A DNA stretch of 57,303 nucleotides, filler included, from Dugesia japonica (lineage: Eukaryota), in the NCBI GenBank assembly GCA_001938525.1. It is 5 parts of 5 records of this genome, joined end to end, with 100 filler letters (N's around TTAATTAATTAA, not from the genome) between each part and the next. Parts side by side here need not be neighbours in the genome. Positions count along the whole stretch, not along the records: positions 1 to 11,962 come from MQRL01584686.1; 4 more parts are not named here. One strand, 5' to 3'. The position numbers were made by a program, and so were the translations under genes. This document shows, one piece after another, positions 1-57,303 of the stretch. The notes below the pieces were generated by a model. The model saw only the letters and a program-made list of their open reading frames with translations. It was not told the DNA's origin and searched no databases. Each line of letters opens with the position of its first letter. Position 1 is the first letter of the stretch.

Positions 1-500
1 CCAAAATTGTTAGACGTCAAATAAATGTTAAATTTTGAAAAATAAATATAAAAAGAAATTTTAAATTTAACTTTTCTAGTAGATAAAATAAAAAATAAAT
101 ACCGTTTGAAACAATTATATATTTTTTATTATTTATTTTACATTGATGCAAAAATTAATTATACAAAAGAAATTTCACATAAATTTTCCACAAAATAAAA
201 TTAAGTTTGATACAGTTTTTACAGAATTTTGCAGAAGAATTCTGTTACAATAATATATAATTTTTGAGTAGTTTTCTAAATTTATTTATTTATATAAATA
301 TTTATATTAAAAATATTTGTTTCTAATTCATATCAATTCAAATAACGAGANNNNNNNNNNNNNNNNNNNNNNNNNNNNNNNNNNNNNNNNNNNNNNNNNN
401 NNNNNNNNNNNNNNNNNNNNNNNNNNNNNNNNNNNNNNNNNNNNNNNNNNNNNNNNNNNNNNNNNNNNNNNNNNNNNNNNNNNNNNNNNNNNNNNNNNNN

Positions 501-700
501 AAAGCGAACATTATTTACATCTGTTAGGTAATTCTTCAATTGATGATTTATCTTCAAAATCAGAACAATTAATTCCAGACCTTTTATTTCAAAATCACAA
601 TTGAATAAATATTATAAATTTTTCTGATTTAGAAACTAACAAATCGTGTAACAGTTTATATTGGTTGAAATTTTTTAATTATTTACATTTTATTTATATC
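501..700 (-). mobile_element. 5' leader and gag start of a second family A Gypsy copy
   Basis: 547-700 aligns by eye with 3709-3870 (ttatcttcaaaatcagaacaatta...caaaatca). Encodes SGINCSDFEDK. Confidence 0.7.
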
Positions 701-3700
701 CTCCTTTTAAGAACTTTCTAAGTTTTTGCACATTTCTACAATCTTTTTTCATTTTCTACGTGTACTGCATACCATCTTTCGTGAGTTTTCTTAATTATTC
801 GATAAGGGCCTTCAAATTTGTCTTATTTTATTTCTTTTCTCTACCTTGATGAGGACATAAATTTCTAATTTGAATTCTCTATTAGTAGTCACTTCTGAAA
901 TTCTTTCCTTATTTCTCTATGAAACGTCTGACTCCTAATACTTTTTCCTGCTAATTTTCTTTCTTTCTTTGACATTGTACACATACTTCAAATCTTGGTC
1001 TAGATAACATATCTGCATTTCCATGTTGGATTCTTTTTATATATTCCAACACCATGTCTAGACTACTCAGATAATTAATCCATGTCTGGAATTGTGACGT
1101 AATCGTTTTCTTCGCAGTTATCATGAAAGTTAGAACGTTATAATCTGGTCTAAGAGTAAATCTTCTACCATACAAGTAATGTTTGGAATGCATGCAGAAA
1201 TAATAACAACCAATAATTTCTTTCGTGTGATGGAGTATCCCTTTTCATTGAGTGTGATCCATAGGCACCAACTCTTTCTCTGCCTTATTTATTTCCCTGT
1301 GATAATACTGCTTCAATTGTATCAAAACTGGCATCTGTATCTAATAATATAAATTTTCTGTTTATGTCTGAAAAACACAATATTGGCGCAGTCATTAGAA
1401 CTTTCTTCAAACTCTCAAAAGTATCGTTTATTTCATTTTTCCATTCTTATTTCTTGTTGCTTGGTTCGCTACACGATTGCTCTAAGATTTTTCTTGCGTA
1501 GTTTTCTAAAAACTCTATGAAGTAATTACAAATTTCTAAGAAGCTTCGCAACTTCTTCACGCAGTTAGGCCTACCAAATTTTCTTATTGCTTCTATTTTA
1601 GACGGATCAGTTTTAAAACGATCTCTGCTGATTATGTGCCAAAGAAATTAGATTTCGCTTTGTAGAAACTGACACGTTTCTGGATTAATTGTTAGACTAG
1701 CCATCATTATTTCCGTCAAACTCTTTCAATTACTTGATAGTGGTGATCTTTATTTTAATGAAATCTTAAATGCAATCAATAATTAAGTCCAACAATTATT
1801 CTCACAATAATTGCAATCTTTATTGTTCGTAAATATAAGGATGTCGTCAAGATATATCATGGCTCCTTTAATTCCACCTACCACCTTTGTCATAATTTCC
1901 TGAAATGTTCCCGTTGCCGTTGTGATCCCGAAAGGCATTCTATTAAAACAATATTGTCCATTTTTTCTTTAGATTATTTTTTGAGTTCTACCTGATAGTA
2001 CGCATTTCCCGAATCTATTGAACTGTAATATTTTGCTCCATCTATCGAAAAGGCTTGTATTTTCGTTACTATAATCAATTGCCTGAAATCCAAACATATT
2101 CTTATGTCTTTTTTTTCCTTTTTCCAAACACAAATCAGTGGAGTATTCCATGGCTAGTTACATTTCCATATAATATTATTCTCAAACAGGTTCTGGATAA
2201 CTTCTTCAATTTTAGCTTCTAATTTCATTGGTTGTCTATACCGATTAACATTGATTGGTTCACCACTTATATTTATTTTGTGTTTTATTAGATATGTGAG
2301 TCCTACATCTCATTTATCTGCCATGAAAACATCTTCTTTATTTCCAATTATCTTCAATAAACGTTCATTGTCTTTAATATTCAGAATACTTAAAGCTCTT
2401 GTCTTAAGGCTTTCCCTTTTTAATTTGTCTCCCAAATTTGAATATTACAAATATAACTTTCGACTTTATCATTAGTTTTACTGTTCACTTTTCGTACAAG
2501 CTGGTATCCAAAATTTTCTGCATATCTATTCTTCCAATAAGATCTGGTGTCACTCTTTCTGCAACTAAGAAAGTACCATCTTTGTAAACGACATCAATTG
2601 TCACTCCCAGTCTAACTTTTCTTACAATTTCAATTACTATCGTTTGCACACCGCAATCTTTCATCGCTCCATAACGTAAATTCGAGCCCAGGTGTCTAAA
2701 AGGCATTCAACTTTATTTCCTTGAATTGATACCGTAACACTTGGTCTGCCTTGCAATTTACGGTACAAAATATTTGTTTTCTAATCTGCTTCAATTGTTC
2801 GAACTCATTCTACTTTTCTATCATCCACTAAAGTTTCCTTCTTTAAGAACTTGTATACTTTTTCTGTAACTTTCCCAATATCATCCCACTTTTCGACCCC
2901 TTGAGGATAATTACTTACTTCATTTAACAATAGATAGCTCCAACGAACTCCTCTACCTTTTGGGTACTGGCTTTCGAGTCACTTTCATATACTTCTTCAT
3001 ATCCATCGTTTGTATTGACTTCTTCATCTGCCAATCGCATGTACTCGATTATATCGGTTTTTTTGGCCTCAATTATCAACAAATTTCTGGGTTGTTCATT
3101 TTATTTTCAAATTTGTGTAGCACTCATCTGCTCCATGTTCACCATTTCCACATCTTTTACAGCTCACTTCTTGAAATAATCTTCTAACGTGGCCCACCTT
3201 TCCACAACCAAAACATTTTGTTGATTTTTTTATCTGGGCAAACTCGACTTATATGTCTTTTTTATAACAAGTTCAACATTCTACTACTTTTTTTGTTGGA
3301 AAATTTGCTTTAGTATTAGTAATCTTATGGCATAAGCAACATTCAAAATTTCGTTCTTTGTTTCATGATTCTAAATGTCTACTCACTGTATAATTTACAG
3401 GTTTCTGATAATTGTAACTCTCACGTAACTTCTAACTTCATCAACTTGATCTCTGTTTTTCTCTACTCGATCTAATAACACCATAGTTTCTTCAATTTCT
3501 TCTATATTCTGTTGTTTCCACAAAGTCACTTCTTCTTCAACTTTTTTGTAATCTTAACAATAAACTAGCATCTTTGCTACCAATTTTTCTTTTTATAAAA
3601 TCTTTATTTCTAAATAATCTTTCCACTACATCTTTTAGACTCTTAAAATAAACTTGAATCTCTTCACTTCTATCTGTAATAGAATCAGTATTTACCGCTG

Positions 3701-3870
3701 CCACTATGTTATCTTCAAAATCAGAACAATTAGTTTCAGACATTTTATTTCAAAATCAGAACTCATAATTATTATATTTTTATGAAATAGAAACTTAAAA
3801 ATCATTTAACTTAATTTCAACCATTTCTATTTGTTGAATTTTTTTAATTATTTTTTAATTATTTAAATTT
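700..3870 (-). mobile_element. Degenerate Ty3/Gypsy LTR retrotransposon (family A): gag-protease-RT-RNase H, truncated at about the start of integrase
   Basis: Gag starts MSETNCSDFED at 3743. Several CCHC knuckles (e.g. CFGCGKVGH) lie at ~3120-3350 and a protease-like LDT motif at ~2695. RT has FNRMPFG and YLDD (~1840-1950). RNase H has DTDASFD and HYLYGRRFTLR...HGNADMLSR. Many stops and frameshifts. Confidence 0.9.
1755..1815 (+). mobile_element. 61-bp insertion (3' end of the hammerhead/PLE-associated repeat) with 9-bp TSD
   Basis: Flanked by ATCTTTATT at 1746-1754 and 1816-1824. Removing it restores the Gypsy RT frame YLDDILIFTNNKDHHYQ. The sequence matches 5643-5697 and 31757-31825. Confidence 0.8.
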
Positions 3871-5275
3871 TTATTATAACATTATTAAATAAACTTGTAA
3901 ATAAAACATGTAAACATTACTGTGTAACATTATAAAGAATTCTTTATTCGTATTATCAAACATATTAAACAAATTTAAACGTATAAACAGAACATTTAAA
4001 ATGGTGATAAAAATTGCAACAAATCGAATATGAAGAAATTCTTTAAAAGAAATGAAATAATTAATGTGATAAATGAAAGTGAAATACATTATTAATAAAT
4101 TAATATTTTTTAAATAAATAATTTTACCAAGAATAAATCCATTATTTTTGTTCTTGTAAACTAAAAATTGATCATCTGCAGAAATATTTGTTTTACTAAA
4201 TAGAAATATTTAAAATTTGGTTAAAATTGTTTATTTCAATTACTTATCAGATTCTGAGTAATTCTCTTGTGGTAATTTAGTTTCCTCGTTAATTTTATTT
4301 AATATTTGAAGAAAGCATTTGTGAATATCATTTCTACAAATGAAATATTAAATAAAATTAGTTTTATAAAAGTAAATAAATAAATCTTGTATCAATTTGT
4401 CTAATAAAATGAAAATATATAAAATTAACACTACAACAGACAGTTAATTTAGAAATTATTAAATTTGAATTAATAAATTAAATTAATAAATAAATAAAAT
4501 TTATTCTTCAATATTTTCGAAATCCATTTTTTGTTTAATTAATAAATTTACTATCTTTTAACAAATAGCACAGCCTATTTTTAGTGTATTTATAATTTTG
4601 TTATTATTCCTTAGATTNAATAAAAATAAATCAATAAATAAATAATAAATCAATAATTAATTTAAATAGATTAATTGGGAAAAATCAACAGAAACATGTC
4701 TCACGAAATAATACAATGTAAGTACAATACAAGATGAATAATTTTTGGATTCGAAAAAAAAGAACATTCTTAAGCTGAATATAATAATCTGTCTACTATA
4801 AAATACAACTACTTTAATGCAAAATAAATAAATTAAGTGAGTTCTTTCAAAACTGTCAAAACTCAAACTAATAACATNTAATATCCAATAAACAAGATGC
4901 ATTTCAATTTTCCAAATACATCAATTTACAGTTCCTTAATTACAGACTACGTTAAAACGTTGAAAAGAATATAGGGATAATACCCACAGTTAAGACACTT
5001 AAATTATATTCAGTTGTTTTTAATGTAAAGTGAAATTAGATGATAATTTACCAAAATAAGAAAACTAGTAATATTGTAAATATTATGCCTGAATTATCAA
5101 ACTTAGGCTATGGACTATTAATTTAAATCTATTTAAGTGTAGATATAGTTCTCGGAGATACAAATGACTAAAAGACACAACGCGTTCGAAACAACAACTT
5201 AATAAAAGCCTTAAAGATGACCAAAGCAAGTATCATAAATTAAAAAACATCAAAAGAAAGGAGTGGAATAATATA

Positions 5276-6985
5276 AGTGGGTAGATAGTGCAGCACAATC
5301 AATATTCAATAGCCCCTCCGTGACTTAATGATATTTAATCTTAATGCATTTAGTTGGGAAATTAGAAATTACATCATAAATTACATCATTAGGTAATATT
5401 ATGTCAGGGAGGTTGTTTTTTCTTTGTGTATTTAGTTGGGAAAAATTTTTGCACACAAATTGTTATGAGATTAATTTCTTCTGAAAAATTTTATGTAAAA
5501 GGATTAAGAGAGGTTATTTTTTCCAGTGTATTTAGTTGGGAAAATTTTTGAGGCTTTTTAAACGGCAATACTTTTTAGACTTTTTAATTGGAAAAATATT
5601 TTAGGCTTTTTAAGCAGCAATATTTTTTAGACTTTTTTAATTAACGATTAATGGTTATGTCCAACGATTATTCTCGCAATAATTGCAATTGTAAAAAAAT
5701 TATTATTATTATTCTTTTTTAATTAATATTGGTCTTAAAATTTTCCTTTGACGATTTATTATTTTAAATATTATTTGAATTACCATGAATATTATTATTA
5801 TTTGAAATAATATGAATATTATTATTATTATTACTCCAATTATTATTATTTATTATTGCCTTTATTTGTTATATTAATTAAATTTAATACATTCGAATTG
5901 ATAATAGTGAGTTGAAATTTCCATATCATTTTGCGGATCCGAGTCTAGTCAATTATTGACGATGATTACTGATTGTTTTTAAACAATTGTAATGGTGTAC
6001 ATTCATGACCGGATGTAAACGATTGGAATCACTGCTACTGGAGATGCACATACCGCAATCGAGCTTAGCCTAGTTAAAACTGCTATTGACCAACATTACC
6101 CAAACCACGAATATAATTGACCCATATTTCTTAACCAAGTAAATAATTGATCACAATTACCCAAACCGAGTAAATAATAGACTAAATCTTCCAAAAATTA
6201 ACCATGTTAACCATTCCCGAGGAAATATTTGACCAAATTGACCAAACCTGAGTAAATAATTGATCAAAACGCCCAAAAATTATCTAAACTGACCAATCCC
6301 GAGAAAATTTTCAACCAAATCACACAAAAAAAATTAACCAAGTAAACCAAACCTTAGGAAATTTTCGACCAATTTTACCTGAATCACCCAAAATTACTAA
6401 TTCCTAGGAAATAATGGACCAAATTCATCCGAACTAGCTAAAAATTGACCAAAATAACAATTCCCGAGTAAATTTTCGACCAAATCACCCAAAAATTACC
6501 TAAAACCAACCAAGTTCGACCAAATTGCTCAAACCCGAGGAAGTATTCGACCAAATTCACCTGAGCAAATCAAAAATTGACCTTATTCGACCTCACCAAA
6601 TAAATTCCCAACTAAAAAGCCTGAAAAAATATTGCTGCTTAAAAAGCCTAAAAAATTTTTCCAATTAAAAAAGTCTAAAACATATTGCCGTTTAAAAAGC
6701 CTCAAAAATTTTCCCAACTAAATACACTGGAAAAAATAACCTATCTTAATCCTTTTACATAAAATTTTTCAGAAGAGATTAATCTCATGACATAATTTGT
6801 GTGCAAAAATTTTTCCCAACTAAATACACAGGGAAAAAACAACCTCTCTGACATAATATTACCTAATGATGCAATTTATGATGTAATTTTTAATTTCCCA
6901 ACTAAATGCATTAAGATTAAATTTCATTACGTCACGGAGGGGCTATTGAATGTATACAGAGGCTGTGCTGCACTATCTACCTACT
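5276..6985. mobile_element. Non-autonomous Polinton/Maverick-like DNA element (1710 bp)
   Basis: TIRs of ~365 bp (5276-~5640 and ~6612-6985) with termini AGTGGGTAGATAGTGCAGCAC / GTGCTGCACTATCTACCTACT. 6-bp TSD AATATA at 5270-5275 and 6986-6991. AG...CT ends, a 6-bp TSD and long TIRs are Polinton hallmarks. Confidence 0.8.
6085..6600 (+). repeat. Degenerate strand-biased subterminal repeats (ttgaccaaa / cccgag units) inside the Polinton-like element
   Basis: Recurrent gaccaaa, cccgag and aaattttcgacc motifs on a C/A-rich strand. Confidence 0.7.
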
Positions 6986-7142
6986 AATATATATGTCCAA
7001 ATGAAGACAATGATAATAAATGATTCGTAATTGATGATTGATGGTATTATTATTTGTATTATTATTANNNNNNNNNNNNNNNNNNNNNNNNNNNNNNNNN
7101 NNNNNNNNNNNNNNNNNNNNNNNNNNNNNNNNNNNNATTTTC

Positions 7143-7193
7143 ATAGAGAGTTCAATATTTCGGCTATACCTTCTTCAGGAACTAATACTCTAT
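7143..7193 (-). ncRNA. Minimal type I hammerhead ribozyme (PLE/retrozyme type), copy 1
   Basis: Minus strand reads AUAGAG-uauu-AGUUC CUGAAGA aGGuauagCC GAAAUAUU^GAACU CUCUAU. The CUGANGA/GAAA core is intact, stem I is perfect with a bulged extension, and stem III is a palindromic AUAU. Confidence 0.75.
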
Positions 7194-7481
7194 TCATTCT
7201 GGTTATAAACGTTTAAATAGAAACACAATTTAAATTAATCTGATTAAAATTAATTTTCATTGGTAAATAAANTNTAACATTAAATTTAAAATTTATTGAA
7301 CATTTTCTCGGAAATATTGCATTTCAGAAATTAAAATTTTAAAATTTTCATTTCAAAATTTATATTATAAAAATTAACTTTTCAATTGATCTGTAAATTA
7401 AACAAATATTTTGAAAAACAAATTTCAATAAGTAAAATTCATTTCCAATTGCAAAGAACCAAACGATGTTTTTCTATTTTC

Positions 7482-7530
7482 ATAGAGAGCTCAATATTTC
7501 GGCAATGCATTCTTCAGGAACTTTTGCTCA
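7482..7530 (-). ncRNA. Minimal type I hammerhead ribozyme, copy 2 (339 nt from copy 1)
   Basis: Minus strand reads AGUUC CUGAAGA augcauugcc GAAAUAUU^GAGCU. Stem I is kept by a G-U wobble. It sits in an ~88-bp direct repeat of 7137-7224. Confidence 0.7.
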
Positions 7531-8039
7531 ATTCATTCTGGTTATAAATGTTTAAATAGAAAGTTTATAAACGTTTATAAGTGTCTATGAAATGATAAAA
7601 ATAAATAAATAGTAAAGATAATTGTAAAAATTGCGTTGTTATTTGAAGTAAATAATAATATACCAAATAAAATACCAATATATTTATTTATATGATTTAT
7701 TATTTCAATAANNNNNNNNNNNNNNNNNNNNNNNNNNNNNNNNNNNNNNNNNNNNNNNNNNNNNNGTTTTCAAAAATTTGATTCAAATTTTCGACACCAT
7801 TTTTTATTTCTTTTTCATTCATGTTTCTCATATAATTGAACAATTGTCCAAGAGCTGAAATGAAAATTATTTATTAGTAAAATTAAAATAATTTTTTTTA
7901 ATTTATTAAAATAAAAAATTACGAAAGTTAAAAAATAAAATTACAATTTAATCTAATTAAATAGTTCGAATTATTTTCAAATAATTTTTTTCTTGAACAT
8001 CTTTTGAAAAAAAAATTTGACAAAATTACAAAAGCAATA

Positions 8040-8530
8040 TATTTGTTCCAAATTAAATATTACAAACATGGTACACGTAAATATTGTCAAAATATTGTTA
8101 AAATAATTAAAATAAATTAACCACAATAAACATAAAGAATCGACTTTCTTTGTATATTTAATAAAAACTAATTACTTTTTTTGAAATTATTGGTTTTATT
8201 TTCTTCAGTAATATTGGCCATATCAATAAAATTTTGTCGAATAGGACAACATTGATAAAATATTTCAAGAATNNNNNNNNNNNNNNNNNNNNNNNNNNNN
8301 NNNNNNNNNNNNNNNNNNNNNNNNNNNNNNNNNNNNNNNNNNNNNNNNNNNNNNNNNNNNNNNNNNNNNNNNNNNNNNNNNNNNNNNNNNNNNNNNNNNN
8401 NNNNNNNNNNNNNNNNNNNNNNNNNNNNNNNNNNNNNNNNNNNNNNNNNNNNNNNNNNNNNNNNNNNNNNNNNNNNNTGTTTTGTAGGTACATCTGTCGC
8501 ATTTATTTTTGTCACTCTACAATAAATTAT
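8040..8530 (-). mobile_element. Highly degenerate Penelope-like RT fragment
   Basis: INATDVPT resembles PLE RT 'PIINA.D.PT'. It lies just downstream of the 8622-8659 hammerhead on the same strand. Interrupted by an N gap. Confidence 0.35.
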
Positions 8531-8621
8531 AAAGATTTTTTATAAATCATAAATATTAACTATAAATAATAATTTAATTAAAATAAAGTAATAGCTTCGA
8601 TCAAAATAAACTGTTTTATAG

Positions 8622-8659
8622 ATATTCCAATTTTCGATAATTGTCTTCTTCAGGAATAT
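8622..8659 (-). ncRNA. Hammerhead ribozyme-like motif (G at the cleavage position, probably inactive)
   Basis: Minus strand reads AUAUUC CUGAAGA agacaauuauc GAAAAUUG GAAUAU, with a 6-bp stem I. It is followed by the family motif ttttgatcgaagc. Confidence 0.6.
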
Positions 8660-8944
8660 GATGACTTTTTGATAAATTTACAAAATTGTTTATACTTTAA
8701 AAATATTTTATTGGTTTATTTAAATTATTATTTTATTTTATATTAAATCTAAAATTTTTTAATTAAGTCGAAAAATCATTTAAATGTTTAATTATGTCCA
8801 CTCTGAAATGGTTTCATATATAACAGGAACATTATAAATGATAAAAAACAGTGTAAAACTGAGTAATAAGATAAAGTCATTTTCCAACTAAAGATTTATT
8901 TAGTAAAAATCTGATCAATCAGTCTGTTTCGTTTGTTTGTTATC

Positions 8945-9265
8945 TGGTTAACTTTTTCAAACTTTTTATGTGCTGATAATTTTTAAACTTTTTATTTGGT
9001 AATAATTTCAAGCTTCTTAGTTGATGATTATTTTCAAGCTATTTATTTGGTGATAATTTTTTAGACTTTTAGATTGTGATAGTGTATCAATCAATACCTA
9101 GAGTACTATTTCATTTAAATTAGTTAATCTCATATGATAGAAATATAAGTTCTCTGGTTGATAGTGGTCAGAGATTGGTTCACAATGGTCAGAGATTAGA
9201 CTACAATGCTCATATTTTAGTTGACAGCGTTCAGATTTTTGTTGACAGTACTCAGAGATTGGATG
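8945..9265 (+). repeat. Degenerate minisatellite arrays (~22-bp aattttt-ag-cttttta units, then ~21-bp gttgacagtggtcagagatt units)
   Basis: Visible tandem periodicity. The first array resembles the internal repeats of the Polinton-like TIR at 5540-5640. Confidence 0.55.
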
Positions 9266-9520
9266 GTTATGATTAATTATTTATTCACAAGGGTAGTATT
9301 TTGATGATTTGGGGTAATAGTTTTCTTGGTAAGGGTGATTTGGTCAATTATTTTATTTACATTAGTTAATCTCATATGATAAAATACAAGTCGCTCCCGG
9401 ATATATTACAAATTAGTTGACCTTAATTTATAAAATGTTAATAAATTTTATGTTTTAGAAAAAACGTTAATTTAAATTTAAATTTTCATCGATGAAGTTG
9501 ATTATAATTAATTAGGAAAA

Positions 9521-9890
9521 TTATTGCTTATTTTTAGTATATTTAGTATACAAATTGATAAAACGTTTGAAATCATTTTTGGTGATTTCTAGAATATCTG
9601 TACGTTCTTTATATCTTTCATAGAAATTACTTACAATATCTATGACATTTTCAGGCACTTCAATGGGAATCGGTTCATATAGATTTGTTACATCTAATAA
9701 ACCAAATTCATAATCATTCTTCCAGTCATTATTTTTAATTCGTTCAACAAACTTATAACTTTTTTTCAAACGTGCTGGAATAAAACTTAATAGTGGTCTC
9801 AAACAATCTGTCATAAGTTTGTATAATAAAATAGATGGAATATCAGAAGCATTGACAATAGGTCTTCCTCGCATTGTTGTTACAGTACGT
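9521..9890 (-). mobile_element. Penelope-like element reverse transcriptase fragment
   Basis: GRPIVNASDIP...LLDVTNLYEPIP matches PLE RT motifs RPIV and LDVxSLYTNIP. Confidence 0.8.
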
Positions 9891-9949
9891 AGATGATGGA
9901 ACTCATTCATTACATTTTACTGCTAATAATAATGTTCCCTTTAATAATA

Positions 9950-10022
9950 ATAAATAATAATTAATAATAATANNNNNNNNNNNNNNNNNNNNNNNNNNNN
10001 NNNNNNNNNNNNNNNNNNNNNN

Positions 10023-10083
<61 letters not shown>
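9950..10083. repeat. (AAT)n microsatellite
   Basis: Direct reading; spans an N gap. Confidence 0.95.
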
Positions 10084-10214
10084 TTACCTAATTTAAATGA
10101 GGAGAAAAAACTTCTATTATTATTTCTTGAACGAAACATTTTCATAAAGAAAAATCTTTATGAAATATGTTCAGAATTCTATTCTGAGTTCAAAGATACA
10201 ATAGTTGTAATTGT

Positions 10215-10429
10215 ACGATAAACATCGACCGAAAAATTTTGAACCAAAAATTCGTATTTTCGAATTTCACGAGCAAATATTCGACAAACCAAAATCGAAA
10301 AAATATTTCATGTATTTTTATCGACTAATCAAAATGCTCAAATTTTCAGCAGTCTTTCGGCACAGTTTTTCAGTACACTATAATTTAGATGATGACGTAA
10401 CTGATTTAGTGCACCACTATCTATCTACT
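10215..10429. mobile_element. Solo Polinton-like TIR end
   Basis: Ends GTGCACCACTATCTATCTACT, close to the right terminus of the 5276-6985 element. Preceded by cgacc/aaatttt repeats. Confidence 0.55.
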
Positions 10430-10799
10430 TATATCTACATGTTCTAATTACCTAAATCAAATCCAAGACGTTTCACTCATTTCGAAATCGAGATCTGGTA
10501 AGAAATATCATTCTCATGTATGAAAATTATTAAATCATTATTTTAATTAATCAGATTGTGACTGAAACAAATGTTGATATTAATAATAGCTGTAATATTT
10601 TTATAAAAATAATGAGGAAGAATATGTATGTAAATACTTCATCAAAGATGTATCAATTATTAATTTTGATAAAAATTTTAAATTTCAAATGGAAAATTAA
10701 TTCAAAATCGTTTTTATAATTACTCTAAAATCTATCTTTTGATTTCATCGAAAATTTTAAAATACCGAGTAAAATAACAAATTTCGGTAATTTTTTTTC

Positions 10800-11441
10800 A
10801 TTATTGGTAACGAAAGATGTCTGCTTCCGAAACCACCCGTTTTATTGGAGAATTCGAAGGCTCAAATGAGATTAAGGAAAGCACATCAAGACGGTAGTTC
10901 TTCAAGTTAAACAATGGTTACACAAGCCTTGAACGCGAAACAGGCTCCAATAGACCTTTTTTATAAGAAAAAGACGCCAAGCCAGCATTTGTTGAATTCT
11001 ATCCGTCTTTTATTACACATCCATTGGCAAGTAGATTTGGCTCTTTAAAATCAGCTATTCATCGCCATCTTCGCACAATGAGGAAAAATATGAAGCTCGT
11101 ATAATGNATCCTTATGAACTGATGNAANTTNAGGCGACCAAAAGGCTTCAAATTTATAAAATGTTATTCAAATACCCATTGGACAAACATTGTTTTAAAA
11201 AGATTGTTGCGATGGACAAAAATTGACTATTGTTAAACAATCCCGACAAAAATGGCAATGGCTATCCCCAAATGAATCCCCTATTTTGTATCATAAAATC
11301 CGCCGATTTGAAAACAAGGTGATAATTTCCGTTTCTTGGAATTGTGATGGCACGTTGTTTTTCGAACTTCTGTTAGATGATCAAAGTATAAACTCCGATA
11401 TTTACCCAATACATCTGAAAAGTCATCTTCTTATAAACTAA
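10800..11441 (+). mobile_element. Degenerate mariner transposase relic
   Basis: HTH region (STSRR.FFKLNNGYTSLE), KIVAMDKK (first Asp motif) and KVIISVSWNCDGTLFFELL. Confidence 0.75.
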
Positions 11442-11689
11442 ATTATATAGAATTTATAAATTATATAGAAGAAATAAAAAGTGTAAAAGTTCATTTACAA
11501 GTTGAGTTGAAATATTGAATACAGAAACGATACTAGCAACAAACACGATTTACAAATTTCAATTGTGCGCATGGAACTGTAGTACAAGCATCGGCAATCT
11601 ATGATCCGCGTGACGTCATATTGGGGAGATCAGGCATTATGTGATAAATTGTGAAGAAAGAGAGAGGGGGTCAGGTATCTACCGAAACT

Positions 11690-11962
11690 GCGTGAAATTA
11701 TAATAAGCCGAAATGCATCAAAAACTTAAGGAGCTTTTTAGGGATTTGCAATTGTTACCGCAAATTCATAGAAGGATATGCGGAGAAAAAAGGAATTCTA
11801 GAAAGGATGTGTGGAACGACTAGCAAAAAACTAAACTGGTATCAAATGGCAGAGGAAGCATTCAAGAATTTAAAAATGGCGCTTACTTAAAGCCCAGTTT
11901 TGGGATTCCCGGACCTTACAAAAGATTTTATCCTCGATACAAACGCTAGTTTCCGCGCAATA
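11690..11962 (+). mobile_element. Gypsy RT thumb/RNase H fragment
   Basis: PKCIKNLRSFLGICNCYRKFIEGYA...AFKNLKMALT*SPVLGFPDLTKDFILDTNAS. Ends at an assembly linker. Confidence 0.88.
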
Positions 11963-12062
11963 NNNNNNNNNNNNNNNNNNNNNNNNNNNNNNNNNNNNNN
12001 NNNNNNTTAATTAATTAANNNNNNNNNNNNNNNNNNNNNNNNNNNNNNNNNNNNNNNNNNNN
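11963..12062. other. Artificial assembly linker
   Basis: 44N + TTAATTAATTAA (stops in all six frames) + 44N = 100 bp. Confidence 0.95.
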
Positions 12063-12855
12063 GCGAGAGTTGCAAATCGAAATAATCAGAAACCGGTAAA
12101 TCATACAGTGAATAGACATGTAGAGCAAAGAAAGGAAAAACAAAATATCGAATCTTGGTCATAAGATCGGTCATACTAAAGCAAATTGTCCGACAAAAAA
12201 GTGGTAGAGTGCTGGAGTTGTTATAAAACAGGAAATATACGATGAGATTGTCCAAATAAAAACTCAGCAAAATGTTTTGGTTGGGGAAAGGTTAGCCATA
12301 TTAGAAGGTTATGTCAAGAAGTGAAGTGTAAACGATGTGGTAATGGTGAACATAGAGCAGAAGAGTGCTATACAAAATTAAAAGCGATAAGAACAAGTGA
12401 GAAATTTATGACTGCAGAACGNNNNNNNNNNNNNNNNNNNNNAGTACATGCGATTGAAGATGAAGATGTCAGTACAAACGATGGATATGAGGAAGCATAT
12501 GAAAGTGATTCCGAAAGGCAGTACCAAAAAGGCAGGGCTCCACCAGTAGAGGAGTTGGTTGGAGTCATCCATTATTAAATGAAGTTAGTAATTATCCTCA
12601 AGGGGTCGAAAAGTTGGATGATATATGAAAAGTTACAGAAAAGATATACAGGTTCTTAAAGAGGGAAAATTTTGCAGATGATAGAAAAGTAGAATGGGCT
12701 GGAACAGTTGAAGNNNNNNNNNNNNNNNNNNNNNNGTACCATAAAATGCATGGCATATCAAGTGTTACGGTATCAATTCAAGGAAATAAACTAGAATGTC
12801 TATTAGATATAGGGTCTAGAATTAAAGTGATGAGTTTGAGTTGTTTTAAGTTCCC
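12063..12855 (+). mobile_element. Family A Gypsy gag (CCHC knuckles) and protease fragment
   Basis: CKRCGNGEHRAEEC and ECLLDIGSRIKVMS. Homologous to 2660-3430 and 33744-34460. Confidence 0.88.
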
Positions 12856-12859
12856 ATGT

Positions 12860-13055
12860 TTAAGGAAAAATAATAAAATGAAAAATAACACCTTGAATAC
12901 ATTAAAAAAATATAAAAATCACAATTAATATTGTTTTTTTTAAGGTGTGAAATTCACACCTTGAGTATCAATGTCTATTGTTTACATTATGGTGTAAAAG
13001 TTCACACCTTGATTAAATTGACACTTCCGATCCAGTGCTGACACTTCCACCTACT
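12860..13055. mobile_element. Solo Polinton-like TIR end with internal palindromes
   Basis: Ends GTGCTGACACTTCCACCTACT (reverse complement AGTAGGTGGAAGTGTCAGCAC). Contains the palindrome aaggtgtgaa-a-ttcacacctt. Confidence 0.5.
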
Positions 13056-13339
13056 GACAATAGATATTTGCTACAAAATTCTTTATCTTTTATCAAAATA
13101 TAATTGGTCTAGTTAAATTATAATTTTCTTATTTAAAAATTAAATCTTTTTTAATTAAATTGAATGGAAAATCTCTGAAATGTTTTTTTTAAAAAATAAT
13201 TTATACATTAAAGCACTAAAATATTTAAAATATGTACTTTATTAAAATATAAAAATATTAAAACTTTAATTTTTTACTAATTTTTAAAAATTTTAAAAAT
13301 TTTAATCATTGAAAAATTTTAATTATTGTAAATTTTGAA

Positions 13340-14190
13340 AATCACGTTAATTTTAGATTTCTCCTCTTTAATTAATGTGTTCATGTTTTTTTTCTGTGAA
13401 GTGTAGAAATGTAGTCTGCTCCTAATGTTATCCATGTAATATGTTGTTTTTCTGGGAAAATATTATGTTTCTGCTGAAAGTGTTTGAAGACTTCACCTTC
13501 TTTCTGTTTGAGATGTTNATTAATTCTTGTACGGATGGTTCTGTATGATTCTCCTATATATGTATCCTTAAATAAAGTGCATGTTATTTTGTAAGTGATT
13601 TTTTTATTGCATATATTTCTAGCATCACAAATGCATTTGGGACCACAAAAATTTTGTCTTGGTTTCTGTAATNNNNNNNNNNNNNNNNNNNNNNNNNNNN
13701 NNNNNNNNNNNNNNNNNNNNNNNNNNNNNNNNNNNNNNNNNNNNNNNNNNNNNNNNNNNNNNNNNNNNNNNNNNNNNNNNNNNNNNNNNNNNNNNNNNNN
13801 NNNNNNNNNNNNNNNNNNNNNNNNNNNNNNNNNNNNNNNNNNNNNNNNNNNNNNNNNNNNNNNNNNNNNNNNNNNNNNNNNNNNNNNNNNNNNNNNNNNN
13901 NNNNNNNTTTGAACATAGTCTTTCAGCTCTTACTCTTGATTATTCCAATTTTCTGTCTGATGGTAGTATTACTACTCCACGGTAATATATTTCCACCGTG
14001 GAATGGTTTCATATATAACTGAGTGGTTAATGATTCACCAGGTTTCTTTTGGATTAAGGTGTCCAGTTTATATAAATTACTTTTTCTCGTTTGTTTATGA
14101 TAAATTATGAAGAGATTTTGAAAGCAGATACCTTTTATATGCATGTGTGTTTCATTTTCATAAATGTGTGTATTACGTTTTTCTAATCTT
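13340..14190 (-). mobile_element. Penelope-like element 3' part: RT C-terminus and GIY-YIG endonuclease
   Basis: LDTLIQK...TTQLYMKPFHGGNILPWSS, then CGPKCIC...ITYKITCTLFKDTYIGESYRTIRTRINXH (GIY-YIG preceded by a Cys-rich linker). Confidence 0.85.
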
Positions 14191-14524
14191 TTGTTTGTGT
14201 GTATTTCATTTTTTTATTCCTTGTATTAATTTATGTTTAATTTTAATTAATTTATTAATTAATTAACTTTCTATTATCTTATCTTAGTTGTTCCCCGCTT
14301 TTAACTTTCTATTTTTCTATTCTCTTATCTTTGTTATCTATTTTTATATACGTGTATGTATCATTTAATTTCAAAATATGTCCAAAAGTGAGGTCAATTC
14401 TTGTTATATGTACGAATCATACTCTTTATTTAATATGCATTATTAGTAATTAAGAAATGAAAACAATTCACATTTTTTAAGTACATTTATTTTCAAATAA
14501 TAACAATACTTTAATGTACATTTT

Positions 14525-14700
14525 CAACTACAATGTTGATATTTCAACCACATTGAGCAATATTATCTACAGGTTGTTGTAAACCATTGTTGATAATGGA
14601 TCTTGTTGTACTCAATTGGTTTTGACATTCTCGATAGGTGTGATACCAACATTTATGGATAATAATATCCAAACGAATCGAATACCAATATCTTTGATAG
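14525..14700 (-). pseudogene. Polinton-type adenain-like cysteine protease fragment
   Basis: VFDSFGYYYP*...IEYNKIHYQQWFTTTCR*YCSMWL resembles the Polinton protease pattern FDSFG...YN..Q.Q...CG.YC. Contains stops. Confidence 0.6.
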
Positions 14701-15270
14701 TTTATTCATTCATTCACTATTCGTCCATCAACCACTTACTCAATCACATAATCCATTTACTTAAATCAACTATTCTATACAATTATTAAGTCTATTCAAT
14801 ACATTTAATTGTCAATACACGAAATCATTTCACAATTAATTACATTTAATTGACTCATTTTATTAATAAGCATTATTTTATTTAAAATTATCAAGTTATT
14901 AATGAGATGTATTAGAATTTATAATAAAAATGATTTAAATTTATTGGTAGCTATTATTGCAAATTTTTAATATTCCCTGGAGAAAATCATATTTTAAAGC
15001 AAATAATTAATACACCCATTTGACTATGCATTTCAAATAATCCTATTAATCTACCAATCATTCGTTTAATCTACTATACTACTTATGCAATACACTTAAA
15101 TCATTCATTAAAATTCATTCAATATTGTACTCGTAAAAAATACATAAAAAACATACATTTATTTCATATACTTAATCCTTACAATTACACTCAATCCACT
15201 TTGCATACTTAATTGAATAAATCAACTTAATTCATTCACTTAATATAATTAACCACTTATTGACTTAGGA
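14700..15270 (+). repeat. Degenerate (ATTC/ACTC/AATC)n-rich low-complexity repeat
   Basis: Runs such as ttcattcattcact and acttactcaatcac. A similar tract lies at 17090-17290. Confidence 0.5.
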
Positions 15271-16089
15271 ATTCAAATAGACACATAGGAGCCCACGGAG
15301 CCATATTCTCCCTCCCTCAAAGTGTGCGCACACAATGTGCCTCCAAATTTTCTCGGGTTTTCAATTGACGACACACATTTTTTAGTATTACGTAATAGAT
15401 TTTCTAGGAATTTTATTAGTGATGAAAATATGTGTGTTTACCTAAGTGAACTCGTATTTTTTTCTAGTTACCCACATTTTATTTTTTTTTTAATTTTAAT
15501 ATTTTTATTTAGATTTTTATGGATTTTTAGTGTAAACTAATTTTTGTTTAAATTAAATTATTTTAAATTATTTTTTTCATAAAAATTTTATTTCAAAATT
15601 TTTAATTCAAATTAAAAGTTTTTTTAACATTTTTGGTTCAAATAAAAATATTTCTATGATTTTATTTAAATGAAGTCAAAAATATCATACAACACATAAT
15701 TCATCGCGGAATTTTACGGTTAACAATCATTTTATAGTTAAAACCTTATAAAATGTATACATAACAAGTAAAAATTAAAAGATTGCCCGGAGAGTAGGTA
15801 ACATTGATTTTGTTCGGGAGACTTTAATATTACAAGCAACGATATATTAACAATAGTAAGTAATAAACAAAGAAATAACAAATACGTATTGCAAAATACA
15901 TTTATTTCAAATAAAACAAAATCAATTCGATAAAGCCAGTTAAATAAAGTTTGTTCGATTACAGTTAATTTGATTGCTTTCTTCATGCGATTGGTTTCTT
16001 CATCTGATTACTAATAATAATAAAACTAATTTCTAATAACTTCAAATTAATTAATTACCAATACATTATGTTGATTGATCCTAAATATT

Positions 16090-16542
16090 ATTTATTGTAG
16101 TCAAACTATAATGCCCTTATGGTACACTGATGTTTTTGTGTATCCATACTCTCTTATCGTCGTTGTTGGTCAATGCTATTTTTGGTTTCTTAAAGCTGTA
16201 CAATTGATGGTTTCATGTACCAATTTTAAATTGGTTTACTGAGACCGCTCTATTGTTGTTGTAACAATCCAGATACGACTGGTGATTCAAGTAAGTAGCT
16301 TTTAATGTTACCACCTTAGCCTTCATGATGTTCTTTTCACTAAGGAGACTCTAACATTTCGGTCTCAGAAAAACCCATTCCTTGTATTTCATGCCCTTGC
16401 TTGTATCTATAAACTTCTTTATTACTAAGTTTAACTTGTTTTTATTAATTGGATGTTCTGCACTGTAATTTAAAGTGTCCTACAACTCATCTTTGACCAT
16501 TAGTTTTAGTTATTTTTCTAATCTAATATCTTTCCCTTCCAG
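16090..16542 (-). pseudogene. Polinton/Maverick protein-primed DNA polymerase B, C-terminal fragment
   Basis: DTLNYSAEHP..NLVIKKFIDTSKG..KEWVFLRPKC*SL..MKAKVV..LNHQSYLDC..KIALTNNDDKRVW..SVP*GHY matches pPolB motifs GKFKDE, LRPKMYS, KAKGV, DDKR and PYGHY. Confidence 0.8.
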
Positions 16543-17329
16543 ACAAAAATACAAGCAAAACTTACGTAATTGCACAAAGTTTTATGGCTAATAAAAGTTC
16601 AAGAAAATGCTGGTTCACTTTATCTTCAAGAATGTCCAAAATATAATTCATGGCATTGGTTTTGATATAATTTTCGATAAAAATCAGCTCAGTTTTGCTG
16701 AAAATGACACTGCAGTCCAAACCATGACCTCTGCTGGTTTCTGAGTGCGAGAAACAATCCTTCCCATTCGGTTTGCCACAGAAGAAGAAGGATTATCATT
16801 TTGGATGTGGTGGGCTTGCTTTATGCTAAAATATTCTCATAAGAAAAAAGCATACTTTTATGAAAATTGGCCCTGCACTCGCGCAATATGCGCTGATATC
16901 TTTCTTTTTTGGTTGCACATTTTCCTTTTGTTTTTTTAGCTTGAAAGCTCATTTTTTACTATTTTGCGCACGTTTGACTCACAAATGCAGATATCTGTGG
17001 TCATTTTTCTTATTTAATCTTTAAATGAGAAAGTTATTCTCTTCAATTTATTCTATTAAATGTTCAATTAATTATCTATTTAATTTAGTCAATACATTTA
17101 AATGTGCTCTATTCAATTCCAGATANNNNNNNNNNNNNNNNNNNNNNNTCATATAATCAACTCGATTACTCTTACAATTAACATAATCCACCCTTAATTT
17201 ATCCATCAATCATTCATACAACTCAAATAATCCAGTTGATTGTTCACTCATTTTACTATTTACTTAAACTAATAATAAACTAATTCAACTGAATAACGAA
17301 ACCATGCCATACTACCTGCAATATTTAGT

Positions 17330-17680
17330 AATAGGCTCATTTTTGAAAGACGATTCTCGGTCGCATATTGCAATGAGTTTAAAACAAATGTTGTTGGGAA
17401 TTAGCTGGAAAGTTCTACCACACTCAGCCTACCTCGTTTTTAAACCACTGCAATATTGTTAAGAGATACACACTTCTCTATTTACGAGGAAGTATCAAAA
17501 TGGATTGCTGAATGGATTAATTTCTCGAATAAAGCATTTTATTGCAAAAGAATTCAACTTTTACCGGAAAGATTGGTAAACGTAATAGAAAGTGAAGGAA
17601 ATATTTGGACTAATTTATCATTTGTAAATGTTGTAAACATAAACGTATTTCTATTCATAAAGAGCATAAATAATTAAAAC
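17330..17680 (+). mobile_element. Mariner 3' relic
   Basis: WKVLPHSAY and EEVSKWIAEW...FYCKRIQLLPERLVNVIESEG. Confidence 0.8.
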
Positions 17681-18580
17681 CATTAATAGTTAAATATTAC
17701 TTTAAATAGAAAACATTTTCAATAATTTACTTGGCAAAATATCCAAATTTCGCAATGAAATAACCTACAATTAGCAATATATATTAAAATAGAGAATTTT
17801 ACTCTATTTACATATATGGCGACAGGGAAACCATCAGTATTATATTCATTGGGTGTAGCAAATCTGGTAAATAGGATGAATAGGACAATGTGGTGTCATT
17901 AATTNCAGCTAAAATAGTCGCAATTTTGATTATTTTTAAAGTTTCGACAACAGAACTGACCCTGATATTAGTTTTACGAAGAATTAATGTTAAATTTACA
18001 AGAAGGCTCAATTTCCCCGGTGGTCAGGGAAGATGGTCTTAGAATTAAATAATTTACAATTAGAAGTGCATATTCAAATTGCAAATATGTTTGGGGCTTA
18101 CTTTTGGAAAAGGCGTATATTAGAAATTAATAAAAAAAAAGCATCTATGCTTTATTTCATGGTGAGAGCTTACTTGCAGAGTAATACAGCACATATTAAT
18201 AATGGCTTAAATACTTTTTTTAATAATTGGTTAATATTTTCTTCACCAATATAAATAAATAATAAAATCACTCAATTTCTAACAGTATATATAAATGTAA
18301 TTTATTTTTCAAAAATATTAAAAGCTTGATTTTTTCTAACTTCCTGATGATTTATTTAACTTACAATAAACTTGTTTTTGTTTATTTGATCCGTTTTCAC
18401 AATGAAAAAGAATGTTTAACCAATCAAAAAAATAAAGTTTCTGTTCTTTTCTTTAATCCAATGAAATCCAAATTTCATTATAATATAATGAATAAAATAA
18501 TTATTAAAAACATGATAATAAATGATATTTGTAAACTGTCTCATTGTTATATTTCTATTAATTTCCCAAAATCAATTCAG

Positions 18581-18713
18581 AACAATGTCTGACTTAAATA
18601 TCGAAAATAGTCATTTTAAAAATGTGAAAATAAGAAAAGTTTTGGAACATGATTCTACAAGAAAGCACCGTGGAACTCAACTGCAAAATGCAATAAGAAA
18701 TTATGTAATAATT
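18581..18713 (+). CDS. Possible isolated host exon (unknown protein)
   Basis: Acceptor caattcag|, ATG at 18585, 43 open codons (MSDLNIENSHF...RNYVII) and donor gtaagt. No homology recognised. Confidence 0.25.
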
Positions 18714-19134
18714 GTAAGTAATCAAACGAATTAAGTTAAAAAAAGAATAAATTAGATAAGTGTTTTTTTTGTTATTTCTTTTTTATTGATTATAATGATA
18801 CATTGTTTGACGAAACTCTAAAATGATAGAAATACAAAAGTTCAAATCAGTAACTTTATCGAAAAAAATTTTTTGATTTGTTTATTTAAATTATATTATA
18901 AAAATTATTTTATATTATATTATAATATTGTTAGAGAAATCGACTTTAAATTCTTGTTTTTGAGTGAAAATATCCATTTAATAATTGTTAATAACTTAAA
19001 CAAAATAGAACTAATGAAAATCAATAAAATGTATTATTTTTACAAAAATTTATACATATACTTGTACAATTGAAGTTTTTTATAAAAATTGCCAAAAAAA
19101 TGAATTATCAAAATCTATTAATTTAAAATTCATT

Positions 19135-19460
19135 ACAGTTAATAATGACGACAAATTAAATGGTTAGAATTTAAATCAATTTTCGGTCAGAATAAAATTT
19201 AATTTTTGATCAGAATAAAAATATGAATGGTCAGAATAAAAATATAGATTGGCCAGAATAAAATTATTATAGTGTGTCAGAATTTTATAACCATTTCATA
19301 AAATTATAAAATATGACTAATTTTATTTAAATTATGACCATTATATATAAATTCTAATCTCTGTAATTCTGACGGATAATTCTGGACATTTAATATAAAT
19401 TCTGATCAATGTAATTAAAATTCTGACCGGAAAAATCAGGGCCGTTAATACTTGCAGTTA
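19135..19460. repeat. Foldback-like element built from inverted ggtcagaat / attctgacc arrays
   Basis: The left half has about five (g)gtcagaat units and the right half about five attctga(cc) units. Confidence 0.55.
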
Positions 19461-19514
19461 ATTTATTATTAAATTATAATTCAAATAATAAAGTTATATA
19501 TTATTAATATTATT

Positions 19515-19884
19515 ACAATGAGAGACCACATCTTTCTTCAATCGTCAAGCAAACATTGTTAGACTTGCAATGGGAAATCCTTCCNNNNNNNNNNNNNNNN
19601 NNNNNNNNNNNNNNNNNNNNNNNNNNNNNNNNNNGGTCAATGGCACATTCCCTGGAAAATATGCAATTCAATTCGTACGAAGATGTCCAGAATTGGGTTT
19701 CCAGCTGGATCGATTCTAAAGAAAAATCATTTTATCATCGCGGAATATCCATGTTGCCAGATTTATGGGAGAAAGTCATTCTTAACGATGGAAAATACTT
19801 TGATTGATTTTATCGTGTCTATTTGTTATAAAATAACTATTAAAAGTTGTTAAAAAGGTCTAGAATTAATGCACCCACCTAATA
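19515..19884 (+). mobile_element. Mariner 3' relic with right TIR
   Basis: RPH...LQWEIL...FYHRGISMLPDLWEKVILNDGKYFD*. Ends ...gcacccacctaa-TA. Confidence 0.85.
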
Positions 19885-21754
19885 CAAAATACACTTATAA
19901 ATTTTGTTCCAACAGAAAAATTACAGTTTTTCAAATTTCACTTTATAAAATAACATTCAAATTAACTTTTGAAATCTATATAATATTTTCATCATAAAAA
20001 TAAAAATACAAACAACAAATTGTTCGTTCTGATTTATCCCTCAATTTATCTGTTAATTTTGAGTTGAAACCTTCATCATTGGGATGAAAATCGAAAACCA
20101 TCTACACATTGTCTAAAGGACTTATGATGAAAAATGCTTCGTTCCTGGCGAATAATAAAGAACATTTGCATTAATTTCTTTTTTATATAAAAAATATATT
20201 AAATATTAAATCATTTTATTAAGAAATTTCTAATTACTTTCAAAAAACTTTAACTAATGTCTAAACGTATGTATCATTTCTGAATTTAAAAATTTGTTTT
20301 TCTAAATTTGATTTTAAAAACGAAATAAAAATTTTAATATTTATTAATGATATTTATTAATAATTAAATTCAAATTATTTTCAAATTGATTACATTAAAA
20401 AATAATTTAAAGGAAAATTTCAACTGACATGACAAAAAATTTAACTTTGTTTTTTAAACCAATATATTAATTATATTACATATATATTATATATATTAAC
20501 TTTATAGTTTCACTTTAACTTTATACTGTGAATTAACTTTTTTCGTTTAATTATGACCACAATAAAAACAAACATAAACTTGGAGTTGACAAAACCGTTG
20601 CCGCTTTCATAGCACAAAAGAAAGAAGATGCAGGAATTTGAAACCATTAAAACGTGAACGAAACCTTAAAACTAGCGCTCCAAAAAGCTATGAAAATCTG
20701 ACAAGAATTGAATGAAAAAATATCAGTGTCATAGGATTTTTGTTGTTGCGCAATAACTGATTGCTAATTTATTTGCTGAAAACGTTTTCTGTATGAATAT
20801 TTCTTGTGATTAAACTTATGTTTCTTGAACTATGGAATTGTTGTAGAGTTGGTTGGAACACAAAAAACAAACAATTAACTAATCTACAAACAATGATAAG
20901 TTGAGCCAACACTCGGCTTGCTAGATCCAAAATAAACTAGGNNNNNNNNNNNNNNNNNNNNNNNNNNNNNNNNNNNNNNNNNNNNNNNNNNNNNNNNNNN
21001 NNNNNNNNNNNNNNNNNNNNNNNNNNNNNNNNNNNNNNNNNNNNNNNNNNNNNNNNNNNNNNNNNNNNNNNNNNNNNNNNNNNNNNNNNNNNNNNNNNNN
21101 NNNNNNNNNNNNNNNNNNNNNNNNNNNNNNNNNNNNNNNNNNNNNNNNNNTTGCTAGGACCATAATGAGATAATAGGCAATGCTTATGGAATTTAGTATG
21201 TATTTGCATATAGAAATTAAAATTGCAAGTTTAGAATCATAAACGCATAATTAGATGATAGACAATTCGATGTTATTTTTGAATTCATCTGATTAATATT
21301 TGTCTCCATGATTCTAAAAAACACCTTTCATAAGCGTTGTACAACAAATACTTTCCATTACATTAATAGATTTTTTGACACCATTTATCCTAAAAACTAT
21401 CTGTTCACTGTCTAAAGTTCTTGTATCTAATTTTTTATGTTTTAATGATAAAATTTTAATTTTTTATTTTCAATGATGTATCTATTTTCTATGTTGAAGT
21501 GTCAGATTTATATGACTAAGTGACTGTTTCCATGTTAAAGTGAATATTTTCATAATAATAAAGCTTATATTTGCCATGTTGATTTAGAAAAATATATGTG
21601 ATGAAATATAATTTAGGAAATTTTAATGACTTATAGTAAATCTTTCAAAGTTATATGGACTTCTAAGTAATGTTTGAAAACTTAGTTTTGGCAAATCTTT
21701 AAAAATTTTATCGACTTCTGTGTAGTTTTTGAAATTATTTTTCTTTCCTATTTT

Positions 21755-22096
21755 CACCATTACCACATTTTTTACACCTCACTTCTTGGCACAACCTTCT
21801 AATATGGCCAACCTTTTCACAACCAAAACATTTTTTTGGTTTTTTATTTGGACAATCTTGACGTATATGTTCTATTTTATGACAATTCTAGCACTCTACC
21901 ACCTATTTTTTTGGACATCTTGCTTTAGTATGACCAATCTTATGACAAAACCAACATTCGATATTTTGTTTTTCCTTTCTTTGATCTACATATCTATTCA
22001 CTGTATGATATACAGGTTTCTGGTTATTTCGACTTGAAACTCTCGCGTAACTTCTAATTGCATAGACTTCATCTCTGTTTTTCTTTACTCGATCTA
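21755..22096 (-). mobile_element. Family A Gypsy gag fragment, interrupted by a family B LTR
   Basis: Nucleotide match to 34165-34510 and to the reverse complement of 12063-12350. Confidence 0.85.
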
Positions 22097-24075
22097 TGTG
22101 ATAAATTTAATTTATGATAATATTTAAATATATCTAAATTCAAATTATTGAATATTTAAAACTATATATTCAAAATATTAAAATAAATTTGGTTTGTTTT
22201 AATATTGCGATTTTATGAAATATAATGTTAACTGGTTAAATATCTCTTATTATTTAATATCTAGATTTATATAACATGGCGTCAAATGAGCAGAAAGTTT
22301 TTCTGCAGAAATTTATGTTCAAAGAAAAGGAAGCTAAGTTGTTCAAGTTCAGAAAGGACAATGAAAACTCAGTCAATATTCTAGAGCATTAAAAAAAGTC
22401 CAAGAATTTATAAATTTATGCGATGCTTGTAGTATCACCGTGGAAGAGAGAATTANNNNNNNNNNNNAATATTTTGACGACAACTTGATGAAGGAAATAA
22501 AATGTGATCCAAGCTTTGAGAGTACGAAGGTAGATATCGATTACTTGGAAAAACATCTTATCAGTTTACTGGATGTTTAACCATAAAAAATTAATCAAGC
22601 TATGCCGATACTTGAATTAATGCAGTATCGAAGAGAAAAAATAACGAATTTTGCTAAGCGTATTCGTATGGAGACCAGTGTTTTATTTGACAAGAAAGAG
22701 GAAATCATGGTAAAAGCATTTATTAATAGCTTGGGACATAGAAAATTCGCAAATGCACTAAAAATATTCAAACCAAAATCATTGAAAGAGGCAGTAAAAA
22801 GTATAAAAGATGACAGATGACTACGAAACGAATGAAAATGTATTATGTAATATGCGACAAGAGAATGAAACTATAAAAAATTTGAAAATTGAAACAGAAA
22901 AGCTACAGAATGAAATTGCCGAACTAAAGAGACACAATTACAAATCTCGTGCACCAAATATGTTTAATAAAAATTGGAATAATAATGCACAAAGTTCTGA
23001 AAAAAANNNNAAAAATGGATAACTGTGGGTAGACAAGAAACAAGAACATGCTTTACATGTGGTAAAAAGGGCCATATAGCTAGAGACTGCAATATCAAAA
23101 AATGTTTCAGGTGTGAGGGTGACCATCTTAAAAGAAACTGCAAAAAAACAAGCAGTCNNNNNNNNNNNNNNNNNNNNNNNNNNNNNNNNNNNNNNNNNNN
23201 NNNNNNNNNNNNNNNNNNNNNNNNNNNNNNNNNNNNNNNNNNNNNNNNNNNNNNNNNNNNNNNNNNNNNNNNNNNNNNNNNNNNNNNNNNNNNNNNNNNN
23301 NNNNNNNNNNNNNNNNNNNNNNNNNNNNNNNNNNNNNNNNNNNNNNNNNNNACTTAAAAAATATGAACCAACACTAATATCAGTGTCAAGGCCAGAAAAA
23401 GCAAGAAATAAACCAATTGTTGAATTTCAGGTTGCAGGGGTACCAGTAAAGGCTATGTTTGACTCGGGCGCTCATTTGAATGTTATAAGTCAGAAATTAC
23501 CCGAGCGGACCTGCAATAAGAACCCTGCTGTTAGAAATTTTAAATCTTTGGCAAAAGTAACACGCCCAAATGGTACAACAGAAAAATGTTTGGGGAAGAT
23601 ACAATTAAATATGTCAATTGAACGAGTAATGACAGCACACGTGTTTGATATTATTCCGAATATATTTCCACGTCTATATATTGGATTAAGAAGCATGAAA
23701 AAATACGAAATAATGGTGGATGCAGCAAATGAGGGAATAATAATACCGAATGTTAAGATTTCATTTATTTCAAAAACAGTTTTACCTGAGTCAACTAAAC
23801 CTATTATCGACGGTGTTAATGAGTTGTAGTACATGATTCGGAAAAGCAGAGACTCGTGAGATTTATAATGATAGTCAATGTTATAGAATTGCGGTATTTG
23901 ATGTAAGTGGAATTGGTGAATATTTTTTGAGAGCATGATAATGGACCACTCAGATCAAAAAATTACTTATGACATGAGTAAAGAATGGAGTTTTACTGGA
24001 GATAAAGAGAAAATGGCCGTGCGGAATCTTTTAGTAACAGATGAAATTACAATCGATAATAATGGATACATGTGG
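22097..24075 (+). mobile_element. Gypsy-like LTR retrotransposon family B: 5' LTR, PBS, gag, protease; cut at linker
   Basis: A TG...CA block at 22097-22276 (putative LTR) is followed by TGGCGTC (PBS-like). Gag has CFTCGKKGHIARDC and CFRCEGDHLKRNC, and the protease has AMFDSGAHLNVIS. Confidence 0.8.
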
Positions 24076-24175
24076 NNNNNNNNNNNNNNNNNNNNNNNNN
24101 NNNNNNNNNNNNNNNNNNNTTAATTAATTAANNNNNNNNNNNNNNNNNNNNNNNNNNNNNNNNNNNNNNNNNNNN
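24076..24175. other. Artificial assembly linker
   Basis: Same 100-bp structure. Confidence 0.95.
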
Positions 24176-24681
24176 TATATATATAAATTGAAGAAGATAA
24201 TTAAATTTTATTTATGTTTTATCAGGGTTAATGTCATAAATTTTAGATTCTAATGCATTTCCGACACAAAACTGGAGGAAATATATTTGGCAGAATGTAT
24301 TCTTTGATTTATTTAAGCTAAAATATTTTTTTAATTTTTATTTAATTTCGAATATTTTGATTGGAACTCATTTTATTTGATGTTTGTGATGTTTCAATAC
24401 ATTTCAATTAAACTTATTTATTTATCTTTTAATTAAAATTTCCATCCCATGAAAAATCACTTCTTAAAATAAACAGTTATAATTAAACATTCTAAATTTT
24501 TATATGAAACAAAAACTAGTTTTATTCTTTGATTTTTGTACACTCTTATTTTTAAATATTTATATATTATCTTTAAGACTGCCCTTAATATTTTATAATA
24601 AAATATTATTAAATATTATTTGGTAATACTTAATGTTATTTAATAATATTTATTAAATTATTAATAATAAAGCAATAAATC

Positions 24682-24746
<65 letters not shown>

Positions 24747-24832
24747 NNNNNNNNNNNNNNNNNNNNNNNNNNNNNNNNNNNNNNNNNNNNNNNNNNNNNN
24801 NNNNNNNNNNNNNNNNNNNNNNNNNNNNNNNN

Positions 24833-24876
<44 letters not shown>

Positions 24877-24900
24877 ATAATAATAATAATAAAAATAATA
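24682..24900. repeat. (AAT)n microsatellite
   Basis: Direct reading; spans an N gap. Confidence 0.95.
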
Positions 24901-38966: not shown

Positions 38967-39381
38967 TTACACTTTTACGATGATGAGTTTCTGGGAACTT
39001 GTATGTTCTGCAACACCATCGGGTGTCAATGCCAGAACATGATCTTCAAGATGATCCAACTGCATCCGACTAATTACTTGGTGCGTTACTAAATGAGCGA
39101 CCCTTCCCTTGATTAATTCTATCCCTTGCCGGAGTCTCTCATTTTCCTGCTGACGTCGTTGGAGAGCGGCCTGGGCATAGGCTAATTGCTGCTTAATAAT
39201 CCGATACTTTCCCACCACTTTTCCGCCCCTGTAAAGTAGATCTGTCTTTTCCTTCTCTTATTTCGACCGCTGTTTGTCTAATAATTCAACTGTGTTTCTT
39301 CAAGGAACCCAGAATGTTCCTTCATCACCATCGTTGGTAAGCACCAACGGGATGTGCGGCTGGTAATATTTGGTAATAAAT
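38967..39381 (-). pseudogene. Coiled-coil coding exon with two in-frame stops (cargo in hAT)
   Basis: Acceptor tttaacag|, then FITKYYQPHIPLVL...WVP*...RSK*...QQLAYAQAALQRRQQENERLRQGIELIK... Confidence 0.45.
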
Positions 39382-41654
39382 CTGTTAAATAAAATTATCT
39401 GTTTCGTAGTAAAAAGTTAAAAATAATTCTAAATTAATTATAATGGTAAATAATCCATAAACGCTCCTTCGGCCTGCTGCCTAATATGGCTTCGTCCCCG
39501 CTCCTAACATGCGAACCAGAGAAGATGCCGATTGAGAACCACCATCTTTTCTCGTTGTCATGTTTGCGGAGCTCTCGAAAGATATTCTATGAACGGAGAA
39601 TTTAATGAGCCNATGACATTTATAAACAGAGATTAAAAATATAATTCGTATAGAATTCATGAACAATTTATTTAATTTATGATTGAATAGTTTCTCAGTT
39701 TAAAACTCGAATACTTGTAATTTCGATAAAATAACCGCAAACACAGTGCATATTTATAATGATTATATTTGAGTCTCTTATATAGAAAGGAAAACGAAAT
39801 TATTACACTACTATAAAATTATCAAAAAATTCGTTCTAATTTCTCAACACAGACAATCGATTAATCAAGAATAGACAATAGAAAATTCAAATGGTGGCAA
39901 TGAAACACAACAAAAAAAATAAAAATTTATTAACGTCTAAGTTGTATTAGGATGATCGAGCTCCCAAAGATAGTTATTAATTTGTTGTTCATTTATTTTT
40001 CCATGGCCAAAATTCGCAGAATAATTTCGCCATGTAACCATTCAATGCTTCATTTGGTTCACGATCTCAACCTTAATCAAGTAAATTTCACATCGCAATC
40101 GATAGACCTCCATNCTCTTTTTATTACAAAATAATTTTGCATTATATTCGTTTTATTATCGGTCTCAATTTGCAGAATGATTTCTTGCCATAATAATAGA
40201 CTTTCATTTTCTTTTTACTACAAAATTATTTTGCATTATATTCATCTGATCATCGGTNTCAATTTGTAGGCTGATTTCTGGTCACAACTTTCATTTTCAT
40301 TTTACGACCAAATATTTTGTGCATGGGAGCACGATCTGTCTAGGTTTAGGACATTCAGCAACATGAAAAGGTTAATATTTTATAGTTATCAGTGTATAAA
40401 CCAAAATTTACTTGTCGTTATTATTTGTGTTATCCAAACTTTATCCGAATTTATCAACTGGCAGGAATTGATATAAACTTTTAATAGCAGTAGAAATTAG
40501 AGTTTCGTAGTAAAATTTTTAACAATGATTGTAAATATAACAAAATTAAATTGTAGTTATGATGATTTCTTCTGTGCAAACGAGTTTAATTCCTCGTTTG
40601 CACCACAACTTCGAACTACTCATTNGTCTACCAATCATCTTCTTGCTTTTCGTCTTCCGGGTTTTTGATTGGTTGGTGCATTGCTCTCCTTTGGTGTGCA
40701 ACCTCTTCATTTTCGGTTTGGTGAGAGGTTTCGCGCACACCAACTCACGAATAATCTCTTATCATTATTCACCTCGTATGACCTTTGATGACGGATTTTA
40801 GTTACCACCGATATTCTTTATCTGGTTTAGGGTGATTCGCGGATTTTGTTATTAAATTTGAACTTAACTCACTCTAACCAAACAATGACTGGACCAAATT
40901 ATTTCTTTAATTCAGAAATAATATTAAACGTTGAATAGCGTTATTGTAGTAATGAAATAGGGTCATAGAGGCCCCTTTAATAATTTATTATATTATAGTA
41001 TATTAGTTTTATTATTTAATACATAATTTCCTTTCAGCTCAAATGGTTTTCGCTACCATATGACGAAATTTGAGTCTTCTACGCCCGATTTCGGATTTTC
41101 GACATTTTCCAAAATTAATTCATAATAATTATAATAATAATAATAATTACATAATAATAATGATAATCCTGTATATAATAATCAATAATCTGGTCCAGAC
41201 CATCAACTTCGTGTTCACTCTTCATTATTTTTTTTGGAAACTTTTACCACTCGTTATACTTTTATTGCTTCAACAATTTTTGTGTTCTAGCCCAACANAG
41301 CTAATAATAACAAAAATATATGGCAAATAAAAACTGACGCCCCAAAAGGCTTGAGCCCTGGAGTTATAGCCAATTCAGTCCTGTGGTTAGGGCGGCCCTG
41401 ATCGTCACAATAAGAATATTTTGTTTTAATACATTTTAATTATAAACAATAATCAAAAACAAATTTATTAATATTATTATTATTTCATAAAAAAAATATA
41501 TAAAAATCTTAACTGAATAATATTGTTCACCATTCACAAAACAAAGTATAAAAAATGACTCATTTATGTACTTCTAGCAATTTTTTCTTAGATCATTAGA
41601 ATCGTCTAATTTTGAAACAATGAATTACTTTCATAATAAGCGTATGGTATATTG

Positions 41655-42012
41655 CAGAGATGGGGAACCTGGGACCTTTGTGATTTTTTTGTGTGGACTC
41701 CATAAAAGCTAGTATTGTATTAATTGATTATATTTGATTTAATGTACGCAAATATCTTACTGAATTAAATTATATTAGTTTTCTATTCTGTTTCTTTATA
41801 ATAAATTTATTTAAAAATACTAATTCTACTTTATTATTATTCTTATTTTAATTGGTATTTAAATATAAAAATAGTTGCTAATTTACAGAAATGATAACTA
41901 CACAAAAATTGAAATAATAATTTCATAAAAGTACATTTAAAGGTCAACATATCAACCAATGCGGTCTCCTTCATTACAGCCTGATTAAGAGTAAAAAGGT
42001 TCCCCATCTCTG
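41655..42012. mobile_element. hAT-type MITE (358 bp)
   Basis: Perfect 16-bp TIR CAGAGATGGGGAACCT. 8-bp TSD GTATATTG/GTTTATTG (1 mismatch). Confidence 0.9.
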
Positions 42013-42047
42013 GTTTATTGCATATTTCCTACAGTTAACATTAATGA

Positions 42048-42118
42048 ATTACACGCAAGATTGCATTTCGATCAGTACATTTGTACACAAGCTTGTTCGG
42101 CGGGTGTTAATGGGTTAA
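42048..42118 (+). mobile_element. Solo piggyBac-like right end
   Basis: Ends gtgttaatggg-TTAA. Its start (acacgcaagattg) matches 45468-45480 in the piggyBac relic. Confidence 0.5.
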
Positions 42119-42548
42119 TAAAACTAAATTTTATTTTATCTATTTATTTCTTTTTAAATAGAGAAAAACTATATTTTCAACAACACAAAATTAAATTTTA
42201 TCACTTTCCAATCATTATGTGTGTGTATGTGCATCGTACAATCGAATACACTATCATAAGTTTAAGAGCTACAATGTTTAATATTGTAAGTTCTTTATTA
42301 TTAAAAATTTTTGTATTTTTTAATTTTATTTTATCTAAATTAATTTTTAATGGATTTTAAGTTAAAATTTTTAGATGACAATAATTATATGACAATTTTA
42401 GATAAATTTTAGATCAATTTTTAGATAAAAATTTATAGAGAAGAAAAAAACGAAGAAATTATATATTTATTTAAAAATATCTTTCAGCAGCAAACATTTA
42501 GGGTAAAAATATTTAATGTTATTATAATAAGGCTTTAGTGAATTATTT

Positions 42549-43630
42549 TTATCCAATTTTGTCCAAATCCAAATTGTTTGTCAGAAGTTTTCTTAGTTTT
42601 GATTTGAATTGGGAAAAATAATTTTCTATTGGGTTCAAGAAAGGGCTATATGGTGGTAGATGAAGAACTTTATGATTTTCTGTTGTTGTCAGCGCATTCT
42701 TGTGGATAGATGCATTATCGTGAATAAAGTAATATTCACTNNNNNNNNNNNNNNNNNNNNNNNNNNNNNNNNNNNNNNNNNNNNNNNNNNAAAAATAATT
42801 TTCTATTGGGTTCAGGAAAGGACTATATGGTGGTAGATGAAGAACTTTATGATTTTCTGTTGTTGTCAGCGCATAGTTGTGGATAGATGCACTATACTGA
42901 ATAAAGTAATATTCACTTGCATCCAATTTTAAAGATAGGTCATGAATAAATTTCATGTAGAGCACTTGGTTGACAGACCCTTGATGAACCAAATGATGAA
43001 TTGGACCTTTTTTTCCAATCGTCATTATGATGGATATATTCTGGCCACGCTGAGTTGGTACCTGAATATATGCATTGTCGCCACTGAGACGTCTTCCTCT
43101 TAATCGTTGGGTCCACACATTGCAATAGGTCTCGTCTATATATATGCATTGACTTGACCGTATTTTGTCCTCGAAAAAGTTTTCCACATATTCTTTCCTT
43201 AGATATTTTACTCGATCAGAAGTTTTTTCAACAACAGAATATCGTAACTTCTTGATCGTATAAAATCTGTTCTTCAAAAAGGCCAATATGGTTGTTGTCG
43301 ATGTATCCAGACCTTTTTCTTGGAAAAACAGTTTCATTTCTTCCAAGGTCATGTAGTTTTTTTTATCGATTTCGTCTAATAATTGGTCCCCCATTTCTTC
43401 ATTAATAATTTATTTTCTGTGCCCACCATGTTTTCCTTTCGAAATTGAACCCGTCTTATTATATTTAAAATATGATTTTTGATTTATTTTAAATAAAATA
43501 ATTTAAATTTCACTTCGAGATAATATTTCTTAAAGAGCCGAAATTCACATTTAGAATTTCGCTGACAGATTTCAAATCTCTGCCCTCTTCAAAAGCTTTT
43601 ATGGTCCGTTAGTTTTTTATAGCAGAAATC
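42549..43630 (-). mobile_element. Tc1/IS630-like DDE transposase (DD30E spacing), degenerate
   Basis: YIDET...HDNASIH...LPPYSPFLNPIENYFS. An N-terminal HTH-like part (DLKSVSEILNVNFGSLRNII...KHGGHRK) lies upstream of the listed ORF. Confidence 0.88.
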
Positions 43631-44936
43631 CTGTTAAAATATAATAAATATGAATTAAAAATGAAAGAATTACTTTGAACGGATTTTTGNNNNNNNNNNN
43701 NNNNNNNNNNNNNNNNNNNNNNNNNNNNNNNNNNNNNNNNNNNNNNNNNNNNNNNNNNNNNNNNNNNNNNNNNNNNNNNTTGTAATTCATATGTAAAATT
43801 TTTAAAATTGTAGCTGTTAAAGTTTTAAAAACTTAGTTATTTTTTGAAAAAAAGTGTGTATGTATGTGTGTACTTGCTGTGTGTTTGTTTATTTTTCCAT
43901 CTTTTACAGATTTTAATATTAAATCCACTTGTTAAACTTGTAAGATTTTATGTATTTAATTTAATTTTCTTATATTATAGGGATCCAATTAAAATCAAGC
44001 AATTTATTATCAGGTCAGAATTTGATTGTCACTATTCACTTCTTAAACTTTTTTTAGTGTAGAAGATTTTATATAATACAAATCATATTTACATTTTTCT
44101 CATAATACGAAAGTGAAACTTTTGTGCATTACACGACTGCTCGATTGTGCTGCAGCAAAGTTAGAATTCATCTGTAAATTTATATCCATTAAACTGAAAT
44201 ACTAATTATTTTGAAAAATTATTCATATAAGCCAATAATTAAGATCTGTATAGCTGAAAATTTACGAGATATATCACCAATAAGAGCTATTGAAGATATG
44301 AANNNNNNNNNNNNNNNNNNNNNNNNNNNNNNNNNNNNNNNNNNNNNNNNNNNNNNNNNNNNNNNNNNNNNNNNNNNNNNNNNNNNNNNNNNNNNNNNNN
44401 NNNNNNNNNNNNNNNNNNNNNNNNNNNNNNNNNNNNNNNNNNNNNNNNNNNNNNNNNNNNNNNNNNNNNNNNNNNNNNNNNNNNNNNNNNNNNNNNNNNN
44501 NNNNNNNNNNNNNNNNNNNNNNNNNNNNNNNNNNNNNNNNNNNNNNNNNAATGCGCGTCTTCTCATATAATAGATTATGTTCCTTTGTGATTATTCACTT
44601 CTTCTTTTAATAAGCCTTTTCTGCAGATAAACTGGACATTAGCAAGTTGAAAAACAATTGTTTTATAGAACTATTATTTTAACGGACAATCCGTTGAAAT
44701 ATAATAGTAAATTTCGTATGCGTTGATTTTATGAATGTTTTAAAGCTTAAGAAATAAAAAAAATCAAATATTAAACTAGAGAAAATATAAACTTATTTAG
44801 AATTTTTATTCGTTTTTATATTTTAAAATAAATATTGAAGTGATAAAAATAATTTTAAAAAATTTATTTTAATAATTTTAATCATATTCAATTCCCAATT
44901 GAATAATTTCTGTTATTCTTTTTTATTAATTCTAGA

Positions 44937-45480
44937 TTAACCTCTTAACCTACATGCTCGAGTTAACTAGAAATAATTCGAGTGGCGTCGTTTTTTATGC
45001 TTCTGTAATTTTTGTATTCGAATAAATTCGAGAAATGCAAGCAACAATATGAAAGCGAAGAAGAAAAATTTGTTTTAATGATATTTTTTTCATTTACTTA
45101 CGTATTGTAAGTTATAACATCCGTTTATTTAAGGATAATATGTAGGCTTTTATTAAATGAACATGTTATTTCAAGACAATGTTTAAATCCAGTCAATAAA
45201 AACGAAGNNNNNNNNNNNNNNNNNNNNNNNNNNNNNNNNNNNNNNNNNNNNNNNNNNNNNNNNNNNNNNNNNNNNNNNNNNNNNNNNNNNNNNNNNNNNN
45301 NNNNGATATGTGCTGACACCTTGCTATGAAATATATCATACAAAAGAAAACTTTTAAAATAAATATTATAATTACTTTTGTTGAAAAAGTAAAAATAAAT
45401 ATTTTTACAGATAAAAAGGTTTTTTATAAAACAGCAATACGAAAATGAAAATAGGAAAGGTTGGTGTACATGCAAGATTG
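44937..45480 (+). mobile_element. Internally deleted piggyBac element
   Basis: Left end TTAA-CCTCTTAACC. TPCYEIYHTKENF* at ~45315-45357 matches the piggyBac C-terminal Cys-rich end PCF.IYH. The right end is probably in the N gap. Confidence 0.6.
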
Positions 45481-47977
45481 NNNNNNNNNNNNNNNNNNNN
45501 NNNNNNNNNNNNNNNNNNNNNNNNNNNNNNNNNNNNNNNNNNNNNNNNNNNNNNNNNNNNNNNNNNNNNNNNNNNNNNNNNNNNNNNNNNNNNNNNNNNN
45601 NNNNNNNNNNNNNNNNNNNNNTTGATAATGCACAAACCCGTAAAAAAGCTAATAGAAAAAATTAATTAAAACGTCATTTGCTGTCAATATTTGTGTACTT
45701 TAAACACGTCAATTAATACTAATCTGTGTTATATTTTTAATTATATTTAATTAGTAAAAACGCAATGATAACATTGTTACTAAATATAAATTATGTTATT
45801 ATATAAAATGTTAAAACTTAATTAATTTAATTAATTTAAATAATTTTTAATTTTCATTTGGATATTTTTATTTCCGACATTAATTAAAAATTTTTGAATC
45901 GTATTAATTTATGTATCTTAATTAATCATAACTTTTCATCAATGAAAACGAAAAACAACAGATTCAAATACTTGGTTAGTTTTATATTTTTGTTTTAATT
46001 TTTGAAATTTTTTTCTTTCTTTGAATATTTGAAAGGTTTTGTACAATGAAACCATTTTGGATTCATACAATGTTTAATATCTAATTCCAATGTTTAAATT
46101 ACACGAAACTGTGAAAGAAAACAGCCGAATAGTTAATGGTAGCTTATATTTTATTTGAACAGGCTGATTAAACCCATCTAGACTAAAATTCTCCTTGAAA
46201 ATTCTTTAAAGTTCCTTTGCATATACCGCTTATATATGTGTGTGTTATAATAAACGTTTTTATTAATTTAAAAATAATTAAAAGTTAGAAATAATAAATC
46301 ATAATCAGATGGTTCACAATACTATACTATTTTCAAAGACACACAACTGATACTCGAATCAATATTTTACAAAACCCCTTAAAAACTCTATAAAACTTTC
46401 TAAACAGTCATTAATGTTTAGATACCAGTGGATAGAGAATTAAAGATTATCTATGCATTACCAAAGGGATTAGTTTCGAATGTCGAAATTTTAAATTTTC
46501 TATGATTACTTATTTTTTACTATTTTATTGTATTAAATAATTCGTTTATTACAAATTTCCAGTAAAATTGCTCTAGCATTTGTAATTCTGGTATAATTTA
46601 GACAAATAAAATATATTTCGTAACGTAATTAGACTACAAATAGTTCTATGATATTGTTAATATCGATTATCAAAAAATGTTTAGAGAAAGTTTTTATTAC
46701 TACTATGAATGTTTTGATGCCATCAGATATAAAATTAAAAACTACCTATATATTGTCTAAAAAACTGGTATCGATTATTCTTTTTAATGATGAAATTGCT
46801 ATATTAGATTATTCGCATTTATTTACATATGTATTGAATTGGTAATTTATTTACACTTACATAATAAATTACTTTTAGTAATTATTTGTATTTTTTCATC
46901 TACTATGATAGATTTCATAGACCTCTAATATATATTCGAAAAATTTCAGAAACATCTATTAATGATTTCATTTTGCACATGTATTACACATGTTTGAAAT
47001 AAAGTTTCATGAAGCGTTGCTGGACTTTAGTATGAAACTACCTTGGTTTCTTGTGTTAAATTCAATTTGTCCAGACTAATTCAGCAGATTATTAACTGGA
47101 ATAAATTGACGTGTTATCAGATATGTTATAATACTATACTATATTATCAATGCGTCCTCGAGTTGACTTTGATATCAAAAGCATGAACATTTGATAATAT
47201 ATCCCTTCTTTGTTTGTTTGTGTTTCTGAATGCAAAATGAATGCAATTTAGGCGCAGACAAAACAAAGACCATAAGTCCTACATTATAAATTCTTCAATC
47301 AGGAAAGAATAAAATTTTTTCTAAACCACTTGTTATTTGTTGATAAGGGATGAAAGGGTTGGCTCAAATCGCTCATATTAACCTACTACAGTTAGTAATA
47401 CATTTATTGATTTTTCTACAAATACTTTGAATATTCCTATGGTATTTTGTGAATATATTGCATTTATAAAAGTTTTGATTGTAAAAGAATATTAAAAATT
47501 TTAAATTACAAATCACACGCCCACGCACAAATATATATATATTATTTGTTTATTTATTCATTCATTTTCTTCCCAGTCGTTAATATTTCAAAATAAACTT
47601 TGTTGTTAAGACGCCGAATTGTTAAAAATAAAATACAGAAAAATTTTTCAATGTTTATTTAATAGATTTAAAAAAAAAAAATTTTTAATTGGTCTTCATA
47701 ACGGATGTGAATATGACATATTTGTTTCTATATTTAGACTGAAATTATTATTTACCATTCAAAGTTTATTTTGTACATTTTTTGTTAATCTTGAATTTAT
47801 TACTTTTTAAATTTTAATTTAGATAATTTTATAATCGAATTATGATGAAAATTGTTGTAATCGATTTGGAAATATTTATTTATCACTTTTTTTCTGAAAA
47901 GCGAATTGATAAATATGAGGTTAAAAAGGTTGGTAAGTTTTTAGTTTTAATTAAAAATTTAAGGATATATTTGAAAA

Positions 47978-48077
47978 NNNNNNNNNNNNNNNNNNNNNNN
48001 NNNNNNNNNNNNNNNNNNNNNTTAATTAATTAANNNNNNNNNNNNNNNNNNNNNNNNNNNNNNNNNNNNNNNNNNNN
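47978..48077. other. Artificial assembly linker
   Basis: Same 100-bp structure. Confidence 0.95.
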
Positions 48078-48106
48078 TTTATATTTATATTGTTCTGTTA
48101 TAACAG

Positions 48107-48237
48107 GAAAATATTGATACTGCTGCTGACGATAATTCGAATAATATGAAATCTCTTGAATTTTGGCATAGACTTATTACTTTGGTAGTTTCAATTATTG
48201 AAGAAGATAAGAAAAGTTATGGACCAGTATTAAATCA
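48107..48237 (+). CDS. unc-13: Unc-13/Munc13 internal exon (MUN domain)
   Basis: Acceptor taacag| and donor |gtaagt. Translates [43 protein letters not shown](Q), matching Munc13 '[28 protein letters not shown]'. Ends in phase 2, compatible with the next exon. Confidence 0.93.
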
Positions 48238-50001
48238 GTAAGTGAGCAGATTTTTTAAAAAATTAAATGATAATCGAATGTCAGAAACTAATAATTTGTA
48301 CAAAAGTTATTAATTCAAAGATTAATTCAAACCAATTCACATAAATTTATATTAACAAAATGTTTTAATAAAAAATGCTTTAAGAAAACTAGTTTCAGCA
48401 CAAATTAATGTAAAATAACTTTCTAAAAGTCAAATATAAATCTATGAAATATTGTAAAATTTAAATAAAATTGTATTATAATTATTTTTTAAGTTTATAA
48501 ATCTTATTTTAATTTTATAAATTGAGTANTTTTTATAGCTACATGGTTACTTATACAGCATCAGACAGAATTTCAACGTATCACTCATATTACTCTAACT
48601 TATTTGTACAGTTTTAGGATATCACTTCTTTGTTTTTTACTAAAATAATAAAAATTATTATGAAATAATAAATATTCCAATATTGAATTTTTAAATATCA
48701 GTTATTATTAACTATCCTTAATATTCACTATTCTTGAATGATAGTCTTCATTTTATGTTTTATCTGTTAATTGGAATTGAATTATTCTAATGACAATTTT
48801 TTTTATTATGGACTAGACTAATTGAAAAAATGTAAAATGTAGTTTAGTACAATAATCTTATTATAATCTTTAAAAGGTTTCTTTGATATTTAATTTTCTA
48901 TAAGCTTCATAAATAAAAAAATTGAAATTCAAAATAATTGTTTTAATAATTTTCTATTGAAAACATTCAAGTAAATTAGTCAAATAACACTCTTAGATGA
49001 GTTTGAAGTACTCGTCGGGTAATTAATGTCACAACTCGTTTCCATAAAACATTTATTCACAAAACGAAACAATAATCATCACTATTTGTTTATTCAAACA
49101 AATTAAAACTCTCGTCTAAATGGGAATCATTTTTCAATAAATTTAAAATTTTTGTTTAAATTTTCATTTAAAATAATTTTGAAAATTCAAATAAAATAAT
49201 CAAAATCTNATTTAAAATCTCTCCAAAAATTCCAATAAAATAATCATTTGTATTCAAAATCTCAATTAAAATTCTTTCGAAATTTTAAAATAAACCACTC
49301 ATTTGTTATTAAAATCTTATTTAAAATTCTAAAAATCTACAATAAATTGTGTACAAAAAATATTTAAATTAATCATTAAACTATTCATAATTTTTGTACA
49401 AAAAATTTAATTTAATTTACTTTAATTTCTGAATTAATTTCTGACTTTCAATTTTAATAAAAAGATTTTAAGAAATTGATTTCCAACCAAAGCACAAAAA
49501 TTTCANNNNNNNNNNNNNNNNNNNNNNNNNNNNNNNNNNNNNNNNNNNNNNNNNNATTTAAAATCTCTCCAAAAATTCCAATAAAATAATCATTTGTATT
49601 CAAAATCTCAATTAAAATTCTTTCGAAATTTTAAAATAAACCACTCATTTGTTATTAAAATCTTATTTAAAATTCTAAAAATCTACAATAAATTGTGTAC
49701 AAAAAATATTTAAATTAATCNNNNNNNNNNNNNNNNNNNNNNNNNNNNNNNNNNNNNNNNNNNNNNNNNNNNNNNNNAATTAATTTCTGACTTTCAATTT
49801 TAATAAAAAGATTTTAAGAAATTGATTTCCAACCAAAGCACAAAAATTTCAACTTGCTTTTCAAAACATATTCACAATCACATTCTTATTTGAATAGCTT
49901 TGAAGATATTTTATTCATTTAACTTGTAACTAGAATTTATTAGAGAATTATTTCAATATCTTTTAATACATTTTAAAATGAAACTTCTGATTCTTCTTTA
50001 G

Positions 50002-50214
50002 ATTTCCTCAGGAAGTCAATATTGGACACATTAGTTCAGCTTGTATGTGGCAGAGATTTGGGGAAGATTTAAAAGCATCATTAGAACAACACGTTCAAGC
50101 TAAACCTTGTAAATCCTCCGACTACATGAATTTATTGTTTAAAGCTAAATGGTTCTATAATAAATACATTTCTGATGTGCCGACATTCAAATCCGTAGTT
50201 CCTGACTATCCAAG
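50002..50214 (+). CDS. unc-13: Unc-13/Munc13 internal exon
   Basis: Acceptor tttag| and donor |gtataa. Translates (Q)FPQEVNIGHISSACMWQRFGEDLKASLEQH...DYMNLLFKAKWFYNKY...VPDYP(R), matching Munc13 FPQELNVG/DYMNLHFKVKW. Confidence 0.95.
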
Positions 50215-50257
50215 GTATAATCATTAAATATTTATTTCTGGTTTATTTTGATTGTAG

Positions 50258-50498
50258 ATGGTTTGAACCTTTTATTATGCAGTGGTTAAATGAAAATGAT
50301 GATGTCAGTATGGATTATTTAAGAAATGCTTATGAAAGAGACAGAACAGATGGATTTGAATTGTCAAGTGACCAATCACGATTTTCTACGTCTGTGGTTG
50401 ATGTTTTTACACAACTCAGTCAATGCCTTGAAGTATTGAGAAAATTAGAATGCCCAGATTCTCAAATACAAGCAAATTTTATGCAAAGATTCTCAGCG
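50258..50498 (+). CDS. unc-13: Unc-13/Munc13 internal exon
   Basis: Follows a 43-bp GT-AG intron (50215-50257). Translates WFEPFIMQWLNENDDVSMDYLRNAYERD...SVVDVFTQL...LECPD...FMQRFSA, a conserved Munc13 block. Donor gtttgt, phase 0. Confidence 0.95.
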
Positions 50499-52292
50499 GT
50501 TTGTTTTAATAATTATTCAATAATTTTTAATAAATACTTATCATTCAAATCTACAATTTTTTTCTAAAGATAAATTCAAAAATTGTTATAAGTTTGCAGC
50601 AACTTTATTTAGGCAGAAATAAAATCAAACTCACCTTTTAAACAATAAAACTTGTTTTAAAAACGTTGAAGATTGAAAGTTTAAAAAATATTGCAACGAT
50701 CTTCTTCTTTAAGTTTAAATGATATAGATAGTGTTTTTCAAGTCAATATGAAATATGAATTAATAGTAACAGATATTGAAAGTATTTATTAGCTTTTCAA
50801 ATGTATACTTTTAAAATAAAATAGAAAAAATCAATTTATTTATTTTTTGTAAAAATGTGCAGTCATTTAAAATTGTATTTATAAAGTTTGATAAATTTTT
50901 ATTTTTATATTAAATCATGTTATTGTTAAAAATTTTTTTATCCATTTTTGTGTGTTGATGTGTTTGTGTTTGTTTGTGGCAATAGTAATATAAAAAAACT
51001 TCGATATTTTTAATTAAATTGTTAGTTAATAAAATTTGATTATAAATTAAATAATCGATTATCGGATTCGTGAGATTAGTATTAAAAACAGTAAAGTGAA
51101 CATTATAAAAATTCTAAACATCGATTTGTGTGAAAATGTAAAAGCTCAAGTTATAAAGTTATTTTAAACGAGAATCGTTAATATTATTTAAAAATTCATA
51201 TTATTTTATATTTTTTCATTTTTTTTTATTTTTTATATTTAATATTTTATATTTGATTAATTTAGAAAATTGAAACCATATCAATTGATTATATTTATTG
51301 TAAATAGAAAATAATTTTATTTTTTTCTTTAAAACTTACTTTATGAAAATATTTAATTTTTANNNNNNNNNNNNNNNNNNNNNNNNNNNNNNNNNNNNNN
51401 NNNNNNNNNNNNNNNNNNNNNNNNATTTTATTTTGCTACCTTGTTATTAGAAATTTTAGTAAACAAAAGCAAAAGGAGACTGTGATATCATCATCTATTG
51501 TTTTTTTAGATCAATTAATTGATAGTTTTATTAAAACCTAAAAAATTTTACATTGTCAAATTTAAATTAAAATTTTCTAACCTATTTGTAAAGCTATTTT
51601 TTTCTTCATTTTATATCATCTTATATTATAATTATTTATTTTATTTTTCGTAGTTACATTATTACACGTAATACTGGTAAATTTGTTCAATATAAACAGT
51701 CGAATCAAAAAACAAACTAATTGTTTTTTTTAATTTTATTTTACATAAATAGCTTTTGGTTTTCAAATATTTTTAATGCTTTCTAATTGACTTTCTTAGT
51801 TTGTTCATAAAAAATCTTTTTCGCCTCAGATCGGAGTTTAAAGGCTTTATTTTAGTTGAATAAATTATCAGTTTCTAAATGAAAATTTGCATATAAAACT
51901 AACATAATTAAATGAAAAAGTAAATTCAATGCAGTTAATTTAACTGCTATTTCTCTAAACCTTCTTTTTTGTGTATTCGATCTCATTATATCTGTAATGT
52001 ATTCACTTCATTGTTAGTGATTCAAATACTACTAGATTTTATAAATATGGAAATATTCGTGTGAAAATATAATTTAATTTTAATTACTTTATTCAATTTT
52101 ATTTAAGTTGACTGTTGACAAGGTTTCATATCATAATTTTGAAAATTTAACCACCAATTTAGAAATTTTCATAATTAATTGATACATGTTATTGATACAT
52201 TGATACATTTTAAGTTTTGTGTGGTTGTGATTATTTTATAAAAACTAGAATTATTATTTTAGAAATATTTGATTACATTTGTCAGGAACATA

Positions 52293-53558
52293 TTAGATGT
52301 ATAACTTAGTTTTATNGATTTTCTAAGAGTTAGTATAATTTTTACATTAAACATTCTTTTCCAGTGATACTTACATCATTTTAAAGTATAGATATGCTTT
52401 ATTTAAATTTAATATATCAATATTCGTGAAATTTATTTTTTTAGTTTTAAACTTGTCAAAATTTGTACCACCAAAGCAACATATTCGGGAAGTATTACTT
52501 TTGGTTTTAATCAAAACAAAAAAGCTGCTGAAAGTTTTTGTTTGCTTCAAGAAACTTATGCGAAACATGCACCAACGCAACAGACTTGCGCAAATTGGTT
52601 TAAAAGTTTCAAATGCATGGATTTGGGTGTCAGTGATAAAGAACGTTCTGGTCAACCAAAGAAATTTGAAGATGAAGAATTGGAAGCATTATTTAAGAAA
52701 AAGTCAGCTCAAACAGAAAAAGAACTTGTTAAATGTCACTCAAACAGCCATAAACAAACGCCTACATGCTATGAAAATAATTCTAAAGGAAGGAAAATTG
52801 ATACCACATGAACTAAAACAAGCCAACATTGAAAATCGTTTAATGGTTTGCAATTCATTGATGACTAGACATCTTAGATGGGACTTTTTGCATAGTATGC
52901 TGACTGGTGATGAAAAATAGATTCGTTACTATAGCTCTAAACGCAAAAAATCTTGGGTTCATCCAGGCGAGCCATCCACATCAACAGCAAAAAGAAACAT
53001 TCATGGAGGTAAGGCTATGTTGTGCATTTGGTGGGATCAGAAAGGAGTGGTGTACTATGAGGTCCTAAAATCATACGAAACTATTACGGGTGAACGTTAC
53101 CAACAATAATTAATTGATTTGAATCATGCATTGAATGAAAAGCGTCCGATTCCAGCTAGCACACAACATCAAATAATTTTGCTGCACGACAAGGCTCGAC
53201 CACATGTCTCAAAACAAGTAAAAAATACGTTGGAAGGACTTAAATGGAAAATCCTGCAACATGCTTCCTATTCAACAGATTGTGCTACATCAGATTACTA
53301 CTTATTCCGATCAATGCAAAGTGTTATTCAAAATCACCACTTCAGAAACCACGAAGAAATCAAAAACTGGATTGATGAATGGATGGAATCAAAAGATGAA
53401 CAATTTTTTTTCGATGGAATCCATAAATTTCCAGAAAGATGGTCAAAAGTCATAGCTAACGCTGGAAAATATGTTGATTGAAATAAAATTTACCATTTCT
53501 TAGAAATAAGCTTGTTTTTCTTCTAAAGAAAATCAAAAAAACTAAGTTATACACCTAA
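52293..53558 (+). mobile_element. Near full-length mariner (Mos1/mauritiana-like, DD34D) inside an unc-13 intron; transposase pseudogene
   Basis: TIRs TTAG(A/G)TGTATAACTTAGTTTT with TA flanks, 1266 bp. Motifs SKFVPPKQHIRE, TGDEK, LHDKARPH and YSTDCATSDY. Frameshifts and a stop. Confidence 0.95.
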
Positions 53559-54319
53559 TATTATTAGTTATTATATAACTTGTTATCAAAAATTCTAAAA
53601 ATCATTGAAATAAATCTAATAATTTTTATTTAAATAATACATTGTACCACAATTTCTATCATTCTTTTCTTTAATTAATTCTATATTTTTATTTTAATTC
53701 ATGAAAACGTTAATAATACCATAAATCGTAGGCAGTTTAATTCTGAAAGTGTCTGTAATTATCTTTTTAGATACCATTATGATATTTTTTTATGATTATT
53801 CATCTAGTGATTCTTCTGAAAATCATTTAATTTTTAATCTGATAATTCGAATATACTTTTTAAAATATTATTTCACACTTTAATCATCTGATAATGTATA
53901 AACCTTTCTAACTAAAATTTTTTTAATTGAAAACTTATTTTTTTTTATTTGTGATATTCCAATACATAGTAAATAGCAATTTATTTAAAAATTTCGCAAC
54001 TTTATAGTATTTGATGACTTTTAAGATTGATTGTGAAATATTCAAAATGTGGATTGAAACCCAGTAAGANTTTTCTTGAAAATATTTCTTTAATAATTTT
54101 TGATTAATTATTGTTGTAAATAAGCAAGTATTTCCATACATATTGAATACAATAAACCGTTAGAAAATACGTAATAGTAAATAACTAATTTATCTGATTG
54201 TAATAAAATAATTTTTTATATTAAGTTGTAAAGAAATAAATAGCGGTTTTTAATCGTCAACTTTAAAAAACCCATAACATTTTACACATTTCTGCACAAC
54301 AAGTTAGAAATTTGTTTTC

Positions 54320-54900
54320 CCAATAGAATAGAAATCTGGAGTTCTAGAACTAACAAAATCTTTGAAGGCATATAATGGCAGCTTCTCTACTTTTGAAGGT
54401 TTTTCNGTAGAAGAACTTGTCCAAATGTTTGTAAAAACGTTAAATTTTGAAAATAAAACACTAGATAAAAATTCTATTCAGTCTTCGGGATAAAGCAACT
54501 TAAATAGCTTAACTGTTTTAATTGTTGTAGCGCATATTGTGCGACGCGTGACTAGGTGTTGTCATGTAGAAGTAATGAACTATGTCTATTAACAAGAACC
54601 GAATAACTCAGCTTCAGGTTCTTATTCATTTCTTTAATTTGATTACAACACGCTTCCACCGTAATTATTTCACAAATATTTAATAAGCTGTAATGAATCA
54701 GGCCTGTACAAGACCACCAGACAGTCACCATAAAAATTAAACTTGATTTTCAAATTTGTTATTGAATTTAGAAACTTTTTAAAATTCAATGATGAGCATC
54801 TTAGATTTACCCAATAATATTTATTCAAAAGGTTTTGCTTCAATGAGGACTACCGTATAATTTAAATCACCAAGTCAGATATTTGGTTAACTTTCAAAAC
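54320..54900 (-). mobile_element. Mariner 3' relic inside an unc-13 intron
   Basis: VTVWWSCTGLIHYSLL and LLHDN on the minus strand. Confidence 0.75.
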
Positions 54901-55433
54901 AATATTCACANNNNNNNNNNNNNNNNNNNNNNNNNNNNNNNNNNNNNNNNNNNNNNNNNNNNNNNNNNNNNNNNNNNNNNNNNNNNNNNNNNNNNNNNNN
55001 NNNNNNNNNNNNNNNNCTGAAATATAAAAAATTTAAGAAAAAAATCTATATTTTAAAATAAAAGTTGGTTCTAATTTCTTTTATATTTCGATAAAAATTA
55101 GAATAATTCATGCACAACAAATGTTTTCAGTTTCACAAATACAGCTAATTATCACATTTTTTTAACCAACAACTATAATTTGTTACCAGTATATTTATAG
55201 TCATTGAAAATTTTAATTTTAAAGACAAATAAAAATGTTATTAATAAATTTTGAATAATTATGTAACACAAGAAAATCAAGTAATTATAAGAAAACTAGC
55301 AAATTTAGTTTATTTTCATGATTAAAATTCTTTTGATGAATAAACTAAATTTTTTAGAAAAATAGGAGTAAATTTATTTTAGTGTGCTACAAAAAATAGT
55401 TATTTTGTTTATTTGATCTAATAATTTTCTCAG

Positions 55434-55733
55434 ACTGTCAGCAAGGTGTTATTGACATATGCCGAAATAGTCAAGGGCGATTTCAAACAATATGTGTTAC
55501 GCCAAGAAAAGGCATGTATACTTATCAACAACATTCAGCAAATGCGAGTCCAATTAGAAAGATTGTGGGAGGCGATGGGAGGCCAAACTTTAGAGGCTGA
55601 AACAAGAGCTAGTTTAGATGAATTACAACAAATGCTCAATAGTGTCATAAATGATTTGGCAAAAATATTCGCTGACAGTCTTCAACCTCAAATTGTAGCA
55701 AACATTGCTGAGTTAGCTAAACTATTACAGAAT
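55434..55733 (+). CDS. unc-13: Unc-13/Munc13 internal exon
   Basis: Acceptor ttttctcag|. Translates TVSKVLLTYAEIV...CILINNIQQMRVQLERLWEAMGG...LLQN, matching Munc13 [23 protein letters not shown]. Donor gtaggt. Further exons were not recognised in the window. Confidence 0.93.
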
Positions 55734-55961
55734 GTAGGTGTGATTAGTTTATTTAACGAAATTTACATCATAATTCTATATTTATTTCAAAAAATAAAAT
55801 TTGCATATTTTATTACTGTTTNNNNNNNNNNNNNNNNNNNNNNNNNNNNNNNNNNNNNNNNNNNNNNNNNNNNNNNNNNNNNNNNNNNNNNNNNNNNNNN
55901 NNNNNNNNNNNNNNNNNNNNNNNNNNNNNNNNNNNNNNNNNNNNNNNNNNNNNNNNNNNNN

Positions 55962-56026
<65 letters not shown>
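55962..56026. repeat. (ATT)n microsatellite
   Basis: Direct reading. Confidence 0.95.
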
Positions 56027-57303
56027 CACCATTATGAATATAGTTATGAATATTATTATTTTTATTACTATTTATTATTATTTATTACCATTATTTTATT
56101 ATCATTATTATACCAGAATTACAATTGTTAAATTAAATCTTTTAATTTTTAATTGATTGTCAATTAAAATAATTGTAGAATCGCTAAAATGTCGTAAAAT
56201 CTAGAAAAATTAAAAAAACATTCCATAATTACACTTTCCAACAACTCTAGTGACCAGTTTTTAAGTACATTCGTGTGTCAATTTTTGTTTGTTCTTGTTT
56301 GTTGAAACAATAGACCTCATTTAAAGTATGCAACTAATGAATAAATAAGTGTCTCTTATACCTTCGTTCTACTTTGTAATTGTGATTTTAGAGCTAAAAA
56401 TCCTATTGAATTATTCATTCCCAGACGTATTATCCAAAAATCTTTATTTTAATAAATGTAGTTTTCATTTAGCATAATTAAAAATGAAAAGAAAATATAT
56501 TGCAAACACTTTATTAGATGTTAATTATGAGGCAAATATGCAATTGCTCTAAGATACATCAGTACGATTTTGTTTTACAGTTGAAAACCTTGTATTTTCA
56601 GCTACACCAATGTCCTGGCCCATTTATTCTTTCTCTCCGATATTCATAATTGAGATGTNNNNNNNNNNNNNNNNNNNNNNNNNNNNNNNNNNNNNNNNNN
56701 NNNNNNNNNNNNNNNNNNNNNNNNNNNNNNNNNNNNNNNNNNNNNNNNNNNNNNNNNNNNNNNNNNNNNNNNNNNNNNNNNNNNNNNNNNNNNNNNNNNN
56801 NNNNNNNNNNNNNNNNNNNNNNNNNNNNNNNNNNNNNNNNNNNNNNNNNNNNNNNNNNNNNNNNNNNNNNNNNNNNNNNNNNNNNNGCTCAATTTTAAGG
56901 GTCGTTTTTGACATTGTTAAGTTTTTTTTACATAAAAACTTTAAAAAGAAAGCAATTAAATAATTACGATAAATTCTTTTCTTGAAGAGTAATACATAAA
57001 TCTAGTAATACATAAATCGTGAAAATCAATCTAGAAATTGTTCAGAAAATTTGAATTTAATATAATTTCTTATAATTCAATAATGAAAATTATGGTAAAT
57101 CAATAAATACAATGAAGCCATTAAAAATTTTTATTGAATTATTCTACCAACATTTGTTGATAAACATTCAATGTCAGTGAACATAGACCAAGAAAAAGCA
57201 CATTGAACTAAGATAAGCTTAATAAAGGACAAGAGATTTCTAGTACAAATATAATATGTTACTATCAATATTTTTCAATTGTTAGTTTATATATATATAT
57301 ATA

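Follow-up and report, generated by a model that had tools for sequence, protein, structure and literature searches.

What kind of element leaves two hammerhead ribozyme motifs on one strand, 339 nt apart and with no open reading frame (ORF) between them, and can the copy at hand still act? The locus lies in 57,303 nucleotides of joined Dugesia japonica sequence (GCA_001938525.1, filler included), the whole stretch that we analysed and here call the window. It is AT-rich and gappy, with 16-35% G+C per 2 kb. An earlier note made from the sequence alone had proposed a self-cleaving, non-autonomous unit mobilised by the machinery of Penelope-like elements (PLEs). Our analysis covered the motifs, the other copies of the repeat, sampled RNA reads and the PLE remnants nearby.

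Two minimal hammerhead motifs lie in direct repeats

Both minus-strand type I cores described in the earlier note, at 7517 and 7178, are present within direct repeats of 87 bp (Table 1). The repeats, 7137-7223 and 7476-7562, are identical at 78 of 87 sites (89.7%) and differ at 9. Predicted cleavage falls at 7493/7492 and at 7154/7153, which gives the proposed distance of 339 nt. In 5' to 3' order, each copy has a 5-bp stem I, CUGAAGA, an extra A after A9, a 3-bp stem II with a 3-nt loop, GAA, AUAU and U17. All CUGANGA and GAAA bases are kept in both cores, and both copies show what marks a minimal type I hammerhead of the PLE kind: the core CUGANGA plus GAAA..UH, the type I order, and helices I and II. 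The note had linked minimal hammerheads with a palindromic stem III to PLEs, and both copies agree with this, each having the 4-nt palindrome AUAU as its stem III; the note had overlooked the extra A of the two copies. Across the window's five hammerhead sites, the extra A is present in 5 of 5, as is the palindrome at 15.2-16.2.

The two motifs are not equally sound. Stem I pairs at 5 of 5 positions in each, with one U.G (at 7490) in the 7517 copy, and in the 7178 motif it can be extended by 6 bp beyond a 4-nt bulge. The G10.1-C11.1 pair at the base of stem II is present in the 7178 copy and absent from the 7517 copy, where U.C replaces it (7509), a change that the note had also overlooked. 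The tandem unit measures 339 bp, within the 150-450 bp of non-LTR retrozymes, and like them it has less than 50% G+C and one hammerhead per unit, the two being in register; about 1.3 units are visible at the locus, the second being partial.

Table 1. Features of the hammerhead locus and of the neighbouring PLE remnant (positions in the window)
Feature	Position	Strand	Remarks
Downstream repeat copy	7137..7223	-	87 bp visible, runs on into the N gap; carries the intact hammerhead
Upstream repeat copy	7476..7562	-	7562 is the element's 5' boundary
Minimal type I hammerhead, 0 structural defects	7149..7183	-	Core (C3) 7178, U17 at 7154
Minimal type I hammerhead, 1 structural defect	7488..7522	-	Core (C3) 7517, U17 at 7493
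Spacer between repeats	7224..7475	-	252 bp, AT-rich, without ORF homology; part of the repeat family
Predicted cut-to-cut monomer	7154..7492	-	339 nt, 20% G+C
69-N gap, conceals the element's 3' end	7068..7136	.	(TAA)n-like sequence beyond the gap
Possible short inverted repeat remnant adjoining the 5' boundary	7563..7600	+	Tentative, by eye, without a statistic
Broken PLE reverse-transcriptase fragment, separate family	9551..9968	-	HMM E 1e-34
Separate family: 3' UTR of a PLE, a degenerate hammerhead with its core at 8653, and a tail that stops at 8572	8572..8810	-	UTR match, contigs

The two motifs are confirmed as real and far above the level of chance. Over the whole window, a bare core pattern gave 8 matches compared with 2.78 expected, and 8 was reached in 4 of 100 shuffles. 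A structural descriptor, written after the sites had been seen, found 5 sites in the window versus a mean of 0.007 across 150 shuffles. An earlier, looser descriptor recovered the 7178 site alone, with a palindromic match in 0 of 200 shuffles. Motif pairs were counted by an anchored script; a MAFFT alignment of the five motifs had misplaced the 4-nt loop of one. Rfam returned no match at E<=1 for the whole window. Two core-pattern matches without stems, at 27121 and 48126, were set aside as chance. The hammerhead pattern had no match in viral contigs and none in genome contigs, and a search of the viral contigs with the PLE protein P0001 (see below) was negative for all 34 candidate stretches. 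A pattern scan of metagenome contigs yielded 29 loci that we attribute to chance: none combined a stem I of 5 bp with a stem II of 3 bp, none had a PLE ORF, and most had 30-60% G+C.

Left of the hammerhead repeats, 377-bp inverted repeats that are 92% alike (5271-5637 and 6614-6990) surround internally repetitive DNA in a MITE- or foldback-like arrangement. Other broken transposons are scattered through the window. A zinc-knuckle gag-like repeat occurs in four copies, 75-86% alike (2670-3678, 12063-12832, 21736-22096 and 33744-34713); a protease (23353-23826) and an RNase H-like piece (954-1244) point to broken LTR retrotransposons; and a DDE_3 (Tc1-like) transposase remnant lies at 42552-43409 (-), with a 127-bp duplication across a gap. 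Exons of unc-13 (MUN domain; molluscan and flatworm relatives among the best matches) are found only at 48.1-55.8 kb, on the plus strand at 48110-48238, 50006-50495 and 55425-55757, with a mariner-like remnant (52351-53478) between them. A G+C-richer stretch at 38415-39257 (-) holds two coiled-coil-like ORFs of 107 and 96 aa and had no confident Pfam match.

The 339-bp unit belongs to a high-copy repeat family

We mapped two DNA-type contig runs, from two studies, at 82% likeness onto 7276-8900. In both runs summed contig depth was 8,400-70,900 per 55-base bin over 7276-7550 and below 100 from 7606; contigs of the locus-specific flank had a depth of 13-19. Summed depth is not a copy number, and its ratio to the flank amounts to several hundred to several thousand. 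The fall at 7562 is abrupt, from about 32,000 to below 100 within 60 bases. The stretch 7276-7562 thus combines high summed depth with the lack of a PLE protein match, as a multi-copy, non-coding repeat would. We dropped a 5'-truncation gradient drawn from depth; depth follows local mismatches and varies over a tenfold range (4,100-50,600 at single sites).

Junctions in the contigs give the order of parts in other copies. Past 7562, 78 and 84 contigs continue, and their majority sequence is that of window positions 7224-7253 at 30/30 and 29/30 letters; the spacer therefore precedes the hammerhead in other copies. Variants at 7364-7490 are shared in about 90-110 contigs per site, so the spacer also follows it. 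Together these observations indicate the order hammerhead-spacer-hammerhead elsewhere, assembled from junctions in short Logan contigs: individual contigs span 7355-7471 and join 7340-7394 and 7348-7397, and the whole unit is spanned by no listed piece.

This linkage of hammerhead and spacer on both sides in other copies speaks against a local origin of the tandem, by which a single inserted monomer was later partly duplicated in place through unequal recombination or slippage and the tandem would be uninformative on an RNA multimer or circle. Such an origin is favoured by the repeats themselves, which differ at 9 of 87 sites and at 7148/7487 have in common a letter that is in the minority, with about 42% of contig depth. 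Partial tandems are, however, the usual product of PLEs according to PMC8557442 and PMC3846280, and we consider local duplication quite improbable.

Some copies leave the unit at a similar place. Among 16 listed pieces, 4 exit at 7392-7400 into about 375-410 unlike letters at a depth of 11-12 (single-copy). This hints that the 3' ends of dispersed copies lie 92-100 nt beyond the cut, although the cluster comprises 4 listed pieces among more than 15,000, and a pair of these may represent a single locus sampled by both runs. By analogy, the 3' end of our locus would lie near the far edge of the N gap.

The same gap raises the question of assembly, and the earlier note had named a misassembly beside it as a possible refutation. 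The downstream repeat does abut the gap, and elsewhere the window has a gap-flanking duplication (49210-49374 and 49556-49720) that is 100% identical and likely an assembly artefact. The hammerhead repeats, in contrast, differ at 9 sites. The right boundary is bridged without a single difference by contigs at 7539-7801 and 7533-7779 (mapping from 7276 rightward). The two runs contain 0.73 and 0.65 of 49 sampled 31-mers, and the assembly may have been built from the first of them; runs with small shares of these 31-mers were left aside, and none of those listed as containing them is recorded as RNA. Because two studies bridge the right junction, we do not regard the tandem as a misassembly, and an artefact at this locus is hardly credible.

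This copy has probably decayed

The changes in the 7517 motif are best judged from the other copies. At 7509 these have G in 77% and 75% of contig depth and in 79% of RNA reads (among 40 listed variants, with 112 further); at 7490 they have A in 99% of contig depth and 80% of RNA reads. The majority G restores G10.1-C11.1 and the majority A makes a Watson-Crick pair. Because this copy carries the minority letter at both sites, the mismatch at 7509 and the wobble at 7490 are best taken for decay rather than covariation. The claim that stem I is kept in both motifs stands for the pairing, complete in each; covariation at the wobble is unsupported. Two-sided changes that do keep pairing occur between families, across the window's five sites: G-C/A-U in stem II, AUAU/AAUU in stem III and G-C/A-U in stem I. 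This copy is probably dead.

RNA reads and predicted folds

We sampled two raw RNA runs (6% and 25%), one oligo-dT and one labelled 'cDNA'. Over the whole mapped stretch they gave 53 and 813 reads, of which 1/53 and 1/813 had at least 99% identity; 94-100% continue into unlike sequence, and both strands are represented. The mapped RNA reads stem from other copies inside longer transcripts. Coverage over 7276-7605 was about 0.3 and 7 read-equivalents per million. No piled-up read starts or ends occurred in the two runs and no joints among the 15 listed; oligo-dT and cDNA libraries need not contain a 339-nt circle, and a circle junction resembles tandem DNA.

In double hammerheads, each core serves the cut site of the other copy. 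When we forced a double hammerhead on a two-copy transcript, the predicted structure lay 17.6 kcal/mol above the free fold in a model of secondary structure only. In that transcript, stems I and II of the downstream copy pair with probability 0.86-0.98 and are predicted to form freely; the best predicted fold of the 7517 segment is not a hammerhead. The circular monomer of this decayed copy would be 64% paired at -50.1 kcal/mol, a value equalled or bettered by 17 of 200 shuffles (z -1.4), and its modelled fold is not unusually stable.

Could the locus itself be an active retrozyme whose two cuts yield a 339-nt circular RNA? Its unbroken set of core bases and the possible cross-copy pairing of stem I would allow this, and dimeric cleavage persists in an axolotl retrozyme hammerhead whose helix II starts from a U.U mismatch at its base (PMC7229834). 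Several results weigh in the other direction: G10.1 is lost upstream, the double-hammerhead fold carries its predicted cost, the circle is not unusually self-paired, and almost no RNA reads closely match this copy. In vitro cleavage also failed for 8 of 9 predicted Xenopus dimers (bioRxiv 10.64898/2026.07.22.740005). An active locus is very unlikely on this evidence, and release of a monomer from it is unlikely. The proposal of a self-cleaving unit mobilised by PLE machinery survives in part: the PLE-type hammerheads, the ORF-less unit, the repeat family and PLE ORFs in the genome agree with it, whereas the stem II mismatch and the predicted cost of the double hammerhead leave an intact unit at this locus unsupported.

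The neighbouring PLE carries a separate hammerhead family

Of the two places where the note had put PLE fragments, one is real, the reverse-transcriptase (RT) fragment at 9551-9968, and it belongs to another hammerhead family. The other, 8.0-8.5 kb, is unsupported: it had no match to 60 PLE proteins by tblastn, two HMMs and Smith-Waterman (4/20 and 6/20 shuffles as good), although its 205 N bases may hide a distant remnant. Over 109 aa, the ORF piece at 9551-9877 shares 67.9% identity with P0001. This 843-aa protein has an RT, a GIY-YIG-like C-terminus, DKT and CxCx5C, and its motifs point to the Hydra clade. A further fragment (13333-13677) has the same linker as P0001 (CxCx5C).

The hammerhead at 8653 can be placed with this PLE. 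Its upstream flank resembles the 3' UTR that follows the GIY-YIG ORF (13.05-13.2 kb; 0/300 shuffles as good). The family's tail ends at 8572 in 135 and 137 contigs with varied flanks, and it matches both tails of a fold-back pair (31.6-31.7 kb; 0/500 and 3/500 shuffles as good), whose plus copy then runs into codons like the first 21 residues of P0001 (E 0.03; 0/20 shuffles). Each end of this sister family is thus linked to a PLE ORF, which we count in favour of our preferred account of the 339-bp unit (see Discussion). In other copies of the 8653 hammerhead, stem II is restored in 94-95% and U17 in 82-84%.

Further remnants of this kind are spread over the window. The stretch 8572-9968 (-) is a decayed, internally deleted PLE that includes a 30-bp thumb piece (8794-8823) and reaches a summed contig depth of up to 167,000. 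At 13333-14087 (-) lie thumb and GIY-YIG fragments of the P0001 family, followed by a 3' UTR to about 13050 with no hammerhead core behind it. The fold-back at 31600-31720 (121 nt; z -15) contains two head-to-head hammerheads with one defect each; codons for the start of a PLE ORF follow its plus copy at 31774-31833. Stubs of related ORF starts occur at 1770-1817 and 5645-5704, and 36838-36879 holds the stub of a tail.

The 339-bp unit and this neighbouring family have the hammerhead plan alone in common. Comparison of the unit's spacer and tail with the UTR and tail of the neighbouring PLE found no likeness beyond chance (134 and 34 of 300, and 38 of 500, shuffles as good), and within the window it revealed no autonomous partner. 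An apparent homology of the spacer to the neighbouring 3' UTR (3/200 single-base shuffles as good) was rejected; the wrong strand gave 0/200, and the signal was gone with dinucleotide shuffles. The note's description of the unit as non-coding holds, with no match among 60 PLE proteins (best score 49; 12/20 shuffles as good). An autonomous EN+ PLE would have an ORF with RT and GIY-YIG; between the repeats there are 252 bp without protein homology.

The sister family is, on the other hand, exactly the kind of pLTR that a rival account of the locus would require. According to this account, the repeats are two end-pieces (3' UTR, hammerhead and tail) of an autonomous PLE whose ORF lies outside the window; a template jump or nested insertion would have brought them together head to tail, and there would be no independent non-coding element. 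PLEs insert beside or into their own copies, as PMC6765202 reports, and several other copies exit the unit at 7392-7400. The family majority agrees with the downstream copy at 5 listed variant sites, and the upstream copy may therefore be the older one. Against this account, about 90-100 contigs per run share variants at 7364-7384 across the supposed join and single contigs cross it, which argues that it is not private to the locus, and the comparison with 60 PLE proteins detected no ORF start or end in the unit. We regard this account as unlikely, while ranking it first among the alternatives.

Discussion

The best reading of the locus is a decaying, more-than-unit-length copy of a non-autonomous element of the non-LTR-retrozyme type. 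We think it likely that the 339-bp repeat derives from a PLE terminal repeat, and likely also that the reverse transcriptase/GIY-YIG protein of a PLE copied it in trans. The fuller scenario is probable, though well short of certain: a pLTR-derived family that lacks an ORF is copied in trans by a PLE protein, with internal priming, synthesis over one unit and part of the next, and 5' truncation at 7562. Several points are counted against the best reading: no autonomous partner came to light, the order of parts elsewhere is assembled from junctions, the element's 3' end falls within the gap, no target-site duplication is visible, the cluster of 3' ends is small, and the RNA reads show neither piled-up ends nor close matches beyond one per run.

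Under this scenario, a tandem master copy would be transcribed, and a PLE protein would bind the RNA near the hammerhead and nick AT-rich DNA. Reverse transcription would start internally, roughly 90-100 nt downstream of the cut site, and copy one full unit and about 170 nt of the next from an uncut multimer or a circle before stopping, leaving a partial tandem. In intact copies, cutting would require hammerhead dimers formed through the AUAU palindromes and would probably be slow and protein-assisted; it could free 339-nt monomers, which a host ligase could close. The present copy would have decayed since. In a dimer, the damaged upstream core would make the second, downstream cut poor, because each core serves the other copy's site.

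A bolder extension is that this free-living flatworm has a live family of circular-RNA retrozymes built on the minimal PLE hammerhead in place of a canonical one, and that dispersed copies longer than a unit, with a 3' end fixed about 95 nt past the cut and a 5' end variable past the second hammerhead, are footprints of a PLE RT rounding a 339-nt circle. We hold this to be a rather doubtful proposition. If true, circle-templated mobilisation of animal retrozymes, which has been proposed and is unproven, would become testable in an experimental animal. The family would matter more if intact copies make the 339-nt circle, which would bear on in vivo cutting by PLE hammerheads and on the use of circles as templates for tandem insertion. 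As it is, we add one more family to the known PLE-derived hammerhead repeats.

Comparison with known systems

Three bodies of work bear on the locus: (i) EN+ PLEs, (ii) the minimal hammerheads in metazoan PLE pLTRs, and (iii) metazoan non-LTR retrozymes. For the first, P0001, the closest full-length relative of the neighbouring broken PLE, resembles EN+ PLEs of the Hydra clade in its RT, C-terminal GIY-YIG, DKT and CxCx5C; the latter two are given as Hydra-clade motifs in PMC8557442. The neighbouring PLE also resembles EN+ PLEs and the anole element PAc (PMC8557442; PMC11167929) in that a hammerhead directly precedes the start of the ORF, its ends past the hammerhead are fixed, and its flanks are AT-rich and microsatellite-like. 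The 339-bp unit differs from an EN+ PLE: it lacks both an ORF and significant flank homology with the neighbouring PLE, and can therefore be at most a passenger of that or another PLE family. In the anole, PAc shows internal initiation downstream of the hammerhead, AT-rich targets and protein-assisted cleavage, and cleavage is dispensable for PLE insertion in vitro (PMC11167929).

The motifs share with the minimal hammerheads of metazoan PLE pLTRs (PMC4209133) an extra base between 9 and 10.1, G10.1-C11.1 (in the 7178 copy and most of the family), a palindromic 15.2-16.2, a 5-bp helix I, and the occurrence of many families per genome. Helix II is 3 bp here compared with 7-8 bp in schistosome minimal hammerheads, and the arrangement is also different: our same-strand motifs lie 339 bp apart without an ORF between them, whereas the same-strand pairs of PMC4209133 are about 3 kb apart around an ORF and its close pairs are on opposite strands. 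A planarian PLE minimal hammerhead already appears in the supplement of that paper, with a sequence that differs from the 339-bp unit's motif.

In the passages searched we found no planarian retrozyme described, although retrozyme-like repeats in platyhelminths are already mentioned (PMC7229834), and the supplements of PMC7229834, PMC4209133 and the bioRxiv preprint 10.64898/2026.07.22.740005 may list flatworm units. Circles have been proposed as templates for retrozyme insertion (PMC7229834), and a pLTR origin has been argued for animal retrozymes (bioRxiv 10.64898/2026.07.22.740005). Metazoan non-LTR retrozymes differ from our unit in their canonical hammerhead, which is replaced here by the minimal PLE type with its extra A, 3-bp stem II and lack of a helix III hairpin. 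Also unlike retrozymes, our locus has about 1.3 visible units, one damaged core and, as modelled on this decayed copy, a circle that is not markedly self-paired. Abundant linear and circular monomer RNA, target-site duplications and the lack of a PBS and PPT are further marks of retrozymes. The likenesses are broad (PMC7229834; bioRxiv 10.64898/2026.07.22.740005): one type I hammerhead in each unit of 150-450 bp, sequence that is non-coding and low in G+C, a tandem arrangement and the co-presence of PLEs. Similar in size are the newt and axolotl units of 330-350 bp, which likewise have a palindromic helix III and work as dimers. Judged by its sequence, the 339-bp repeat represents a new family of an element type already described between 2014 and 2026.
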